Below are positions 1 through 64,000 of a stretch of 64,000 bases of DNA, in pieces. Source of the stretch: an uncultured Granulicella sp. (lineage in GTDB: Bacteria; Acidobacteriota; Terriglobia; Terriglobales; Acidobacteriaceae); NCBI GenBank assembly GCA_903932155.1, contig CAIZFH010000285.1, forward strand, positions 1,351-65,350, read 5' to 3'. The notes below the pieces were generated by a model. It searched no databases. It worked only from the letters and a program-made list of their open reading frames with translations, and was not told where the DNA came from. Every line of letters starts with the position of its first letter. Positions within the stretch are counted from its first letter, which is position 1. The position numbers were made by a program, and so were the translations under genes.

Positions 1-1
1 T

Positions 2-970
2 CCCATTTATGTGGCAATGGGCAACAACGACACCGGCTGCGGCGATTACGGACTGGACGCCACGCACGACGCGTTTCTGGGGCTGATTGCCAATATTGTG
101 TCTGAGGCGCTGCCCGCTGCCGATCGCGCCGATGTGCTGCGTGACTTTGCATCGGGAGGAAACTACACCGTTCCTCTGGCCGCGATACCGCACACTCGTC
201 TGATTGTGCTGGACGATGTCTTCCTATCCGGCAAGTACATTACCTGTTCCGGCAAATACGACCCTAGGCCGGCAGTCGCGCAACTGACATGGCTCGCCAG
301 ACAACTTGCTTCGGCGCGACTACAAAAAGAGCAGGTGTGGGTGATGGGTCACATCCCACCCGGTGTCGATGTGTACGCAACGGCGCGCAGGTCCGGCAAC
401 CTCTGTGGCATGAAACCTCAGATGTTCTTAGGGTCGGAAGACTTTGCCGAGTTGCTTGCGCGCAACGCAGACATCGTCCGGCTGGGGCTGTTTGGCCACA
501 CCCACGCCGACGAAATGCGGTTGCTGACTCCTGAGTCCAACTCCACGATGCAAACAGTGCAAAGCATGCTGGGAGTACCGCTGAAGAGTGTTGCTTCGAT
601 CACGCCGATTCATGGCAATCTACCAAGCTTCACAGTGGCCTCGATCGACCCCGCGAACGCTACTTTGGACGACTACACCGTCTACATGGCTTCGAACTCT
701 ACCGGCATAGGGACTACCTGGTCGAAGGAGTATACCTACTCCACGACGTACCACAAGCCTACCTATGACGCGGTTGCCGTGAAGCAATTAATGGGGGAGT
801 TTGAAAACGACCACGGCGCCAAGTCCGCGGCCAGCCAGGCTTATATACACAACTTCTTCCCTGGCGAGCTCTCGCCTATTCTGCAGCTTGCGTGGCCACA
901 GTATGTCTGCTCGCTAGACCACGACTCCGCAAAAGATTTCAGCACGTGCGCGTGCGGCGCGACAAAATAA
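2..970 (+). CDS. metallophosphoesterase, acid-sphingomyelinase-like phosphodiesterase family (5' end cut by window edge)
   Basis: Frame is open back to position 2 with no upstream stop. Blocks MGNND, GHIPPGVDVY and LFGHTHADEM match calcineurin-like/ASM-like metal-binding motifs. Stop at 968-970. Confidence 0.75.
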   Translation, partial: PIYVAMGNNDTGCGDYGLDATHDAFLGLIANIVSEALPAADRADVLRDFASGGNYTVPLAAIPHTRLIVLDDVFLSGKYITCSGKYDPRPAVAQLTWLARQLASARLQKEQVWVMGHIPPGVDVYATARRSGNLCGMKPQMFLGSEDFAELLARNADIVRLGLFGHTHADEMRLLTPESNSTMQTVQSMLGVPLKSVASITPIHGNLPSFTVASIDPANATLDDYTVYMASNSTGIGTTWSKEYTYSTTYHKPTYDAVAVKQLMGEFENDHGAKSAASQAYIHNFFPGELSPILQLAWPQYVCSLDHDSAKDFSTCACGATK

Positions 971-1033
971 TTCATAGATAAGCCTGCGATTCTAGAGCGG
1001 AACGGAGCACCCTCGACCACTCTGGCAAGCAAG

Positions 1034-1042
1034 TGATACGAT
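1034..1042 (+). promoter_or_regulatory. extended -10-like motif TGATACGAT upstream of esterase paralog 1
   Basis: TGnTAnnnT pattern ending exactly 44 nt before ATG 1087. The same motif and spacing recur before paralogs 2 and 3. Confidence 0.4.
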
Positions 1043-1086
1043 TTTTCCGATCGCACCCGATCTACTTCAAAGCAGAAGGAAACATC

Positions 1087-2496
1087 ATGCGCAGATTGTT
1101 CGGCTCTGTCCTCGCCCTCGTTCTCACAGTCACCTTTGCCCAGGCCCAGACAGCACCGCCGACGGCGACAACAGCACCAGCCACACCAGCAGCTCGTCGA
1201 GCCCCCCAGGCACCGCAAGCGCAGCAACCGACTTATTCCGTCCCGCCGGCACTGAAGAGTACCGTGACCTACGTTTGCGGCCCTGCGACGAAGGGCGGTA
1301 CCTCCCTGACCACCAACAGCATTTATTCCGAGAGCGCGCCTGGCTGGGATCTAAAGACCGCACCCAAGTTGGCGAACGGCGTCTGCTCTTCGGACACGCC
1401 TTACTTCTTTTCCATCGCGGTACCGGAGGGCAACTACCGCGTGGAAGTCGCACTGGGGGGCAGCGCGGACTCAGTGGTCACCGTCCGCGCCGAAGCGCGC
1501 CGCCTGATGCTGGAAAAAATTGCCGTCAAGGCCAACGCTGGTGCTGTCAAACGCTTTGACGTAAACGTGCGCGTTGCGGAGTTCAAGAACCCGGATGGGA
1601 GCGTGAGCCGCGTCCACCTGAAACCGCGCGAGTACGGCAACCTGAACTGGGACAATAAGCTGACCATCGAGTTTAACGGCACCAATCCCAGCTTCCGCGC
1701 CATTTCGATTACGCCGCTGACAGGATCGCATATTGATACCGTTGTGTATCTTGCGGGCGACTCCACGATGGTGGACCAGGACAGCACTCCATGGGCTTCG
1801 TGGGGACAACAGCTCCCTCGCTTTTTCCAATCCGGCGTGGTATTTGCGAATAACGCCGAATCCGGCGAGACGTCTGCATCCTTTCTGAGCGAGTTGCGCT
1901 TTGCCAAGGTGATGTCTGTGATCAAGCCGGGCGATTACTTTTTCATGCAGTTCAACCACAACGACCAGAAGGCAGGCGCGGTGACGCTGGAGAGGTACAA
2001 ACAGATTCTGACCGACTTTGCCGCGCAGGTGCGGTCGAAGGGCGCGATCCCTGTAATCGTGACGGCACAGCACCGCAGGAGCTTCGACGACTCAGGGCAT
2101 ATTACGAACTCTCTGGGCGACTATCCACAGGCCGCGCGCGATGTGGCCGCAGCTTACCAAATCCCGCTGATCGACCTGACGGCGATGAGCAAGGTTCTGT
2201 TCGAGGCGATGGGTCCCGACGGCACCAAGAACGCCTTCATGTACTACCCCGCCAACACCTTCCCCGGACAGACCATGAACTACGCCGACAACACTCATTT
2301 CAATAGCTACGGCGCGTATGAGCTGGCGCGTTGCATTGTGAAAGGAATCCACGAGGACAAGATGACGTTCTCTCTGCTGATCGATCCCTCCGTGCCGGAG
2401 TTCGATCCTGCGAAACCAGACCCGTTTGCCACCTTCTCGCTGCCCAATACACCTATCATGCGCAACGAAGATGTGACCAAGATTCCGCAGACGTAG
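1087..2496 (+). CDS. secreted SGNH/GDSL hydrolase, CE12 rhamnogalacturonan acetylesterase-like (paralog 1)
   Basis: Signal peptide MRRLFGSVLALVLTVTFAQAQ from ATG 1087 (AAGGA upstream; track start 1033 adds a non-signal extension). Pro/Ala linker, then an N-terminal beta-rich domain (PEGNYRVEVALGG). SGNH blocks GDSTM, NNAESGE, FNHNDQ, DNTHF. Confidence 0.85.
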   Translation: MRRLFGSVLALVLTVTFAQAQTAPPTATTAPATPAARRAPQAPQAQQPTYSVPPALKSTVTYVCGPATKGGTSLTTNSIYSESAPGWDLKTAPKLANGVCSSDTPYFFSIAVPEGNYRVEVALGGSADSVVTVRAEARRLMLEKIAVKANAGAVKRFDVNVRVAEFKNPDGSVSRVHLKPREYGNLNWDNKLTIEFNGTNPSFRAISITPLTGSHIDTVVYLAGDSTMVDQDSTPWASWGQQLPRFFQSGVVFANNAESGETSASFLSELRFAKVMSVIKPGDYFFMQFNHNDQKAGAVTLERYKQILTDFAAQVRSKGAIPVIVTAQHRRSFDDSGHITNSLGDYPQAARDVAAAYQIPLIDLTAMSKVLFEAMGPDGTKNAFMYYPANTFPGQTMNYADNTHFNSYGAYELARCIVKGIHEDKMTFSLLIDPSVPEFDPAKPDPFATFSLPNTPIMRNEDVTKIPQT

Positions 2497-2613
2497 GGAT
2501 TTAGAAGTTGATTACGGACCGCAACGGCCACGGAAGCTGGCTTCCTGAGCCAGCCTTGAGCGTCAACACGGAACGACGTGAGATTCGTCCACTCGACCGG
2601 GCAGGGCGGAAGG

Positions 2614-2622
2614 TGCTACGAT
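2614..2622 (+). promoter_or_regulatory. extended -10-like motif TGCTACGAT upstream of esterase paralog 2
   Basis: Part of the 17-mer GTGCTACGATTCCCCCG, which is identical to the copy at 4231-4247. Ends 44 nt before ATG 2667. Confidence 0.4.
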
Positions 2623-2666
2623 TCCCCCGGTCGCAACAGAAACGCTTTACCCCATAAGGAATTGAC

Positions 2667-4157
2667 ATGCGCAGCTTACCCGCCTCACTACTTACCTTCT
2701 CCCTCACCCTCACGATCGGACTTGCCCATGCGCAGAGTGCTCCACCTCCGACACCTGCTGCACCAGCATTGGCAGCACCGGGAGCACCGGGAGCGCCTGG
2801 TACGCCGGGAGCTCCGGGAGGGCGTGGCGGGGCACGGCCTGCAGCGCAAGCACAGCCTACGTATCCTGTGCCGCCGGCTCTGACTGGGCCCGTGACGTTG
2901 ACCTGCGGAGCCAAGAAGAAGGGCGCTACTACGCTGAGTGCAAGCAGTGTGTACTCCGACAGCGCCGCAGGTTGGGACCTGAAGACCGCGCCGACAGTGG
3001 AGAAAGGGAGCTGCACGTCGGATAAGCCCTTCTACTTTTCCATTCCGGTGCCTGAGGGCAACTACCGCGTGACGGTAGCGTTTGGCGGACCGGTGGATTC
3101 CGTCAACTATGTACGCACCGAGGTGCGGCGGTTACAGCTGGAAAAGATATCGGTGAAGGCCAAGGGATCGGTCACAAAATCCCTTGACGTGAATGTACGG
3201 GTGGCGGAGTTCAAGAACCCGGACGGGACCCAAGGCAAAGTCCGCCTGAAGCCGCGCGAGTACGGCATTCCGAACTGGGACAATAAACTGACACTGGAGT
3301 TCAACGGAACCAACCCAAGCTTCCACTCGATTACGGTTACTCCGTTGGTGGGCGCGCTGGCGGAGCCGGTTGTATATCTGGGCGGCGACTCGACGATGGT
3401 GGACCAGGACGGCACAACCTGGTCCGGCTGGGGACAGCCGCTGCCGCGCTTCTTCCTGCCCGGCGTGGTGGTTGCCAACAACGCCGAGTCCGGTGAGTCT
3501 TCGACGTCTTTCCAGGGAGAGCAGCGCTTCCCGAAGATTCTGTCCACGCTCAAGCCGGGGGACTATTTCATTGTGCAGTTCGCGCACAACGACCAGACGC
3601 TCAATGCGCGCACCAATGAACCGGCGGTGCCGATCGATCGCTACAAGCAGGTGATGACGGAATTTGTGAACCAGGTACGGGCCAAGGGCGCCATTCCAGT
3701 GATTGTGACGGCCCAGGAGCGCAGAACGTTCGACGCCAGTGGACACATCACCAACTCGCTGGGCGACTATCCGCAGGCATCGCGGGATGTGGCGGCGGCC
3801 ACCCATGCCGCGCTAATCGATCTGACGGCGATGAGTACAACGATGTTCGAGGCGATGGGTCCGGATACGGCGCTGCTGGCTTTCCATGCTCCGGACACGA
3901 CTCACTTTAGCAACTACGGCGGATATGAGCTGGCGCGCTGCGTGGTGCTGGGGATTATTCAGAACAAGCTGCCGCTGGCAAAGTTCGTCGATCCGGCATA
4001 TGCCAAGTTCGACCCAGCCAAGTTCGACCCGGCGGCCACTTTCTATCTGCCGATGAGCCCGGAACCGCCAAGGGGGAACGGTGCGATGGCGCCGCCGGCC
4101 AATGGAGCACCGACGGCACCGGCAGCACCGGCGATGCGACCGGCAGGACAACCTTAG
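2667..4157 (+). CDS. secreted SGNH/GDSL hydrolase, CE12 rhamnogalacturonan acetylesterase-like (paralog 2)
   Basis: Signal peptide MRSLPASLLTFSLTLTIGLAHAQ and a collagen-like APGAPGAPGTPGAPGGRGG linker. Same domain order as paralog 1. Blocks GDSTM, NNAESGE, FAHNDQ, DTTHF. Pro/Ala-rich C-terminal tail. Confidence 0.85.
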   Translation: MRSLPASLLTFSLTLTIGLAHAQSAPPPTPAAPALAAPGAPGAPGTPGAPGGRGGARPAAQAQPTYPVPPALTGPVTLTCGAKKKGATTLSASSVYSDSAAGWDLKTAPTVEKGSCTSDKPFYFSIPVPEGNYRVTVAFGGPVDSVNYVRTEVRRLQLEKISVKAKGSVTKSLDVNVRVAEFKNPDGTQGKVRLKPREYGIPNWDNKLTLEFNGTNPSFHSITVTPLVGALAEPVVYLGGDSTMVDQDGTTWSGWGQPLPRFFLPGVVVANNAESGESSTSFQGEQRFPKILSTLKPGDYFIVQFAHNDQTLNARTNEPAVPIDRYKQVMTEFVNQVRAKGAIPVIVTAQERRTFDASGHITNSLGDYPQASRDVAAATHAALIDLTAMSTTMFEAMGPDTALLAFHAPDTTHFSNYGGYELARCVVLGIIQNKLPLAKFVDPAYAKFDPAKFDPAATFYLPMSPEPPRGNGAMAPPANGAPTAPAAPAMRPAGQP

Positions 4158-4231
4158 GACATTTTCGCAACTTATTGCGACCCGTCAACGTCTGCAAACC
4201 ACAGGCGTGCTAGACCGCTCTGTGCCACAAG

Positions 4232-4240
4232 TGCTACGAT
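4232..4240 (+). promoter_or_regulatory. extended -10-like motif TGCTACGAT upstream of esterase paralog 3
   Basis: Same 17-mer as at 2613-2629. Ends 44 nt before ATG 4285. Confidence 0.4.
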
Positions 4241-4284
4241 TCCCCCGATTGAACGAGATTCAATTCCCAGCAGAAGGAAAACCT

Positions 4285-5709
4285 ATGCGCAGTTTGTCTG
4301 GCCCACTACTCGCCCTCGCCCTAACCGTCAGCCTTGCCCACGCGCAGACTGCTCCTCCGGCCGCTCCAGCCGCACCGGGAGCAGCCGCGCCGAGAGCGCC
4401 GAGAACTCCGGGCGCACCGGGAGCACCGGGCGCGGCACGACCGTCTCCGTTTGCATCGGCAACGCCGCAACCTGTGTTTCCCATTCCGCCAGCGCTCAGT
4501 GGGCCGGTGACGTTCAACTGCGGAGTCGCGAAGAAAGGCACGACTGCGGTGACCGCGAGCAGCGTGTACAGCGAGAGCGCGGCGGGCTGGGACATCAAGA
4601 CCACTCCCAAGGTCGAGGGCGGAATCTGCTCGTCCGATAAGCCGTTCTACTTCTCCATGGCGCTACCCGAGGGCAACTACCGCATCACTGTGGCGTTCGG
4701 CGGCAATGAAGAATCGGTGAATACGGTCCGCACCGAAGCTCGCCGGTTGACACTGGAAGGCGTTGCGGTAAAGGCCAAGGCCACGGTGACAAAATCCTTT
4801 GACGTGAACACGCGAGTTGCCGAGTACAACAACCCGGACGGGACGCCCAGCAAAGTCCGCCTGAAGAGCCGCGAGTACGGCAATCTGAACTGGGACAATA
4901 AGCTGACGATCGAGTTCAACGGGACTAACCCGAGCTTCCACTCCATCGAGATTACGCCTCTGGTGGGGGCGAAGGCCGAGCCGGTTGTGTATCTGGCGGG
5001 CGACTCCACGATGGTGGATCAGGACACTGATCCCGGGGCCTCGTGGGGACAACAGCTTCCGCGCTTCTTCCTGCCCGGCATAGTGATCGCCAACCACGCC
5101 GAATCCGGCGAGACCTCCGCGTCCTTCCAGGGCGAGCTGCGCTTCGCCAAGGTGATGTCGATCATCAAGCCGGGCGACTACTTCTTCATGCAGTTCAACC
5201 ACAACGACCAGAAGCCGGGCGCTGTGCCTCTGGACCGGTACAAGCAGATCCTGGCAGATTTTGCCAAGCAGGTGCGGGCCAAGGGTGCGACGCCGGTGAT
5301 TGTGACCGCGCAGCACCGCAGGACCTTCGACGCAAGCGGCCATGTCACCAACTCGCTGGCGGAGTATCCGCAGGCAGCGCGCGACGTAGCTGCCGCCAAC
5401 AATATCGCGCTGGTCGACCTTACGGCGATGAGCAAGGTGCTGTATGAGGCGGAGGGGCCTGAGGGTTCCAAGCACCTCTTCAATGGAACCGACATCACCC
5501 ACTTCGACAACTACGGTGCGTACGAGCTGGCACGGTGCATTGTGCATGGCATCCGCGAAGCCAAGATACCCATTGCGAAGTTCCTCGATCCCACTGTGCC
5601 AGACTTTGATCCTGCGAAGTTCGATCCGTTTGAGAAGTTCACACTGCCCGGATCGCCGAATGGCAGACGGCCCGGCGGCCCGCCACTACCAGTTGATGAT
5701 CAACTGTAG
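4285..5709 (+). CDS. secreted SGNH/GDSL hydrolase, CE12 rhamnogalacturonan acetylesterase-like (paralog 3)
   Basis: Start moved to ATG 4285 (signal peptide MRSLSGPLLALALTVSLAHAQ, AAGGAAAA upstream); the track start 4081 would overlap paralog 2. Blocks GDSTM, NHAESGE, FNHNDQ, DITHF. Confidence 0.85.
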   Translation: MRSLSGPLLALALTVSLAHAQTAPPAAPAAPGAAAPRAPRTPGAPGAPGAARPSPFASATPQPVFPIPPALSGPVTFNCGVAKKGTTAVTASSVYSESAAGWDIKTTPKVEGGICSSDKPFYFSMALPEGNYRITVAFGGNEESVNTVRTEARRLTLEGVAVKAKATVTKSFDVNTRVAEYNNPDGTPSKVRLKSREYGNLNWDNKLTIEFNGTNPSFHSIEITPLVGAKAEPVVYLAGDSTMVDQDTDPGASWGQQLPRFFLPGIVIANHAESGETSASFQGELRFAKVMSIIKPGDYFFMQFNHNDQKPGAVPLDRYKQILADFAKQVRAKGATPVIVTAQHRRTFDASGHVTNSLAEYPQAARDVAAANNIALVDLTAMSKVLYEAEGPEGSKHLFNGTDITHFDNYGAYELARCIVHGIREAKIPIAKFLDPTVPDFDPAKFDPFEKFTLPGSPNGRRPGGPPLPVDDQL

Positions 5710-5736
5710 ATAATAGTAATTGCAAGAACGAAGAGG

Positions 5737-5769
5737 CCCACATTGCGCAGAGTGCGATGTGGGTTTTTT
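5737..5769 (+). terminator. intrinsic terminator after esterase paralog 3
   Basis: Hairpin CCCACATTGCGCA-GAG-TGCGATGTGGG followed by TTTTTT. Confidence 0.7.
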
Positions 5770-5818
5770 CGTGTGACAGAAGCCGGATTGCGAAATGCGA
5801 ACTTCCTGCTGGCTGCAA

Positions 5819-7039
5819 TCAGCTCCTGGGTTTCTTGCCGAGCAGCCCACGATACAGCTCAACCGTCTGCGCGGCGATGGCCTGCCAGGAGAAGGTCTCT
5901 TCGACGCGCTTGCGTCCTGCCGCGCCGAACTTCGTACACAGGGCTGGGTCGGCCATCAACCGGGAGATGGGGGCGGCCAGATCGCGTGCGAAGCGGGCTG
6001 CGTCGAGCGGGAAGCCTGTGACTGGATCGGCATCGAAGGGCACCAGGAGGCCCATATCACCGTCGACAACCACTTCGGGAATACCGCCCACCGCGCTGGC
6101 TACCACGGGCGCACCACAGGCCATGGCTTCGAGGTTGATGATGCCGAAGGGCTCGTAGACCGACGGACAGCAGAAGACGCGGCAGTGGGAGTAGAGCTGG
6201 ATGGCCTCGACGCGAGTGACCATCTTCTCGATCCATACGATCCTGCCACCGGCGGCGCGCGCTGCCTCAACACCTGCGCGCATTTCGGCGGCAATCTCAG
6301 GGGTATCAGGCGCGCCCGCGCAGAGCACTACCTGCATCCCTGCGGGCAGATGCTTTACCGCATCGACCAGATGCACGACGCCCTTCTGGCGAGTGATGCG
6401 ACCGACAAAGAGAACGTAGGGCGCGGACGGATCGACGCCATACTTCAGCAGCGCGTCCGTTGCCGAGGTCTTGCGATACTCCGCAACGTCGATGCCGTTG
6501 TAGATGACATGCACACGCGCCGCGTCCACCTGGGGGTAGGCGCGCAGGATGTCGTCACGGGTGCCACGCGAGACGGCGATGATGGCGTCGGCGTCGAGGA
6601 TAGCTGTGCGCTCCATCCAGGAGCTCATGGCGTATCCCGAGCCAAGCTGCTCGGCCTTCCAGGCACGCAGCGGCTCCAGGGAGTGGGTGGTCAGGACAAA
6701 GGGAATCCCGTAGAGCTTTTTGGCCAGAAATCCCGCCATGGCCGCGTACCAGGTATGGGTATGTACGATGTCGATCTGCGCCAGGTCCTTCATCTGCGCC
6801 AGGTTCAGGGCCAATGCATCGACGGCAGTCTTGAATTTGGCGTCGCACCCGGCAGTGACCTCCGGCGGCGGCTGATCGCCGCGCACATGGAGGTTACCGG
6901 TGTCGAGCCGTTGCGTACCCCAGCAGTGCACCTCAACCTCGATCAGGCGGGCAAGCTCGCGGCTCAGGTACTCCACATGTACTCCCGCGCCGCCATAGAC
7001 TTCTGGGGGAAACTCCCGTGTTATCAAGCCAACCCGCAT
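5819..7039 (-). CDS. glgA: GT4 glycogen synthase, Corynebacterium/Mycobacterium GlgA (GlgM, maltose-1-phosphate synthase) type
   Basis: MRVGLITREFPPEVYGGAGVHV, HSLEPLRAWKAEQLG, FVGRITRQKGV and PSVYEPFGIINLEAMA are near-colinear with the actinobacterial GT4 GlgA/GlgM family (recalled, not searched). Start set at ATG 7039, preceded by GGTGGGGAG. Confidence 0.85.
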   Translation of the reverse strand: MRVGLITREFPPEVYGGAGVHVEYLSRELARLIEVEVHCWGTQRLDTGNLHVRGDQPPPEVTAGCDAKFKTAVDALALNLAQMKDLAQIDIVHTHTWYAAMAGFLAKKLYGIPFVLTTHSLEPLRAWKAEQLGSGYAMSSWMERTAILDADAIIAVSRGTRDDILRAYPQVDAARVHVIYNGIDVAEYRKTSATDALLKYGVDPSAPYVLFVGRITRQKGVVHLVDAVKHLPAGMQVVLCAGAPDTPEIAAEMRAGVEAARAAGGRIVWIEKMVTRVEAIQLYSHCRVFCCPSVYEPFGIINLEAMACGAPVVASAVGGIPEVVVDGDMGLLVPFDADPVTGFPLDAARFARDLAAPISRLMADPALCTKFGAAGRKRVEETFSWQAIAAQTVELYRGLLGKKPRS

Positions 7040-7274
7040 CGCGCTCCCCACCTCGTAGATTCAGGAATCCTCGCAACAGGATACGCCTTGAAAGATGCAT
7101 TCCCCATGGTCTAGCGTGATTTAGCAGTTCGGAGAGCGACAAAACCACCCGCAGTCAGCAATAATGGGTGCGCCGAAACTCAGAACACGCGGCAGCCGTC
7201 TCTGCATAAAAGCCCCAATTTTGGCATCAACGAACGACGCAGCAGAGATACTGCGAAACGAATTCCTGGAGAAC

Positions 7275-10139
7275 ATGATGAACCAGCACCCTCGCACGCC
7301 AGCCCTTCGCACGCTACTCGCCACACTACTCCCCTGCACCGTTGTCGCGCTTGTGTTATCTGCGGTGTGCGGCGCACAGCCCACGGCAAAGCCCGCTGCC
7401 TCTGCGAAGGCCACAGCAGGGGTCACTGCGACAACCGTTGCACCCTCGCTTACTGCTCTGCGGGCGACCTTTGCAAATCCCCCGAGCCAGACGCGCCCGA
7501 TGGTTCGCTGGTGGTGGTTTGGCCCCGCCGTGGTGAAGCCTGAGCTCCTGCGCGAACTACAGCAGATGAAGGCAGCCGGCGTTCAGGGAGCGGAGATTGC
7601 CTTCGAATATGCCGAGGTGCTGGACGATCCGGCGAAGGGCCTGAAGAACCTTACGTTCCTATCCCCGGAGATGCTGGACGACGTGGCATACGCGCAGGCG
7701 GAGGGTCGCAAGCTGGGATTGCGCATCGACCTCACCCTCGGCTCCGGCTGGCCGTATGGTGGCCCCAATACCCCGCTGGCCGAGGCCATCACAGACATCC
7801 GAGTCACCCAGGTTCCTGTGCCTGCGGGTGCTACTTCCGTAACATTGCCCAGTCTTCGAGAGGGCGAATCGCTGATATCCGCTGACATTGCCGACGTAGT
7901 TGCAAGTTCGCCGGCACCAGTGCTCGCTCCAGCGCCAGGAGGAGGTTTAGCAGGCCGTGGCGGACGCGGCGGACGTGGCGGCGGCCCGGAGGCGGCTGCG
8001 TTTGATGCAACCTCCGCCAAACCGCTCAACGTCTCCGGCAGCACAGCCGCGGTTATAGCCGGCAACAAGCCTCGCACTGCGCTCTTCTTCATCCAGAGCC
8101 ATCCGCGAATGCAGGTGAAGCGCGCCGCCGTGGGTGCCGAGGGCTTTGTACTGGACCACTTCTCGCACGATGCCGTCTCCCACTATCTACAGAAGGTCGG
8201 GACGCCTCTGATCGGCGCATTCGGATCGACCCCGCCTTATTCCATCTTCTCCGACTCGCTAGAGGTGGGCGGCTCCGACTGGACCCCCAATCTGCCGGCC
8301 GAGTTCCTGAAGCGTCGCGGCTACGATCTGATTCCCCACCTTCCGGAGCTTGCCGCCGGAGGCAGCGTTGCCGCCGACACGGTACGCCACGACTACGGGG
8401 AGACGCTGACCGATCTGGTAAACGAGAACTACCTGACGCAGCTTACGAACTTTGCCGTTGCCCATCACACCAAGTTCCGCTCGCAAAGCTACGGAGAACC
8501 GGCAGTGGACTTCTCCAGCCAGAACATTGCTTCGCTGACCGAGGGCGAAGGACCGCAGTGGCGGGCCTTCTCCACCCTGCGCTGGGCCAGCTCCGCTAAC
8601 CATGTGTTCAACCATGTAGTCACTTCCGGCGAGACGTTTACCTGGCTTCACTCGCCGGTGTTCCGCGCCATTCCGCTGGACATGAAGGTCGAGGCCGACA
8701 TCGACTTCATCATGGGCGAAAACCAGATTTTATGCCACGGCTGGCCCTACTCTCCTCCGGACAGCGAGGTGCCTGAGCCAGGCTGGAGCCTGTACGCTGC
8801 GGCTTCGTTCAACAACCACAACCCGTGGCACCCCGTGATGCCGGCAGTGACGGCATACATCGGGCGGATGAGCTACCTGCTGCAGCAGGGCAAGCCCGCT
8901 AATCAGGTGGCCGTTCTGATGCCCACCGACGATGCGTGGGCCACCTTTGCACCGGGGCGTGCTTCTGTGACCGCTGACATGAGCCGCTATGTTACCCCGG
9001 AGTTGATGTCCACCATCCTGTCGGCTGGATATAACGTCGACTTTATCGATGCGAAGGCAATCAACAAGGTAGGCATGGGTACCCACCAGATTCTGCTGCT
9101 GCCTAGCACGGAACGCATGCCGGTGGAGACGCTGAAGAAGATTGCCGCGTACGTGGCCGGCGGCGGCAAAGCGATTGCGTATGGCCATCTGCCCACACTC
9201 ACCCCCGAAGGCAAGCCGTTGGGAGATGCGGGTGCGGACACCTCTGAAATAGCACTTATTGCCGATGCGGCCAGCCTCACCCAGGCGCTGCACAACGCCG
9301 CAAAGCCCGACTTCCAGTTCAGCGCCACCGACGACGCAACGGTCACTCATCTTGGCTTTATCCGGCGCAAGCTGGCTAACGCTGATATCTACCTGGTGGT
9401 TAACACATCGAATCAGCCCATCGATACTTCGGCAACTTTCGCCACAACGCATAAGTTTGCCGAAGAGTGGGATGTCGACAACGCGGTCGCATCCGCCGCG
9501 TCTGCAACCGGACAGAGCATCCACCTGGACGCCTATGGATCGCGCGTATTCGTGTTCAGCGACACGCGTTCAATCGCCAAGCCCTCCTCAGAACCATCGC
9601 ACCAGTTGGCTGACCTGAGCGGCGACTGGAAGGTAAACTTCGTGGGGCTTACAAAGAGCGTCCAGGAAGCGACACCCAGCGACTGGATTGCCGATCCATC
9701 GACGATTCACTACTCGGGCGAAGGCATCTATACACGGGACTTCACTCTTCCCGCTGCGCCATCCGGCCCCGTCTTCCTACAGCTAGACGGAGGCAAGGCA
9801 GAGCCTGCTCCTGCTCGCGCCACACATCTTGCAGCGTACTACGACCCGCCGATCCAGGCGGCCGGACTGGTACTCATCAACGGCAAATCGGCAGGAGCGC
9901 TATGGCACCCACCCTACCGGCTCGACATATCCAAGCTGCTGAAGCCTGGCGTGAACCACATCGAGATTGATGTGTACAACACCGCGCTGAACGCCTGGTC
10001 TGCGCTACCTCCGCACAACTATGCTCCGCTGATCGCCAAGTATGGGGACAAGTTCCAGATGCAGGACCTGAACCTGGTTGCCCCCGTTTCTTCCGGTCTG
10101 CTTGGCCCCATACACCTAATGAGCGTGGAGAGTAAATGA
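7275..10139 (+). CDS. secreted glycoside hydrolase, GH106 (alpha-L-rhamnosidase)-like
   Basis: Signal peptide from ATG 7275 (GGAGA upstream). N-terminal FANPPSQTRPMVRWWWFGP motif and C-terminal jelly-roll (LVLINGKSAGALWHPPYRLDIS). The family call is from motif memory. Contains an RGG-rich insert. Confidence 0.6.
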   Translation: MMNQHPRTPALRTLLATLLPCTVVALVLSAVCGAQPTAKPAASAKATAGVTATTVAPSLTALRATFANPPSQTRPMVRWWWFGPAVVKPELLRELQQMKAAGVQGAEIAFEYAEVLDDPAKGLKNLTFLSPEMLDDVAYAQAEGRKLGLRIDLTLGSGWPYGGPNTPLAEAITDIRVTQVPVPAGATSVTLPSLREGESLISADIADVVASSPAPVLAPAPGGGLAGRGGRGGRGGGPEAAAFDATSAKPLNVSGSTAAVIAGNKPRTALFFIQSHPRMQVKRAAVGAEGFVLDHFSHDAVSHYLQKVGTPLIGAFGSTPPYSIFSDSLEVGGSDWTPNLPAEFLKRRGYDLIPHLPELAAGGSVAADTVRHDYGETLTDLVNENYLTQLTNFAVAHHTKFRSQSYGEPAVDFSSQNIASLTEGEGPQWRAFSTLRWASSANHVFNHVVTSGETFTWLHSPVFRAIPLDMKVEADIDFIMGENQILCHGWPYSPPDSEVPEPGWSLYAAASFNNHNPWHPVMPAVTAYIGRMSYLLQQGKPANQVAVLMPTDDAWATFAPGRASVTADMSRYVTPELMSTILSAGYNVDFIDAKAINKVGMGTHQILLLPSTERMPVETLKKIAAYVAGGGKAIAYGHLPTLTPEGKPLGDAGADTSEIALIADAASLTQALHNAAKPDFQFSATDDATVTHLGFIRRKLANADIYLVVNTSNQPIDTSATFATTHKFAEEWDVDNAVASAASATGQSIHLDAYGSRVFVFSDTRSIAKPSSEPSHQLADLSGDWKVNFVGLTKSVQEATPSDWIADPSTIHYSGEGIYTRDFTLPAAPSGPVFLQLDGGKAEPAPARATHLAAYYDPPIQAAGLVLINGKSAGALWHPPYRLDISKLLKPGVNHIEIDVYNTALNAWSALPPHNYAPLIAKYGDKFQMQDLNLVAPVSSGLLGPIHLMSVESK

Positions 10140-11644
10140 GCTTAGTAGCAGAGGCAAATCGAGGTACCCCACCGCCTACCCAGAGATTGGCGAAGCGTCT
10201 AGCTTCCAAGGCGTGGGGTGCTGCGTTTTGCAGTTGGGCGCTGCTACTGCCCCTCATCCTGATGCTTCCGTCTATCGCCAGCGCTGCGAATAACACCGTC
10301 TTTGTCAATGACTTTGGAGCTAAAGGTGATGGCACTACTTTAGACACCGTTGCCATTCAGAAGACGATCGACATGGCCGCGCCCAAGAAGCAGACCGTCA
10401 GCTTCAAATCGGGAACTTACCTTACCGGGGCGATTTTTCTCAAGACCGGCGTCACGCTGGATGTTCCAGAGGGCGTCACCCTTACGGGCTCACAGAATAT
10501 CGCCGACTACCCGGAGCACGCGACGCGCATCGCCGGGATCGAGATGACGTGGCCCACGGCGATGATCAACATCCGCGACGCAAACGACGTGACGCTCACC
10601 GGCAAGGGCACCATCGACGGAAATGGGGCGGTGTGGTGGAAGGTATACAACGACCTGCGCGCCGCGTACACGCCCAAGGGCCTGCGCTGGGCCTCCGACT
10701 ACGACGCCAAGCGCGTGCGCCTCACTCTGATCCAGAATTCCTACAATGTCCACTTCGGCGGAGGCATCTCGCTGAAACGTTCCGGCTTCTGGACGATGCA
10801 GGTACTGTACTCGCACGATGTGGTGATCGACGGCGTTATCATCCGCAACAACGAAGGCGGACGCGGCCCCTCGACCGATGGCATCGACATCGACTCCTCC
10901 CACGACATCGATGTATCACACGCCGACATCGATGCCAACGACGATGCGCTGTGCCTGAAGTCCGGGCGAGACTCGGATGGTCTGCGCGTCAACCGCCCCA
11001 CCTACAACATCAAGATCCACGACTCAGTGATTCGGCGCGGGGCCGCAGCGCTCACCGTAGGCAGCGAGACCTCCGGCGGTTTCCACAACATCGAGGCGTG
11101 GAACCTGACCGCCGAATCCGGAGCGGGCAACGGAGTCCTCTTCAAGAGCGCGCACACCCGAGGCGGTACAGCCACTGACATCCGCATCCACGACCTCACT
11201 CTGACCGGCGTCGCCATTCCCATCAGCATGACAATGAACTGGAACCCCAGCTATAGTTACGCGGTGCTGCCTCCGGGCATGGATATCAAAGCTTCACCAC
11301 CCTACTGGGTACCCCTGACCACGCCGGTCTCGGATGCACAGGGCCGTCCGCACTTCTCCGGCGTACACATCTGGAACATCAAGGCCACGGGCGCGCGACG
11401 TGCGTTTTCGGTGGAGGCCTATCCGGACGCCCCACTGACCGGCTTCAAATTCGACCACCTGGATATTGAATCGGCAAGCGCAGGGTCCATAGCAGACGCC
11501 AAGGATTGGAGTTTCGCGGACGACAAGTTCACCATCACCGACGGCAGCGCGGTGAAAGTGACGGACTCGAGCAACGTCACTGGCCTGCCGGCGTCTTCTC
11601 CCCCAGTACCAGCGGCAAAGCCCATCGCAACCCCAGCTCAGTAA
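10136..11644 (+). CDS. glycoside hydrolase family 28 (polygalacturonase/rhamnogalacturonase-like)
   Basis: ATGA overlap with the upstream stop. NNTVFVNDFGAKGDGTTLDT N-terminus. GH28 blocks STDGIDID, DANDDALCLKSG, GSETSGG, LFKSAHTRGG. A TTG near 10184 is an alternative start that gives a cleaner signal peptide. Confidence 0.85.
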   Translation: MSLVAEANRGTPPPTQRLAKRLASKAWGAAFCSWALLLPLILMLPSIASAANNTVFVNDFGAKGDGTTLDTVAIQKTIDMAAPKKQTVSFKSGTYLTGAIFLKTGVTLDVPEGVTLTGSQNIADYPEHATRIAGIEMTWPTAMINIRDANDVTLTGKGTIDGNGAVWWKVYNDLRAAYTPKGLRWASDYDAKRVRLTLIQNSYNVHFGGGISLKRSGFWTMQVLYSHDVVIDGVIIRNNEGGRGPSTDGIDIDSSHDIDVSHADIDANDDALCLKSGRDSDGLRVNRPTYNIKIHDSVIRRGAAALTVGSETSGGFHNIEAWNLTAESGAGNGVLFKSAHTRGGTATDIRIHDLTLTGVAIPISMTMNWNPSYSYAVLPPGMDIKASPPYWVPLTTPVSDAQGRPHFSGVHIWNIKATGARRAFSVEAYPDAPLTGFKFDHLDIESASAGSIADAKDWSFADDKFTITDGSAVKVTDSSNVTGLPASSPPVPAAKPIATPAQ

Positions 11645-11694
11645 CCACGCTGCGAACCGCTCTCGCGTCGAGTATCCTGAGCGCAGACCGCTAG

Positions 11695-12513
11695 ATGATG
11701 CGCAAGCCCAAACTCGGCCAGCACTTTCTCGTCGACCAGACCGCGCAGCGGGCCATTGTGGACGCGTTGGGCGATATATCTGCTCGTACGGTCATCGAGA
11801 TCGGCCCGGGGCACGGAGCCATCACAACGATCCTTGCCGCACGCTGCAGACGGCTGATTGCTATTGAAGTCGATGTCGCATTGGCCGCCGAGCTGCGCTT
11901 CCGTATGCGCGCCGAATCCCACGTTGAAATTGTGGAAGCAGACGTTCTCGAAGTGGACCTCGGAGCGCTGGTGCCTGCGGGCGAGAGCGCGGATGTCGTC
12001 GGCAATCTGCCGTACTACATCACCTCGCCAATCCTGATGCGGCTGTTTGCAGCCGGAGCACGCGGACTGCTGGCGCGCGCCGTGGTGATGATGCAGCGCG
12101 AAGTGGCGGACCGGTTGAGTGCCGAGCCCGGCTGCCGTGAGTACGGCCTGCTCTCGGCAACTACACAGATCTATGCGCGCGTGGAGAGGATGTTCAACTT
12201 GCCGCCCGAGGCTTTCTCGCCGCCGCCGGAGGTATTTTCGTCTGTACTGCGATTAGAGTTTGCGTCACGCTTCCGCGAGTTGGGAGTGGATGCCGTAGGC
12301 TTCGATACATTTCTTCGCGCGTGTTTCGCGCAGAAGCGCAAGACGCTGGCGAACAATCTGCTCTCTGCGGGCCACGGAAGCGTGCGTAGCTATACGGCGG
12401 ACGAGCTGCGTGAAGTTTGGCCTGGAGAGGTTCCACCACTGGCGCGTGCCGAGTCGCTTGCCCTGGAGACGCTGGCTGCGCTGTACCGGGCACTCCGCCA
12501 AAGCGCGGAATAG
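11695..12513 (+). CDS. rsmA: 16S rRNA (adenine1518/1519-N6)-dimethyltransferase
   Basis: KLGQHFLVDQ, EIGPGHGAIT and GNLPYYITSPI are classic KsgA/RsmA motifs. Confidence 0.9.
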   Translation: MMRKPKLGQHFLVDQTAQRAIVDALGDISARTVIEIGPGHGAITTILAARCRRLIAIEVDVALAAELRFRMRAESHVEIVEADVLEVDLGALVPAGESADVVGNLPYYITSPILMRLFAAGARGLLARAVVMMQREVADRLSAEPGCREYGLLSATTQIYARVERMFNLPPEAFSPPPEVFSSVLRLEFASRFRELGVDAVGFDTFLRACFAQKRKTLANNLLSAGHGSVRSYTADELREVWPGEVPPLARAESLALETLAALYRALRQSAE

Positions 12514-12517
12514 GCAG

Positions 12518-13288
12518 CTACTGCTCGGCTTGCTGCTTCTGTGCTGGAACCAATGTCAGCAGTGCATCGGCGCGTGTGCGAGCGCGCTGCATGACTTCTG
12601 GGTCAGCGGCGATGGAGTGCAGTGTCTCCGCGATGGATTGCATTTCGATGGCATGTCCGTCTGCTACCTCGCGGCTGAAGCTCTCCAGTTCGGCGTCCAG
12701 GCCGAGCCGGTCGTAGCGATGCAGATAGTCCAGTTTGCGGCCCTCGTCCAATGTTTCGGCAATGCGCTGGAAGATATCGGTGAGGGTCTGTAGATCCTTG
12801 TTCTCAGTGTAGTTGTAGTCGCAGGAACCGATGACGCCGTTCATGCCAGTGTAGGTGAGCGTCTTCTTGCCTGTGTCGGCAACGTTCTTCGCCGCGTAGG
12901 CGCAGGCGATCTTGAAGTGATTCAGACTGCCGGCAAGAGCGAAGACCTTAGTGACAGTGGGGGGAGAGAGATGAAACATCTTCAGGCCAAATGGTTGCGG
13001 AGATGGAGAAGGATCGGCATGGCCAGCCGACATCGGCAATTCCTCGCCCGCATACGAACCCACTCCTGCATTCGTAATATCGAGGCGATAACGTGGCACT
13101 TGCAGGCCGGGACGTTCGAAACGCAACTCCACGGAATCGGGCGCTCCGTCAAAATGAGCGACCTGAACTGGAGCCCCAACTGCCGTGGGCGCGGGTGTCT
13201 TCTGCTGAGCATGCAGGTAGGCGGTGGATGATGCAGTCAAGAGCGCGGCGAGCAAAGCGACCATCATACCAAGACGACGAGATCTCAC
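12518..13288 (-). CDS. hypothetical secreted protein
   Basis: Signal peptide MRSRRLGMMVALLAALLTASSTAYLHAQQ. Start overlaps the ruvC stop by 4 nt. No family recognised. Confidence 0.6.
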   Translation of the reverse strand: MRSRRLGMMVALLAALLTASSTAYLHAQQKTPAPTAVGAPVQVAHFDGAPDSVELRFERPGLQVPRYRLDITNAGVGSYAGEELPMSAGHADPSPSPQPFGLKMFHLSPPTVTKVFALAGSLNHFKIACAYAAKNVADTGKKTLTYTGMNGVIGSCDYNYTENKDLQTLTDIFQRIAETLDEGRKLDYLHRYDRLGLDAELESFSREVADGHAIEMQSIAETLHSIAADPEVMQRARTRADALLTLVPAQKQQAEQ

Positions 13289-13794
13289 CGGTTCGCTCCT
13301 TGCAACAGCAGCGTCTGCGAGGTGTGGATGTGGCAGATGGCGATGGCGAGGGCGTCTGCTGCGTCTGGCGAGTCGGGTGGGCTGTCGAGCGCGAGCAGAC
13401 GAGTCACCATAAACTGCACCTGCTCTTTGGCGGCCAGCCCGTAGCCAGTGACCGAGGATTTTATGGAGAGCGGGGCGTACTCAGCCACAGTGAGACCGCA
13501 TGTAGCAGCGGCCAGCATTGCGACTCCTCGCACCTGGCCGAGTTTGAGCGCGGACTTGGCGTTGGCGGAGAAGAAGACCTCCTCGATGGCCACGCAATCC
13601 GGCGCATGCATCGTCATCAGCGCAGTCAACTCCCGGTAGACCTGTGCCAAGCGCAGCGGCGTTTTCTCTTTTTTATTGAGGCGAATTGTCCCGGCGACGA
13701 CGTGTACGAGCCGAGGCTCGCGCGTGGCGTAATCCATCTCCACCACGCCATAGCCGGTGTACTCCGTCCCGCAGTCAATGCCAAAGGCCCGCAT
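13285..13794 (-). CDS. ruvC: crossover junction endodeoxyribonuclease RuvC
   Basis: MRAFGIDCGTEYTGYGVV N-terminus, AIEEVFF, and a C-terminal DAADALAIAICH motif. Confidence 0.9.
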   Translation of the reverse strand: MRAFGIDCGTEYTGYGVVEMDYATREPRLVHVVAGTIRLNKKEKTPLRLAQVYRELTALMTMHAPDCVAIEEVFFSANAKSALKLGQVRGVAMLAAATCGLTVAEYAPLSIKSSVTGYGLAAKEQVQFMVTRLLALDSPPDSPDAADALAIAICHIHTSQTLLLQGANR

Positions 13795-13860
13795 GGGAGA
13801 AGTCTATCTTAGTACGAAACCAGGGGGAGAGTGACCAACAACTAACTTTGTTTATTCGGC

Positions 13861-14052
13861 TTATTTATTCTGCCAACCGTGAATAATGCTAACGAAAAAA
13901 ACTTCAATAATCCAGAAGGCCAGCGACAGCAATGCAAACACATGGAACGAATGCCATGGAATGATCTTCAGGGCCAACAGGAATACATAGGCGATATAAA
14001 TGATTTTGGTTGGTGTAAAAAGCGTAGCAGGAAACTTGCAACCTTCTACCAT
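13861..14052 (-). CDS. small hydrophobic (two-TM) protein in an AT-rich islet
   Basis: 63-aa ORF with a strong SD (GGAGGATAATC-ATG). Two hydrophobic stretches (IIYIAYVFLLALKII, FALLSLAFWIIEVFFVSII). Possible TTGCGG-N17-TATATG promoter upstream. GC roughly 40% against ~60% in the flanks. Confidence 0.55.
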   Translation of the reverse strand: MVEGCKFPATLFTPTKIIYIAYVFLLALKIIPWHSFHVFALLSLAFWIIEVFFVSIIHGWQNK

Positions 14053-14227
14053 GATTATCCTCCGTTAGAAGCTTGACGACATACCCGTTGACCGTAGGCA
14101 TATACGGGATATGTCATTATCCCGCAAGCTTTCAGCTATTTTTAAATACCTATGATCGGGAACTTACTTAGATACCATCTGAATATAAGTAGTTACGGGA
14201 TGGAGGCGAGGGAATAAATCTTACTTC

Positions 14228-14998
14228 TTACTTAGAGATACCCTGCAGCGGCGAGCTGGCGGTAGCGTAGAGACGGCGCGCCATGCGGCCTGCGAGGAAA
14301 GCCTGACGGCCCGCGAGGACACCGTGCCGCATAGCCTCGGCCATCAGAATGGGGTTGTGGGCCTCGGCGATGGCGGTGTTCATCAGTACACCATCGAAGC
14401 CAAGCTCCATGGCGAGAGTGGCATCGGAGGCCGTGCCCACGCCGGCGTCGACGATGAGCGGGACTTCGGTGATGAGTTCGCGCAGGATGCGAAGGTTGGC
14501 GGTGTTCTGTAGGCCGAGGCCGCTGCCGATAGGTGCTCCGAGAGGCATGACGGCTGCTGCGCCGGCGTCGATAAGGCGATGGGCGTAGACGATGTCGTCA
14601 GAGGTGTAGGGCAGAACGGTGAAGCCCTCCTTGACCAGTACTCGGGTGGCCTCCAGTGTGGCCTGAATGTCGGGATAGAGAGTTGGTTTATCGCCGATGA
14701 CCTCAATCTTGACCCAGTCGGAGAGTCCCACTTCGCGACCGAGACGTGCCGCGCGAATCGCCTCGTCCGCCGTGAAACAGCCTGCGGTGTTGGGAAGCAG
14801 AAAGTAGCGCTTGGGATCGATGTAGTCGAGTAGCGACTCGGAGGAACGGTCGAGGTTGACACGGCGCACGGCTACTGTGACCATCTCCGCACCAGAAGCC
14901 TCGATGGCGGCCTTGGTCTGGGGACCATCCTTGTATTTCCCTGTTCCAACTATGAGGCGAGAGTTGAAGGTGCGACCTGCGATGACGAGAGATTCCAT
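14228..14998 (-). CDS. thiG: thiazole synthase
   Basis: [23 protein letters not shown] and [13 protein letters not shown] motifs; typical length of 256 aa. Confidence 0.92.
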
Positions 14999-15013
14999 GA
15001 GGGAAGTTTACTA

Positions 15014-15041
15014 GGTTCGAGGTTCAAGGTTCGAGGGAAAG
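15014..15041 (+). repeat. heptad microsatellite GGTTCGA GGTTCAA GGTTCGA GGGAAAG
   Basis: Direct reading: 7-nt period with a purine-rich tail. In complement orientation it lies within the thiG leader. Confidence 0.8.
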
Positions 15042-15077
15042 ACAAAAACACAAAACCCGCACCAGTGTAGCGCGGGC
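15042..15077 (-). terminator. intrinsic terminator-like hairpin upstream of thiG (minus strand)
   Basis: Minus-strand RNA CCCGCGCU-ACACU-GGUGCGGG (8 bp including 2 GU pairs) followed by UUUUGUGUUUUUGU. Lies 44-80 nt upstream of the thiG ATG. Confidence 0.55.
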
Positions 15078-15215
15078 TTTGCGGCGGTGAACTGTTGAGA
15101 TTGACCTGAGGCGTCCTAACTCAGACGGGCCTCGGCGCGGAAGTACTGCGAACGCCTGGACTAGAGCAGGACGCTCTAAGCCTCAGTCACCTCACGAAGC
15201 GTTGTGCAACTGTTG
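15078..15215 (-). promoter_or_regulatory. structured leader or small RNA candidate upstream of the thiG-proximal terminator
   Basis: Long-range pairing CUGAGG..GCGUCC with GGACGC..CCUCAG (15106-15116 with 15169-15186) encloses further GC-rich helices. No coding potential. Confidence 0.3.
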
Positions 15216-15364
15216 CTGTCAATTTTCATAGGCTGGACCATCCTCCTTTCCCGTGTAGGAAGAATGTATCGCCGATATTGTGGAAAAGCAAGTATGCGAC
15301 TCGCACGGACCGATGATTAAGCATCGTATGGAATGGCTGTTGCATCTTGAGCCGGGAGGCACGA

Positions 15365-15583
15365 ATGAAACCTTTAACCATTGTTGGATTACTACTGATT
15401 GTGCTCGGCATCCTCGGATTTGCCCTGGGCGGCGTGAGTTATACGCATGAGAAGCAGGACGCAAAGATCGGGCCGCTGGAGATCGACCATCAGTCGACGA
15501 ATACGATACCTATTCCACCGGTACTAAGCGGGATAGCGCTGGTAGGTGGAATTGCGCTGGTAATAGTGGGGAGTAAAGGCTGA
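15365..15583 (+). CDS. small two-TM membrane protein
   Basis: ATG 15365 preceded by GGGAGG. MKPLTIVGLLLIVLGILGFALGG and LSGIALVGGIALVIVG are hydrophobic helices. Confidence 0.65.
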   Translation: MKPLTIVGLLLIVLGILGFALGGVSYTHEKQDAKIGPLEIDHQSTNTIPIPPVLSGIALVGGIALVIVGSKG

Positions 15584-15804
15584 GACGTACCGAGGAGACT
15601 GACATGGGGGCCCATATTTGAGTTGGCATATACCCTATGGGGATATGTTATATTGCCTCAGATGGCGAGAAGCAAGCCGTCGTACAACAAATTAGGGCGG
15701 CACATTTCAGGATGACTGTTTGCACCCCATTCATACGGCTCAGTCCGGATAAAGACTGGATGCTATCTCTCCCCTGGCTATATAAGACACAGGCAGCTCT
15801 GCTG

Positions 15805-17244
15805 ATGCGGTCTCTGCTGGTTGTATTGCTCTTTTGCCCAGCGGCAGGCGAGGTCGCGGCACAGGCCTCGGGTTCACCGGCCCAAGAGACAGCGCATTCG
15901 ACAAGTGTGCAGCCTAAGCCGCATGCCGCTGGCCAGCCAGAATCTCTGACGATGTTTCCTCATCTCGACGGCACGCGGTATTACATCGCCGGACAGGCCA
16001 ACATCATCTTCCAGGCACATGGGCCGTTCCACTCGCCGTATGAGGGTATGAACAGCATGCTGGGGCGGGGGGAGTACAAGACGTCGCTGATCGGCACGCT
16101 GTATATGGGCGCGGAGCTGGTGCGAAACCCGGCGCGCCATCTGGAGGCTATCTACGACGAAGAGTCTGCCGGTGGGCGCGGCATCAGCGAAGCACTGGGG
16201 CTGGCAGGATTTACAAATCTGGACGTTGTGCGCAATCCCAATCTGGGCCCCACGCCTTATATGGCACGCGTGCAGTTGCATCAGACAATTGGCTTCTCAA
16301 GCAAGAGGGTGGATGCGGCGCGCGGACCGTTCTCGCTGGCGACCGAGGTGCCCGAGCGGCGGCTGGAGCTGCGCGTGGGCAAGATAGGGTTGCCGGATTT
16401 CTTCGACCTGAACAGCATCGGCACCGACAGCCACTTGCAATTTATGAACTGGACGGTGGACAACAACGGCGCATGGGACTACGCCGCCGACACACGCGGC
16501 TATACCTACGCCGCCATAGTGGAGTATGACGATAAGTACTGCTCCGCGCGCTACGGGCTGGCGTTGATGCCGACGGTAGCCAATGGGATCGATCTCGACT
16601 GGAGCCTTAAACGCACCAGCGGTCAAAACATGGAGTTCGAGTGGCGTCATGGCCTGCTGGGCGGACTGCTATCGCCTGAACACAAGGGAGTGATCCGCCT
16701 GTTGGGCTACGTCAACCATGCCAACATGGGCCTCTATCGTGCGGCGAATGCGGCGTATCTGGTGGGAGTGGACATGACGCCGGACATTACGAAGCATGAG
16801 ACGTTTGGCGCGGTGAAGTACGGCTTCGGCATGAACACCGAGCAGGAGCTGACAGCGGACCTGCGCGTCTTCGGACGTTTCGGATGGAACGAGGGGCAGC
16901 ACGAAAGCTACGCGTACACCGAAGTGGATCAGACAGTTGAACTGGGCGGCGACTTTGCGATCAGGCAATGGGGACGCGCCAGCGACAAGGTTGGGATGGC
17001 GTTCGTCTCGAATGCCATCAAGCGTGACCACCAGGAGTACTTGAAACTGGGCGGGGTAGGATTCTTGCTGGGCGATGGCAAGCTGAACTACGCGCGCGAA
17101 GACATTTTTGAGGGCTACTACACGCTGCATACCTGGCGCGGCCTTTACTACGCGCTGGATGCGCAGTACATTGTCCATCCCGGCTACAACCAGGAACGCG
17201 GGCCGGTACTGGTGGAGAGCGTGCGGATGCACGTGGACTTCTAG
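15805..17244 (+). CDS. carbohydrate-selective porin, OprB family
   Basis: FMNWTVDNNGAWDYAADTRGYTYAAIVEY and the overall beta-barrel pattern. Start chosen at ATG 15805 for the signal peptide MRSLLVVLLFCPAAGEVAAQA. The ORF is open from 15637, so the start is uncertain. Confidence 0.75.
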   Translation: MRSLLVVLLFCPAAGEVAAQASGSPAQETAHSTSVQPKPHAAGQPESLTMFPHLDGTRYYIAGQANIIFQAHGPFHSPYEGMNSMLGRGEYKTSLIGTLYMGAELVRNPARHLEAIYDEESAGGRGISEALGLAGFTNLDVVRNPNLGPTPYMARVQLHQTIGFSSKRVDAARGPFSLATEVPERRLELRVGKIGLPDFFDLNSIGTDSHLQFMNWTVDNNGAWDYAADTRGYTYAAIVEYDDKYCSARYGLALMPTVANGIDLDWSLKRTSGQNMEFEWRHGLLGGLLSPEHKGVIRLLGYVNHANMGLYRAANAAYLVGVDMTPDITKHETFGAVKYGFGMNTEQELTADLRVFGRFGWNEGQHESYAYTEVDQTVELGGDFAIRQWGRASDKVGMAFVSNAIKRDHQEYLKLGGVGFLLGDGKLNYAREDIFEGYYTLHTWRGLYYALDAQYIVHPGYNQERGPVLVESVRMHVDF

Positions 17245-17252
17245 AGTTTCCA

Positions 17253-17294
17253 GGTTCTAGGTGCTAGGTTCGAGGTTGAGGCAACGGGAAGACC
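17253..17294 (+). repeat. heptad microsatellite GGTTCTA GGTGCTA GGTTCGA GGTTGAG GCAACGG GAAGACC
   Basis: Direct reading. Ends 13 nt before the prepilin peptidase GTG. Confidence 0.75.
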
Positions 17295-17307
17295 GTATAC
17301 TTCATGC

Positions 17308-18252
17308 GTGACATTGCTTTACCAATACGAGCTGCTCGGATTTGTTCTTGGACTGCTGTTTGGCAGCTTTCTGAACGTGTGCATCTCGCGGCTACCGGCG
17401 CGCCGCTCCATCGTGAAGCCGCGCTCACACTGCTCGGCTTGCGGCCATCACATCCGCTGGATCGACAATCTGCCAGTGTTGAGTTGGATGATGTTGCGTG
17501 GGCGCTGCCGGGACTGCAAAGCACGAATTTCGTGGCGCTATCCAGCAGTGGAACTGCTCACAGGGCTGTGGTTTCTTAGGTTTTTTTCTGATACATACGA
17601 CATCTTTGCGGGGACCGCTAACACAGACCTTCTGTTATGGATTTGGTGGGGTCAACATTGGACCCTCCTTCTAAGCCAGTTCATCCTCGGCTTTTTGCTG
17701 ATTGGGCTAATGGTGATGGACTGGCAGACGCAGCGGCTGCCGGATGCGTTCACGCTGACCGGGATCGGCATCGGCTTCTTGCTGACCTGCGTGCAGGCGT
17801 TCTTTCTGGCACCGGGCGAGGGTGACATTGTGCTCGACACGACGCACCAGCTTCGGCTCTCCAGTCCTGGGAGCTTTGCGTCGCAGGGGAACGTCTTTCT
17901 GACCGGCACGGAGGCACTGATTATGGGCCGCTTTGCGGCCATCGCCGGCGCTGCGTTGATTCTGCTCACGGTGCGCTGGGGATACAAGGCACTGCGCAAA
18001 CGCGACGGCATGGGCCTGGGTGATGTGAAACTACTGGCTATGATCGCCGCGTTTCTAGGCTTCAGGGAGACATTGTTGGCCCTGTTTGTTGCTGTACTTG
18101 CGGCCAGTATCTACGGCATCCTATTGCTCGCCCGGCGACAGGCCAGTGGAAACAGCAAACTGCCGCTGGGCAGCTTTCTGGCGGCCGGGGGGCTGTTCAG
18201 CGCACTGTGGGGGCCGCGAATCGTGGAATGGTATGTGAGCTTGCTGCGATAG
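17308..18252 (+). CDS. pilD: prepilin peptidase (A24 family, leader peptidase/N-methyltransferase)
   Basis: FLNVCISRLP, zinc-finger-like CSACGHHIRWIDNLPVLSWMMLRGRCRDCK, and GLGDVKLLAMIAAFLG. Confidence 0.88.
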   Translation: MTLLYQYELLGFVLGLLFGSFLNVCISRLPARRSIVKPRSHCSACGHHIRWIDNLPVLSWMMLRGRCRDCKARISWRYPAVELLTGLWFLRFFSDTYDIFAGTANTDLLLWIWWGQHWTLLLSQFILGFLLIGLMVMDWQTQRLPDAFTLTGIGIGFLLTCVQAFFLAPGEGDIVLDTTHQLRLSSPGSFASQGNVFLTGTEALIMGRFAAIAGAALILLTVRWGYKALRKRDGMGLGDVKLLAMIAAFLGFRETLLALFVAVLAASIYGILLLARRQASGNSKLPLGSFLAAGGLFSALWGPRIVEWYVSLLR

Positions 18253-18298
18253 TAGCTGGCTGCATTGCGCGGAAACAGCCCAGTATGCGTGCTTCTGC

Positions 18299-18327
18299 TT
18301 GACACTTGACCGCCTCAAAACTAGAGT
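18299..18327 (+). promoter_or_regulatory. sigma70-like promoter TTGACA-N17-TAGAGT for the nuo operon
   Basis: Perfect -35 at 18299-18304, a 17-nt spacer, and -10 TAGAGT at 18322-18327, only 12 nt before the nuoA ATG. Confidence 0.45.
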
Positions 18328-18339
18328 CAAAGATGGCGC

Positions 18340-18747
18340 ATGACGAGCTACCCATACATTTGGAACTACCTACCGCTGGCGCTTCATATCGCGGGCGCGC
18401 TGGGCATTGCCGGCGGCATGGTAGCGGCTTCGTACCTCATCGGCAGGCACAGAAACTATCGAACAAAACTTGACCCCTATGAGTGCGGCATGGATCCGGT
18501 GGGCGACTCGCGAGGCCGCTTCTCCGTGCGTTTCTACATGGTTGCGATGCTGTTTATCCTGTTCGACGTGGAGGCTGTGTTCATGCTTCCATGGGCTGTT
18601 ATATTCCGCCGTCTGCCTGGCATTACGGGATCGGCGATGTTCGGCTTCTGGGAGATGCTGGTGTACCTCGGCTTCGTTGCCGTTGGCCTGTTTTATGTGT
18701 GGAAGAAGGGCATTCTGAACTGGTCGTACGACCGGGGAGACCAATAA
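18340..18747 (+). CDS. nuoA: NADH-quinone oxidoreductase subunit A
   Basis: YECGMDPVGDSRGRFSVRFYMVAMLFILFDVE motif; 135 aa. Confidence 0.92.
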   Translation: MTSYPYIWNYLPLALHIAGALGIAGGMVAASYLIGRHRNYRTKLDPYECGMDPVGDSRGRFSVRFYMVAMLFILFDVEAVFMLPWAVIFRRLPGITGSAMFGFWEMLVYLGFVAVGLFYVWKKGILNWSYDRGDQ

Positions 18748-19239
18748 ATGTACGACCCTGCGAGCGCGATCAACGGCAAGACTGACGTCTTCTCGGCTAT
18801 GGCAGAGAACCCCGCCGTGGTAGCGCTGACTGAGCTAGCCGCGGATGCGAAGTTCGACCGCAATGAGCTGACGATAACGGTGGCGCGAGAGAACATAGTC
18901 GCCGCGTGCGAGGCGGTGAAGGCCGCCGGATACAACTTTTTCGAGGACGTGACGGCAGTGGACTGGTATCCGCAGGAGCCGCGCTTCCAGCTTTCGTATC
19001 ACATCGTGTCGCACAGCCTGAAGCAGCGGGTTCGGCTGCGCGTCCTACTGGACTCCAGCGATGCGAGCATTCCATCCATCACTTCGGCATGGCCCTCGGC
19101 AAATTTTTACGAACGCGAGGTCTTCGACCTCTTCGGGATCGATTTTCCAGGCCATCCGCGCCTTACCCGCATTATGATGCCCGAGAACTGGCAAGGCCAT
19201 CCGCTGCGCAAAGACTACCCGGTGGAAGGTTACAGATAA
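18748..19239 (+). CDS. nuoC: NADH-quinone oxidoreductase subunit C
   Basis: ANFYEREVFDLFGIDFPGHP..LRKDYP motif. ATG directly abuts the nuoA stop (TAAATG). Confidence 0.92.
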   Translation: MYDPASAINGKTDVFSAMAENPAVVALTELAADAKFDRNELTITVARENIVAACEAVKAAGYNFFEDVTAVDWYPQEPRFQLSYHIVSHSLKQRVRLRVLLDSSDASIPSITSAWPSANFYEREVFDLFGIDFPGHPRLTRIMMPENWQGHPLRKDYPVEGYR

Positions 19240-19243
19240 GACA

Positions 19244-19278
19244 GGTACGAGGCACAAGGTTCAAGGTAAAGGCAAAGA
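19244..19278 (+). repeat. heptad microsatellite GGTACGA GGCACAA GGTTCAA GGTAAAG GCAAAGA
   Basis: Fills the nuoC-nuoD spacer and ends 4 nt before the nuoD ATG. Confidence 0.75.
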
Positions 19279-19282
19279 CGCT

Positions 19283-20542
19283 ATGGCACCGGTTGCAGCA
19301 CCCGACAGAATCACCCCCGGAGTGGAAGACGTCGTAGCCGACGCGAAGCTGCACGCCGGAATGGGCTCGGGCGAGCACTCCATGGTGCTTAACATGGGCC
19401 CGCAGCATCCGTCGACCCACGGCGTGCTGCGCCTGGTAATTGAACTGGATGGCGAGATTGTGGTGGCGCTTGCCCCGGACATCGGCTACCTGCACACTGG
19501 CATCGAGAAGACATGTGAGGCGAAGTTCTACCAGCAGGTGGTGCCGCTGACCGACCGCATCGACTATCTGTCTCCGATGACCAACAACCTGGCTTACTGC
19601 CTGGCGGTGGAGAAGCTGTTGGACCTGGAGATTCCGGAACGCGCGCAGCTCATCCGCGTGCTGCTGAACGAGATCACGCGCATCCAGTCGCACCTGGTGT
19701 GGCTGGGTACGCATGCCATGGACATCGGCGCGCTGACCATGTTTCTATACTGCTGGCGCGAGCGCGAGGCCACGCTGCGCATCTTCGAGGCGGTCAGCGG
19801 ACAGCGCATGATGACCAGCTACTTCCGCATTGGAGGCCTTGCGCTGGAACCGCCGATGGGATTCTATGAGTCGATCCAGACGTTCCTGGACAGCATGCCC
19901 GCTCACATCGACCAGTACGAAAATCTACTTACCGGCAATCCAATATGGATGGGACGGCTGAAGGGCGTGGGAACGCTCTCAGCGGCGGACGCGATTGCAC
20001 TGGGAGTGACCGGACCTCCGCTGCGCGCCAGTGGCGTGGACTGGGACCTGCGCCGCGATATGCCCTACTCCGGTTACGAAAGGTTCAAGTTTGATGTGCC
20101 AGTGAGCAACGTCGGCGATGTGTGGGCACGCTACACCGTGCGCATGTTGGAGATGCGCGAGAGTGTAAAGATTTGCCTGCAGGCGATGGGCATGCTGAAG
20201 GGAATGACCGGGCCGATTGTGGCCGACGCGCCCAAGATCGTGCTGCCCAACCGCGAGAAGATGAAGACCGAGATGGAGGCTCTGATCCATCACTTCAAAA
20301 TTGTGACCGAGGGATTCGGAGTCCCCGCCGGCGAAGTTTATCAGGCGGTGGAGAGCCCGCGCGGCGAGATGGGATACTACGTCGTCTCGGATGGGACGGC
20401 CAAGCCATATCGCGTGCACATGCGGAATCCGAGCTTTGCAACGTTGCAGGCCCTGGAGACGATGTGCAAAGGACGGCTCATCGCGGATGTGGTCGCGGTG
20501 ATTGGAAGCATTGATATTGTGCTGGGGGAGATCGATCGCTAG
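19283..20542 (+). CDS. nuoD: NADH-quinone oxidoreductase subunit D
   Basis: NMGPQHPSTHGVLRL, YLHTGIEK, ESPRGEMGYYV motifs. Confidence 0.93.
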   Translation: MAPVAAPDRITPGVEDVVADAKLHAGMGSGEHSMVLNMGPQHPSTHGVLRLVIELDGEIVVALAPDIGYLHTGIEKTCEAKFYQQVVPLTDRIDYLSPMTNNLAYCLAVEKLLDLEIPERAQLIRVLLNEITRIQSHLVWLGTHAMDIGALTMFLYCWREREATLRIFEAVSGQRMMTSYFRIGGLALEPPMGFYESIQTFLDSMPAHIDQYENLLTGNPIWMGRLKGVGTLSAADAIALGVTGPPLRASGVDWDLRRDMPYSGYERFKFDVPVSNVGDVWARYTVRMLEMRESVKICLQAMGMLKGMTGPIVADAPKIVLPNREKMKTEMEALIHHFKIVTEGFGVPAGEVYQAVESPRGEMGYYVVSDGTAKPYRVHMRNPSFATLQALETMCKGRLIADVVAVIGSIDIVLGEIDR

Positions 20543-20550
20543 GAGGAGAC

Positions 20551-20736
20551 ATGTTAGGTCCATTGAGTACAGAGGACAGACGACTACAACACGTTGGAAA
20601 ATTGCCTAAGGAGACCAGGGACTATCTGAACTCCAAAAAGCCATCCACGGTACAAGTAATACTTTGGGGACTTTCAGTGTTCGGACTTTTTGGCTGCATC
20701 ATTGTGCAACTGATTCGGGAAATTTTCAGGTCTTGA
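20551..20736 (+). CDS. small single-TM protein inserted between nuoD and nuoE
   Basis: ATG preceded by AGGAGGAG, which overlaps the nuoD stop. C-terminal hydrophobic helix VQVILWGLSVFGLFGCIIVQLI. Low GC (~44%). Confidence 0.5.
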   Translation: MLGPLSTEDRRLQHVGKLPKETRDYLNSKKPSTVQVILWGLSVFGLFGCIIVQLIREIFRS

Positions 20737-20810
20737 TCAATACAGCAGTCCATTGCGAGCTTTTGATCTCGTGGACTTCCCTGCTCCGGTCGTATGCGGC
20801 GGCACACGGG

Positions 20811-21029
20811 ATGAGCAGAGCGCAGCAGGCGGTGATTGAAGTTGGTGTCGATGAGATTGTGGTGCGGTACGGAAGCAAATGGATTCGCTTCACGTACGGT
20901 GAGATGGAATCGAGCGACGGGAACAAATCTCCCTTCGCGCTGAACGAGGACGGAACGGTAACGCTGGACGGTAAGATGGAAGAGATGGACTTTGCAGCCG
21001 AACGGGTAACGCGGGAGTTGATGCAGTGA
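20811..21029 (+). CDS. small acidic hypothetical protein translationally coupled to nuoE
   Basis: 72-aa ORF from ATG 20811. Its stop overlaps the nuoE GTG (GTGA). The track ORF extends to 20664 but that part overlaps the preceding mini-gene. Confidence 0.4.
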   Translation: MSRAQQAVIEVGVDEIVVRYGSKWIRFTYGEMESSDGNKSPFALNEDGTVTLDGKMEEMDFAAERVTRELMQ

Positions 21030-21526
21030 GCACGGTGACCAAATCGATCTTTACACCGGAGTTGGCGGCCTACTTCGACAGGCTTGTGACGGTCTATCCG
21101 CTGAAGCGTTCGGCGCTGATCCCCATGCTGCTTTACTCGCAGGACGAAGTGGGCTACGTGTCGGAGGCTGTGATTCAGGAGATCGCAAAGCGGCTGGACC
21201 TGTTCGATTTGGATGTACGCTCGGTGCTGAGCTACTACTCCATGCTGCGGACGAAGCCCGCGGGCAAGTACAACGTGCAGGTGTGTACCAACATCAGCTG
21301 CATGTTGCGCGGTGGGTACGAGATTCTGGACCACTGTAAGCGGAGGCTGGGCATCGAGCATAAGCAGACCACTGCGGACGGGATGTTCTCGCTGGAGGAG
21401 GTGGAGTGCATCGGCGACTGCTGTTCCGCACCTGCCATGCAGGTGAACTACGAGTTTCACGACGAGTTGACGCCGCAGAAGGTGGACGAAATTCTAGATG
21501 AATACGCCGCGGAGGACAGGAAGTAA
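21026..21526 (+). CDS. nuoE: NADH-quinone oxidoreductase subunit E
   Basis: VCTNISCMLRGG and ECIGDCCSAPAM 2Fe-2S motifs. Confidence 0.92.
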   Translation: MSTVTKSIFTPELAAYFDRLVTVYPLKRSALIPMLLYSQDEVGYVSEAVIQEIAKRLDLFDLDVRSVLSYYSMLRTKPAGKYNVQVCTNISCMLRGGYEILDHCKRRLGIEHKQTTADGMFSLEEVECIGDCCSAPAMQVNYEFHDELTPQKVDEILDEYAAEDRK

Positions 21527-22860
21527 TGCCGCGACTTGTATCCCATCCAGATGAGGTCATCGTATTGAAGCGGCGCTTTGGCCAGGGCGCGGCGAAGATC
21601 GACCGGTACATTGCGCTGGACGGCTACGCGGCGGCGCAGAAGGCCATTGCGCAGGGCAAAGATGCCATGCCGGGATGGATCATCGACACGATGAAGGCAA
21701 GCGGGCTGCGCGGGCGCGGAGGCGCTGGATTTCCAACGGGAATGAAGTGGAGCTTTGTGCCGAAGACCTCTGCCAAGCCGAAGTATGTGCTGGTGAACGG
21801 CGACGAGAGTGAACCGGGAACCTGCAAGGACCATATGCTGTTCCGCGAAGACCCGCACGCGGTGATCGAGGGCACGATAATAGCGGGGCTGGCCATCGGC
21901 GCGAAGACAGGTTTTATCTATCTGCGCGGCGAGTATCGTACTCTGCTGAACATTATGGAGCATGCGGTTGCCGACGCTTACGCGCGCGGTTTCCTGGGCA
22001 AGAACATCTTTGGCTCCGGGCTGGGCTTCGACATTATTACGCAGACGGGCGCAGGCGCGTACGAGGTTGGCGAAGAGTCGGCGCTGATGGAGTCGCTGGA
22101 GGGCAAGCGCGGCGTGCCACGGATACGGCCGCCGTTTCCGGCGGTGGTCGGGCTATATGGCGGGCCGACGATCATCAATAACGCGGAGACCATCGCCAAT
22201 GTGCCGCACATCTTGCTAATGGGCGGAGAGGCCTACTGCCAGCTGGGCTCGGAACGCAATGGCGGGACGCGGCTGTTCAGCATCAGCGGCCATGTGGAGC
22301 GTCCCGGCGTGTACGAGCTGCCCATGGGCTACCCACTGCGCAAGGCGATCTACGAGGTTGCGGGTGGAATCCTTGGTGGCAAAGAGTTGAAGGCTGTAGT
22401 GCCCGGCGGGGCGTCCTGCCCGGTACTGCGCGCCGACGAGATCGACATTGGCCTCGACTTCGACCAGTTGGCCAAGTGCGGATCTATGCTGGGGTCGGGC
22501 GGAATTGTGGTACTCGATGAGACAGTGTCGATCGTTGAGTTCGCGCTGCGCACCATCAAGTTCTATCAGCACGAGAGCTGCGGATGGTGCATTCCCTGCC
22601 GCGAGGGCACTGACTGGATCAAGAAGACGCTGACCCGCGTGTACGAGGGCGGCGGCGCGAAGAAGGACATCGAGACCGTGCAATACGTCGCGGAAAACAT
22701 GATGGGACGGACGTTCTGCCCGTTTGGCGACGCGGCGGCGATGCCCACGCTGGGATTCGTAAAGAAATTTCGCAAAGAATTTGAAGACTATATCGAAGGT
22801 AAGAAGGCAGGCACGCCATTGATGACCGAGGAGCACATTTTGGTTGGTGCTGGACATTGA
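21526..22860 (+). CDS. nuoF: NADH-quinone oxidoreductase subunit F
   Basis: GLRGRGGAGFPTG FMN site, ESCGWCIPCREG 4Fe-4S motif, and a TAATG junction with nuoE. Confidence 0.93.
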   Translation: MPRLVSHPDEVIVLKRRFGQGAAKIDRYIALDGYAAAQKAIAQGKDAMPGWIIDTMKASGLRGRGGAGFPTGMKWSFVPKTSAKPKYVLVNGDESEPGTCKDHMLFREDPHAVIEGTIIAGLAIGAKTGFIYLRGEYRTLLNIMEHAVADAYARGFLGKNIFGSGLGFDIITQTGAGAYEVGEESALMESLEGKRGVPRIRPPFPAVVGLYGGPTIINNAETIANVPHILLMGGEAYCQLGSERNGGTRLFSISGHVERPGVYELPMGYPLRKAIYEVAGGILGGKELKAVVPGGASCPVLRADEIDIGLDFDQLAKCGSMLGSGGIVVLDETVSIVEFALRTIKFYQHESCGWCIPCREGTDWIKKTLTRVYEGGGAKKDIETVQYVAENMMGRTFCPFGDAAAMPTLGFVKKFRKEFEDYIEGKKAGTPLMTEEHILVGAGH

Positions 22861-22874
22861 GCAATCGCGGACTC

Positions 22875-22997
22875 ATGATCGTCATTCTTCTCGTGCTGGT
22901 CTTTGCAGTCTTTGTTCTATGCGTACTGGTCTGCTCCAGAATGCAACACCGAAGCGCCGATCAGCAGATTTTAATTCAGAGGTCTCACCAGAATTGA
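22875..22997 (+). CDS. candidate 40-aa hydrophobic mini-protein between nuoF and nuoG
   Basis: My own translation: MIVILLVLVFAVFVLCVLVCSRMQHRSADQQILIQRSHQN. Below the ORF-track cutoff, low GC, no clear SD. Confidence 0.3.
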   Translation: MIVILLVLVFAVFVLCVLVCSRMQHRSADQQILIQRSHQN

Positions 22998-23020
22998 ACG
23001 CGGCAGGAGCAGGGATTTAG

Positions 23021-25462
23021 ATGGCTGATGTAACCATTACCGTCGATGGCAAGAAGATCACCGCACCCGCGGGCACGCTGCTGATTGAGGTGTGCAAGAC
23101 CGCGGGCATCGAGATTCCTGCCTTCTGCTACTATCCCGGCCTTAGTCTGCAGGCGGCATGCCGCATGTGCGTGGTGCGCCAGGAGAAGGTGCCGAAGCTG
23201 CAGACCGCATGCACAACGCAGATTGCCGAGGGACAGGTCTTTTTCACCGACACGCCGGAGGTGGTGCAGGCGCGCAAGGCCACGCTACAACTTCTGCTGG
23301 GTAACCATCCCCTGGACTGCCCGGTGTGCGATGCGGGCGGCGAGTGCGAGCTGCAGGACATGACCTTCAAGTACGGCGCGGCGGACAGCTTCTATGCCGA
23401 GCCGAAGAACCATCGCGAGGAGCAGAAGTGGTCGCCTGTGGTGTACTTCGACCGGCCGCGCTGCATCCTGTGCTACCGCTGCGTGCGCGTGTGCGGCGAG
23501 GGGATGGATGTGTTCGCGCTGGCTGTGGAGAACCGCGGCTCGTCGTCCATCATTGTGCCGAACGTGCCGGCGCAGCTCGCGCCCGACAACCTGGCGCAAC
23601 TGGACTGCGAACAGTGTGGCATGTGCATTGACATATGCCCGGTAGGTGCTTTGACCAGCGGAACATATCGCTACAAGACACGACCGTGGGAGATGAACCA
23701 CGTTGCCACCGTTTGCACCCACTGCGGCGATGGATGCAAGACGACGCTCGGAGTGCGCTCTACCTCCGATGGATCGCAGATTGTGCGCGGCGACAACCGC
23801 GACAAGTCCGGCATCAACGGTGATTTTCTGTGCAACAAGGGACGCTACGCATTCGACTTCGCCAACAACAGCGAGCGCATCACCCAGCCGCTGGTGCGCC
23901 AGCCCAATGGCGAGCTGAAGCCTGTCAGTTGGGAGGAGGCGCTCACCTATGTGGGTACGAAGTTTGCTGAACTGCTGAACACGCACGGCGGCAGGAGCTT
24001 CGGCGTAATCGGCGGCAACCGCCTGACCAACGAAGAGGCGTACCTGCTGCAGAAGTTTGCGCGCTCCGTGCTACACACCAACAACATCGACCACCATCGC
24101 ACGGCAGACTATGCTGCCTTTGCACAATCCCTGGCCGGCACTGCGGGCCGTGGTGCGTCACTTCGCGATACGCTAATCGCGAAGGCCGTTCTGCTAGTGG
24201 GAGGCGATCCCACCAACCAAAATCCAGCCACTGCGTGGAACCTGCGCAGCAACGTTCGCCACAACGGTGCAAGGCTTTATATTGCGAATATTACGGAAAT
24301 TAAGTTGCGCCGCCAGGCCAGGGCCTTCCTGCATGTGGCGGAATATGGCTACGGCGCGCTGGCCGAGTACCTCGCGGGCGACGACTCTACGTCCAGTTCT
24401 GTGACACCCGATAGCGCAGCTCTGGCCAGCTTCCGCGATGCGCTCAGGAGTGAAGAGTCGCTGCTGATTCTTATCGGCAATGAACTGCGCGGCGCGGAGT
24501 TGAAGCGACTGATCGATTTTGGGTTGACGATTCCAGGTGCTAAGTTTGCCCTGCTGGCTGACTACGCCAATTCACGTGGTGCCGCCGACATGGGCCTGCT
24601 CCCCGACCTACTGCCCGGCTATACACACATTGGACCCATCGACACTGCGGACCCAGCCAGCCGGATTGCACTTGAGTACCACTCGCCCACCTCGCCCGGC
24701 CTCGACCTGTTGGAGATCTTCGACGCCGCCACCGTAGGCAATCTATCCGCGCTTTACGTGGCCGGTGCCAATCCTGTTGCACGCTACGACGTTGATCCGG
24801 CTACCCTCAAGAACACTTTTATTGTAGTGCAGGATATGTTCCTCACTGAGACGGCCGTGCTGGCTGACGTCGTGCTGCCCGCCGCAAACCTATATGAAAA
24901 ATCCGGATGCGTAAGCAACAGTTACGGGGACTTGCAGCAGGTAAAGAAAGCCGCAGACCGCGCTGGCGTGCGCAGCGACTTCGAGATGATCGTGCGCATC
25001 GCCGACAAGATGGGAGCGGATGTTCGCAAGCTGGTCCCGTTTGGTCCTGGCTCCAATTCCGAGGGGATCAGTGCCGACATGGGTCAAACGCGCGGTGCAG
25101 AGTCCGGCGAGGCTGATCGTCACGCCGTTTGGCTAACAGCCAACAACTTGGAGCCGCGCCTCAGTCCCTTCGATCCCAGCGCCATGCTGGACGAAATTCA
25201 GCGGCTTGTTCCGGGCTACAAGCTGCTGCGCCTGCAACTGCTCTCGGGCAACGACCAGCACTTGTCGCCCGCAGCTGTACCCATCCGCGATGACGCGGGC
25301 CTGGTGCAGATCAGCAACCGCCGCGACCTGGTGCTGCCGGCCAACGATACTCTGTTCACCTCCGGCTCGCTCACACGCTACTCCGCGAGCCTCAACGACC
25401 TGCAACAAAACCAGCTGCGGCAACCTATTATCCAGATTGACAACAAGACAGTAGTGGACTAG
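23021..25462 (+). CDS. nuoG: NADH-quinone oxidoreductase subunit G
   Basis: N-terminal 2Fe-2S ferredoxin fold (CYYPGLSLQAACRMC), HPLDCPVCDAGGECELQ, CEQCGMCIDICPVGAL, and a molybdopterin-like domain. Confidence 0.92.
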   Translation: MADVTITVDGKKITAPAGTLLIEVCKTAGIEIPAFCYYPGLSLQAACRMCVVRQEKVPKLQTACTTQIAEGQVFFTDTPEVVQARKATLQLLLGNHPLDCPVCDAGGECELQDMTFKYGAADSFYAEPKNHREEQKWSPVVYFDRPRCILCYRCVRVCGEGMDVFALAVENRGSSSIIVPNVPAQLAPDNLAQLDCEQCGMCIDICPVGALTSGTYRYKTRPWEMNHVATVCTHCGDGCKTTLGVRSTSDGSQIVRGDNRDKSGINGDFLCNKGRYAFDFANNSERITQPLVRQPNGELKPVSWEEALTYVGTKFAELLNTHGGRSFGVIGGNRLTNEEAYLLQKFARSVLHTNNIDHHRTADYAAFAQSLAGTAGRGASLRDTLIAKAVLLVGGDPTNQNPATAWNLRSNVRHNGARLYIANITEIKLRRQARAFLHVAEYGYGALAEYLAGDDSTSSSVTPDSAALASFRDALRSEESLLILIGNELRGAELKRLIDFGLTIPGAKFALLADYANSRGAADMGLLPDLLPGYTHIGPIDTADPASRIALEYHSPTSPGLDLLEIFDAATVGNLSALYVAGANPVARYDVDPATLKNTFIVVQDMFLTETAVLADVVLPAANLYEKSGCVSNSYGDLQQVKKAADRAGVRSDFEMIVRIADKMGADVRKLVPFGPGSNSEGISADMGQTRGAESGEADRHAVWLTANNLEPRLSPFDPSAMLDEIQRLVPGYKLLRLQLLSGNDQHLSPAAVPIRDDAGLVQISNRRDLVLPANDTLFTSGSLTRYSASLNDLQQNQLRQPIIQIDNKTVVD

Positions 25463-25477
25463 AAACTGAGAGACCCC

Positions 25478-26539
25478 GTGAACCACCTGACCGATTTCGA
25501 AGTCTTCCTCATGCTGAGCGTGCTTAAGGTGGTGGTGGTGCTGGTGATCACGCTACTGGGCGTGGCATACACGGTGCTGTTGGAGCGCAAGTTACTGGCG
25601 CGCATGCAGAACCGCTGGGGTCCCAGCCGCGTCGGCCCCTTCGGCCTGTTGCAGCCGCTTGTGGACGGCGCCAAGAGCTTCCTGAAGGAAGATATGAACC
25701 CGCTGGCGGTGGAGCGGCCGCTGTTTATTCTGGCACCTATTATTGCTCTTGGTTGCGCGCTTATCTCCGTCTCCGTGGTTCCATTCGGCGCAGTTACCCG
25801 CGTGCGAGGCGTGGATCTATTCCAGATTGCCAATGTCAATATCGGCCTGTTGGTGATCCTTGGAGTAACGTCGATCGGTGTTTATGGCATCACGCTCTCC
25901 GGCTGGTCGTCAAACAATAAATACTCGCTTCTCGGCTCGCTTCGTTCCACTGCACAGGTGATCAGCTACGAGCTTGCGCTAGGCCTATCGCTGGTCGGCG
26001 TCGTGCTACGCGCGCAGTCACTCAACCTGCGGGTCATCGTGGACAGCCAGTCCGCCCACGGGGCGCTCTCCTGGAATATCTTCGGCGGCTTTCAGTTCGT
26101 TGCCTTCTTTATCTACCTGATGGCAGCCTTTGCCGAGACCAACCGCGCTCCCTTCGATCTGCCCGAGGCGGAGAATGAACTGGTAGCGGGCTATCACACC
26201 GAGTACAGCTCCATGAAGTTTGCCATGTTCTTCATGGCCGAGTACGCCAACATGATTACGGTAAGCTGCGTGGCTACACTTTTGTTCCTGGGCGGCTCAA
26301 CCAGTATCTTCGGACACATCTTCGACGGCATTCTGAATACACCCATTGCGAACGCGATTTTTCCGGTCTGCTGGTTCGTGGCCAAGGTCTTCGCATTTCT
26401 TGCTCTCTACATTTGGGTGCGGGCCACTCTGCCGCGCTTCCGCTACGACCAATTGATGAGTTTCGGCTGGAAATTCCTGCTGCCGCTCGCCATGGCCAAC
26501 ATCATCGTCACCAGCTTAGTTCTCGCGGTGCGGGGCTAA
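25478..26539 (+). CDS. nuoH: NADH-quinone oxidoreductase subunit H
   Basis: LERKLLARMQNRWGPSRVGPFGLLQPLVDG and AETNRAPFDLPEAE..LVAGYHTEYS motifs. Confidence 0.93.
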   Translation: MNHLTDFEVFLMLSVLKVVVVLVITLLGVAYTVLLERKLLARMQNRWGPSRVGPFGLLQPLVDGAKSFLKEDMNPLAVERPLFILAPIIALGCALISVSVVPFGAVTRVRGVDLFQIANVNIGLLVILGVTSIGVYGITLSGWSSNNKYSLLGSLRSTAQVISYELALGLSLVGVVLRAQSLNLRVIVDSQSAHGALSWNIFGGFQFVAFFIYLMAAFAETNRAPFDLPEAENELVAGYHTEYSSMKFAMFFMAEYANMITVSCVATLLFLGGSTSIFGHIFDGILNTPIANAIFPVCWFVAKVFAFLALYIWVRATLPRFRYDQLMSFGWKFLLPLAMANIIVTSLVLAVRG

Positions 26540-26631
26540 CTCCGCTCTGCTTTACAATCAGAGTAACCACAACGATTTATTGACTGATTTAGACAATATT
26601 CCATGTCTTTCAGAAGGATTGACGGAAGCTC

Positions 26632-27138
26632 ATGCAACTGGCTCTCTTCATCGTGTTTGGCGCGCTGGCCCTGGGCGGGGCACTGAACCTGCTGCTACAG
26701 CGCCATCCCATATACAGCGCACTATCTCTGGTGGTGGTGATGATGTCGCTGGCTGTGCTGTACTGGTCGCTGGGCGCGGAGTTTCTGGCAGCCGCACAGG
26801 TCATCGTCTACTCGGGCGCCATCATGGTGCTGTTTGTCTTCGTCATTATGCTGCTGAACGCTGGCAAAGAGGAGCAAACGCAAGGCAGCCGCGCCGCGTA
26901 CTCGGTTGGGTTCCCAGGTGCCGCAGCCATCTTCTGCCTGCTCAGTTTTGTTTTTCTGTCGGAGCGCGGGTCGCTACAAAGCACCAACATCGGCGGCGAC
27001 CTAAGCAGTGCAGTGGATAACATTGCCGTACTGAGTGCAATGCTGTTTACCCGGCAATTGCTGCCCTTTGAGGTAACGTCCGTCCTGATCCTGGTGGCAA
27101 TTCTGGGCGCGGTTGTATTGGCGCGGAGGGAGCAATAG
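26632..27138 (+). CDS. nuoJ: NADH-quinone oxidoreductase subunit J
   Basis: 168-aa polytopic protein with [22 protein letters not shown], in the canonical position before nuoK. Confidence 0.88.
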
Positions 27139-27139
27139 C

Positions 27140-27442
27140 ATGGTACCCACCGCCTATTACCTCGTCCTCGCAGCGATGCTCTTCTCCATCGGAATTGCCG
27201 CTTTCCTGATCAAACGCAATGTGATTACGATCTTTATTTCCATCGAACTGATGCTCAACGCCGTCAACCTGACCTTTGTCGCCTTTGCCCACATGTGGCA
27301 CCAGGTGAGCGGACAGATATTCGTCTTCTTCGTGATGGTGGTGGCCGCCGCCGAGGCCGCAGTCGGACTTGCCATTATCCTTTCCATCTTCCGTACCCGC
27401 CAGACACTTAACGTGGACGAGATCGACTTGATGAAATCATGA
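27140..27442 (+). CDS. nuoK: NADH-quinone oxidoreductase subunit K
   Basis: Start at ATG 27140, just after the nuoJ stop. [11 protein letters not shown] and [11 protein letters not shown] motifs. Confidence 0.9.
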
Positions 27443-29427
27443 ACTCCATGCCCGCGAGTTATATCTGGTTCATTCCGCTGCTGCCCTTCGCCGGCTTCCT
27501 GATTAACGGAACGCTGGGGCGAAGGCTTCCGCGTGTGGTTGTCAGCTCTGTGGCGTTGTTCTTCACAGCTGTGCCGGCTGCCCTCGTCGCGTGGCTGTGG
27601 GCAACGATGTGCACTGCGAGCGCGCCGAGTTCCGTGGATTCCGTAATTCGCCCCTATGGATATGACTGGATCAACATCACAGGCCTGCATGTCGACTTCG
27701 CCTTCACGGTCGATCACCTGACGTTGATCATGCTTGCTGTGGTTACCGGAGTCGGATTTCTCATCCACATCTACTCGGTTGGATACATGGCGCACGAGGA
27801 GGGATATTGGCGTTTCTTCGCGTACCTTAATCTCTTTATGTTCTTCATGTCCGTGCTGGTGCTTGCGGCAAATTTCCTGCTGCTCTTTGTCGGCTGGGAG
27901 GGCGTGGGTCTCTGCTCGTATCTTCTGATCGGCTTCTACTTCAAGAAGACCTCCGCTGCAGTCGCGGGGAAAAAGGCCTTTATCGTCAATCGCGTCGGCG
28001 ACTTCGGATTTCTGCTGGCGATGTTTCTGCTGATCGTTCACTTTGGCAGCCTTAGTTTCAAGGAAGTGTTTGCCACCCTGGCTCAGAATCCGGAGTGGCA
28101 GCAACAGGGCGCACACTTCCTGCCCGCAATCGCACTGCTGTTGCTGCTGGGCGCGGCAGGCAAATCCGCACAGATTCCGCTGTACATTTGGTTGCCCGAC
28201 GCGATGGAAGGCCCGACACCTGTCTCCGCACTGATCCACGCGGCCACGATGGTGACGGCCGGAGTTTACATGGTGGCGCGTTGCCATCCGCTTTTCGACA
28301 GTTCGCCGCTGGCGCTCACGGTGGTAGCGGTTATCGGTGCGGCTACTGCGATCGTTGCGGCCTCGATCGGCATGGTGCAACACGACATCAAACGTGTGTT
28401 GGCCTACTCCACCATCTCACAGCTTGGCTACATGTTTCTGGCCTGCGGAATGGGGGCCTACGCCGCGGGAATCTTCCACCTACTGACACACGCCTTCTTC
28501 AAGGCGCTGCTGTTCCTGGCGGCTGGATCGGTGATTCACGCGCTCTCCGGTGAGCAGGACATGCGCAACATGGGCGGTCTCTGGCGCAAGATTCCGGTCA
28601 CCTTCTGGACGATGACCGCGGGCGTCTTCGCGATAGCAGGCATTCCGCCGTTTGCGGGTTTTTTCTCCAAGGACGAGATTCTCTACCGCACGTTTACCAG
28701 CAGCAATCCGCTGCATATTGTTCTGTGGCTGGTTGGCCTGCTGACAGCGGGTTTGACTTCGTTCTACATGTACCGTCTCTGGTTCAAGACTTTCTTTGGT
28801 GAGCAGCGCACTAAGCAGAGTGGAGATGGTTACCCCCACAGCGTTCATGAGTCCTCGTGGATTATGCTGCTTCCGCTGGTAATTCTTGCGGTTCTATCGG
28901 TGATTGGTGGTTGGATTGGCATTCCCGCTGCACTGGGTGGAAACAACGGAATCGAGCACTTTCTGGATCCTGTCTTCGCCAACAGTGCGGCCAACGAAGC
29001 TGTAACTGCAAGCGGTCATGGCCTCGAACTGGTGCTTGCGCTCATCTCCGTTCTGGTTGCAGTGGCCGGTTTCTACTTCGCATACCTCTTCTACTACGAG
29101 AAACCCGGTACGGCTTCCGCACTTGCGCAGCACAACCCAGCCACATACAAGCTGGTGAAGAACAAGTACATGGTTGATGAGTTATACAGTGCATTTCTTA
29201 TTACTCCGCTGCTGATGTTTACACGGGGCGTACTGGAGTTGATGGTCGATCAAGGACTAGTGAATGGTTCGGGCGCAGTAGCGGGCGCAACTACACGTGG
29301 GCTTGCCTGGATCACACGCAAGCAGATTTCTGGCAACATCCGCTCCTACGCCGGATGGCTGGCCATTGGCGCAGCCGCAGTAATTACCGCAATGGTCTTT
29401 GGCGATGCACTGAAGGGACTTCTATGA
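27439..29427 (+). CDS. nuoL: NADH-quinone oxidoreductase subunit L
   Basis: ATGA overlap with nuo[15 protein letters not shown] and [32 protein letters not shown] motifs. Confidence 0.93.
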
Positions 29428-29434
29428 GGACACG

Positions 29435-30994
29435 ATGAATATCGACCCCATCATTCTGACCCTCATTGTCTTCTTCCCGCTGGCAGGCGCGCTGTTGCTG
29501 GCCCTGCTGCCCGACCGCGGCAGGACTATGCAGTGGGCCGCGTTGGCAGTCACACTGGTCACCTTGGGGCTCACGCTGCATCTGCCGTTCCACTACTCAT
29601 ACGCGAGTCCTGCGGGCAGCTTTCAGTTTGAGCAGAATGTGCCGTGGATTTCAGCGCCCGCCATCCGCTACCATCTCGGCGTCGATGGCCTCTCGATGTG
29701 GCTGATGGTTCTTACCGGACTGCTGGCACCGCTCGGCGTACTGATCTCGTGGCGAGCCGTCGACAGCCGCAAGAAGCTTTTTTATGTCCTCTTTCTGCTG
29801 CAGCAGGTCGCGATGATGGGCATCTTCGCCTCGCTGGACATGTTCCTCTACTACGCGTTCTGGGAGATGTCGCTGGTTCCGATGACGTTGTTGATCGCCA
29901 CGTTTGGTCGCAGTGAATACCGGCGCCGCGCCGCCATTAAATACTTTCTCTATGCCTTTATTCCCTCGGCGTTGCTGCTTGTCGCTATGCTGTGGCTGTA
30001 CGCGCAGACCGGGACTTTCGACCTGCCGAAGCTGGCTGCACTGGCCGCCGGAAACGCGATCTCGCCTAACACCACAGCACTTTGGCTCGCATCACTCGGA
30101 TTTCTTGTTGCCTTCTCTGTCAAGGTGCCTGTCTTTCCGCTGCATGGATGGCTGGTGGACGCAATCGCCGAGGCGCCGACCGCAGCCGTGATGGTGCTCG
30201 CTGGCAAGACCGCACTCTACTCCATGATGCGTTTTTCGCTTGCCATCTTCCCCGAGCAGTCCCACCGCGTCGCACCGCTGATGATTGCGCTGGCGGCCAT
30301 CGGCATTGTGTACGGGGGGTTGCTGGCATTAGTGCAGCACGATCTGAAGAAGCTGGCCGCCTACTCCACGCTGGGTCAGCTCAGTTTCATTGTTCTCGGC
30401 ATCTTTAGCTTTACCGTTGCGGGACTGGATGGCGGCATCTACCAGATCCTCAACGAGAGCCTTGCCGGAGCTGCGTTCTTTATGCTACTTGGCCTGCTAT
30501 ACGAACGCTATGGCAGCTACGACATGCGCCAGTATGGCGGGCTGGCGCAGAAATTGCCCTGGGTGGTCACGATGTTCGTGCTGGTTTCGCTGTCCATTAT
30601 CGGCTTGCCCATGCTGAACAGCTTTGTTGGAGAGTTCCTAATCCTCTCCGGCTCCATGCAGTCCGGCTTTGCACACCATCATCTGTGGACCGCTGTAGCG
30701 GCCACTGGGGTCATTTTGAGCGCAGCTTACATGCTGCGGATGATTCAGCGCGTCTTCTACTGCGAGTTGGGCACTAAGTCACAGGCGGTGACGGCTTGGG
30801 ACCTGGACGCGCGTGAGCACCTGGCGCTGTGGCCCATGGTTGCCCTGTTCCTGACGATGGGCGTCGCGTCGCCGCTGTGGATGCGCGCCATCGACAGCTT
30901 TGGCGCTGCGGCAGCCAGTCGTCTTGCGTCCGTGCAATGTACGGCACCCACTGAAACTCCATCGCTTCCAACCACCTCTGGAGGCGTACACTGA
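29435..30994 (+). CDS. nuoM: NADH-quinone oxidoreductase subunit M
   Basis: Antiporter-like subunit with [12 protein letters not shown] and [21 protein letters not shown]. Confidence 0.92.
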
Positions 30995-32517
30995 TGCCCC
31001 TTTCCGCCTCCTTGACTGCGCTGCTGCCCGAATATGTGCTCACCCTGACCGGTGTCCTCATCATGCTGATTGAGGCTGTGTTGAAGCCTGGAACCAGCCG
31101 CAAGCCGCTTGGCTGGCTGGCCATCGCAGGCACGACGGTTACCGGCATCCTTAGCTTCTATCAGCTTCATCTGGGCGTTCTCACCGCCTTCAGCGGCAGT
31201 ATTCAGGTGGACGCCTTCAGCATCTTCTTCCATCTTCTGATCGGCTCGGTGGTGGTGGCCACACTGCTTGGCTCGCTGGATTATTTTGAAAGCAACGCTG
31301 GCGAATACTATGCGCTGGTGCTGTTCGGCGCGGTGGGCATGATGCTGATGACCTGCTCGGTGGAGCTGCTGATGGTCTTCGTCGGACTGGAGATATCCTC
31401 GATCTCGACCTATATTCTGGCTGGCTTCCGCAAAGGCGAAGGCACGGCTGTGGAGTCGTCGATCAAATACTTCCTTCTCGGTTCGTTTGCCACTGCGTTC
31501 TTTCTGTATGGCATTGCGCTGGCTTATGGAGCGACGGGGTCCACCAGCATTGCCGGCATCTCCGCCGGACTTGGTTCGAGCGCGACACCACGCATGGCCT
31601 TCCTGGCACTTGCGATGATGCTAATCGGACTCGGCTTCAAGGTATCCGCAGCACCCTTCCATCTATGGACGCCGGACGTATACCAGGGAGCGCCCGCGCC
31701 GGTGGTAGGGCTGATGTCTACCGCGCCCAAGGCCGCTGCGTTCGCGGTGTTGCTGCGCGTCACGTTCTGTGGTTTTCCACCGCTGATGCAACACCGGTGG
31801 TCGATGCTGTTATGGGGCCTGGCCGCGCTCTCCATGACCATTGGCAACCTGGGAGCGCTGAAGCAGACAAACGTGAAGCGCATGCTTGCCTACTCCAGCA
31901 TTGCCCACGCGGGATACCTGCTGGTGGCCTTCAGCGCGCTTGCTCCGGCGGGAATAGCCGCAGCGTGCTTCTACGCCCTTTCCTACGCCGCGATGAACGT
32001 TGGTGCCTTCGCCGTGGTGACCCAGGCCGGCGGGTACAAAGAGACACTTCGCAGCTTCGAAGATTATCGGGGCCTTGCAATACGCCGTCCTGTGCTGGGC
32101 TTCCTGCTGGCGTTCTTGCTGCTCTCGCTGGTCGGGATACCGTTTACCGGCGGATTCTTCGGCAAGTTTTACGTCTTCAGCGCAGCGATCCAGGCCGGCC
32201 ATGTCTGGCTTGCCATCATCGGCCTGATCAATAGCGGAGTGGCTTGCTATTACTACCTGAGACTACTGAGCTCGGTGTACACCAAACCGGTAGAGTCTGC
32301 GTCAGTGGCAACTTTCGACCCAACTCCTGTAGTCAGCGTGCCCGCTGGCATAGGCCTGGCACTGGCCGCGGCCGCCACGCTGATGCTGGGTATCATGCCG
32401 GGCCACGTCCTCCATCTGGCCAATTACGCCAGCTCGAGCCTGCGTATAACCTCTGCACAGGTCCCACCAAGCGCGCCATTTACAAGCGTAACGCCACTTA
32501 CAAACCAGCCTAAATAG
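30994..32517 (+). CDS. nuoN: NADH-quinone oxidoreductase subunit N
   Basis: TGATG junction with nuo[21 protein letters not shown] motif. Confidence 0.92.
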
Positions 32518-32576
32518 CCCTTCAAGGCACTTCTGAGCCGCTTTTTTGCAGGGAATCGCACAGGCAGTAATTTTAT

Positions 32577-34181
32577 GTGGCGTACGTCACAACAATTACT
32601 TTACTGTGGCATTACAATTCAGACGCTGCTTCAGAGCACATCCGATCCATATATAAATTCACAGCGAGCGTGCCGACCGTGACCTCTCTTCCCGCAAAAC
32701 ATTGCCGCTTTATTCTTGCATCCCTACTCTTTTTCATCTGTTTCGTATCTCTCGGCCGAGCGCTGGTCGCTCCTCACTTAGTTACTGCGGACCGGATCGC
32801 AGATGCCGACCGGATTGCGCAACTGGAGAAGCAGGTAGCCGAGAACAAGGCCGCTATGGCAGCTTCAGCGGCAACTGCGGCAGTTGCAACGGCGACGGCA
32901 CAATCGACCGGTGACAACGCGTGGGTACTGACCAGTGCACTGCTGGTGCTAATGATGACAGGTCCAGGGCTGGCGCTGTTCTACAGCGGCCTGGTGCGCA
33001 AGAAGAACGTTCTGGGCACAATGATGCAGAGCTTTGGAATGATGGCGGTCATCACGCTGCTATGGGTCGTCTGCGGCTACTCGCTGGCCTTCGGGCCAGG
33101 CAATGCGATCATCGGCGGACTGCACAATGCGTTTCTGCACGGTGTTGGACTGACACCTAATCCGGCCTACGCGCCCACCATCCCCGAACAGAGCTTCATG
33201 ATCTACCAACTGATGTTCGCCATCATCACTCCAGCGTTGATCGCCGGGGCCTTCGCGGAACGAATGAAGTTCTCCGCCATGTTACTTTTCTCCGTGCTTT
33301 GGGCGTTGCTGGTCTACTGTCCCGTAGCGCACATGATCTGGGGCATCGGCGGATTGATGAACGCTTCCGGCGGAGGGCGTTTTCCTACTCTCGATTTTGC
33401 CGGAGGAACGGTGGTACACATTACCTCGGGTGTGTCGGCGCTGGTGACGGCACTGTACCTGGGCAAGCGGCTTGGCTACGCCAAGGAACCACCCACTCCG
33501 CACAGCATGGTTCTGTGCTTCATTGGAGCGGGGCTGTTATGGGTGGGCTGGTTCGGCTTCAATGCGGGCAGTGCGCTGGGTGCTGGGCCGCTGGCCACCA
33601 GCGCGTTCGTCAACACGCAGTTTGCGGCTGCGGCGGGCGCAATCGCCTGGGGTGCGGCAGAATGGATACGCAGCGGTAAGCCTAGCGCGCTAGGTGCAGT
33701 CTCCGGCGCGGTGGCGGGATTGGCGACCATTACGCAGGCAGCCGGTTTTGTTCAGCCACTCTCGGCGGTTCTGATCGGATTGATTGCCGGAGCCGGATGC
33801 TTCTTTATGGTGGTCAAAGTTAAGGGATGGTTTGGTTATGACGACTCACTGGACGCCTTCGGTGTGCATGGGGTAGGTGGAACAATGGGTGCGCTGCTGA
33901 CTGGCATCTTTGCCAGCTCGGCAATCAACCCTATCTTCGGCAAAGATGCGGCAGGTCATCTGCGACCCACGGGCTGGGTGGACGGCAACCCCATACAGGT
34001 GCTGCATCAGTTGACAGCGGCGGCGATCGGATGGGGATTCGCCATTGTGGGAACACTGGTGATTTTGTTCCTTGTAGATCATCTGATTGGGCTGCGAGTA
34101 ACGGAAGACGATGAGTTGCAGGGGCTGGATCTGTCGCAACACGGCGAACAGGGCTACGACTGGGAGACTAACGCCTCGTAG
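32577..34181 (+). CDS. amt: ammonium transporter (Amt family)
   Basis: GPGLALFYSGLVRKKN, DFAGGTVVHITSG and GFNAGSA motifs. Maximal ORF given. In-frame GTGs at 32670/32679 would give a conventional signal-like N-terminus, so the start is uncertain. Confidence 0.85.
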   Translation: MAYVTTITLLWHYNSDAASEHIRSIYKFTASVPTVTSLPAKHCRFILASLLFFICFVSLGRALVAPHLVTADRIADADRIAQLEKQVAENKAAMAASAATAAVATATAQSTGDNAWVLTSALLVLMMTGPGLALFYSGLVRKKNVLGTMMQSFGMMAVITLLWVVCGYSLAFGPGNAIIGGLHNAFLHGVGLTPNPAYAPTIPEQSFMIYQLMFAIITPALIAGAFAERMKFSAMLLFSVLWALLVYCPVAHMIWGIGGLMNASGGGRFPTLDFAGGTVVHITSGVSALVTALYLGKRLGYAKEPPTPHSMVLCFIGAGLLWVGWFGFNAGSALGAGPLATSAFVNTQFAAAAGAIAWGAAEWIRSGKPSALGAVSGAVAGLATITQAAGFVQPLSAVLIGLIAGAGCFFMVVKVKGWFGYDDSLDAFGVHGVGGTMGALLTGIFASSAINPIFGKDAAGHLRPTGWVDGNPIQVLHQLTAAAIGWGFAIVGTLVILFLVDHLIGLRVTEDDELQGLDLSQHGEQGYDWETNAS

Positions 34182-34185
34182 TGCT

Positions 34186-34908
34186 TCAGTAGCCGTTGGC
34201 CAGTAGGGCCTCGACGGTGAGCTCGCGCCTGGAAGCATCGGCCAGCGCGCGGCTCTCCGCGTACTTGGCCATCACATCCACCTCGATGTTCACCCGCATT
34301 CCCGGGGCCAGCGTGTGCAGGTTGGTGGCGGAGTAAGTGTGGGGCAGAATAGCAATCCAAATTTCATCGCCCTCGATGCCTGCAACTGTGAGGCTGATTC
34401 CCTCCACCGCAATGGAACCTTTCATAACCACATAGCGCAGGAGTGGTTGAGGCAGGCTCAGGCGGATCACCCAGTCGGTCAACCCGGCGCCTGCCTGTGA
34501 TGAGTCCGACTGATTCCAATTGCACTGTGCGAGGACTTGCTGGCCTCCTGGAGGTACGGGTTCGATTGCCAAGAGCGTACCGGTACCATCGACATGGCCC
34601 TGGACTACATGGCCGCCCAGCGGCGAGCCGGCCGCTGTAGGCAACTCCAGGTTGACCAGCGAGCCTGGAAGCAAGCGGGAGAGCGTAGTGCGTGCGATGG
34701 TCTCCGACGCCAGGTCTGCCGAGAAGCAGGGAGGAAAGGCAAGGGGCTCGATGTCCAACGCGGTGAGGCAGACGCCGCAGACCGCGACGCTGCCGCCCAG
34801 ATGCAGGCGCTGGACTATGCCCGGAGCGGCAATGGTGAGCCGCGCCGCGCCACCTGTCGGGGTAAACGAGAGAACTTTGCCTGTTGTCTCAATCAGTCCT
34901 GTAAACAT
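34186..34908 (-). CDS. ribE: riboflavin synthase alpha chain
   Basis: MFTGLIETTGKV, GSVAVCGVCLT and KGSIAVEGISLTV duplicated-barrel motifs. Carries a ~23-aa insertion relative to E. coli RibC. Confidence 0.9.
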   Translation of the reverse strand: MFTGLIETTGKVLSFTPTGGAARLTIAAPGIVQRLHLGGSVAVCGVCLTALDIEPLAFPPCFSADLASETIARTTLSRLLPGSLVNLELPTAAGSPLGGHVVQGHVDGTGTLLAIEPVPPGGQQVLAQCNWNQSDSSQAGAGLTDWVIRLSLPQPLLRYVVMKGSIAVEGISLTVAGIEGDEIWIAILPHTYSATNLHTLAPGMRVNIEVDVMAKYAESRALADASRRELTVEALLANGY

Positions 34909-34930
34909 ATCTCTAGCCTAGAACATCTGC

Positions 34931-34958
34931 TCTTCCTCGTGCCGAACCTCGTGCCTCA
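34931..34958 (-). repeat. degenerate heptad-like repeat in the ribE/ppk divergent spacer
   Basis: Minus-strand reading is GGCACGA GGTTCG GCACGA GGAAGAG. Plus strand shows TCGTGCC twice, at 34937-34943 and 34949-34955. Confidence 0.45.
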
Positions 34959-35051
34959 GCATAGCCACCAGGCGAATTTTTCGCGTAAGCGAAATTGACT
35001 AAAGTATTATTTTCTTTCCGGCTCGGGTGCGGTAGTCTCATAGAGCCGTAT

Positions 35052-37298
35052 ATGCCTGATAAGAAACCATCCTCCGTGCAGTCCAGCCACGCCGACAAGC
35101 CGGTTAAGGCAACGCCCTCAGCAGTGAAGCGCACCCATGGCAGGTCTCTTACCGAAGCGCTGAAGCCAGAGGCGAAGACACCACAAACAAAAAGACCATC
35201 TTCGGTAAAGGTGGACGCGCACAAGCCGAAGAGTCTTTTTTTCGACCGCGATGAGAGCTGGATGCTGTTCAACCAGCGAGTGCTGGAAGAGGCGGAGGAC
35301 GCCTGCAATCCGCTGCTGGAGCGTGTGAAGTTCCTGGCAATTACGGCGAGCAATCTGGACGAGTTTGTGGAGATCCGCGTGGCCAGCCTGCTGCAGCGGA
35401 TTGAGGACGGGTTCGATCAGCCGCAGCGCGCGGACGGGGGCGGACTGACGCTACAGCAGCGGCTGGATCGGTTGAGCGTGGTGCTGCACAACTTTGTAGA
35501 CGCACAGTACAAGTGCTGGAGCCGGAAGCTTCGGCCCGCGCTGGCGGCGGAAAAGATCCGCATTCTGGACTGGAAGCAGTTGGACGAACGCGCGCGCGAG
35601 TATGCGCTCCGCTTTTACGAGACCGAGGTGGATCCGCTGCTGACGCCGGTAACCATCGACCCGTCGCATCCGTTCCCGCGAGTGCTGAACAAGGCGCTGT
35701 GCATCGCTCTGCTGCTGCATTCCAAACGCAAGACAAGGGCAATGCCCAAGCCTGTAGCATCGCTGGGGGTGGTGACGGTGCCGCGCGCTCTGCCACGCCT
35801 GGTAGCGCTGCCCAGCGAGAAGGGATGCTTTGACTTTATACTGCTGCACAAGCTGATCGAGTCGCAGGTGGAGCGGATGTTCCGCGGATATGAGGTACTA
35901 TCGCGCGCGGCATTCCGGGTGACTCGCAACAGCAATCTGTACCTGCAGGAGGAGGAGTCACGCAGTATGCTGGAGAGCGTCCGGGCTGAGTTGTATAACC
36001 GACGCAAGGGCGACGCCGTACGGATGGAAATTGAATCTACCGCTGCGCCAGAGATTGTAGAGCGGCTGCGTACCAACTTCGAGCTCGACAAGTGGCAGGT
36101 GTTCCTTACCGAATCTCCAGTGAACCTGACTCGGCTGATGGTCCTGCCTGGGTTGGTGTCACGGCCCGAGTTGAAATATAGCGAGTTTCATGGCCGCCAC
36201 TACCACCTGGCATCCAAGTCGAAGAATCTGTTCGACGAGCTGCGCTCTCATGACATTCTGTTGCACCACCCGTACGACTCGTATGCCACGGTGGAGGAGT
36301 TCATCGAATCCGCGGCCGCGGACCCCGCCGTCGTATCCATGAAACAGACGCTATACCGTACCAGCGACGACTCACCGCTGTTCAATGCGCTGACCGAGGC
36401 CGCGCAATCGAAGGAGGTGACGGTGGTGGTGGAGTTGATGGCGCGCTTCGACGAGGCCTCCAACATCCGATGGGCGCGCGAGATGGAGGACGCAGGTGTG
36501 GGCGTCTTCCTGGGTATCCTGGGGCTGAAGACGCACTGCAAGCTGGCGCTGATGGTGCGGCGCGATCCAGATGGCGTAATTCGACGCTACGCACACCTGG
36601 GCACGGGCAACTACAACTCGGTTACCGCGCGACTATACACCGACATCAGCCTGCTGACGGCGCGGCCTGAGATCACATCCGCCATCCAATCAGTATTTCG
36701 TTACCTGACTGCTGAATCGGACGTTGAGAGCTATGCGCCGCTGCTGGTGGCGCCGCTAACGCTGGCGCCCTCGTTGCTGCAACTGATTGGCCGCGAAACC
36801 GCGCACGCGAAGGTGGGAAGGCCGTCGGGTATTGTAGCCAAGATGAACGCACTGCTGGATCGCGCCACGATCGAGGCCCTGTACGAGGCTTCGAATGCGG
36901 GTGTGGAGATCGATCTGATTGTTCGCGGCATGTGCAGCCTGCGACCTGGCGTGAAAGGACTGAGCGAACGCATTCGAGTGCGATCGATTGTGGGACGATT
37001 CCTGGAACACAGCCGCATCTTCAGCTTCACGAACGGTGGCCATCCGGAGGTGTTTTGTGGCAGTGCGGACTGGATGCCGCGCAACCTGGTGGAGCGCTCG
37101 GAAGCAGTCTTCCCCGTGGACGATCCGGCGCTGTCGGAACGGCTGCGCAATGAGATTCTGGCTGCGTATCTGGCGGACAATACCAAGGCTCGACTGCTGC
37201 AACCTGATGGAAGCTATGTGCGCGCACCACAGAACAGCACGGCATTCAATGCACAAGAACGTCTGATGCAGCTATCCAGGAACGGACACCATTTGTGA
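35052..37298 (+). CDS. ppk1: polyphosphate kinase 1
   Basis: FDRDESWMLFNQRVLEEA, LERVKFLAITASNLDEF and HLGTGNYN; two PLD-like C-terminal domains. Start ATG 35052 preferred over 34995. Confidence 0.9.
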   Translation: MPDKKPSSVQSSHADKPVKATPSAVKRTHGRSLTEALKPEAKTPQTKRPSSVKVDAHKPKSLFFDRDESWMLFNQRVLEEAEDACNPLLERVKFLAITASNLDEFVEIRVASLLQRIEDGFDQPQRADGGGLTLQQRLDRLSVVLHNFVDAQYKCWSRKLRPALAAEKIRILDWKQLDERAREYALRFYETEVDPLLTPVTIDPSHPFPRVLNKALCIALLLHSKRKTRAMPKPVASLGVVTVPRALPRLVALPSEKGCFDFILLHKLIESQVERMFRGYEVLSRAAFRVTRNSNLYLQEEESRSMLESVRAELYNRRKGDAVRMEIESTAAPEIVERLRTNFELDKWQVFLTESPVNLTRLMVLPGLVSRPELKYSEFHGRHYHLASKSKNLFDELRSHDILLHHPYDSYATVEEFIESAAADPAVVSMKQTLYRTSDDSPLFNALTEAAQSKEVTVVVELMARFDEASNIRWAREMEDAGVGVFLGILGLKTHCKLALMVRRDPDGVIRRYAHLGTGNYNSVTARLYTDISLLTARPEITSAIQSVFRYLTAESDVESYAPLLVAPLTLAPSLLQLIGRETAHAKVGRPSGIVAKMNALLDRATIEALYEASNAGVEIDLIVRGMCSLRPGVKGLSERIRVRSIVGRFLEHSRIFSFTNGGHPEVFCGSADWMPRNLVERSEAVFPVDDPALSERLRNEILAAYLADNTKARLLQPDGSYVRAPQNSTAFNAQERLMQLSRNGHHL

Positions 37299-37311
37299 GT
37301 TGAAAGCTCTT

Positions 37312-38451
37312 TCACTCCCACGGATCGTGCAGAAGGCCTGTAATGCAAAGGTCCGCGCCAAAGGTTGTGCGGGTAATGTTCTTTAGTGATTGCTGCAACT
37401 GAGATGGCGAGACGAATCCGGAGGCAAACGGAATTGCACCTTCGCCGAGATTTGTAGGTGCATGGAAGAGCACAACTTTGTCCACAAGCTTCTGCTCAAG
37501 GAAGGCGCCGTTCAACTGCGAACCGCACTCCAGCAGGACGCTAAGGATATTCCGAGTGGCAAGAGCATCCAGCACAGCGCTGAGATCGAGCCGATTCTTT
37601 AACTGCGCGATGTGGAGAACAGCGACGCCGGCAGCCACGAGTGCGGCAGTGCGATCCGGATCGGCGCGCGTACCGCAGAGGATGAGCACGTCGTTCTGCG
37701 CCGAGCGCACAAGCTGCGAATCGAGCGGTATGCGCAGGCGCGAATCGAGCACCACGCGCTGAAGAGGGCGACGGCGCGGCACGTTGCTGCGGTCGGTGAG
37801 CAGCGGGTCGTCGGCAAGCACCGTGCCAATGCCGGTCAATACTGCATCCGACGCGTGGCGCATGCACTGCGCCTGGGCGCGCGCTTCCGGCCCGGTAAGC
37901 CAGTGCGGCTGGCGAGTGGCTCGCGTGGAGACAGGAGGCGCAAGCATTCCATCCGACGAGAGCGCTGCTTTCAGGGTCACCTGCGGATGACCGGTGCGGA
38001 TGAACTGTGCGAAGGCGTCGTTGATTTCGCGCGCATCGGACTGCAAGACACCGACCGCGACGTCGATGCCTGCTGCTCGCAACCGAGCAATACCACGTCC
38101 GCTGACCTGCCGGTTGGGATCAGTGGTGGCTACGATCACGCGCCGCACACCAGCCGCGATCAACGCATCGGAGCACGGACCGGTGCGTCCGTGATGACTG
38201 CATGGCTCCAGAGTGACGTAGGCAGTAGCGCCTCGAGCGCTGTCACCTGCAACACGGAGAGCAACAATTTCGGCGTGGTCCAACTCATCGTAGATGTGCG
38301 CGCCTTCGCCGACGACTTTGCCATCGCGCACAAGGACGCAGCCAACCTGTGGATTGGGTGAGGCAAGTCCTTGCGTTCCGCGCGCCAGCTCCAATGCGCG
38401 GAGCATGAACCGCTCGTCGAGTTGTTCACGCGATTGTCCGAAATCTTCCAC
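37312..38451 (-). CDS. ribD: bifunctional riboflavin biosynthesis protein RibD (deaminase/reductase)
   Basis: HAEIVAL and [14 protein letters not shown] deaminase zinc motifs, plus a C-terminal reductase domain. Confidence 0.9.
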
Positions 38452-38471
38452 GCTGACCTCTTACTTTTGCC

Positions 38472-39455
38472 CTACTTCACCATGGAATCGACGAAGGCGG
38501 CGCTGTCGAAAGGCAGGATGTCTTCCATCTTCTCGCCCACGCCGACGAATTTTACCGGTAGGCCAAGTTCGGTGGCAATGGCCAGGACGATGCCGCCCTT
38601 GGCCGTGCCGTCGAGTTTGGTCAGAACAATTCCAGTGACGCGCGCCGCTTCGGTAAAGAGCCGAGCCTGCTGCAGGCCATTCTGCCCGGTGGTCGCGTCC
38701 ATCACAAGCAGCGTCTGGTGGGGCGCGCCGGAAACCAGCCGCTCGGCGGTGCGACGCATCTTGTCCAGCTCCTTCATCAGGTCGGTCTTGGTGTGCAGGC
38801 GGCCCGCCGTATCGACGATCAGAACATCGGTGCCGCGCGCCCTGGCCGCCATACACGCGTCGTAGAGCGCCGCCGAGGGATCGCCGCCGGTTTTGGTCTT
38901 GATCATGGGCACATCGCAACGCGCGGCCCACACCTCAAGTTGCTCGATGGCTGCGGCGCGAAATGTGTCCGCCGCGCAGAGCAGCACGGAGCGGCCTTGC
39001 GCAACGTAGAACGATGCCAGCTTGCCAGCGGATGTGGTCTTGCCAGTTCCATTGACACCGACCATCATGATGACTTCAGGCGAGGCGACGGGAGCCGCAT
39101 CCTCGTTTGCCACTGCGTCGAGGACGGACTTCAACTCGAGCTTCAGAAGATCTTTGAGCTGCTCGCCACTCTCGATACCCTGATGCAAACCGCGCTGCCG
39201 GAGGTTTTCGATGATGGTGCGCGCAGTGGAGCTACCGATGTCGGCGGCCAGCAGAACCGACTCCAGCTTAGCGAGCGAAGTCTCATCGACCTCGCGGGTG
39301 AGGGCAAGGACGGAACCGATGGATTCAGAAAAGGAGTCGCGGGTACGCGCCACCGCCTGCCGCATGCGGTCGAATAGTCCGCGCGGTTGTAAGTCCGTGC
39401 CTACCTCAGATGTCTCGGAGTCTGAAACGCGCTTGCCAAAGAGAGAAAAAGCCAT
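38472..39455 (-). CDS. ftsY: signal recognition particle receptor FtsY
   Basis: [21 protein letters not shown], and [13 protein letters not shown]-GTPase motifs. Confidence 0.92.
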
Positions 39456-39503
39456 GAGATGTCTAGTTTAGCAATCGGAGCCGAGTACCGTTGATGGCGG
39501 CTG

Positions 39504-40493
39504 CTATTCATCCTTGCCGGGGCGGGTCATCAACTCGTGGATAGCCACTTTGGGGCTCTTGCCGCGGTGCAGGATGGCGTCCATCTGCTCTGTGATGGGC
39601 ATCTCAACTTCGTAGCGCGCGGCTAGCCCCAGCGCGGCCGCGGTACTGAGGACGCCTTCGGCGACCTTGCCGTTCATCCCTTCAAGAATCTCGCTCAGTC
39701 TGTGCCCCTTGGCCAGTTCGATGCCAACCATGCGATTGCGGGAGAGCGATCCTGTACAGGTGAGCACCAGGTCGCCCAGCCCGGAGAGTCCGGCCAGTGT
39801 CTGTCTTCGCCCGCCGCAGGCGACGGCCAGGCGGGTAATCTCGGCAATGCCGCGCGTAATGAGTGCAGCCGCCGCGTTGTTTCCCAAATCGAGCCCATGT
39901 ACGATACCAGCGGCCAGCGCAATGACGTTCTTGAGGGCCCCGCCCAGCTCTACACCGGTAACATCTTCATTCGTGTAGAGGCGCAGCGTAGGCGAGCTGC
40001 ACGCTTTTTGGATGGCTTGGGCTACCGCAGGAACACCGGCGGCGACAATTGCCGTGGGAATACCGGCGGCAACTTCGGCGGCAAACGACGGGCCGCTGAG
40101 CACTCCGCATGGATTCTCCACCACCGACGCAATCACCTGTGACATGCGCAGCAGACTTGTCTCTTCCAGCCCTTTGGTGGCGCTAACGACAATTTGCTCG
40201 TATGTCAGCAAAGGGGCAATCTGCCCAAGAACGCCACGCAGATGTTCTGAAGGAGTGACACAGAGGACGATGTCCGCCCCTTCGACCGCAGCCGCCAAGT
40301 CCGACGTAAACAGCACATCCGCCGGTACGGCATAGCCAGGCAGGAAGAGGGAGTTGACTCCCGTCCGCATCATCTCCTCTGTCAACTCCGGAAGGAATGA
40401 CCACAGCACAACAAAGTGGCCTCCGCGACGCGCCAACGAAATTGCCAGCGCCGTTCCCCACGCGCCCGCGCCCAAAACCCCAATCCGGCTCAT
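39504..40493 (-). CDS. gpsA: NAD(P)H-dependent glycerol-3-phosphate dehydrogenase
   Basis: Start at ATG 40493 (MSRIGVLGAGAWGTALA, GGAGG upstream, 4-nt overlap with the plsY stop). The track extension to 40820 overlaps plsY. Confidence 0.9.
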   Translation of the reverse strand: MSRIGVLGAGAWGTALAISLARRGGHFVVLWSFLPELTEEMMRTGVNSLFLPGYAVPADVLFTSDLAAAVEGADIVLCVTPSEHLRGVLGQIAPLLTYEQIVVSATKGLEETSLLRMSQVIASVVENPCGVLSGPSFAAEVAAGIPTAIVAAGVPAVAQAIQKACSSPTLRLYTNEDVTGVELGGALKNVIALAAGIVHGLDLGNNAAAALITRGIAEITRLAVACGGRRQTLAGLSGLGDLVLTCTGSLSRNRMVGIELAKGHRLSEILEGMNGKVAEGVLSTAAALGLAARYEVEMPITEQMDAILHRGKSPKVAIHELMTRPGKDE

Positions 40494-41113
40494 GCCTCCG
40501 CCTCTCCCGATCCCGATCCAACTCCAAAGCGGCTCTCCGTGCCACTCATTAGTCGCCGTATGTTGCCATGATGCTTGACGATAATCAACAGAGGAATAAA
40601 CAGAAAACCGAATTTGACCATGGGTGTATGCTGTGCCACAAAGTAAAAGCCGAAGAGCGGAAATGCTGCGGAGCCAATAATCGATGCTAGCGAGACGTAG
40701 CGCGTGAAAGCAAAGACCACAGCAAAGACCAGCAGAATCCCAACCGCCGACGGCCATGTGAGGGCAATAAAGACACCCAGCGCACTGGCCACTCCCTTGC
40801 CTCCGCGAAAGCCAAGCCACAGCGGAAAGACATGGCCTAGGACGGCTGCAATCGCGGCAGCCACCTGCACGTCGTAGACACCCGGTACAAGATGACGCGC
40901 AATCACCACCGCGGCATAGGCTTTGCCGATATCAAGCAGGAGTGTGACTACGCCGAGTTTGGTACCACCGGAACGGGCCACATTGGTAGCGCCGATGTTT
41001 CCGCTTCCCTGCTGGCGTATGTCCTTCCTGCGGAAGAGGCGTACAAGTAGATAGCCGAAGGGGATAGATCCCAGCAGATAAGCGATCGAGATGGAGAGAA
41101 GCCAGGGATTCAT
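40490..41113 (-). CDS. plsY: glycerol-3-phosphate acyltransferase PlsY
   Basis: YLLGSIPFGYLL and GSGNIGATNVAR motifs. Confidence 0.92.
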   Translation of the reverse strand: MNPWLLSISIAYLLGSIPFGYLLVRLFRRKDIRQQGSGNIGATNVARSGGTKLGVVTLLLDIGKAYAAVVIARHLVPGVYDVQVAAAIAAVLGHVFPLWLGFRGGKGVASALGVFIALTWPSAVGILLVFAVVFAFTRYVSLASIIGSAAFPLFGFYFVAQHTPMVKFGFLFIPLLIIVKHHGNIRRLMSGTESRFGVGSGSGEAEA

Positions 41114-41184
41114 GGACGAGTTATTTTCATCCTCAAAAGTCTATCAAGACTGGGAAGGATCTGTGCGGCGATGGCAGTATTCGA

Positions 41185-42459
41185 TCACATCCGCTCTATC
41201 AGGCTGCGGCGCAACAACTCCAGTGCGTGCTGGCTGGCCCACAGGCGAACCCGCTCGCGGTCGCCAGAGATGTTGAGTTCCGAGACCGAAGTGCCGCCGG
41301 AGAGCCCGGAATAGGAGATTGCGATATACACCAGGCCGATGGGTTTGTTTGCGTCCGGCCCCGGCGCGCCAGGGCCTGGCCCTGCGATGCCGGTGATACC
41401 GATTCCTACTGAGGCACCCGTGCGGCGGCAAATACCCTCGGCCAGAGCGCGCGCCACCGGCTCGCTCACTGGTCCTTCGGTGCGCACCAACTCTTCCGGG
41501 ACCTCGGCGAAAGTGGTCTTAAGCCTGTCCGCGTAGACCACCGCTCCGCCAAGGAAATAACGCGAGCTGCCGGGTACCGCCGTGAGCCGCTGGGCCAGAA
41601 GGCCTCCGGTGCAGCTTTCGGCCGCGGCCAACGTCATGTGGCGCAGGCCAAGCATCAGCAGAACGACCTCCTCAAGCGACTCGCCGTGCGAGGAGAAGAC
41701 AGCCTCGCCCATCTTCTGTTCGATTGTTTCAGCAAGTTCGTCGACGCGGGCCTGCGCCTCGGCCTCGGTCGGCTTTGAGCAGACGAAATGCAACTGAATC
41801 TCGCCTGAGCCGGCCAGAATCGTAGTATCGACATCCTTGAATTTTTTGTAGATGGGCGCGGTCTGAGCATCCACCTTGGACTCCGGCAGCAGGGCCATGC
41901 GCAAGATGCGGCGTGCCATGTGGCGTTCCGGCAGGGTGGCGATAAGTCTTGGGCGGCACTCGGCCTCGAACATAGGCTTCAACTCGTTGGGCGGCCCGGG
42001 TAGCAGGACCACAATCTTGCGGTGACGGCCCACCACGGTGTCGATGTACTGGCCAGGTGCGCTGCCGTTGACGTTCTGCATCACCTCGGCGCCTTCGAGC
42101 ACGTCGGCCTGGCGGGAATTGTTCTCCGGCATGGTCATGCGCCGCGCGGCAAAGCGCTTGTACATGGCGGTAAGGATCTGCGGGTCGCGGCGGAGTGTCA
42201 GACCAAGTGCCGCGGCTACGGCCTCGCGGGTCAGATCATCCTCGGTGGGGCCGAGGCCGCCGGAGAAGATCACGATGTCTGCGCGCTCCAGGGCCACGCG
42301 GGCTGCGCCGGTAAGGTCTTTGAGGTTATCGCCGACGATGGTTTTAAAGGCGACGGAGACACCAAGCTCGTTGAGCCGTGCCGTCAGGTAGAGCGAGTTG
42401 GTGTCCTGCCGGAAGGGAGTTAGCATCTCCGATCCGGCAGCAATAATCTCAGCGATCAT
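41185..42459 (-). CDS. cinA: competence/damage-inducible protein CinA (MoCF-like domain plus NMN amidohydrolase domain)
   Basis: MIAEIIAAGSEMLTPFRQDTNS and GGLGPTEDDLT, with a C-terminal AESCTGGL PncC-type domain. Confidence 0.9.
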   Translation of the reverse strand: MIAEIIAAGSEMLTPFRQDTNSLYLTARLNELGVSVAFKTIVGDNLKDLTGAARVALERADIVIFSGGLGPTEDDLTREAVAAALGLTLRRDPQILTAMYKRFAARRMTMPENNSRQADVLEGAEVMQNVNGSAPGQYIDTVVGRHRKIVVLLPGPPNELKPMFEAECRPRLIATLPERHMARRILRMALLPESKVDAQTAPIYKKFKDVDTTILAGSGEIQLHFVCSKPTEAEAQARVDELAETIEQKMGEAVFSSHGESLEEVVLLMLGLRHMTLAAAESCTGGLLAQRLTAVPGSSRYFLGGAVVYADRLKTTFAEVPEELVRTEGPVSEPVARALAEGICRRTGASVGIGITGIAGPGPGAPGPDANKPIGLVYIAISYSGLSGGTSVSELNISGDRERVRLWASQHALELLRRSLIERM

Positions 42460-42527
42460 GATCTATCCACAAATGCATGTGCCGCACATCTCGATGCGAT
42501 GGAGCCTACGACTGCACACCAGCCAAT

Positions 42528-43634
42528 CTACACCAGCCGGCGACCCTCAATGTCCAAAGCAATATGGTACAGCGCGTCGCGGGTGGCGAGCGCGGCGCAT
42601 CCCTCGTTCAGAAACGCCAGCCCCACCAGATTGTTCCCGGAGACGGCGAGCGACACCTGGCGCTGCGGCGTGATCCTGACAATACCGCGCTGCCCGGCGA
42701 GCGATGCGGCAACATACAGGTTGCCATCCACGTCGAAGGCCATACCCTGCGCGCGACCCAGTCCCTGATAGAAGACGGTAGTGCGCCCGTCACGGTCGAT
42801 GGCGTATATGGACTGGTTGCTGGAGGTGGTGGGCCCAGTGACAAAGAGCGTGCCCTCGTCGTTGAAGGCGAGGTGGTAGGCCGCCATGCTAGGCTCCAGC
42901 GTTGCATATACGAATATCTGGCGATCGCTGAGCGTACCACCCTCAAGCCCTCCGCCCTGTGCCACCTTGAAGATGGTTCCCGAACGGTCTCCGACAAAGA
43001 GGTTGCCGTCTCGGTCGAAGGCGATGCCTGTTGCGATGCCCATGCCCTCGGCGTAGGTAGTGGCCACGCCATCTGGCGCTATACGATAGACCGTGCCTTC
43101 AGCGCGCGAGCTGGCGTAGAGATAGCCATTGGCGTCAAAGGCAAGACCAGTAGCATTTAGGATACCGCGCACGAAGGGTCGCATTTGCATATCGCGTGCA
43201 ATGGAGTAAATCGAGACGGAAACACCCTGCCCGCGGGCGCCGGAGAATGTGACGTATACGTTGCCATCTGCATCCACTGCTGGGTTAGCCACAGGATGTA
43301 GTCCCTCAGACATGGGCACGGCGACGCGCAGGTCCAGCGCATTGCTTGCACCGCCGCCCGCTCGTTGTAGCACCACTGGGCCGGAGATGGCACCGTTGGG
43401 AATCTGAATCATGGTGCGCTGCGGCCTGCTAAGCGTGAGATATGCCTGTGTGTCGCCCACAGTGACCGTCGGCAAAACACGCGCCGCACTGGGGCCATCC
43501 GGAGCTCCCTGTAGGCCAGTGCCGTGCAACTCCACTTCGCCGCCGGGCAGGGCTGCAGGCGGTATAAGGGATCGAAGCCGCGGAGCCTCAGCCTTCGTAC
43601 TTCGAGTTCCAGCACCATGCAACAAAGGAGTCAT
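42528..43634 (-). CDS. IPT/TIG-like domain plus NHL / six-bladed beta-propeller repeat protein
   Basis: N-terminal GGEVELHGTGL Ig-like segment, followed by repeated G.A.D..GN.YV/F..D motifs. Confidence 0.65.
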   Translation of the reverse strand: MTPLLHGAGTRSTKAEAPRLRSLIPPAALPGGEVELHGTGLQGAPDGPSAARVLPTVTVGDTQAYLTLSRPQRTMIQIPNGAISGPVVLQRAGGGASNALDLRVAVPMSEGLHPVANPAVDADGNVYVTFSGARGQGVSVSIYSIARDMQMRPFVRGILNATGLAFDANGYLYASSRAEGTVYRIAPDGVATTYAEGMGIATGIAFDRDGNLFVGDRSGTIFKVAQGGGLEGGTLSDRQIFVYATLEPSMAAYHLAFNDEGTLFVTGPTTSSNQSIYAIDRDGRTTVFYQGLGRAQGMAFDVDGNLYVAASLAGQRGIVRITPQRQVSLAVSGNNLVGLAFLNEGCAALATRDALYHIALDIEGRRLV

Positions 43635-43673
43635 CTCACCCTCAGCGTAGCTCGGCCAGCGCCGCAGCGCAAA

Positions 43674-44183
43674 CTACAGCCAGCGGGAGATGAGTAGACC
43701 GACCGCCAGCGCGAGTGCTCCCGCTGCCACGTCATCCAGCATGATTCCGGTGCCTTCGGGCAGATCCTCCAGCTTACGGATGGGCCATGGCTTCCAGATA
43801 TCGAAGAGGCGAAAGAGCAGCAGGGCGAGTACCGCGTGCTGCCAGTCGGGACGGATTGCGATAAGCGCGATCCACTGGCCGGCAACCTCATCGACGACCA
43901 CAAATCCCGGGTCTTCGCGTCCAGATTCGCGTGCCACAAGGGTGGACGCGGGAATGCCGATCAGGGTAATAAGCAGCGCGGCCACGGCAGTTGCGATGGC
44001 TAGTGAGAAGTGTTGCGGATGGAACAAGTGCGCTGCGGCATACCACAGCAACACCGCCGCTACCGAGCCGTATGTTCCCGGCCCCGGCTTCATCCGCCCC
44101 GCGCCGAACCACGTCGCCAGAACCCACGCCCAGCGCGTCTTACGCGCGCTCTCCAGTCCAACAATTCTCTTCCCATGCGGCAT
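43674..44183 (-). CDS. pgpA: phosphatidylglycerophosphatase A
   Basis: FGAGRMKPGPGTYGS, VVDEVAGQW and FRLFDIWKPWP motifs. Start ATG 44183 avoids overlap with yacG. Confidence 0.85.
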   Translation of the reverse strand: MPHGKRIVGLESARKTRWAWVLATWFGAGRMKPGPGTYGSVAAVLLWYAAAHLFHPQHFSLAIATAVAALLITLIGIPASTLVARESGREDPGFVVVDEVAGQWIALIAIRPDWQHAVLALLLFRLFDIWKPWPIRKLEDLPEGTGIMLDDVAAGALALAVGLLISRWL

Positions 44184-44187
44184 CAGT

Positions 44188-44418
44188 TCACACCCCCCTA
44201 CCGCTGGTGGAATCGGAACGTTCGCGGTCACGTAGACCGTCCAGTTCGTCTAATAAATCAGGATCGTGGATCGGCGAGCTGACGACGTAGCCGCCACTGG
44301 CCCACTTGCCCAGGTCGATGACGCGGCAACGGTCGGAGCAGAAGGGAAAGTCCTCGCTCTCGGCCAACACAATCGTGCGGCAGGTGGGACATCGCAGCGT
44401 CTTCAGCTTCTTCGCCAT
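44188..44418 (-). CDS. yacG: DNA gyrase inhibitor YacG (zinc finger)
   Basis: CPTC..(x17)..[14 protein letters not shown] motif; 76 aa. Confidence 0.8.
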
Positions 44419-44494
44419 ACATCCATTCTAGAAGCGTGGTTGCCACAAGCCAAACACTTCGCCCATTGCAACAGAATGCAGTTTAACCAATCCA

Positions 44495-45730
44495 TCAATT
44501 TGTGAAGTTTACCGTCCGCCACTCGCTCAACGCTATCTGGCCATCCTTGCCGACAGCCCAAATACGCCAGCGATGCGGTTGCATCCCCTGACCGAACGGC
44601 ACCAACATACGAACCGCATCTCCATACTGTTTCGGATTCACAAATGCAATCGAAGAGGGACTCCACTGCTTATACTCACACTTAGGACAGCTGAATTGCG
44701 ACTCCACCAGGTACACCGCCGGCCGAGGCGTAGTCTGCTGCCAGGACATATCCTGCTTGGGAAAGCGCATCTGCCGCTCGCCATCGAATGGCTCAAGCAA
44801 AGTCGGCACACCAGGAGGCACGCCAAGGCCCTGCGACAACCCCAGCCGAATGAAGTTGTCAGCCTGGTTCATGGATAGCTGAAACGGGATACTCTGCTGC
44901 AGTAATAACACCTTCCATCCATCGTCGCGCTTGCGCAACACGAGGAAAGTATTCAACGGGCCGGAGCAGACAACCTGCCCACCGTGTATGTTCTCATTGT
45001 ATGCAATGTCCAGGATGGCGAGATTCCCATTCCCGAAGATGAATCGCACCACGGGCTCGAACAGTTCAACGATGTTGCCACAGACTGCGTTCTGGACTGG
45101 CAAATCGATGAGTCCCGCATCTGGATCCATCGTTGGATTGGTTTTTATGTGATTGTCTAGGTTTTGGACCGCGCTTGCAGCTGCTGCCTCGATCTGACTT
45201 CTGTCGCTGGCCGACAATGAGTTGGCAGGAATGCGCGGTGCCGCCCAGTGCGGATCATCATTCAACCAGCGCACGAAGGCAAGCGCAGTAGGGGGATGCT
45301 CCCCCTGCATCATCATGAACCACCAGCCCCGCGATGGTGCAAATCGCGGCTGGCCGATCATCTGCACCACGGATTGCTGCGCAATCATCGGATTCGCCTG
45401 CATCCGGTTGTCTACAAATACCACGTCCGGCAGCGTACCCTGCGTTCGCTCCCACACCAGCGCAGAAATAAAATCCTGGGGGGCCACCAGCCGGTAGGTG
45501 ACGTGTAGTTGGGGAAAGTCCTTGGCCAACGCTACCCGAATTGCGCGCCAGTCAAGGTAGGACGCATTCCCGGACTGCCAGACTGTCAAGCTGCCCGTCC
45601 GCAAACTTGCCAGCGGATCGGACGTGGCAGCCGTCTGTTGCGCGTTGGTTGTGATGCAGAAGAATGGGAGCCACAGAAGACCACCCAGGAAAACCCGGAG
45701 ACACAATGCAAGTCGCGAAAAGCAGTACAT
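44495..45730 (-). CDS. hypothetical secreted multi-domain protein
   Basis: Signal peptide from ATG 45730 (MYCFSRLALCLRVFLGGLLWLPFFCITTNAQQ). No family recognised with confidence. Confidence 0.6.
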   Translation of the reverse strand: MYCFSRLALCLRVFLGGLLWLPFFCITTNAQQTAATSDPLASLRTGSLTVWQSGNASYLDWRAIRVALAKDFPQLHVTYRLVAPQDFISALVWERTQGTLPDVVFVDNRMQANPMIAQQSVVQMIGQPRFAPSRGWWFMMMQGEHPPTALAFVRWLNDDPHWAAPRIPANSLSASDRSQIEAAAASAVQNLDNHIKTNPTMDPDAGLIDLPVQNAVCGNIVELFEPVVRFIFGNGNLAILDIAYNENIHGGQVVCSGPLNTFLVLRKRDDGWKVLLLQQSIPFQLSMNQADNFIRLGLSQGLGVPPGVPTLLEPFDGERQMRFPKQDMSWQQTTPRPAVYLVESQFSCPKCEYKQWSPSSIAFVNPKQYGDAVRMLVPFGQGMQPHRWRIWAVGKDGQIALSEWRTVNFTN

Positions 45731-45814
45731 GAGGCCCTCAATACATTTGTGCGAAAGACCAACTAGTCTGACGCACATAGCATACTCCAGTGGGTCTGTT
45801 CGATGGCGGAGAAA

Positions 45815-46690
45815 TTACAGTCCATAAACTTTAATCGCAGTTCCGCCAAATATTGCAGATTGCTCCGCCTCGCTGAATCCAGCGAAGTAGCTGTGCAGTA
45901 GCTCGAACCACCGTGCGTACTCAGTGGCCAGCAGGCAAACTGGCCAGTCCGAGCCAGCCATCAACCGCGACGGGCCAAAGGCTTCTACAACGACATCGAG
46001 ATACGGCTTCAGCGTTGCAAGAGAGCTGGCACGGACGGGGTCGGTATGCCAATCCGCCTCCATCACCATGCCGGAAAGCTTGCACCACACGTTCTCCCGC
46101 TGGCCCAGCTCGCGCATGCGCGCGGCCCAGGGCTCAAGCTGCCCCGCGGCGATCAGCGGCTTGGCAATGTGGTCCAGCACAAACGGCTGCCGCGGGTGCT
46201 CGTCCACAAAATAGATGGCGTCCTCCAGGTGGCGCTCGAAGATCAGAATCTCGTACACCAGCCCACTGTCCACCAGGGTGCGGATGCCGGAGTTGAAGTC
46301 TTCGCGCAGGATGTAGTGCTCGTCCGGCTCGTCCTGGATCACATGGCGCAGCCCCTTCAGCTTGGCGCGCCCGTCGAACTCCTCCATCACGCCGGGAAAC
46401 TCCTCGCCCGCAATCGGTGCCCAGCCGACAACGCCCCGAATCGCATCGGTTGCGTCAGCCATGTCGAGCAGCCAGCGCGTCTCGTCCAGTGTCTGGCGCG
46501 CCTGCACGGCAACGGTACCGTCGATGCACGCCGATGCCATCGCAGCCTTCAGATCGCCGGGCAGATAATCGCGACGCAGCACGGACATATCCTCGTCGAT
46601 CCAGCCATACTCCACCGCCGAGTAGCTCCAGAGGTGGTGATGCGCATCGATCGTCTCAACCTTCGCGTTCACAGCCTCATTCAAGTGCAT
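45815..46690 (-). CDS. amidohydrolase 2 family (lactonase/decarboxylase-like TIM barrel)
   Basis: IDAHHHLW metal motif near the N-terminus and GSDWPV near the C-terminus. Confidence 0.75.
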   Translation of the reverse strand: MHLNEAVNAKVETIDAHHHLWSYSAVEYGWIDEDMSVLRRDYLPGDLKAAMASACIDGTVAVQARQTLDETRWLLDMADATDAIRGVVGWAPIAGEEFPGVMEEFDGRAKLKGLRHVIQDEPDEHYILREDFNSGIRTLVDSGLVYEILIFERHLEDAIYFVDEHPRQPFVLDHIAKPLIAAGQLEPWAARMRELGQRENVWCKLSGMVMEADWHTDPVRASSLATLKPYLDVVVEAFGPSRLMAGSDWPVCLLATEYARWFELLHSYFAGFSEAEQSAIFGGTAIKVYGL

Positions 46691-46716
46691 GACTCCCGAA
46701 AACAAATCCCCACCGG

Positions 46717-46935
46717 TTACTTCTTGCTATACAGCAGGTCCTTGATCGCCTGACGCCGGGCTGCGTTGGCCTCGCGCGAACTCTTCAACTCGTCGGCGTC
46801 CCTGCGCGTTTTTCCGGAAGGGGCATCCATTTCAGGCACGCTGCACTTGGGGCAGCGATTTGCAAATCCGGGCTTGTCCGGCTTCAGCTCGAACTCCTCT
46901 TCACACACCACGCAGATTTTGATTGGGAATGACAT
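46717..46935 (-). CDS. small zinc-ribbon protein
   Basis: CVVC..(x19)..CPKC with a basic C-terminal tail. Start ATG 46935. Confidence 0.5.
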   Translation of the reverse strand: MSFPIKICVVCEEEFELKPDKPGFANRCPKCSVPEMDAPSGKTRRDADELKSSREANAARRQAIKDLLYSKK

Positions 46936-47007
46936 TTCTTTCCATAATACGACGCTCGGCATCGCATGAAAACCCATCCATACCAGCGTTGTTTCAAAGG
47001 AACTGTG

Positions 47008-48207
47008 CTATCCCATTGCGATCTCCACCAGCGCCGTGGGCGCGTCCACGGTGCGCTTTAGCTGGCCGCAGGCGGCGTAGATGTCGCGGCCACGGGGCTT
47101 GCGCGTAAACGTTGGAATACCGCCGTCGATTAGCATGCGATGAAATACAGCGACATCGGCGGGCGCAGGCTCGTTCAATTCGATGCCGGGGCCGGGGTTC
47201 CAGACGATCAGGTTCACCTTGGCCTTCATTCCGGCCAACAACTTCAGCACCTCGCGCGCGTGCTGGGGCTGATCGTTTACGCCGCCCAGCAGGACGTACT
47301 CGAAGGTCACATACTCCCGCTTGCCGAATGGGATCGTGCGCAGCGCGTCCAGTAGTGCGGCGATGTTCCATTTCTTTGTCACCGGCATGATCTGCTCACG
47401 CACCTCGTCGTTGGGTGCGTTCAGACTAAGCGCCAGCTTGGGCCGAATGGGCTCGTTCGCAAAACGCAAGATCCCAGGCAGGATTCCCGAGGTAGACACC
47501 GTCATGCGCGACTCGGGTATGCCCATGGTGCGCAGCAGATGGACGCTCTTCATGAAGGCGTCGTAGTTGAGGAAGGGTTCGCCCATACCCATAAAGACGA
47601 GGTTGATGCGCGATGGCGTCTGGACACCGCGCCCGCTGCCAATGCGCACTCGCTGACGGTTGAGCACGGCGGCCACCTGACCGGCGATCTCGCCCGCAGT
47701 GAGGTTGCGCCTCATGCCGAGCTTCGCGGTGAGGCAAAACTGGCAGTTGACCGCGCAGCCCACCTGGCTGGAAATGCAGATGGTCGCGCGCTTGTACTGC
47801 TGTTCCCTGTTGCCTGTTCCCTGTTCGCCGGCCTCTTCTTCCAACGCGGCCTGGCTGCCATCGCCGCGCTCGCCGCCGTCGCCATCGGGCATCCACACGG
47901 TCTCCACGGTCTCGCCGTCGGCCATGCGCATCAGGTATCTCTCGGTGCCGTCCACCGAGCGCGTTGCCTGGGCTATCTCCGGTAGACCCACAATGTAACC
48001 CTCGGCGACGAGTCGCTGGCGCAGGTCTTCAGGAAGTGTGGTGATCTCGTCCAGCGTCTGTAGGCGCTGCTTGTAGAGAGCGTCGGCCAACTGCATGGCG
48101 CGGTACTTAGCCAGGCCGAGCGACGCGACCACGCCGCATAGCTCATCGGGCATCAACCCGAAGAGCGGGAGCGGCTGCGTCTCAGTTGTGATGTGATCCT
48201 TCACCAT
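47008..48207 (-). CDS. rlmN: 23S rRNA/tRNA (adenine-C2)-methyltransferase RlmN (radical SAM)
   Basis: ISSQVGCAVNCQFCLT radical-SAM cluster and GMGEPFLNY. Start ATG 48207; the track extension to 48408 overlaps the upstream gene. Confidence 0.9.
   Translation of the reverse strand: MVKDHITTETQPLPLFGLMPDELCGVVASLGLAKYRAMQLADALYKQRLQTLDEITTLPEDLRQRLVAEGYIVGLPEIAQATRSVDGTERYLMRMADGETVETVWMPDGDGGERGDGSQAALEEEAGEQGTGNREQQYKRATICISSQVGCAVNCQFCLTAKLGMRRNLTAGEIAGQVAAVLNRQRVRIGSGRGVQTPSRINLVFMGMGEPFLNYDAFMKSVHLLRTMGIPESRMTVSTSGILPGILRFANEPIRPKLALSLNAPNDEVREQIMPVTKKWNIAALLDALRTIPFGKREYVTFEYVLLGGVNDQPQHAREVLKLLAGMKAKVNLIVWNPGPGIELNEPAPADVAVFHRMLIDGGIPTFTRKPRGRDIYAACGQLKRTVDAPTALVEIAMG
47800..47827 (-). 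repeat. heptad repeat (GAACAGG)x4 inside rlmN coding sequence
   Basis: Plus strand reads CTGTTCC CTGTTGC CTGTTCC CTGTTCG. Encodes part of GEQGTGNREQQ. Confidence 0.75.
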
Positions 48208-48232
48208 GGCTACACCCAGTTTACTTGCCCAG

Positions 48233-49117
48233 TCAGGGAGTATCGCCCTGGACGTAGAGCACGGGCCCGCCGGGATGGAGCTTCCGAGCCAGCTTTTCCG
48301 CATCCTTTTGACTGACCGGCTGAACACTGATGGGGGATGCCAGGTAGAAATCCATCTGCGATTCGGCCGGTAACTGGAGTACCGGCCTGGGCGCTGCCAC
48401 TGCCGCAACCGCGACTATACCGGCCCCGACTGCTGCCCCCGCCGCCATGTCCTTGGCATTACTGGCTGGCGTAGGCCCGCCCTTAGTTGCGCGGGCGCTG
48501 ACGACGCCCCCGGCGATTGCGCCAATCACAGCGCCGCCTTCGAAGTCCGTTGCGGTCGGCTTCTCCTTGCTCGTTCCCTGGGCCCTCAAGTGATATGTAA
48601 AAAGCGGATAGGTATTATCGCCGAGGGACAGTGTGTCGAGTTTGAGCATCAGTTCGGGGCTTCCAGTCATCGCCCCGGCCTTCCTGGTCTCGATTACCTC
48701 GCCGAGAATCGTTGCACCGCGCGGAATAGCCAGCTCATGGTTGACAATCACGTTCTGGCTCACCGTGAAGAACACCGGCGCGCCTGCTTTCGACTGAGAG
48801 CTGCTTAAGGGCTGGTCTGACATCACCCGTATCAATGTGTTCTCAAGGACTGTGACGTGCGTTCCAGGAGTGCCGTAGGAGAGGGTTAGCGGTTGCGATG
48901 AGGAGGAGGATGACTGCCCCTGCAAAGAATCGGGAATTTGTTCGCTAGGTTGTCCCGGGCTGGCGACCGAAGAAGATGAATTCTGCAACTCCGCCCCGCC
49001 GCCAGGAGCAGGAGCTAGAACCGGTTCCTGAGCGAAGCCGGCAACCCCACTGAAGGCGACTATAGCGACTAAGGCTCCAATATGGGCAGAAAGCTCTCTT
49101 TGTAGCCGACTGAACAT
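48233..49117 (-). CDS. hypothetical secreted protein with Ser-rich linker and glycine-zipper segment
   Basis: Signal-like N-terminus, SSSSSS tract, GGAVIGAIAGGVVSA and AAGAAVGAGIVAVAAVAA. Confidence 0.6.
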   Translation of the reverse strand: MFSRLQRELSAHIGALVAIVAFSGVAGFAQEPVLAPAPGGGAELQNSSSSVASPGQPSEQIPDSLQGQSSSSSSQPLTLSYGTPGTHVTVLENTLIRVMSDQPLSSSQSKAGAPVFFTVSQNVIVNHELAIPRGATILGEVIETRKAGAMTGSPELMLKLDTLSLGDNTYPLFTYHLRAQGTSKEKPTATDFEGGAVIGAIAGGVVSARATKGGPTPASNAKDMAAGAAVGAGIVAVAAVAAPRPVLQLPAESQMDFYLASPISVQPVSQKDAEKLARKLHPGGPVLYVQGDTP

Positions 49118-49257
49118 GCTGCATATCCCCCAATCCCTGATCCGCGTTCTTCCGTGTGAGTTCGTGGTCGTCCCTCTCCAATTAACCTATACCCCAACCA
49201 GCGGCACAGGCGTCCAACATTAAGGCACTGTGACACAATAAAGCTTCGAGGAGCCGC

Positions 49258-50571
49258 ATGTCCGCTATCCCCATCCCAACCGCCGCAAGCGAATCGCCCA
49301 CACGCAATATCCGCCGGACTGTGCTGCCGAATGGCCTGCTGGTGCTGACGGAGAGGATGCCGCAGGTGCGCTCGGTGTCGATGGGGGTATGGCTCGCCTC
49401 CGGCTCACGCGACGAGCCGCTGGAGCTGAATGGCATCTCACATTTCGTCGAGCATATGGTGTTCAAGGGAACGACCACACGGAACGCGCAGCAGTTTGCG
49501 CGCGAAGTGGATTCCATCGGCGGCAATCTGGACGCATTCACTGGAAAAGAGAATATCTGCTTTAATATCAAAGTTTTAGATGATAATATTGCACCGGCAC
49601 TTGATCTTATCTCCGACCTTGTTCTGCATCCCACTTTTACCCCGGAAGACATCGCACGCGAGCAGGGCGTGATTCTGGAGGAGATCAAAATGGACGAGGA
49701 CAGCCCCGACTACCTTGTCCACGAAACGTTTACGCAGAACTTCTGGAAGGGTGACGCGCTTGGCCGTCCAACCCTGGGTACTGTAAAGAGCGTCTCCGGC
49801 TTTACGCAGCCGGCGGTATTCGATTTTTATGCCAGCCGCTTTACGCCGTGCAACATGGTCTTCTCCGCAGCCGGACACCTGGACCATGACGATTTCGTCG
49901 CTCAGGTGGCAGAAGCTTTTAGCGGACTAGGTGCCAGCAGTGGTTCGCCGTTCGCAAAGCACCCTGCGCCCGCGACTTTTGCCAACATCACACTGAAACG
50001 TAAGAAATCGCTGGAGCAGGTGCAGCTATGCCTGGGCGTTCCAGCACCGCCGGTGGATTCGCCTACACGCTACGCGATGTATCTGCTGAACTCGATGCTG
50101 GGAAGCGGAATGAGTTCACGTCTGTTCCAGACCATTCGCGAGGACCGCGGCCTGGCCTACTCCATCTACTCGGAGGCGAGCCCATTCCGGGACACCGGAG
50201 CCCTGAGCATCTACGCCGGGACCTCGGCGGATAAGACTCTAGAGGTGATTCAGCTTACGATAGGCGAACTGCGACGTCTGAAAGAAGATACTGTACACGA
50301 GGCTGAGTTGAAGCGGGCCAAAGATCAACTCAAGAGCAACATCGTGCTTGGCCTGGAGTCGTCGTCCAGCCGCATGTCGAACCTCGCACGGCAGGAGATG
50401 TACTTTGGCCGCTTCTTCGCGGTGGACGAGATCATCGCCGAGGTGGAAGCCGTCAATGCCGTGGATGTTCAGATGCTGGCCCGCCAGCTCTTCCGCCCCG
50501 AGGCGATCGCATTGACCGTTCTCGGCAACCTTGGCAACCTGGACGTGACGCGCGAAGCACTGGCCTGTTGA
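49258..50571 (+). CDS. M16 family zinc peptidase (insulinase-like)
   Basis: GISHFVEHMVFKGT (HxxEH) motif; two-domain length of 437 aa. Confidence 0.88.
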   Translation: MSAIPIPTAASESPTRNIRRTVLPNGLLVLTERMPQVRSVSMGVWLASGSRDEPLELNGISHFVEHMVFKGTTTRNAQQFAREVDSIGGNLDAFTGKENICFNIKVLDDNIAPALDLISDLVLHPTFTPEDIAREQGVILEEIKMDEDSPDYLVHETFTQNFWKGDALGRPTLGTVKSVSGFTQPAVFDFYASRFTPCNMVFSAAGHLDHDDFVAQVAEAFSGLGASSGSPFAKHPAPATFANITLKRKKSLEQVQLCLGVPAPPVDSPTRYAMYLLNSMLGSGMSSRLFQTIREDRGLAYSIYSEASPFRDTGALSIYAGTSADKTLEVIQLTIGELRRLKEDTVHEAELKRAKDQLKSNIVLGLESSSSRMSNLARQEMYFGRFFAVDEIIAEVEAVNAVDVQMLARQLFRPEAIALTVLGNLGNLDVTREALAC

Positions 50572-50587
50572 GCCGCGCCCTGTTAGA

Positions 50588-50607
50588 GTTTCAATCGAGA
50601 TTGAAAC
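50588..50607. promoter_or_regulatory. perfect 8-bp inverted repeat GTTTCAAT-CGAG-ATTGAAAC
   Basis: Lies between the M16 stop and the pilin-like ATG (23 nt upstream of ATG 50631). No T-tract. Confidence 0.3.
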
Positions 50608-50630
50608 GCACATCTCGCAGCAGAGGAACC

Positions 50631-51164
50631 ATGAAGAACACCCAACGTACCTTGAACCAAGAACCTCGGACCTCGAACCTTGAACTGGGCTTCACATTGA
50701 TCGAACTGTTGATTGTGATGTCGATCATGCTGATCATCATGGCATTTGCCGTCCCGCAGATGCTGAAGGTGAAGAAGACGGCGGACGAGGACTCCGCCAT
50801 ACAGACCCTGCGCACCATCGGATCTGCGGAGGCCAGCTTTAACTCCGCGTATCCGGGCACGGGCTATGCCTGTCCGCTGGCTTCGCTAGGCGGCGACCCC
50901 AAGTCCGGCGCTCCGTCAGCCACGGCCGCCCAGTTGATCGATCCCGCGCTGGCCACCAGCGGACAGAAGTCGGGCTACACGTTCACCGTCACCTGCGGAA
51001 CTAAAGTCACCGTCAACAATCAGGATATGTACACCTCGTACACCCTGACCGCCGTGCCCCAGACGGTAGGCAAGACAGGCGACCGCGGCTACTGCTCCGA
51101 CGAGAACGACATCATCAAGTTCGACCCAACTGGAGCGACCAACTGCACCCAGTCGATACAGTAG
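50631..51164 (+). CDS. prepilin-type N-terminal cleavage/methylation domain protein (type IV pilin / pseudopilin-like)
   Basis: G|FTLIELLIVMSIMLIIMAFAVPQ class III signal. ATG 50631 preceded by AGAGGA. Unusually long 20-aa leader encoded by heptad repeats. Confidence 0.85.
   Translation: MKNTQRTLNQEPRTSNLELGFTLIELLIVMSIMLIIMAFAVPQMLKVKKTADEDSAIQTLRTIGSAEASFNSAYPGTGYACPLASLGGDPKSGAPSATAAQLIDPALATSGQKSGYTFTVTCGTKVTVNNQDMYTSYTLTAVPQTVGKTGDRGYCSDENDIIKFDPTGATNCTQSIQ
50645..50686 (-). repeat. six imperfect heptads (complement of GGTWCRA) inside the pilin leader-peptide coding region
   Basis: Plus strand reads ACGTACC TTGAACC AAGAACC TCGGACC TCGAACC TTGAACT. Confidence 0.8.
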
Positions 51165-51190
51165 CGCTTGAGCCTGTCATTCTGAACACA

Positions 51191-51838
51191 GTGAAGAAAT
51201 CCCGCATTTCGCGCGTACTCCCCCTGCTGCTCGTGCTCTTGTTTGCGACGCAGATGCATGCGCAGGATAAGGTGCTGATCCGCCGCGTGGACGACCACTA
51301 TAACCACCTTCACACCCTGCGCGCCCACTACACCGAGCACTATACCGGCATGGGCATGGACCGCAGCGAGAGCGGAACCGTTACCCTTAAAAAGCCCGGT
51401 CTTATGCGTTGGAGCTACGACACGCCCGCAGGCAAAATCTTTGTGCTGGACGGGAAGTACGCGTGGTTCTACTCGCCCGACGATGCGCAAATATCGCGAG
51501 CACCGGCCAAGCAACTGGACGATCTCCGTTCGCCCCTGCGCCTGCTGCTGGGACACACTCAGCTTGCCAAGGAGCTGGACCAGATAACCACTGCGCCCGA
51601 CGGCGCGAATTTCATGATCACTGGTGTGCCCAAAGGTATGGAGCAGCGCGTTCACCTTCTGACACTTATTGTCGACGCAAGCGGCGTTATCGAGCGCATG
51701 AAGCTGGAAGAAGCGGACGGCGCCACCACGGAGTTCACCTTCAGCGCCATCGAAGAGGATATCCCGCTTCCACCTTCGGAGTTCATCTTCACACCGCCTC
51801 CGGGAATCCCCGTCGTCACCGCGCAGCCCCCGATCTAG
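51191..51838 (+). CDS. lolA: outer-membrane lipoprotein carrier protein LolA-like
   Basis: Signal peptide, then GTVTLKKPGLMRWSY and GKIFVLDGKYAWFYSP LolA-type motifs. Confidence 0.75.
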   Translation: MKKSRISRVLPLLLVLLFATQMHAQDKVLIRRVDDHYNHLHTLRAHYTEHYTGMGMDRSESGTVTLKKPGLMRWSYDTPAGKIFVLDGKYAWFYSPDDAQISRAPAKQLDDLRSPLRLLLGHTQLAKELDQITTAPDGANFMITGVPKGMEQRVHLLTLIVDASGVIERMKLEEADGATTEFTFSAIEEDIPLPPSEFIFTPPPGIPVVTAQPPI

Positions 51839-51847
51839 AACAGTTGG

Positions 51848-52639
51848 TTGCAATGTAATAATGGATCTATCAAGTTAAGCGCGCGCAGATCCGTGCAGAA
51901 GAGCAGCCTTCGAGTGAGTCCCGCCATCAAGCCTAAAATCCTTAGCACCGCTGATTTCCACGCAACCGTTCATTCACTGGCACCCCAGACCGCCGTCTTT
52001 GACTGCGACGGTACATTGTGGTCGGGAGACGCCGGCACAGGCTTCATGCGCTGGAGCATCGAGACTGGGTTGCTGTCTCTTGAGGCCATCAACTGGCTCA
52101 ATGAGCGCTACCGCAGCTATCAGCGTGGCGAGGTTAATGAGATCGAAATATGCGGCGAAATGGTGCAGGTGTACCACGGGCTGCGCGAGAGCAAGGTGCG
52201 CGCCGCTGCTACCGAGTTTTTCAGTACACGCATCGAGAAAAATATATTCCCGGAGATGCTCACCCTGATCCATCAACTGCAAGCTCGCGGCTGCGATATA
52301 TGGGCCGTCAGTTCCACCTGCGACTGGGTGGTGGAAGAGGGCGCGCGCCGATTCGAGATTCCTCCAGAACGCGTTCTGACCGCGCGCGTGGCCGTAGTGG
52401 ATGGCGTAGTGACTCGCACTGTGATCGACGTTCCCACCGACGAGGCCAAGGTGACAGCCCTGGAGCGCGTGGGCATCACTCGGCCCGATGCCGTCTTCGG
52501 TAACTCCATCCACGACGTCGCGATGCTTGCCACAGCCCGCCGCGCCTTCCCCATCGACCCCACGCCGGCCCTGCTGGAGCGTTGTACATGTGAAGGATGG
52601 CCGGTATATTACCCCGAATCAGTGACTCCAAAACACTAA
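51848..52639 (+). CDS. HAD-superfamily hydrolase (subfamily IB-like)
   Basis: AVFDCDGTLW motif I and a late GNSIHD motif. Start uncertain (TTG 51848; in-frame GTGs at 51893/51914). Confidence 0.7.
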   Translation: MQCNNGSIKLSARRSVQKSSLRVSPAIKPKILSTADFHATVHSLAPQTAVFDCDGTLWSGDAGTGFMRWSIETGLLSLEAINWLNERYRSYQRGEVNEIEICGEMVQVYHGLRESKVRAAATEFFSTRIEKNIFPEMLTLIHQLQARGCDIWAVSSTCDWVVEEGARRFEIPPERVLTARVAVVDGVVTRTVIDVPTDEAKVTALERVGITRPDAVFGNSIHDVAMLATARRAFPIDPTPALLERCTCEGWPVYYPESVTPKH

Positions 52640-52642
52640 TTT

Positions 52643-53686
52643 ATGCTGCTTGAAGGACTGTACATCCCGCTGACCACCCCCTTCCATACGGATGGACGGC
52701 TTAATTTGCCCAAGCTGGCCGCTAACGTCGCGCGCTATACGAAGACTGCCGCTGCGGGAATGATTGTCCTCGGTGCGACCGGCGAACCGACTCTGTTGAG
52801 CGACGAGGAGACGCACGATGTGCTGCACGTTGTCGCACAGACCGCCGAGGCGGAGAATGTTCTTATCGTCGGCGTCTCCCGTGATAGCGTCCGCGCCACG
52901 CTCGCACTGGCCGAACTCGCCGCCGAGATGCTGTACGACTCGATCCTGGTCGGAGTGCCAACTATTCTGGCCGGCAAAGACGATAGCCGCGAGCTTCTGC
53001 TCTACTTCCAGGCTGTCGCCGACCGGACACCTCTGCCGGTCGTGCTGCTCAGCGACGCTGCGCGACGCATTCCGATAGACGCCATCGTAGAGCTTGCCGC
53101 CCATCCTCATATCCTCGGGATGATGGTCAATGCTGGCAGCCCTGCGGAGATCGAAGCCATTCTGCGTCGCACCTCCGACATCCGCCGCGAAGTGGTCGTT
53201 ACGCCTGTGTTCAGCGCTGTTACTGCGCGCATGAAGGCCGCTGCTAGCCCCCTATCGGCAACCTTCCTCTCCGCGAATTCACTTACCGTGAATCTGGCCT
53301 CATCGATCGTATCGCCGCCTTCGCCTCCAGCCCTGCGGTCGCGCACAAAATCTGTTGGCTTCCAAATCCTGACCGGCAATACCCAAGCAATCCTCGACGG
53401 TCTGCGCGCCGGTGCTTCAGGTGCCGCGCCTGCTATGGCTGCGTGTGCTCCGCAGGCTTGCTATGAGGTGCTGGCCGCATGGAAGGATAACGACCAGCCG
53501 CTGGCCGAAGAGAAGCAAGACCGCCTGCGCGTTGCCTCGCGCCTGTGCGAAGCAGGAATCGGCAATCTGAAGTATGCCTGTGAGTTAAACGGCTACTTCG
53601 GCGGCCGGCCGCGCCTGCCGCAGCTTCCGCCCACGGGCGAGCAACGCGCCGCTCTTGAGCAGTGGATGACGCTACTTCGCAACTAG
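52643..53686 (+). CDS. DapA/N-acetylneuraminate lyase family protein, apparently lacking the catalytic lysine
   Basis: LYIPLTTPF..GMIVLGATGEP matches the DHDPS N-terminus. By eye alignment to E. coli DapA, K161, Y133 and Y107 are replaced. Carries a low-complexity insert. Confidence 0.65.
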   Translation: MLLEGLYIPLTTPFHTDGRLNLPKLAANVARYTKTAAAGMIVLGATGEPTLLSDEETHDVLHVVAQTAEAENVLIVGVSRDSVRATLALAELAAEMLYDSILVGVPTILAGKDDSRELLLYFQAVADRTPLPVVLLSDAARRIPIDAIVELAAHPHILGMMVNAGSPAEIEAILRRTSDIRREVVVTPVFSAVTARMKAAASPLSATFLSANSLTVNLASSIVSPPSPPALRSRTKSVGFQILTGNTQAILDGLRAGASGAAPAMAACAPQACYEVLAAWKDNDQPLAEEKQDRLRVASRLCEAGIGNLKYACELNGYFGGRPRLPQLPPTGEQRAALEQWMTLLRN

Positions 53687-53826
53687 CAACAACCTCCCTG
53701 CGTTGCCATAACGGGAGCATTTAGAATACCCTCACCAGACAATTCATATGACGCAGGCACAAACAACGCGACGTGATTACTCCGTCGGCGCAGCTCTCGG
53801 CCTAAAAGATTAAGATAGGAGGAACC

Positions 53827-54768
53827 ATGTCCATTGAACCTGTCCGTGTCGCCCTGATCCAGATGGCCTGCGTTGCCTCCGTGGCGGAAAACCTCGACCA
53901 CGCTGCCGAGATGGTACGCCAGGCCGCACGCGATGGAGCGCAGATCGTCTGCCTGCCCGAGCTCTTCCGTGCGCAATACTTCTGCCAGCGCGAAGACCAC
54001 CGTCTATTTGCGCTGGCCGAGTCGATCCCCGGCCCTTCGACAGCACGTCTTTCCGCAGTCGTACGAGAGGCGAAAATCACGCTGATCGCCTCCCTATTCG
54101 AGCGGCGCGCGCCCGGCATCTACCACAACACGGTCGCTGTGCTCGACCACGCATCAGCCGAGCCCGACAACATCGCCGGCCTCTACCGTAAAATGCATAT
54201 CCCAGACGACCCGCTATATTACGAGAAGTTCTACTTCGCTCCCGGCGATCTGGGCTTCCGCGCCATCCCCAGCAGCCACGGTCCAATCGGAGCTTTGATC
54301 TGCTGGGACCAGTGGTTTCCAGAGGCAGCACGGCTAACCGCGCTGATGGGTGCCGAGACGATTTTCTACCCCACAGCTATCGGCTGGCACCCCAGCGAGA
54401 AGGCGGAGTTCGGCACGGCGCAGTACTCGGCATGGAAGGCCATCCAGCGCGCTCACGCCATTGCCAACGGAGTCTTCGTCTGCGCCGTCAACCGCGTGGG
54501 CCACGAGCACGGCGACGTTCTGCTGGACGGAATGGAGATTCAAGGCCCCGGCGACCACACGCCAGCGAATGGTATCGAATTCTGGGGCGGCAGTTTCATC
54601 TGCGACCCCTTCGGGCGCATTCTGGCGCAGGCATCTCATAACCAGGAAGAGATTCTAACCGCTACGCTCGACTCCGCGCTTGTGGAGACCACGCGCCAGC
54701 ACTGGCCGTTCTTACGCGACCGCCGCATCGACGCCTACGCCAACATCACCCGTAGGATGCTGGATTGA
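53827..54768 (+). CDS. aguB: N-carbamoylputrescine amidase (carbon-nitrogen hydrolase family)
   Basis: [25 protein letters not shown] and [12 protein letters not shown] motifs. Strong SD TAGGAGGA. Confidence 0.85.
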
Positions 54769-54800
54769 TTGCAAACCAAGAATCGCGAGTTGAGGACGAG

Positions 54801-55217
54801 ATGAAGAGTCATACCGAGTACCTGGTCTTTGAGACGAAAAAGCATAGGGAAATGGTCCATATTACCGACGAAGTGGAGCGGATTGTGGAACGCAGCGGTG
54901 TGCGGGACGGCTTGTGCTTTGTATCGCCGATGCACATTACGGCGGCGGTGTATGTGAACGACCTCGAGAACGGATTGATCGAGGACATCGGGAAGTGGCT
55001 GGAGGAGTTGGCGCCTGCGCGACTGGAGTACAAGCACCACAGGACTGGCGAAGACAACGCAGATGCGCACCTGAAGTCGCTGTTGCTGCATCACGAGACA
55101 ACCATGCCGGTGACCAATGGCCGACTGGACCTGGGCACATGGCAGCGCGTCTTCTATGCCGAGTTCGACGGCCAGCGCCGCAAACGCGTAATTGTCAAGG
55201 TACTGGGCGTGGAGTAA
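54801..55217 (+). CDS. yjbQ: YjbQ/UPF0047 family (secondary thiamine-phosphate synthase-like)
   Basis: [24 protein letters not shown] and [18 protein letters not shown] motifs. Start ATG 54801. Confidence 0.85.
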
Positions 55218-55412
55218 GTGGTGGAACGTACAGATTCCGTGATGCTTGAACTAACCCCCGTATGTAGAAGCGGCATCCGAACATTTACGTCTCCAAATCG
55301 AGACATAACGTGCCTGGATTCGCGATTCATTACAGGCATCTGCTCACATTTGACGCGATAGTACAGCGAGTCTACGCTTTGGGTGGAGTGGAAATTAGAT
55401 CGGGAATTCAGG

Positions 55413-56555
55413 ATGAGAGAAACCTTGATTGACAGCATGAAGCATCATAATTCCGCCGCGGAAACGAGGCGTCATCTCTTCTATGAAACCTCGCATTCAC
55501 CGGCCCTTGCAGACCTGGTAGGGTACGAAAAAGCCAGGGATATCGTTGACTTCTGTTTCATAGCCAACCCCTATTACCCAACCCGCGAGATGTTGGAGGA
55601 CATGCAGAATAGCCTGCCCAACCTGATCAAATCCTACCCTTCTAGCAATCCGATACTGAGCCAGAATAATCTGGCGGCGGTCCTGCATGTCGATCCAGAA
55701 AGGCTGATCATCGGCAACGGAGCGACAGAACTGATCGCCCTGATGGATATGACTTTAATTGACCGTATTGGAATACCTATTCCCACATTCGGCGAGTACA
55801 TCGAAAAAATGAAGGACATGCGGAACGCCGAATTGTACTCGCTCGATCCGGGTCAACGGTACAAACTGCATCTAGATGACTATCTAGCCTGGGCACAGGC
55901 GCGAAAGCTGGCATGTCTGCTGGTAATCAATCCGGGTAATCCGACGGGGCAATTCATTCCGTTCGAAGAAATGGTGGAGTTTCTGCAGCAGGCTCGCGAT
56001 CTGGAACTCGTAATCGTTGACGAATCATTTATCGATTTTGCAGGCGACCCTGTTCCGAGTTTGCTTCCGATTGCCGACCAATTTACGAATCTGCTGATTG
56101 TTCGCAGCATGAGCAAGCATTGCGGCGTTCCTGGATTGCGCCTGGGTTACTGCTATAGCGCCAATCTGTATATTCTTAACCGCTTGCGCCGTTTCGTGCC
56201 CACCTGGAATTTAAATACTTTGGCGCAGTATTTTCTTTCTCTTCTTCTCGACTCCGATGACGTCTATCACCAGTGCCGTAAGAGGTTGATAGGGGACGTC
56301 AGTTGTCTATACGAAGCTCTGCTTACAATCCCTGGCTTGGACGTCTATCCTACCGGCGCAAACTTCGTGCTCTTCAAAATCAAAAATGGAATGACTGCTA
56401 CAGAACTCCAAACACGACTGCTGGTCGAGAACGAAATGTATGTACGCGACTGCTCGAATAAGCTTGGCATGGACATGTCACATATCCGCGTTGCATCACA
56501 GGGCCGCGAGAAGGATGCCCGCCTGGTGGAAGCGCTGCGGAGTATCTTCCTATGA
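55413..56555 (+). CDS. class I/II PLP-dependent enzyme (HisC/CobD-like aminotransferase or decarboxylase fold)
   Basis: NPGNPTG and SMSKHCGVPGLRLGY (PLP lysine). Low GC (~48%). Start uncertain (GTG 55383, ATG 55413, ATG 55437). Confidence 0.8.
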   Translation: MRETLIDSMKHHNSAAETRRHLFYETSHSPALADLVGYEKARDIVDFCFIANPYYPTREMLEDMQNSLPNLIKSYPSSNPILSQNNLAAVLHVDPERLIIGNGATELIALMDMTLIDRIGIPIPTFGEYIEKMKDMRNAELYSLDPGQRYKLHLDDYLAWAQARKLACLLVINPGNPTGQFIPFEEMVEFLQQARDLELVIVDESFIDFAGDPVPSLLPIADQFTNLLIVRSMSKHCGVPGLRLGYCYSANLYILNRLRRFVPTWNLNTLAQYFLSLLLDSDDVYHQCRKRLIGDVSCLYEALLTIPGLDVYPTGANFVLFKIKNGMTATELQTRLLVENEMYVRDCSNKLGMDMSHIRVASQGREKDARLVEALRSIFL

Positions 56556-57286
56556 AGCGCCCCATCGTTGTTGTCTGCTCCCGTCAAACAACTCGGAAAA
56601 ACAAACTCATCGATTACGTCGGCGAGTTGCATCTAGAGCTTCTAATCAATTTTCATACTCTGCCAGTTATTGTCCCCGTCGTAGCTGGCACTCCTGATTG
56701 CCTGCCCCAATACATGGAGTCCATGAACGGGCTCTTGCTAGTGGAAGGAGATGACGTTGAACCGAAACGATATGCGGCTCGGAAAACCAACTTTCAGTAT
56801 CTTGAAAAGACGCATCCCCTGAAAGACGAAATTGAGATATGCCTGCTACACCATGCATTACTTCGTAAGATCCCCGTTCTGGGAATATGTCGCGGATCGC
56901 AATTGTTGAATGTGGTATGCGGCGGTACGCTATTCGGCGATGTACAAAAGGAAACAGGCTCGAATCGTCCACATATCGACTATCAGAATTACGACACGTA
57001 CAGGCATCCCGCTTATGTAGTTCCCGGCACGCCGCTGGCACGCTGGTATCGCAGGAAAACACTGTCTGTGAACAGCTATCACCATCAGGGAATTCGCAAG
57101 TTGGCGGATCGCTTCCGTCCTATGGCGTATGCAGATGACGGTTTGATCGAAGCCTATCATGATCCTGAATCTGCCTTCCTGGTAGGACTTCAATTTCATC
57201 CCGAACGCATGTTGAACGAATATGCTGGGAATTTGAAGGTGTGGAAGGCTTTCACCTCTGCGGTGCATAACACTCAAAAGCTATAG
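56552..57286 (+). CDS. class I glutamine amidotransferase-like hydrolase, peptidase C26 / PuuD (gamma-glutamyl-GABA hydrolase) family
   Basis: GICRGSQLLNV (Cys nucleophile), NSYHHQGI, GLQFHPE. ATGA overlap with the upstream PLP gene. Low GC. Confidence 0.8.
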   Translation: MKRPIVVVCSRQTTRKNKLIDYVGELHLELLINFHTLPVIVPVVAGTPDCLPQYMESMNGLLLVEGDDVEPKRYAARKTNFQYLEKTHPLKDEIEICLLHHALLRKIPVLGICRGSQLLNVVCGGTLFGDVQKETGSNRPHIDYQNYDTYRHPAYVVPGTPLARWYRRKTLSVNSYHHQGIRKLADRFRPMAYADDGLIEAYHDPESAFLVGLQFHPERMLNEYAGNLKVWKAFTSAVHNTQKL

Positions 57287-57304
57287 TCGCTCGCGTGACC
57301 GCTC

Positions 57305-59311
57305 TTACCGCGTCGCCGTTGCCTCGTCCTTGTAGAACTCGGCGATCTCAGCGGCGTATTTCTTCTCCACCACGCGGCGCTTCAGCTTCATGCTGGGGGT
57401 GAGTTCGTCGGTCTCCACGGTCCACTCATCGGGAACCACAGCAATGCGTTTGATCGTCTCATAGGGTGCCAGCGTTGCATTCAGCTCATCGACGATGCGC
57501 TGGTAGCGCGCCACCACTTGCGGCACCTGCACCAGCGCCTTGCGATCGCCTGCAGGGTAGACGACGCCCTTCACCCGCGCCCAGTTCTCAAGGATGGCGA
57601 AGTTGGGCGATATAAGCGCGCAGGCGAACTTGTGCTTATCGCCGACCAGCGCGGCGTTGCCCACCAACATGTGGGCCTTCAGTTTGTTCTCGATCGGCTG
57701 CGGAGCAATCATCTTGCCGCCGCTGGTCTTCAGCATCTCCTTCTTGCGGTCGGTGATGGAGAGGAAGCCGTCGGCGTCGATGTGACCAATGTCTCCGGTG
57801 CGAAACCACCCATCCACTGTGAAGGCATGCGCCGTCTCCTCTGGCTTGTTCCAGTAGCCGCGGAAGACCGAAGGTCCGCGCACCTCCAGTTCGCCGTCCG
57901 GCGCGAAGCGCACCTCGACATTCTGTAGCACCGGCCCCACCGTTCCGATGCGATAGCGCAGCGGATCATCCACCGCAATCAGCGGCGAGGTCTCGGTGAG
58001 TCCATAGCCCTCGAAGATGCGAATCCCCACGTCGGCGAACCAACCTGCCGTATCCATTCCCAGCGGCGCGCCACCCGAGACGAAGAACTTCACCTTCCCG
58101 CCAAACGCCGCGCGAATCTTGGAGAAGACCAGCTTGTCTGCTATATATTGCGACCATTCTTTTACAGCAGCATAGACCGTATAAGACAACAAGCCTGCCA
58201 GACAGAAGATAAAAACAAGCGAGACCGTAAGGGTCAAGCGGTCGTGCTGCCCTGTTTTAATGCTCCTGAAAATATTGAACAACCAGAAAAACAGGAATAG
58301 TCCCCATAGAAGACGACCAACCCTGTGTAGATTTATCCATCGTGAAGATCGCTTCCCTGCCATCGTCTCGTCTCGATGACTTCGCCCAACGCGGAGCGCC
58401 CAGTTAAGAATAATTTTCTTTGCACCGTGCGACTTGCCCTCGATGCTCTGGCGGATCTTCTCATAGACACGTGGCACGGCCACCAGCAGCGTGGGCCGCA
58501 CCTGCTTCATCGCCGTGGCAATCTGGTCGAACTTAGGACAGTAGGCCAGTGTCACGCGCTCGTTCATCAGCGCGTAGTCCAAGTGGCGCGCCGTGACATG
58601 GGAGAGCGGAAGAAACGAGATGCAGCTATCCTCCTCGGTAAAGCCAAAGGGCCGCGTCGACAAGGTGAAATTGCTTGCCAGGTTGCCGTGGGTCAACATG
58701 ACGCCCTTGGGCTCGCCAGTGGTGCCAGAGGTGTAGATGATGGTTGCCAGATCCTCTGGTTGCACAGAGCGCGCCCGCGCGTCGAAATCCTCGTCACGCG
58801 CCTGCATTGTCTCCGCATTTTTCATCAATTCTGTAAAACTCTCTACCGGGAAAGGATATCCCGCGCCTTGATTGTGAGAGGTTGGTTCATTCATCACCAC
58901 CACGCGTTCAAGCGCTGGCAACTCGCCCGCCTCGCGCAGCTTCTCCACCTGCTCCCACGACGAGACCACGGCAACCTTCGCGCCGGAGTCGCGCAACATG
59001 TACCCCACTTGTTCCGGAGTCAGCGTCATGTAGAGCGGCACATCGACCGCGCCCAGCGCCAGCACGGCGAAGTCCGTCACCGGCCACTCCCAGCGGTTCT
59101 CGCTGACGAGCGCCACGCGATCGCCCTTAGCTACTCCCCATGCCTCCAACCGCGCCGCCAGCGCGCGCACCCGGCCATAAGCCAGCGCCGCCGTAATCGG
59201 CTTCCATTCGCCATCCACCCCCACGCTCGCGTCCAACCACCGCCAGACCACCTTGTCGCCACGTCCGCTCACCTTCAGAAACGCGTCGTTGATCGTCCTG
59301 ACATCCTGCAT
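57305..59311 (-). CDS. long-chain fatty-acid--CoA ligase (AMP-forming, FAA1/COG1022-like) with an internal two-helix hydrophobic insertion
   Basis: IIYTSGTTGEPKGVMLTH, GYGLTETS, WFRTGDIG, and a C-terminal TPSMKLKRR. Start ATG 59311. Confidence 0.85.
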   Translation of the reverse strand: MQDVRTINDAFLKVSGRGDKVVWRWLDASVGVDGEWKPITAALAYGRVRALAARLEAWGVAKGDRVALVSENRWEWPVTDFAVLALGAVDVPLYMTLTPEQVGYMLRDSGAKVAVVSSWEQVEKLREAGELPALERVVVMNEPTSHNQGAGYPFPVESFTELMKNAETMQARDEDFDARARSVQPEDLATIIYTSGTTGEPKGVMLTHGNLASNFTLSTRPFGFTEEDSCISFLPLSHVTARHLDYALMNERVTLAYCPKFDQIATAMKQVRPTLLVAVPRVYEKIRQSIEGKSHGAKKIILNWALRVGRSHRDETMAGKRSSRWINLHRVGRLLWGLFLFFWLFNIFRSIKTGQHDRLTLTVSLVFIFCLAGLLSYTVYAAVKEWSQYIADKLVFSKIRAAFGGKVKFFVSGGAPLGMDTAGWFADVGIRIFEGYGLTETSPLIAVDDPLRYRIGTVGPVLQNVEVRFAPDGELEVRGPSVFRGYWNKPEETAHAFTVDGWFRTGDIGHIDADGFLSITDRKKEMLKTSGGKMIAPQPIENKLKAHMLVGNAALVGDKHKFACALISPNFAILENWARVKGVVYPAGDRKALVQVPQVVARYQRIVDELNATLAPYETIKRIAVVPDEWTVETDELTPSMKLKRRVVEKKYAAEIAEFYKDEATATR

Positions 59312-59377
59312 GCAAAGCCCTCCAATCACTGCCCGGAAATGGCCCCATCCAGCCTACGCCGGCTAAATGCAAACGAA

Positions 59378-60775
59378 CTAGCAGCGAACGATCTTCTCGG
59401 ACGCGATACCCTTGGTGGCATTGCGCGTGTCTACAACCAGTCGCGACTGTTTCACAATTGCCGCGTAGTCGTAGTCGGAGTGGTCGGTCATAATCAGCAC
59501 GCAGTCGTACTGCTGTAGGTCAATCAGCGGCGTGGACGTCATATTCAGGTTGTAGTGGCGGCCCCGGCCCACCGTAGGGAAGTAGGGATCGTTGTATGCC
59601 ACCTCGGCCCCGTGCTCGCGCAGCAGTTCGATCACAGTTAACGAGGGCGACTCGCGCAGGTCGTCAATGTCTTTCTTGTAGGCCATGCCCAGCATCAGGA
59701 TATGCGCGCCGTTCATCGACTTTTTGTGTCCGTTCAGTGCCATGGCAACATACTGCACTACATGCGCGGGCATCGCCTCATTTACCTCTCCGGCCAGTTC
59801 GATGAAGCGAGTGTTGAAGTCGTATTCGCGGGCCTTCCAACTGAGATAGAACGGGTCAATAGGGATGCAGTGCCCGCCCAGGCCCGGCCCCGGATAGAAG
59901 GGCTGAAACCCGAATGGTTTGGTGGAAGCCGCGTCGATCACCTCCCAGATGTCCACGCCCATGCGCAGCGAGAGCAACTTAAGTTCGTTGACCAGCGCTA
60001 TGTTGACGCAGCGGTAGATGTTCTCCAGAAGCTTGGTCATCTCCGCCACACGGGTGGAAGAGACGCGTACCGCGCGGGTAAATATACCCTCGTAGAGGGT
60101 TGCCGCAAGCTCGGTGGCGATGGCCTCGTGCCCGCCCACCACCTTGGGAATGTCGCGCCGCGCCACGGTGACATTGCCGGGATCTTCGCGCTCCGGGGAA
60201 AATGCCACATAGAAGACGCCGCGTTCTGCCGCGGCTTCCCTGCCCTGTACCTTCAATCCCTGCGAGCTGCCCACCTCCAGCACGGGAATCAACAGCTCCT
60301 CGGTCGTCCCCGGATAGGTTGTGCTCTCCAGCACCACTAACTGACCTTCACGAATCCATGGCGCTACAGCCTTGGCAGTATTCTCCACAAAGCTCAGGTC
60401 CGGCTCACGATGCTCGGTCAAAGGCGTAGGAACGCAGAGAATAATGGCGTCCTGGTCCGACAGGCAGGCAAAATCCGTAGTAGCAGAAAAACCCTGTTGC
60501 CGTGCAGTCGCGATCTCTGTCGGCAGAATACGTAGGATGTAGGATCGGCCAGCTTCCAGGTCGTCCACTTTTTTTGTGTCATTGTCGAAACCCGTCACTT
60601 TAAATCCGGCCTCGGAGAAGAGCAGTGAGAGAGGCAACCCAACATATCCCAGTCCGATGACACCAATCCGGGCGGTGCGTGCCCGGAGTCGATCAAGACG
60701 TTTCTGGGCGATCAGCGGCAGGACAACTTGGTTTGATTTTGGCTGGCTGGTCTTAGGCAGGTTGGGATTCGGCAT
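59378..60775 (-). CDS. nucleotide-sugar 6-dehydrogenase (UDP-GlcNAc/ManNAc dehydrogenase, WbpA/WecC/TviB-like)
   Basis: IGVIGLGYVGLPLS Rossmann motif and GPGLGGHCIPIDP catalytic Cys. Start ATG 60775. Confidence 0.85.
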   Translation of the reverse strand: MPNPNLPKTSQPKSNQVVLPLIAQKRLDRLRARTARIGVIGLGYVGLPLSLLFSEAGFKVTGFDNDTKKVDDLEAGRSYILRILPTEIATARQQGFSATTDFACLSDQDAIILCVPTPLTEHREPDLSFVENTAKAVAPWIREGQLVVLESTTYPGTTEELLIPVLEVGSSQGLKVQGREAAAERGVFYVAFSPEREDPGNVTVARRDIPKVVGGHEAIATELAATLYEGIFTRAVRVSSTRVAEMTKLLENIYRCVNIALVNELKLLSLRMGVDIWEVIDAASTKPFGFQPFYPGPGLGGHCIPIDPFYLSWKAREYDFNTRFIELAGEVNEAMPAHVVQYVAMALNGHKKSMNGAHILMLGMAYKKDIDDLRESPSLTVIELLREHGAEVAYNDPYFPTVGRGRHYNLNMTSTPLIDLQQYDCVLIMTDHSDYDYAAIVKQSRLVVDTRNATKGIASEKIVRC

Positions 60776-60893
60776 GATCCCGATTATCGCATTCAGTCCC
60801 ATACAAGGAGCGCAATTTCATGTACTCGTACAACCATTCGCACTATCCGGCGACGAATATCCTATAAAATTCGACCAGCCGAATAGAAGGACC

Positions 60894-61943
60894 ATGCCGC
60901 CACCTGCGCAGAAATACATCTCCGTGAACCTTGATCTGCTGCGCTCAGTCGCGGTGATGGCGGTCTTCTTCGCTCATCTAAGCGGTGCCATGCATAATCG
61001 CAACTGGGGCAGCCTTGGACGGTTTGGCGTCATTCTCTTCTTCGTACACACAAGTTTCGTCCTGATGGCCTCGCTGGAACGACTGGACAAGCCGGATGAG
61101 AGCGCCCGCTCGCTGGCGCTGGCCTTCTGGATTCGCAGGTTCTTCCGCATCTACCCGCTTTCCGTGCTGTTTGTGCTTCTCGTACCGATCTTCCACATCC
61201 CATCCGATCCGGGGCTGACCTATTCGTGGATCGGCATCAAGGATTTCTTCTCCAACCTTGCGCTGACCCAGAACCTGACCTATAGCAACGACATTCTGAG
61301 CCCTCTGTGGAGCCTGCCGCTGGAGGTGCAGATGTACCTCCTGCTTCCCTTCGCGTACCTTGCAATCCGCGGCAACCGGCGCTTCCGTTCGCTCGCCTTA
61401 TGGGGCCTCTCGGTGGTATTGGCGCTTACTATGCCGCACATCTCGGAGCGGCTCGATGTTTTTCTCTACGCTCCATGCTTTACCTCGGGCATCGTCGCCT
61501 ATGATCTGATTCGCAGCCAACGCTGGAACTGGAAGCTGCCGGCATGGGTGTGGCCTATCGGCATCTTCGCCATGATCGCCCTGTTTGGCCCGCACGACAA
61601 TATCAACCTGCCCACTAAGATCGTCCGGGCGTGGGTGCTGTCGTTATTGCTGGCCCTACTCTACGCAAACGTTCGCGAGGGCCGGCCCAATTGGATACAT
61701 CACATTTTTCACTGGATTGCCGAGCACTCCTACGGAATCTACCTTAGTCATATTGTTGTGTTCTGGATCGTCTTTTACCGGATGGCTTTGTTTCCACAGT
61801 ATGTGCGATACGCAGCCCTGTTGATTGGCGCAATGGGCATTCCGGCCCTACTGTATGTGTCCCTGGAAAAGCCGCTGATCCTGGCAGGTGCCCACGTTGC
61901 CAGACGCTTGCTGCGACGCTCCGCGGAGAGCAATTCTCACTAG
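60894..61943 (+). CDS. acyltransferase family 3 (polysaccharide O-acyltransferase) membrane protein
   Basis: Start ATG 60894 (AGAAGGA upstream); the track extension is antisense to the dehydrogenase. LDLLRSVAVMAVFFAHL and FFVHTSFVL motifs; about 10 TM helices. Confidence 0.8.
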   Translation: MPPPAQKYISVNLDLLRSVAVMAVFFAHLSGAMHNRNWGSLGRFGVILFFVHTSFVLMASLERLDKPDESARSLALAFWIRRFFRIYPLSVLFVLLVPIFHIPSDPGLTYSWIGIKDFFSNLALTQNLTYSNDILSPLWSLPLEVQMYLLLPFAYLAIRGNRRFRSLALWGLSVVLALTMPHISERLDVFLYAPCFTSGIVAYDLIRSQRWNWKLPAWVWPIGIFAMIALFGPHDNINLPTKIVRAWVLSLLLALLYANVREGRPNWIHHIFHWIAEHSYGIYLSHIVVFWIVFYRMALFPQYVRYAALLIGAMGIPALLYVSLEKPLILAGAHVARRLLRRSAESNSH

Positions 61944-62035
61944 CCGATGTAGGCGGGGCCGAACATCCGCGTTGTATATCTGGATTCGCTATACGATGGG
62001 ACGGCATGCATGCGGAGTATTCTGAGTGGGCATCC

Positions 62036-63001
62036 ATGTCACGCTACCTGATCACAGGAATCGCAGGATTTATCGGCTCAACCCTGGCCCATACGCTGGT
62101 GGAACAGGGGCACGAAGTGCGCGGCATCGACAACCTGAGCACCGGCAATCTGGACAACCTGTCCGGCCTTGGAAATCGAATCGACTTCCGCCAGGTCGAC
62201 CTACAGGACGTCGCTGGGATGCAGTCCGCATGCGAGGGCATGGAATTCATCCTGCACCAGGCAGCGCTGGCCAGCGTTCCCCGCTCGGTGAAGGACCCGC
62301 TTTCGTCCCACCAGTCGAACCTTAACGGCACGCTGACCCTGCTGATCGCTGCGCGCGACGCAGGTGTGCGACGCATCGTTTATGCAGCGTCGTCATCGGC
62401 CTATGGAGACCAGCCCACCCAGCCCAAACATGAGGAGATGCCGCCGCTTCCCCTCTCGCCCTATGCAGTGCAGAAGTTGGCGTGCGAATACTATCTACAG
62501 GCCTTCTACCGAAGTTATGGGCTGGAGGCAGTTTGCCTTCGCTACTTCAACATCTACGGCCCGCGTCAGGCAGCCGACTCGCCATACTCCGGCGTCATCG
62601 CCAAATTCACAACCTCGATGATGGCTGGCGAGACGCCGACCATCTTTGGGGACGGCATGACAAGCCGCGACTTTACCTACATAGATAACGCAGTCAGCGC
62701 CAACCTTTTGGCATGCCAGGCACCAAGTTCCGTGGCCACCGGTCGAGTTTTTAATATTGGCACGGGAGAGAGCCACACGCTCAACGAGGTGTACGCGGCC
62801 ATCGCTAGCGTACTCGGTTTCAGCGGCAAGCCTATTTATGGATTTCCCCGCGCCGGCGATATCCGTCACTCGCTAGCCGATATTAGCCGCGCAACCAAAG
62901 AGCTTGACTACCAGCCCATGGTTCACTTTCGCAATGGTCTGCAGAAGACTGTGGCCTGGTACGTGTCCGAGAAAGAGAAAAAAGAAGCCGCGGCTCTATA
63001 A
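62036..63001 (+). CDS. NAD-dependent UDP-GlcNAc/UDP-GlcNAcA 4-epimerase (WbpP/TviC-like SDR)
   Basis: ITGIAGFIGS, HQAALASVPRS, YAASSSAYGD, SPYAVQK and GDIRHSLADIS are colinear with WbpP (recalled). Confidence 0.85.
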   Translation: MSRYLITGIAGFIGSTLAHTLVEQGHEVRGIDNLSTGNLDNLSGLGNRIDFRQVDLQDVAGMQSACEGMEFILHQAALASVPRSVKDPLSSHQSNLNGTLTLLIAARDAGVRRIVYAASSSAYGDQPTQPKHEEMPPLPLSPYAVQKLACEYYLQAFYRSYGLEAVCLRYFNIYGPRQAADSPYSGVIAKFTTSMMAGETPTIFGDGMTSRDFTYIDNAVSANLLACQAPSSVATGRVFNIGTGESHTLNEVYAAIASVLGFSGKPIYGFPRAGDIRHSLADISRATKELDYQPMVHFRNGLQKTVAWYVSEKEKKEAAAL

Positions 63002-63025
63002 CGTAATAGCGTCGCGTCCCTGTCG

Positions 63026-64000
63026 TTATTGCAACTTCAGTAACTCTTGGCCTGCATCCCTCCCCGTCTGGCCTGTGGGGTCCAGTGCCGCGGCACGTTT
63101 CAGATGTAGTATGGCGTTGGGTTTGTCTTTCATCTTGCTATAGGTCAACCCCAGGTGGAGTTGCATCGAGGGATTGTCCTGGTTGGTCTTCAGCGCTTCT
63201 TCCAGAAGGTCTCGCGACACATAGTAGTTGCCTTTGAAGTAGAAGACCCAGGCAAGTGTATCGGCTGTGTGCGGCGAGTCCGGCAATGCGTGTCGCGCTT
63301 TCTGCGCCAGGGTGAGCGCAACATCGACATTCTTATTGTTTTGCACCATCAGATAGGCAAGATTGTTGGCTGCAATCGCATTGTTGGTGTCCATCTGAAG
63401 TGCCTTCTGATAGTCTTCCATCGCCTTCGACTGGTCACCCTTGGCCTCCTGCAACGATCCGATCATCTGCCACGCATGGGAATCGTTGGGATGCGAACCG
63501 AGCCAGGTTTGCCAGGTTGCGATGGCGGGATCGACATCATTCATACCGATCTCAGCCCGCGTATAAATATTGACCGCGTCGATGCTTGCGGGATTGAGTT
63601 GCATAGCCTTCTGCGAGCTGGCAAGGGCTCCCTTAAAGTCCTTGATCTGCAATTGAATAGCAGCCAGATCGGAGTAGAATCCTGCATTGCCCGGTTCCTT
63701 GGTAATCTGTGCCTGCATCCGCTGTATCGCCATAGCAGGCTGGTTCGCTTGCAGATCATACGCCGCCAGCATACCCAGTGCTCGAACCGAGTTGGGATCT
63801 TTGTCGAGCGACTTTTGAAGCAATACCTTACCCTCGGCAATATGTCCCTGGGCTAACTGTAGCTCGGCCATTTGCAGATACACCGCAGAGTTATCCGGAC
63901 TCATCTTGACTACTGTCTGGTAATCTGCCTGGGCCTTGTCGTACTCCTTGCGGCTAGCCTCCGCCGTGCCCCGCCACAGATAGGCTCCGATAAAGTCCGG
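63026..64000 (-). CDS. tetratricopeptide-repeat protein (N-terminus beyond window end)
   Basis: Frame stays open from 63904 to 64000 (..DKAQADYQTVVKMSPDNS..). Multiple TPR units. Possibly an exopolysaccharide-associated TPR protein. Confidence 0.75.
   Translation of the reverse strand, partial: PDFIGAYLWRGTAEASRKEYDKAQADYQTVVKMSPDNSAVYLQMAELQLAQGHIAEGKVLLQKSLDKDPNSVRALGMLAAYDLQANQPAMAIQRMQAQITKEPGNAGFYSDLAAIQLQIKDFKGALASSQKAMQLNPASIDAVNIYTRAEIGMNDVDPAIATWQTWLGSHPNDSHAWQMIGSLQEAKGDQSKAMEDYQKALQMDTNNAIAANNLAYLMVQNNKNVDVALTLAQKARHALPDSPHTADTLAWVFYFKGNYYVSRDLLEEALKTNQDNPSMQLHLGLTYSKMKDKPNAILHLKRAAALDPTGQTGRDAGQELLKLQ

Follow-up and report, generated by a model that had tools for sequence, protein, structure and literature searches.

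Two adjacent genes of low GC content, encoding a PLP enzyme and a C26 hydrolase, lie in the window, the whole 64,000-nucleotide stretch of uncultured Granulicella sp. DNA that we analyzed, and they raise the questions of whether they belong together, whether they came from elsewhere, and what their products may do. Across positions 55218 to 57304, GC is 49.7%, compared with a genome mean of 59.3% (segments of 2087 nt, mean 0.593, SD 0.028), and just 28 of the 6607 genome segments of that size (0.4%) have GC as low. Segments of 400 nt give 0.47 to 0.51 from 55200 to 57200 and 0.57 to 0.62 in the flanks, so that the GC drop of the original prediction stands, although its flank figure of 62 to 65% was slightly high. 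The same contrast is seen in codon usage, with GC3 of 0.585 in the PLP gene and 0.518 in the C26 gene compared with 0.735 to 0.755 in the aguB-like, yjbQ, and fadD genes, a deficit of 15 to 23 points. That a GC deficit of ~10 to 11 points has persisted in the window's lineage counts against the explanation that we propose below.

The limits of the cassette and its parts are collected in Table 1. Repeats at the cassette borders, flanking or terminal, reach chance length only. No terminator-like site was found in the 18 nt 3' of the C26 gene, and no conserved 3' element is present, the downstream sequences being unrelated among 70 loci.

Table 1. Features of the cassette and its immediate flanks in the window
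Feature	Position	Strand	Basis or remark
yjbQ (UPF0047), left flank, outside the cassette	54765..55217	+	Pfam, NCBIfam
Variable lower-GC spacer, yjbQ stop to cassette promoter	55218..55349	+	Unalignable with the closest syntenic relatives; blastn match to L108-L110 begins at 55341
Promoter: -35 TTGACG, 17-nt spacer, -10 TACGCT	55350..55378	+	Sequence; travels with the cassette
Leader of ~30 nt, purine-rich GGGAAUU before the ATG	55379..55412	+	No significant structure
PLP enzyme gene, 380 aa, CobD/SMUL_1544 (6OUX) type	55413..56555	+	Pfam, NCBIfam, PDB match, conservation
ATGA overlap: C26 start ATG and PLP stop TGA	56552..56555	+	Sequence; translational coupling
C26 gamma-glutamyl-amide hydrolase gene (class I glutamine-amidotransferase fold), 244 aa	56552..57286	+	Pfam, NCBIfam, PDB, conservation
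18-nt spacer up to the stop codon of the convergent fadD-like gene; cassette end	57287..57304	.	Sequence
FadD11-like long-chain acyl-CoA ligase, right flank, outside the cassette	57305..59329	-	Pfam, NCBIfam

Pfam comparison agrees with both predicted folds, a HisC/CobD-type PLP enzyme and a C26 hydrolase. For the PLP enzyme, the listed open reading frame start, GTG at 55383, is probably too early, with the ATG at 55413 giving the form that homologues use. The protein matches Aminotran_1_2 (PF00155; E 4.6e-34, 118.6 bits against a cut-off of 19.7), and its Schiff-base residue, Lys235 (codon 56115-56117), aligns together with Asp203, Asn176, and Arg243 to SeCobD and PDB 6oux, these four residues being conserved to at least 97% across 81 family members. 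It also carries His28, within a T-S-H-S-P motif, as well as Arg345 and Arg359. The match to 6oux (E 2e-53) runs over residues 6-379 against 3-389 and includes the SHSP arm. A RefSeq protein annotated as a norcobamide biosynthesis serine-O-phosphate decarboxylase shows 32.7% full-length identity, and the NCBIfam GntC model matches as well. Full-length similarity, with (T/S)-S-H-S-P and the arginine motifs YVRDxxNK and HIRxA, places the protein in what we informally call the SMUL_1544/6OUX-type clade. An extended T-S-H-S-P-S motif is common to the window's protein and three others (P0250, P0254, and P0284), and relatives with this motif are fused to NTP_transf_3 (40% and 37% identity) or to a GHMP kinase (32%). 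On an Erwinia plasmid, one relative adjoins genes for a CDP-alcohol phosphatidyltransferase and HAD phosphatases.

Because the nearest relatives are a serine-O-phosphate decarboxylase and decarboxylase domains fused to cytidylyltransferases or GHMP kinases, the PLP enzyme most likely decarboxylates an O-phospho- or phosphono-amino acid whose phosphate or phosphonate is terminal, and transamination is less likely. Model scores do not split decarboxylase from aminotransferase, the cassette enzyme reaching 185.6 bits on NCBIfam CobD (TIGR01140, cut-off 290.55) and 177.7 bits on HisC (TIGR01141, cut-off 276.55), and the genome's genuine HisC reaching 174 bits on the CobD model. That HisC is another gene, on contig C266, which at 291 bits exceeds the HisC cut-off and shares 25% identity with the cassette enzyme; the cassette gene was accordingly rejected as the genome's hisC. 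A role as the CobD of cobamide synthesis was likewise rejected, as CbiB (PF03186) is missing from the window's genome, which is 97.7% complete, while control genomes matched as expected. Homologues carry the automatic annotations "histidinol-phosphate transaminase," "threonine-phosphate decarboxylase," and "PuuD," labels that are probably mistaken across thousands of database records.

The second protein is a strong match to Peptidase_C26 (PF07722; E 3.8e-50, 171.1 bits against a cut-off of 20.5) and also matches the GATase family PF00117 (E 1.2e-14, 55 bits). Its catalytic triad, consisting of Cys113 in GICRG (codon 56888-56890) and His216 and Glu218 in LQFHPE (57197-57205), is at least 97% conserved among 74 family members, which also have the motifs HIDYxNYDxYRH and NSYHHQ. 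Matches in the PDB are 3fij, 7d4r (SpuA), and 6vtv (PuuD). On the PuuD model (NF008471), the protein scores 89.8 bits (E 1.8e-25), below the cut-off of 266, and on NF045546 (Cj1417) it gives a partial match of 48.9 bits (E 8e-13) that misses the cut-off of 250.

The pair is a functional unit, not a chance adjacency. Together with its promoter, it recurs in hundreds of bacteria from soil and peat. Of the best 80 species-level loci, 77 have the C26 gene immediately after the PLP gene, with gaps of mostly 3 to 12 nt (by HSP ends); these loci are mostly from Acidobacteriota, with some from Gemmatimonadota and Planctomycetota. Both genes are adjacent in 11 of 12 genomes drawn from nine phylum labels, and in two Chloroflexota loci the PLP gene has no C26 gene next to it. 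At least three natural single-chain fusions were found (P0241, 632 aa; P0242, 622 aa; P0244, 614 aa), in which the PLP domain is followed by a linker of ~25 aa and then the C26 domain, the two parts sharing 54 to 60% and 44% identity with the corresponding proteins of the window. An AlphaFold2 model of the fused P0241 is of low confidence (pTM 0.55), with no confident interdomain packing. An ammonia-channelling amidotransferase complex would account for such fusion just as well. A scan of metagenomes for further fusions returned only unfused pairs, from high-GC genomes.

Around the two genes, nothing else is conserved. All-against-all clustering of 1171 flanking ORFs yielded no third conserved gene beside the pair, the next cluster occurring in 9 loci only, and no transporter, ligase, kinase, or regulator conserved next to it. 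Across the 77 loci, neither a glutamine-synthetase-like ligase nor an oxidase nor an aldehyde dehydrogenase is conserved beside the pair. Recurrent neighbors are lineage-specific housekeeping genes (gap-pgk-tpi, the his operon, hom, rpoD, polA, and GSII), and the GSII gene is convergent to the pair solely in two Schlesneria loci. Searches of the literature by 6OUX and by both annotation pairs found no description of the pair. The original prediction had claimed translational coupling through an ATGA overlap, which the sequence contains, had made recurrence of the pair in other genomes a test of its meaning, and had recognized no described operon; each of these points has held up.

The cassette also has a promoter-like box of its own. 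Taken alone, the predicted box is weak and is absent from the output of a promoter consensus scan. It does lie where predicted, however, and is supported by conservation with homologous cassettes, as a strict regular expression recovers TTGACGC-N16-18-TA(T)AGGCT at -60 to -67 relative to the start codon in at least 12 closest-clade loci, and further boxes were recognized by eye (L006/7/10, L013, L019, and L023). The leader has no stable fold, z-scores for the window's copy and four homologues of it lying between +1.7 and -1.3, and an Rfam search of the upstream region gave no match at E up to 1 and no riboswitch.

Distribution and divergence bear on how the cassette came to this site. Close relatives of the PLP gene were found in at least 552 species-level genomes, and protein clusters of the family at ~80% identity number in the thousands in soil, peat, and lake metagenomes. 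Inside single families the cassette is rare, in the window's case being present in 2 of 25 genomes of the genus and 3 of 301 of the family (~1%), and among 401 sampled genomes of the phylum only the window's own has a copy of close similarity. Phylogenetic analysis places clades from Gemmatimonadota (99% support) and Planctomycetota (98%) within the Acidobacteriota copies; the window's copy has a long terminal branch (0.23), and its nearest neighbors in the tree are Acidobacteriaceae copies with GC of 0.53 to 0.61. Synteny of the cassette with yjbQ and the fadD-like gene is confined to the window's own lineage (L108-L111), whose metagenomic members have the cassette at the same site, likewise with low GC (0.50 to 0.53), and flanks of 78 to 86% nucleotide identity to the window. 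The PLP protein is 87 to 88% identical in these closest lineages, compared with 87 to 94% for the aguB and yjbQ products, and dS is saturated at 1.3 to 2.1 with dN/dS of 0.04 to 0.07 (0.04 for the PLP gene and 0.06 to 0.07 for the C26 gene). No empty insertion site is demonstrable in genus relatives, in which the neighbors of yjbQ differ and yjbQ is beside neither aguB nor fadD in 21 of them.

Because the closest metagenomic lineages have the same insertion site and dS exceeds 1, the cassette is an old resident kept under purifying selection rather than a recent arrival. The original prediction of horizontal acquisition is thus upheld in part. The cassette is accessory, neither core nor at one site in all relatives, with no copy in 23 of 24 other genus genomes and unrelated contexts elsewhere, but its acquisition is not recent. 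No integrase, transposase, or other mobility gene is present among the neighbors, and the cassette does not resemble a classical mobile element or genomic island. Plasmids and viral contigs carry no close copies, only relatives of at most 34% identity, and comparison with PADLOC models of anti-phage defence gave no meaningful match (best E 0.0095 over 40 residues).

We tentatively favor, on the basis of sequence comparison, a self-contained accessory operon in which a sigma-70-type promoter would drive two translationally coupled genes, and which entered the yjbQ-fadD interval in an ancestral member of this Acidobacteriaceae lineage to be maintained since then by purifying selection. The two enzymes would act in succession on a single small molecule of the cytoplasm, with the C26 protein hydrolyzing the gamma-glutamyl amide bond of a conjugate to give glutamate and an amino compound, and the PLP enzyme converting that amino compound or its precursor. 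The substrate would be a gamma-glutamyl-conjugated amino compound, probably with a phosphate or phosphonate, and the role may be salvage, catabolism, or detoxification of such a gamma-glutamylated phospho- or phosphono-amino compound of acidic organic soils. The unit has no gamma-glutamyl ligase, which counts against this explanation and means that an external source or a host enzyme would have to supply the conjugate. The order of steps echoes the analogy first drawn to Puu catabolism and to plant GGP1 plus SUR1; deglutamylation followed by a PLP step is still the best generic model. The nearest relatives of the PLP enzyme decarboxylate phospho- or phosphono-amino acids and are neither C-S lyases nor amine transaminases.

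Of the other ways to account for the pair, one glutamine-dependent enzyme seems unlikely to us. The C26 protein would act as a glutaminase subunit feeding ammonia as a nucleophile to the PLP subunit, for example to replace the phosphate of O-phospho-serine or -homoserine and so form a diamino acid. The 1:1 translational coupling, the single-chain fusions typical of amidotransferase-synthase pairs, the PF00117 match with an intact triad, and the lack of a ligase able to form a gamma-glutamyl conjugate would all suit such an enzyme, as would the beta/gamma chemistry of GntC, a member of the same PLP family. However, the C26 protein is far closer to Peptidase_C26 than to GATase (171 versus 55 bits), its closest solved relatives, SpuA and PuuD, are free-standing gamma-glutamyl-amide hydrolases, the modeled fusion shows no confident packing between domains, and we know of no ammonia-using reaction among CobD/HisC-type enzymes. 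Rather improbable, in turn, is a biosynthetic unit in which decarboxylation of O-phospho-L-serine or -threonine by the PLP enzyme supplies an amino-alcohol phosphate, either phosphoethanolamine or aminopropanol phosphate, for the head group of a lipid or polysaccharide, with the C26 enzyme serving in recycling or unmasking. Amino-alcohol phosphates are the products of the closest characterized relatives, fusions to cytidylyltransferases and kinases and the Erwinia plasmid context point the same way, and sugar-nucleotide genes adjoin the cassette in the window. These polysaccharide genes are a lineage-specific flank, though; the 77 loci have no transferase, cytidylyltransferase, glycosyl, or lipid gene alongside the pair, and the scheme has no defined job for a C26 enzyme that is strictly co-inherited and sometimes fused.

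The polyamine link originally drawn from the neighboring aguB, a Puu-like route in which gamma-glutamyl-amine trimming precedes a PLP step on the amine, is very improbable. PuuD is the best named model of the C26 protein, and an aguB-like CN-hydrolase gene lies two genes upstream of the cassette, but both miss their cut-offs (280 versus 410 bits for AguB), the aguB-like gene is part of the host flank, found with the cassette in the window's lineage alone and missing beside the pair at the other 77 loci, and neither PuuA, PuuB, nor PuuC is encoded nearby. The PLP enzyme, moreover, belongs to the phospho-amino-acid decarboxylase clade rather than to class III, which transaminates amines. A young genomic island, recently transferred from a low-GC donor, would explain the GC and GC3 deficits, the absence from most of the genus, and the long terminal branch; it is quite unlikely and already contradicted by the shared low-GC site in diverged lineages, the saturated dS with low dN/dS, the lack of mobility genes and terminal repeats, and tree neighbors that are Acidobacteriaceae copies. 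Finally, that an ordinary housekeeping hisC or cobD came to lie beside puuD by chance, as the HisC-, CobD-, and PuuD-type annotations of homologues would have it, is refuted by the failure to reach any equivalog cut-off, by the true HisC elsewhere and the lack of CbiB, and by a pair that is rare in the family yet adjacent almost wherever it occurs, and sometimes fused.

Both folds are familiar, but their combination is undescribed and yet widespread, with copies across phyla and independent gene fusions. That a rare accessory unit is so strongly conserved hints at a specific, selectable chemistry in acidic organic soils, and the carriers include some of the least-studied abundant bacteria (Acidobacteriota). 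A bolder form of the favored explanation, which we regard as a long shot, is that a promoter-bearing cassette is spreading between phyla and represents an undescribed partnership of a C26 enzyme with a SMUL_1544/FrbH-type decarboxylase in the processing of gamma-glutamyl phosphono- or phospho-amino compounds. If so, the cassette could allow soil and peat bacteria to scavenge phosphorus and nitrogen from organophosphonates or to disarm phosphonate or phosphinate glutamate-analogue antimetabolites. The small size of the unit, two genes or a single fused one, makes it easy to express and to screen for substrates.

Comparison with known systems places the C26 protein in the family of PuuD of E. 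coli and SpuA/PauD2 of Pseudomonas, hydrolases of gamma-glutamyl-GABA and gamma-glutamyl-polyamines with the same Cys-His-Glu triad and a similar size, from which the cassette differs in lacking Puu or Pau partner genes and in the HIDYxNYDxYRH motif that marks a separate subfamily. Removal of a gamma-glutamyl group before a fold-type-I PLP enzyme acts is known from plant GGP1 and SUR1 in glucosinolate synthesis and from mycobacterial EgtC and EgtE in ergothioneine synthesis, where the PLP enzymes, SUR1 and EgtE, work as C-S lyases and EgtC belongs to the Ntn-type amidohydrolases. The cassette's PLP enzyme, in contrast, is of the CobD/HisC branch, and the unit bears no sign of thiol-conjugate chemistry. 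Cj1417, the gamma-glutamyl-CDP-amidate hydrolase of the Campylobacter O-methyl-phosphoramidate pathway, is a C26 enzyme with a phosphoryl-bearing gamma-glutamyl substrate, and the family is therefore able to handle phosphorylated glutamine derivatives; the match to Cj1417 is weak and partial, and the cassette contains neither a glutamine kinase nor a cytidylyltransferase.

The best solved relative of the PLP enzyme is 6OUX, an L-serine-O-phosphate decarboxylase of the SMUL_1544 type deposited as a "threonine phosphate decarboxylase-like enzyme," which we take to be SMUL_1544 itself; its N-terminal S-H-S-P arm, PLP lysine, and both arginines align with the cassette enzyme. Identity to the norcobamide serine-O-phosphate decarboxylase is merely ~33 to 37%, and that enzyme sits in a cobamide cluster beside cbiB, a gene missing from the window's genome, and is not known to be paired with a C26 gene, as the cassette enzyme is. 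Salmonella CobD (L-threonine-O-3-phosphate decarboxylase; PDB 1LC5/1LC7) and HisC have the same fold and PLP-binding residues and bind a phosphate ester via two arginines that are kept here as Arg345 and Arg359, although the cassette enzyme falls below both equivalog cut-offs. Next closest, in a library of 1.84 billion proteins, are decarboxylase domains fused to a MobA-like nucleotidyltransferase (37 to 40%), resembling FrbH of the FR-900098 phosphonate pathway, or to a GHMP kinase (32%). The second domain of FrbH is reportedly a CobD-like decarboxylase. Its PF12804 domain acts on L-2-amino-4-phosphonobutyrate (PMC6697681). The PntC-AEPT fusion was rejected as a model for the nucleotidyltransferase-fused relatives, since the aminotransferase domain of Tde1415 is PhnW-like, not CobD-like. 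The fused decarboxylases and the cassette enzyme have in common the motifs T-S-H-S-P-S, DFC(F/Y)xxNP(Y/F)(Y/F)PT, and YVRDCxNK, but the partner differs, being a nucleotidyltransferase or kinase domain in the fusions and a C26 hydrolase in the cassette.

A sliding GC profile places the low-GC core at 55200 to 57200, with a GC content of 0.47 to 0.51 against 0.57 to 0.62 in the flanks. The drop described in the original prediction is thus real, its flanks being slightly less GC rich than had been estimated. From the yjbQ stop to the fadD stop (55218 to 57304; 2,087 nt), GC is 0.497, whereas 2,087-nt windows across the source genome (3.88 Mb in 319 contigs) average 0.593 (SD, 0.028), and 28 of 6,607 (0.4%) are as low. 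Third-position GC in both cassette genes is also under that of the neighboring genes (0.585 for the PLP enzyme gene and 0.518 for the C26 gene versus 0.735 to 0.755). The stretch is filled by two plus-strand open reading frames, and the ATGA overlap predicted between them is present in the sequence. As PLP enzyme homologues are nearly all 376 to 382 aa long, we place the start at the ATG rather than at a GTG at 55383, which is also too near the promoter box.

Features of the PLP-C26 cassette in the window
Feature	Position	Strand	Basis
Promoter box TTGACG-N17-TACGCT	55350-55378	+	Sequence
PLP enzyme gene	55413-56555 (ATG start at 55413)	+	Pfam Aminotran_1_2, E 4.6e-34
C26 gene, overlapping the PLP enzyme gene	56552-57286	+	Pfam Peptidase_C26, E 3.8e-50
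ATGA overlap of the PLP enzyme and C26 genes	56552-56555	+	Sequence

The promoter-like box noticed ahead of the pair has also held up. In upstream regions of the closest clade, the element TTGACGC-N16-18-TA(T)AGGCT recurs at -60 to -67 relative to the start codon, in 12 loci by strict pattern and in further loci by eye, including one Rhodanobacteraceae contig, and similarity among these loci ends a few bases 5' of the -35 element. The window's box is homologous to this conserved promoter and so is supported by conservation, though a consensus promoter scanner did not score it. The leader is short, with no significant fold, and an Rfam search returned no match. Across the loci compared, no conserved sequence follows the C26 stop. 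Neither terminal repeats at the cassette borders nor mobility genes were found, and searches of plasmids and viral contigs yielded no close copies.

Evidence that the two genes belong together is abundant. Soil, peat, and lake metagenomes contain thousands of relatives of each protein at ~75 to 88% identity, many of the PLP and C26 relatives sharing contigs. When each prokaryotic species was represented by one genome, a scan recovered at least 552 loci; among the best 80 of these, the C26 gene directly follows the PLP gene in 77, and the other three are two loci of Chloroflexota and one contig end. The genes also adjoin in 11 of 12 genomes picked from nine phylum labels. Clustering of 1,171 flanking open reading frames gave no third conserved gene, the largest other cluster comprising 9 loci, and recurrent neighbors are lineage-specific housekeeping genes (gap-pgk-tpi, the his operon, homoserine dehydrogenase, rpoD, and polA). 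Searching with both proteins joined end to end retrieved natural single-chain fusions of 632 and 622 aa (P0241 and P0242; 62% identical), to which an exhaustive representative search added one of 614 aa (P0244) and a fragment (P0248). In every fusion, the PLP domain is N-terminal and a linker of ~25 residues joins it to C26. This neighborhood survey, together with the fusions, excludes chance adjacency. The cassette is autonomous, carries its own promoter, and encodes a strongly conserved pair of enzymes that in some cases form one fused chain.

Several individual neighborhoods were also recorded. The gene for fusion P0242 has a HAD-family hydrolase gene as its direct same-strand neighbor (Logan SRR26421364), and that for P0241 a PNPOx-like protein gene (L117:1974-2396); each is a single instance and a lead only. 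At the two Schlesneria (Planctomycetota) loci, the C26 gene is immediately followed by a convergent gene for a type II glutamine synthetase (L075:10219-11244 and its counterpart in L077). A route involving gamma-glutamylation would require a glutamine synthetase-like ligase; the Schlesneria gene is probably the housekeeping GSII. In one Acidobacteriota lineage (L026, L032, and L079), a hisG-hisD-hisC-(HAD)-hisH block is found four genes away from the cassette, and the proximity of the true hisC to the cassette PLP gene (<5 kb) could mislead automatic annotation.

Among relatives, where the original prediction had proposed a presence-absence check, the cassette is rare. Within the genus, 2 of 25 genomes have it, and within the family (142 genera), 3 of 301; in an even sample of 401 genomes from the phylum, the window's genome is the sole one with a copy at close similarity. 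In the protein tree, the other carrier in the genus has as its sister Granulicella aggregans M8UP14, a cultivable carrier (locus L020). With this placement, and with proteins flanking an "uncultured Acidobacteriaceae" locus being 82% identical to proteins of the window's genome, the genus is probably Granulicella in the GTDB sense. Rows of the protein tree are mostly Acidobacteriota, among which Gemmatimonadota (99% support) and Planctomycetota (98%) are nested as single clades. Their copies sit on long contigs with GC matching the host, arguing that cross-phylum transfer is real. Some single rows assigned to other phyla may reflect binning errors, and phylum labels of single metagenome-assembled contigs may be wrong. 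On one contig labeled "Candidatus Saccharimonadales" (L060), the cassette surroundings match several Acidobacteriota loci in both gene order and sequence (clusters c3, c5, c11, c6, and c7), and the contig was probably binned to the wrong organism.

Within the window's own lineage, the insertion is old. Metagenome contigs L108 to L111 share its gene order (M16 peptidase, pilin-like, LolA, HAD, DHDPS-like, aguB-like, yjbQ, PLP, C26, fadD, and ugd). Protein identity to the window is 87 to 88% for the PLP enzyme and 81 to 85% for C26, compared with 87 to 88% for the aguB-like protein, 91 to 94% for YjbQ, and 89% for Ugd; dS is 1.3 to 2.1 in the cassette and 0.8 to 1.5 in the flanks, and dN/dS is 0.04 to 0.07 and 0.02 to 0.09, respectively. 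Low cassette GC is kept in these contigs (0.50 to 0.53 versus 0.59 to 0.62). At the other 77 loci, cassette GC tracks host GC (r = 0.80) at a mean of 2.5 points under it, being lower in 70 of 77 (Wilcoxon p = 2e-12), and the 10- to 11-point deficit of the window's lineage is the most extreme case. Recent arrival is rejected as its cause by the shared site and low GC of the syntenic contigs and by their dS. No empty site is demonstrable in the genus, as synteny around yjbQ is not conserved there.

The flanking genes have features of their own. At 58145 to 58355, in the minus-strand fadD-like gene, L108 aligns on both sides with only ~29 nt in between; this is a window-specific in-frame insertion of ~69 codons in an acyl-CoA ligase of 674 aa (605 aa in L108), and GC is 0.52 at 58000 to 58400. 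The DHDPS-like protein (52643 to 53686) matches the DapA profile only across its first ~178 residues, and its gene is the least conserved of the syntenic block (69 to 70% identity to L108 and L111 versus 87 to 94% for neighbors). The "aguB" product (53827 to 54768) is a CN-hydrolase that reaches 280 bits with the N-carbamoylputrescine amidase model (cutoff, 410), so this assignment is not secure.

In the C26 protein, the predicted catalytic residues are Cys113, His216, and Glu218, and two motifs, NSYHHQ and HIDYxNYDxYRH, are conserved. Relatives with solved structures are Lin1909, SpuA, and PuuD. The protein misses the cutoffs of the PuuD (89.8 bits; cutoff, 266) and Cj1417 (48.9; cutoff, 250) profiles. 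By eye, neither cassette protein has a signal peptide, and both should therefore be cytoplasmic. Among the closest relatives of the C26 domain, the representative search found a 503-aa protein (P0246) in which the Peptidase_C26 domain is present twice in tandem (314 bits across both stretches).

The PLP enzyme has all cofactor residues (Lys235, Asp203, Asn176, and Arg243) and the arginine pair (Arg345 and Arg359) responsible in CobD and HisC for binding the substrate phosphate. We reject it as the genome's HisC, as it misses that cutoff (177.7 bits; cutoff, 276.55) and the true HisC (291 bits), to which it is 25% identical, is encoded on another contig. As CobD it also falls short (185.6; cutoff, 290.55), and the genome has no CbiB, which uses CobD's product. 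The best solved relative is 6OUX, a "threonine phosphate decarboxylase-like enzyme" that we take to be SMUL_1544 (E 2e-53; aligned from residue 6, with an S-H-S-P arm in common). A RefSeq "norcobamide biosynthesis serine-O-phosphate decarboxylase" adjoining cbiB is 32.7% identical over the full length. After the fusions, the next relatives in a library of 1.84 billion proteins are ~600- to 620-aa proteins with an N-terminal MobA-like nucleotidyltransferase and one protein with a GHMP kinase domain. Many such uncharacterized fusions of a MobA-like nucleotidyltransferase or GHMP kinase to a PLP domain with the T-S-H-S-P-S motif exist, including P0250 and P0254 (~620 aa; 40% and 37% identical to the cassette enzyme) and P0284 (849 aa; GHMP kinase; 32%). 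A relative on an Erwinia rhapontici plasmid (L136) adjoins genes for a CDP-alcohol phosphatidyltransferase, two HAD phosphatases, an SDR, and an ATP-grasp protein. A kinase or cytidylyltransferase fused to this PLP domain implies substrates that would carry phosphate or phosphonate. In FrbH, the domain other than PF12804 is CobD-like. FrbH is a known PF12804 enzyme acting on L-2-amino-4-phosphonobutyrate (PMC6697681).

The decarboxylase likenesses and the kinase and nucleotidyltransferase fusions together place the PLP enzyme in a phospho(no)-amino-acid decarboxylase clade. Decarboxylation seems somewhat more probable than transamination, reactions that the profile models cannot tell apart, since the genuine HisC, too, reaches 174 bits with the CobD profile. 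Our leading reading, held tentatively and at a little less than an even chance, is that both enzymes work on one small molecule in consecutive steps: the C26 enzyme would take the gamma-glutamyl group off an amide conjugate, and the PLP enzyme would decarboxylate, or transaminate, an amino compound with a phosphate or phosphonate, in either order. In acidic organic soils, the pair might serve in salvage, catabolism, or detoxification.

The natural fusions would fit equally well with the main rival, a glutamine amidotransferase complex feeding ammonia to the PLP active site, which we consider unlikely given that the C26 protein matches free-standing hydrolases much better; an AlphaFold2 model of fusion P0241 (pTM 0.55) did not resolve the domain arrangement. 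A part in head-group biosynthesis is quite doubtful, as it would leave the C26 enzyme without explanation and no transferase is conserved. The polyamine link that the original prediction drew through aguB was not supported, the gene being part of the host flank and under its model's cutoff, and a Puu/aguB route is very improbable.

The pair occurs widely, has clear boundaries, and would be simple to test. We found no paper on the PLP-C26 pairing in the literature, in agreement with the earlier remark that this is not a described operon. Both proteins belong to known superfamilies and fail every equivalog test applied, for CobD, HisC, PuuD, and Cj1417, and we rate the cassette an undescribed partnership of two known folds.

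Follow-up and report, generated by a model that had tools for sequence, protein, structure and literature searches.

The fatty-acid–CoA ligases of bacteria are regarded as either soluble or peripheral proteins. Escherichia coli FadD, which acts together with FadL in vectorial acylation, and Mycobacterium tuberculosis FadD13, a peripheral membrane ligase, are considered to work at the inner membrane face, where fatty acids entering the cell are captured as CoA esters, while the eukaryotic ACSL1/3/4, the FATP/ACSVL proteins and the relatives of yeast Faa1 are membrane-anchored acyl-CoA synthetases. Hypervariable cassettes bounded by conserved recombination arms are known from the middle domain of FliC, the target-recognition domains of HsdS and the loops of outer-membrane proteins, and the Rickettsia palindromic elements (RPEs) are selfish repeats that lie in frame within protein genes. 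Vakirlis et al. are said to have described, in 2020, de novo membrane segments arising from thymine-rich sequence, in that case as whole new ORFs from yeast intergenic DNA. Literature searches for internal transmembrane (TM) hairpins in acyl-CoA synthetases gave nothing relevant, and E. coli Aas, considered as an earlier case of a TM hairpin in an adenylate-forming domain, was rejected, its hydrophobicity profile showing no comparable hairpin.

The window analyzed here, a 64,000-nucleotide stretch of DNA from an uncultured Granulicella sp., contains a ligase gene in which, on our reading, a hypervariable allelic cassette that is exchanged by homologous recombination probably encodes an optional inner-membrane anchor. 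The locations of the gene, its upstream neighbor and the parts of the cassette are collected in Table 1.

Table 1. Location of the ligase gene, its neighbor and the parts of the insert within the window
Feature	Residues	Positions	Strand	Basis
Nucleotide-sugar dehydrogenase gene, upstream of ligase		59378..60802	minus (as ligase)	ORF
Long-chain acyl-CoA synthetase gene, COG1022 / FadD11-like ANL enzyme		57305..59329	minus	ORF list and translation
Adenylate-forming signature TSGTTGEPKG	200-209	58703..58732	minus	Invariant columns
Conserved upstream arm PTLLVAVPRVYEKIRQSIEGKSHGAKKIILNWALRVG	279-315	58385..58495	minus	Many invariant columns; crossover site
Variable block, apparently recombining (approximate)	~316-396	58142..58384	minus	Homology to L121/L123/L124 boundaries
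Hairpin insert, 67 residues (RWINLH...SQYI)	330-396	58142..58342	minus	Missing from most orthologues
Helix 1 hydrophobic core LLWGLFLFFWLFNIF	340-354	58268..58312	minus	Between Arg339 and Arg355
Polar turn RSIKTGQHDR	355-364	58238..58267	minus	Between two AlphaFold2 helices
Hydrophobic helix 2 LTLTVSLVFIFCLAGLLSYTVYAAV	365-389	58163..58237	minus	Hydrophobicity maximum of protein
Conserved downstream arm ADKLVFSKIRAAFGGKVKFFVSGGAPLG	397-424	58058..58141	minus	Invariant or near-invariant columns; downstream breakpoints

The ligase comprises 674 amino acids when read from the GTG at 59329; since orthologues begin at MxDVxTIND, the ATG at 59311 is favored as the likely true start, which would give a protein of 668 amino acids. 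Pfam matches to AMP-binding (3.3e-76) and AMP-binding_C_3 (5.1e-10), with scores of 257 bits for PF00501 (cutoff 29.9) and 40.2 bits for PF23562 (cutoff 20.8), indicate that both ANL domains are present. The top Foldseek matches, all at a probability of 1.00, were the A-domains of CARs and a Thermus LC-FACS, and the FadD13 structures 3R44 and 3T5B were also matched. The best named family was NCBIfam NF038343 (FadD11, an exception-level model), which scored 397.8 bits in two stretches with the insert between them; as the curated cutoff is 950 bits, the ligase is not a curated-level FadD11 member. Besides the adenylate-forming signature, the GYGLTE motif (441-446) and the FACS-type DGWFRTGDIG...DRKK motif (506-530) are intact, and the adenylation and FACS motif columns displayed no variation in 79 orthologues, hairpin-bearing and hairpin-free. 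The best explanation of these features is that the gene encodes a catalytically intact COG1022-type long-chain fatty-acid–CoA ligase, the activity of which is predicted. Like FadD and FadD13, it is an ANL-fold long-chain ligase with intact adenylation motifs; however, it belongs to the COG1022/FadD11-like branch rather than the FadD branch, and whereas those enzymes are peripheral and use reversible surface patches, a hydrophobic hairpin is present here within the N-terminal domain. With the eukaryotic ACSL enzymes it shares the subfamily (COG1022 being the FAA1/ACSL-like branch) and, as proposed here, permanent tethering by a hydrophobic segment or hairpin, but theirs is N-terminal and fixed for each paralogue, while the one described here lies inside the protein, is optional and differs greatly from strain to strain.

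An earlier note on this DNA, made from the sequence alone, had claimed that about 60 residues at 58143-58345 add two hydrophobic helices in frame to a COG1022 ligase that normally has only a short linker at this site, and that the DNA encoding them is AT-richer than the rest of the gene. Orthologue alignment, Kyte–Doolittle analysis and AlphaFold2 prediction all confirmed the addition; the segment is real, with edges 1–3 nt away from those first given and a length of 67 residues. The linker has 9–12 residues in 128 of 166 aligned relatives, against 70 in this ligase, and about 24 residues are found at the site in 150 distant representatives, against 82 here. In the hairpin-free orthologues, the site is a loop of about nine residues (...PGGLxWKL) at the tip of a surface helix-loop-helix. 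The insert has a GC content of 0.433 and a GC3 of 0.49; for the remainder of the ligase gene, these values are 0.614 and 0.78.

The insert opens with a basic stalk that leads into helix 1; a polar turn connects this to helix 2, and the sequence KEWSQYI closes the segment. The core of helix 1 is a run of 15 uncharged residues with a mean Kyte–Doolittle value of 2.12, and helix 2 has 25 uncharged residues. When the whole protein was scanned with 19-residue Kyte–Doolittle windows, values of at least 1.6 were found only at residues 372-381, where helix 2 peaks at 2.17; helix 1 peaks at ~ 1.4, and the N terminus of the ligase is not hydrophobic. On a Hessa-type scale with approximate values, helix 2 scored -1.0 kcal/mol and the best window elsewhere in the protein +7.2 kcal/mol, while the membrane-insertion energy of helix 1 by itself was marginal (+3.8 kcal/mol). 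The AlphaFold2 model, in which confidence for the whole ligase is moderate (mean pLDDT 72), places a long helical hairpin here, with helices at 330-359 and 364-408 and a pLDDT of 76-90 across the block.

The same design was found when 31 hairpins were compared. Each has two hydrophobic segments (31 of 31), with at least one strongly hydrophobic segment in all except P0113 and a partner segment that is often marginal. The pooled counts of K+R against D+E are 62/16 for the N-terminal flanks and 46/16 for the C-terminal flanks, compared with 47/40 for the turns, and basic flanks around a neutral turn fit the positive-inside rule for a hairpin with both ends in the cytoplasm. In this cassette, the N-terminal flank has four basic and no acidic residues and the turn three basic and one acidic. 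The marginal helix 1, together with the three basic residues in the turn, makes full spanning less certain here than for several other cassette types. Nevertheless, the hydrophobic predicted hairpin and the positive-inside pattern support membrane tethering, one of the two possibilities offered in the earlier note, as its most plausible role. Most likely, it inserts in the cytoplasmic membrane and keeps both ends in the cell interior; if it spans, the periplasmic tip would be formed by the turn.

Of 180 close Acidobacteriaceae orthologue clusters, 40 (about 22%) have an insert of two helices in precisely the same position and the remaining ~ 78% are hairpin-free; no such insert was identified in 150 representatives of more distant orthologues with 38–56% identity. 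At least 9 of 141 species in the same GTDB genus have the hairpin. The hairpin is thus absent from most orthologues, and it is neither a standard feature of the subfamily nor private to this genome. The 35 unique hairpin sequences fall into 20 types when grouped at 50% identity and into 14 when grouped at 40%; identity between types is below 30%, and the open frame and two-helix design are kept in all 40 clusters. Hairpin alleles recur widely, individual ones having been found on as many as 47, 43 and 18 contigs, and one of the contigs is 2.59 Mb long. This exact cassette has only one relative, P0122, among 5.8 billion clusters. Helix 1 is 100% conserved in P0122, and its turn is shorter than that of the window's ligase. 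Comparison of P0001 with P0122 gave a dN/dS of 0.37 for the insert and of 0.13 for the remainder of the gene, demonstrating that purifying selection acts within this cassette type, and dS values of 0.45 and 0.57, respectively, indicating that the insert has co-diverged with the gene.

Evidence for cassette swapping was obtained mostly from metagenome assemblies and metagenome-assembled genomes (MAGs) rather than isolates. Contigs L121, L123 and L124 are 99.1–99.9% identical for 0.9–1.6 kb on each side of three unrelated cassettes and differ only in a block of ~ 220–270 nt holding the hairpin, with breakpoints that vary slightly by pair. Placed by homology to these sharp boundaries, the variable block of the window's ligase gene runs from just past LNWALRVG to just short of ADKLVFSK. 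The first 840 nt of the hairpin-bearing P0067 and the hairpin-free P0070 are essentially identical, at 100% save for one 60-nt window. Conversely, one cassette, termed NSDRY, is 96–100% identical across genes whose N-terminal domains are just 64–80% identical. Between L095 and L097, nucleotide identity is 98–100% over codons ~ 285–400, third positions included, and 80–90% elsewhere; this tract begins in the conserved upstream arm, where identity breakpoints are also located. In the gene tree, hairpin-bearing and hairpin-free sequences are intermixed with high support. Taken together, these sequence comparisons point firmly to horizontal movement of the block through homologous recombination, the crossovers lying in the conserved flanks. 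For the window's own allele, exchange by recombination is suggested indirectly; third-position identity to its closest hairpin-free orthologues is 31–50% in the 30–45 codons upstream and 70–80% elsewhere. NSDRY cassette DNA had no match in 400 genomes from 142 genera of the family, very few of them from the relevant genus, so all that this search shows is that the cassette has no wide distribution beyond that genus.

In the reading that we consider probable, the surface loop of about nine residues has been replaced by the 67-residue helical hairpin. The effect that we infer on enzyme function is that a peripheral or soluble ligase would become a permanently anchored enzyme, which might take fatty acids straight from the bilayer for vectorial acylation. 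The site itself is a hypervariable cassette locus occupied either by a null allele or by one of at least 14–20 very different hairpins, and a block of roughly 220–350 nt passes between strains and species by homologous recombination, using the conserved flanks as crossover sites. This polymorphism extends over one GTDB genus of the Acidobacteriaceae and related metagenome sequences. As in Vakirlis et al., T-rich and compositionally unbiased coding sequence gives hydrophobic helices here, and by analogy a thymine-rich de novo route is possible as the origin of the first hairpin; here, however, the segment lies within an old enzyme, is under purifying selection and circulates as alleles.

It could be that the hairpin is indeed an anchor and that its diversity is maintained not by drift but by negative frequency-dependent selection driven by an antagonist that exploits the membrane-embedded or periplasm-exposed hairpin, for example a phage whose DNA enters the cell, or a bacteriocin or contact-dependent toxin that is imported, by way of a protein in the inner membrane. 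Such selection would hold many cassettes and the null allele, as at surface-antigen loci. The occurrence of unrelated cassettes on 99–100% identical backgrounds, of one cassette in diverged backgrounds and species, and of null and hairpin alleles on a common background, together with the count of at least 14–20 types, amounts to a sharp peak of diversity limited to ~ 250 nt, the pattern classically left when balancing selection acts together with recombination. The antagonist is a putative one, however, the exposed turn has merely 1–21 residues, and the dN/dS of 0.37 in the one measurable cassette type signals purifying rather than positive selection; weak constraint on the anchor sequence, combined with great age and frequent recombination, might look alike. 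We regard selection by an antagonist as rather unlikely. The locus resembles FliC, HsdS and the outer-membrane protein loops in that a short, diverse block within a conserved gene is swapped by homologous recombination with variable crossovers, one block type occurring in diverged backgrounds and different types in identical ones, but there the variable parts are exposed at the surface or determine DNA specificity and have clear grounds for diversification, whereas here a cytoplasmic enzyme of lipid metabolism has a variable pair of membrane helices and the null allele is the commonest.

The base composition of the cassettes raises a further point. The insert peptide would have a GC3 of 0.72 +/- 0.05 under the genome's own codon usage, against the 0.49 found; the TM-like segments of 394 genes show no drop in GC3 (0.727 against 0.720), and 67-codon windows with GC3 this low make up 1.3% genome-wide. 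An origin of the low GC in hydrophobic residues or in TM coding generally is excluded by this control. Third positions are unbiased, being near-uniform, in every cassette examined, unlike those in ordinary membrane-protein segments of this genome, and the simple anchor model does not account for this. The region adjoining the insert downstream is also a low-GC islet. One speculative interpretation, which we hold to be unlikely, is that the locus is a balanced polymorphism across species, with at least 14–20 interchangeable hairpins and the null allele, which frequency-dependent selection would maintain; the hairpin would serve as an inner-membrane entry point, receptor or decoy for a phage, bacteriocin or contact-dependent toxin, and the third positions would be uniform as the DNA never pairs internally with a homologue. 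If true, the non-pairing cassette DNA would escape the force that raises GC3 elsewhere in these genomes, be it GC-biased gene conversion or codon selection.

It might also be that the hairpin is not transmembrane and instead dips into one leaflet as a monotopic element, binds a hydrophobic body or partner, or forms a lid or extension of the acyl tunnel that alters chain-length preference. The uncharged run in helix 1 is just 15 residues long, one of the two helices is marginal in many cassettes, the turn is basic in this cassette, and the site lies within a COG1022-specific helical subdomain of unestablished role, all of which would suit such a function. On the other hand, burial of a polar, charged tip within one leaflet would carry a high energetic cost, the charges of flanks and turn match those of a spanning hairpin with both ends inside, and the near-free variation in sequence, provided that two hydrophobic helices are kept, is typical of anchors and not of substrate-binding elements. 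An arrangement of this kind is judged quite unlikely, and a membrane-spanning anchor is preferred.

The atypical composition of the insert (GC3 of 0.49 and near-uniform third positions), the low-GC islet adjoining it and the single relative of this cassette among 5.8 billion clusters could be taken to mean that it is recent foreign, selfish or random T-rich DNA, in frame by chance and tolerated in a surface loop. This is very improbable given that the open frame and two-helix architecture are retained in 40 of 40 hairpin clusters despite identities below 30% between types, that dN/dS is 0.37 and dS like that of the rest of the gene, that the cassette is single-copy without terminal repeats, and that helix 1 is completely conserved in P0122. 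The earlier note had offered a recent insertion of foreign or repeat DNA as its alternative to tethering. Horizontal exchange of the block and its unusual composition give the foreign element of that suggestion a grain of truth, but the idea of a recent insertion private to this genome does not hold, as about 22% of close orthologue clusters have a hairpin here and dS is 0.45 against 0.57; a search of the genome for homologous sequence also disposed of repeat DNA, the segment being present once.

The cassette is single-copy in its own genome (97.7% complete), where searches with the cassette, with 31 other cassette peptides and with the boundary sequences gave no second copy; the NSDRY cassette likewise occurs once in G143 and once in G075. 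The insert is not flanked by any meaningful repeats, whether inverted or direct, and its RNA fold z-score is just -2.26. An in-frame selfish repeat or mobile element (RPE/MITE-like) is thus ruled out by the single copy and the lack of terminal repeats. Like an RPE, the cassette adds tens of residues in frame on the surface of a protein that is otherwise conserved and has a composition unlike that of the host gene, but RPEs are multi-copy, palindromic and spread over many genes, while the cassette is single-copy, has no inverted repeats and occupies one site in one gene. A diversity-generating retroelement (DGR) target or pilE/pilS-type conversion was also ruled out, as neither a template repeat nor a silent donor was found in the cassette's own genome, and so was an intein, which would have at least ~ 130 residues, an N-terminal Cys/Ser and a C-terminal His-Asn followed by Cys/Ser/Thr; the insert has 67 residues, reads RWIN...SQYI and is followed by Ala.

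That the mosaic was created artificially when the metagenomes were assembled or binned, through chimeric joins of co-occurring species, is barely credible even though most sequences come from metagenome contigs or MAGs and several contigs are short (2.5–3.9 kb), since a chimera would require two switches within ~ 300 nt, each through an exact k-mer overlap, and yet L121 and L122, from independent JGI and ENA assemblies, have the same allele and flanks at 99.9% identity, hairpin alleles lie on up to 47 contigs including the 2.59-Mb contig, and the pattern is repeated in four cassette families.

An internal membrane-spanning anchor, if true, would be a new architecture for this ligase family, and anchored and unanchored alleles on one genetic background would provide a natural test of vectorial acylation. 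The population pattern is the more surprising aspect, as a hypervariable cassette locus with presence/absence polymorphism, like those of surface antigens, lies within a housekeeping cytoplasmic enzyme. The hosts are abundant soil and peat bacteria, in which ~ 250 nt would offer a compact system for the study of recombination, balancing selection and GC3 evolution in the Acidobacteriaceae, together with a collection of over 30 minimal hairpins from nature, all compatible with one insertion site. Existing annotation describes all of these proteins just as 'long-chain acyl-CoA synthetase'. Finally, a UDPG_MGDP_dh gene is located directly upstream of the ligase gene in L125, L126 and L127, as it is in the window, and is thus a conserved neighbor.

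Alignment and structure prediction together showed that the long-chain acyl-CoA synthetase of the window (the ligase) carries an optional, hypervariable module of two predicted hydrophobic helices at the tip of a surface helix-loop-helix, with the ligase itself intact. The extra peptide quoted in the earlier note is present, and the hydrophobic helices described there were borne out, strongly hydrophobic windows occurring in the insert and nowhere else in the ligase. The Kyte-Doolittle profile (19-residue windows) peaked at 2.17 at residues 372-381, in insert helix 2, with helix 1 reaching ~1.4, and insertion scores of the Hessa type were -1.0 kcal/mol for helix 2, +3.8 for helix 1 and +7.2 for the best segment elsewhere. 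AlphaFold2, supplied with a 79-sequence alignment, predicted two long antiparallel helices (330-359 and 364-408; block pLDDT 76-90), the second continuing into a conserved helix of the enzyme. Helix 1 of the window's cassette is short, with 15 uncharged residues, and its turn is basic, so that a complete membrane crossing is less assured than in certain other types. Counted together, 31 hairpins had K+R/D+E of 62/16 and 46/16 in the flanks (net basic) and 47/40 in the turn (neutral), a pattern that would fit an in/in membrane hairpin.

Of the 120 top homologues from a collection of 5.8 billion clusters, roughly one third were 645-682 aa long and the others 593-621 aa. In the alignment, all of the long homologues had 46-65 extra residues at one same site, between ...AGKxP and (L)xWKL-ADKLVF, each insert comprising two hydrophobic stretches and a polar turn in very different sequences. 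With a second search included, the hairpin was present in 40 of 180 parsed clusters, every one of which retained the two-helix design and an open frame through the AT-richer DNA; these held 35 unique hairpin sequences (20 types at 50% identity, 14 at 40%). The description of the hairpin as an extra, non-standard segment therefore holds in that most orthologues lack it, but it is not private to this genome. Of 151 species sampled from the GTDB genus to which the window belongs, 141 had an orthologue and at least 9 of those the hairpin, own genome counted. The hairpin-free relatives that bear names belong to Edaphobacter, Granulicella and other Acidobacteriaceae, and an insert at the site was lacking in all 150 representatives at 38-56% identity. 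Terminal motifs recur in many types, for example (I)NLKPW at the start and RWxL at the end, and intermediate members bridge some types, a picture that suggests a single ancient origin and fast divergence thereafter. The sole relative of the window's exact hairpin was a metagenome fragment (P0122), 72% identical over the insert with helix 1 fully conserved. Against this fragment, dN/dS was 0.37 (dS 0.45) in the insert and 0.13 (dS 0.57) in the rest of the gene; judged by these rates, hairpin and gene have diverged together, with selection on the hairpin purifying but relaxed.

Comparison of related loci showed the hairpin to be a cassette, swapped as a ~220-350-nt block via homologous recombination. 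In a gene tree built with the insert columns left out, hairpin-bearing and hairpin-free sequences were interleaved with high support, and identical hairpins occurred in distant clades. The 'NSDRY' hairpin, a type other than the window's own, was 96-100% identical in four proteins with N-terminal domains only 64-80% identical. Between two species representatives (loci L095 in genome G143 and L097 in G075), DNA identity was 98-100% over codons ~285-400, third positions included, versus 80-90% outside them (third positions 50-80%). Three contigs of separate metagenome samples (L121, L123 and L124) were 99.1-99.9% identical for 0.9-1.6 kb on either side, neighbouring genes included, and wholly different in a ~220-270-nt block from just after LNWALGVG to ADKLVFSK, encoding three unrelated hairpins. 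The breakpoints shifted by a few bases from pair to pair, as expected of homologous and not site-specific recombination. Similarly, the first 840 nt of P0067 (hairpin) and P0070 (hairpin-free) were 100% identical bar one 60-nt window, followed by divergence across the block. Third-position identity of the window's ligase to its two closest hairpin-free orthologues was 70-80% in general but dropped to 31-50% over the 30-45 codons preceding the insert, suggesting that this block, too, has a separate history. It is unlikely that the mosaics are assembly chimeras, which would require double switches through exact k-mers; moreover, independent assemblies recovered one allele (L121/L122), and hairpin alleles recur on up to 47 contigs, as well as being seen on a contig of 2.59 Mb.

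The AT-richness remarked on earlier proved genuine, GC being 0.433 in the insert versus 0.614 in the remainder of the gene and GC3 0.49 versus 0.78. Hydrophobic residues or TM coding in general were ruled out as its cause: in 394 genes of the window's own genome with TM-like segments, GC3 was 0.727 within and 0.720 outside the segments, and codon usage predicted 0.72 +/- 0.05 for the insert peptide. A GC3 as low occurred in just 1.3% of that genome's 67-codon windows. Nine cassettes from different loci gave GC3 of 0.46-0.65 versus 0.76-0.87 in their genes, and third positions pooled over 13 cassette copies were near-uniform (A.17, C.27, G.28, T.27), compared with A.07, C.32, G.49, T.12 in the remainder of those genes. 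This composition looks like a steady state. Cassette interiors may escape GC-biased gene conversion by never pairing with a homologue, codon selection may be weaker on a barely constrained anchor, or slow translation may be selected during membrane targeting of an internal anchor. Recently inserted foreign DNA, one source proposed in the earlier note, cannot account for this composition, the cassette types being too diverged for a signature still awaiting amelioration. The other, repeat DNA, was not upheld: the window's cassette is single-copy in its genome (97.7% complete), as is the NSDRY cassette in each of its two genomes, the other cassette peptides and the boundary sequences had no copy in the window's genome, and the insert has neither terminal repeats nor marked RNA structure. 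An RPE- or MITE-like repeat, a DGR target with template repeat and supply from silent cassettes are thereby ruled out. The insert shows no intein hallmarks, and E. coli Aas, considered as a possible precedent, lacks such a hairpin.

We propose that the module is embedded in the inner membrane, its two ends facing the cytoplasm. The ligase would then be permanently membrane-bound and could carry out fatty-acid activation at the bilayer. Hydrophobicity and length would be all that counts in the module, permitting rapid sequence drift. Cassette diversity could be either merely tolerated or actively selected, and a narrow peak of diversity on near-clonal backgrounds, as seen here, would be expected under balancing selection. 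By analogy, the ligase may work like FadD-type ligases and, like eukaryotic ACSLs, would be anchored; the predicted anchor, however, is internal, optional and polymorphic, and no description of such an anchor in a ligase of this kind was found in the literature searched. In population behaviour the hairpin resembles the variable cassettes of flagellin and HsdS more than any published case in a metabolic enzyme. The findings at sequence level are firm; the topology, the role in physiology and the cause in evolution are put forward as proposals.

The enzyme, as its motifs indicate, is an adenylate-forming one of the long-chain acyl-CoA synthetase kind. Pfam returned AMP-binding (3.3e-76) and AMP-binding_C_3, all PDB sequence and Foldseek hits were ANL enzymes, and TSGTTGEPKG, GYGLTE and DGWFRTGDIG...DRKK are intact and invariant across 79 orthologues. 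The top NCBIfam model, FadD11, matched far under its curated cutoff and in two stretches. Numbering follows the listed version throughout; the probable start is the ATG at 59311 (668 aa), a Met seven codons in, where orthologues begin, as does the 668-aa database copy P0002. A second, smaller variable region was seen at 58850-58900 (aa ~147-165, NEPTSHNQGAGYPFPVESF), where identity to close orthologues falls to 52-60% with indels, between flanks at 90-100%. The genome also encodes a hairpin-free paralogue (contig C143:2764-4536, ~54% identity, ~590 aa), and thus one predicted-anchored and one unanchored COG1022 enzyme.

Coordinates of the ligase, its insert and neighbouring features
Feature	Position	Strand	Remark
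Ligase ORF	57305-59329	minus	674 aa as listed, from GTG 59329
Hairpin insert	58142-58342	minus	aa 330-396
PLP aminotransferase-like and C26 gamma-glutamyl hydrolase-like genes	55218-57300	opposite to ligase	just downstream of ligase
66-aa ORF	L121:772-972, L123:258-458, L124:399-599		

The two genes downstream have a GC of ~0.47-0.53 versus ~0.6 in the ligase, and the gene following the ligase differs in related loci (Lactamase_B, or a DUF433/DUF5615 pair), so the 3' side looks like a variable islet site. On the P0077 background, a conserved 66-aa ORF without a Pfam hit precedes the ligase by ~80 nt; in the window and in loci L125-L127 its position is occupied by a nucleotide-sugar dehydrogenase. 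In the 90% cluster of the homologue P0113, a 658-aa Acidobacteriaceae ligase is accompanied by a 35-aa Desulfosporosinus protein from NCBI that bears the annotation of an IS66 TnpB fragment, probably an oddity of database clustering and not biology.
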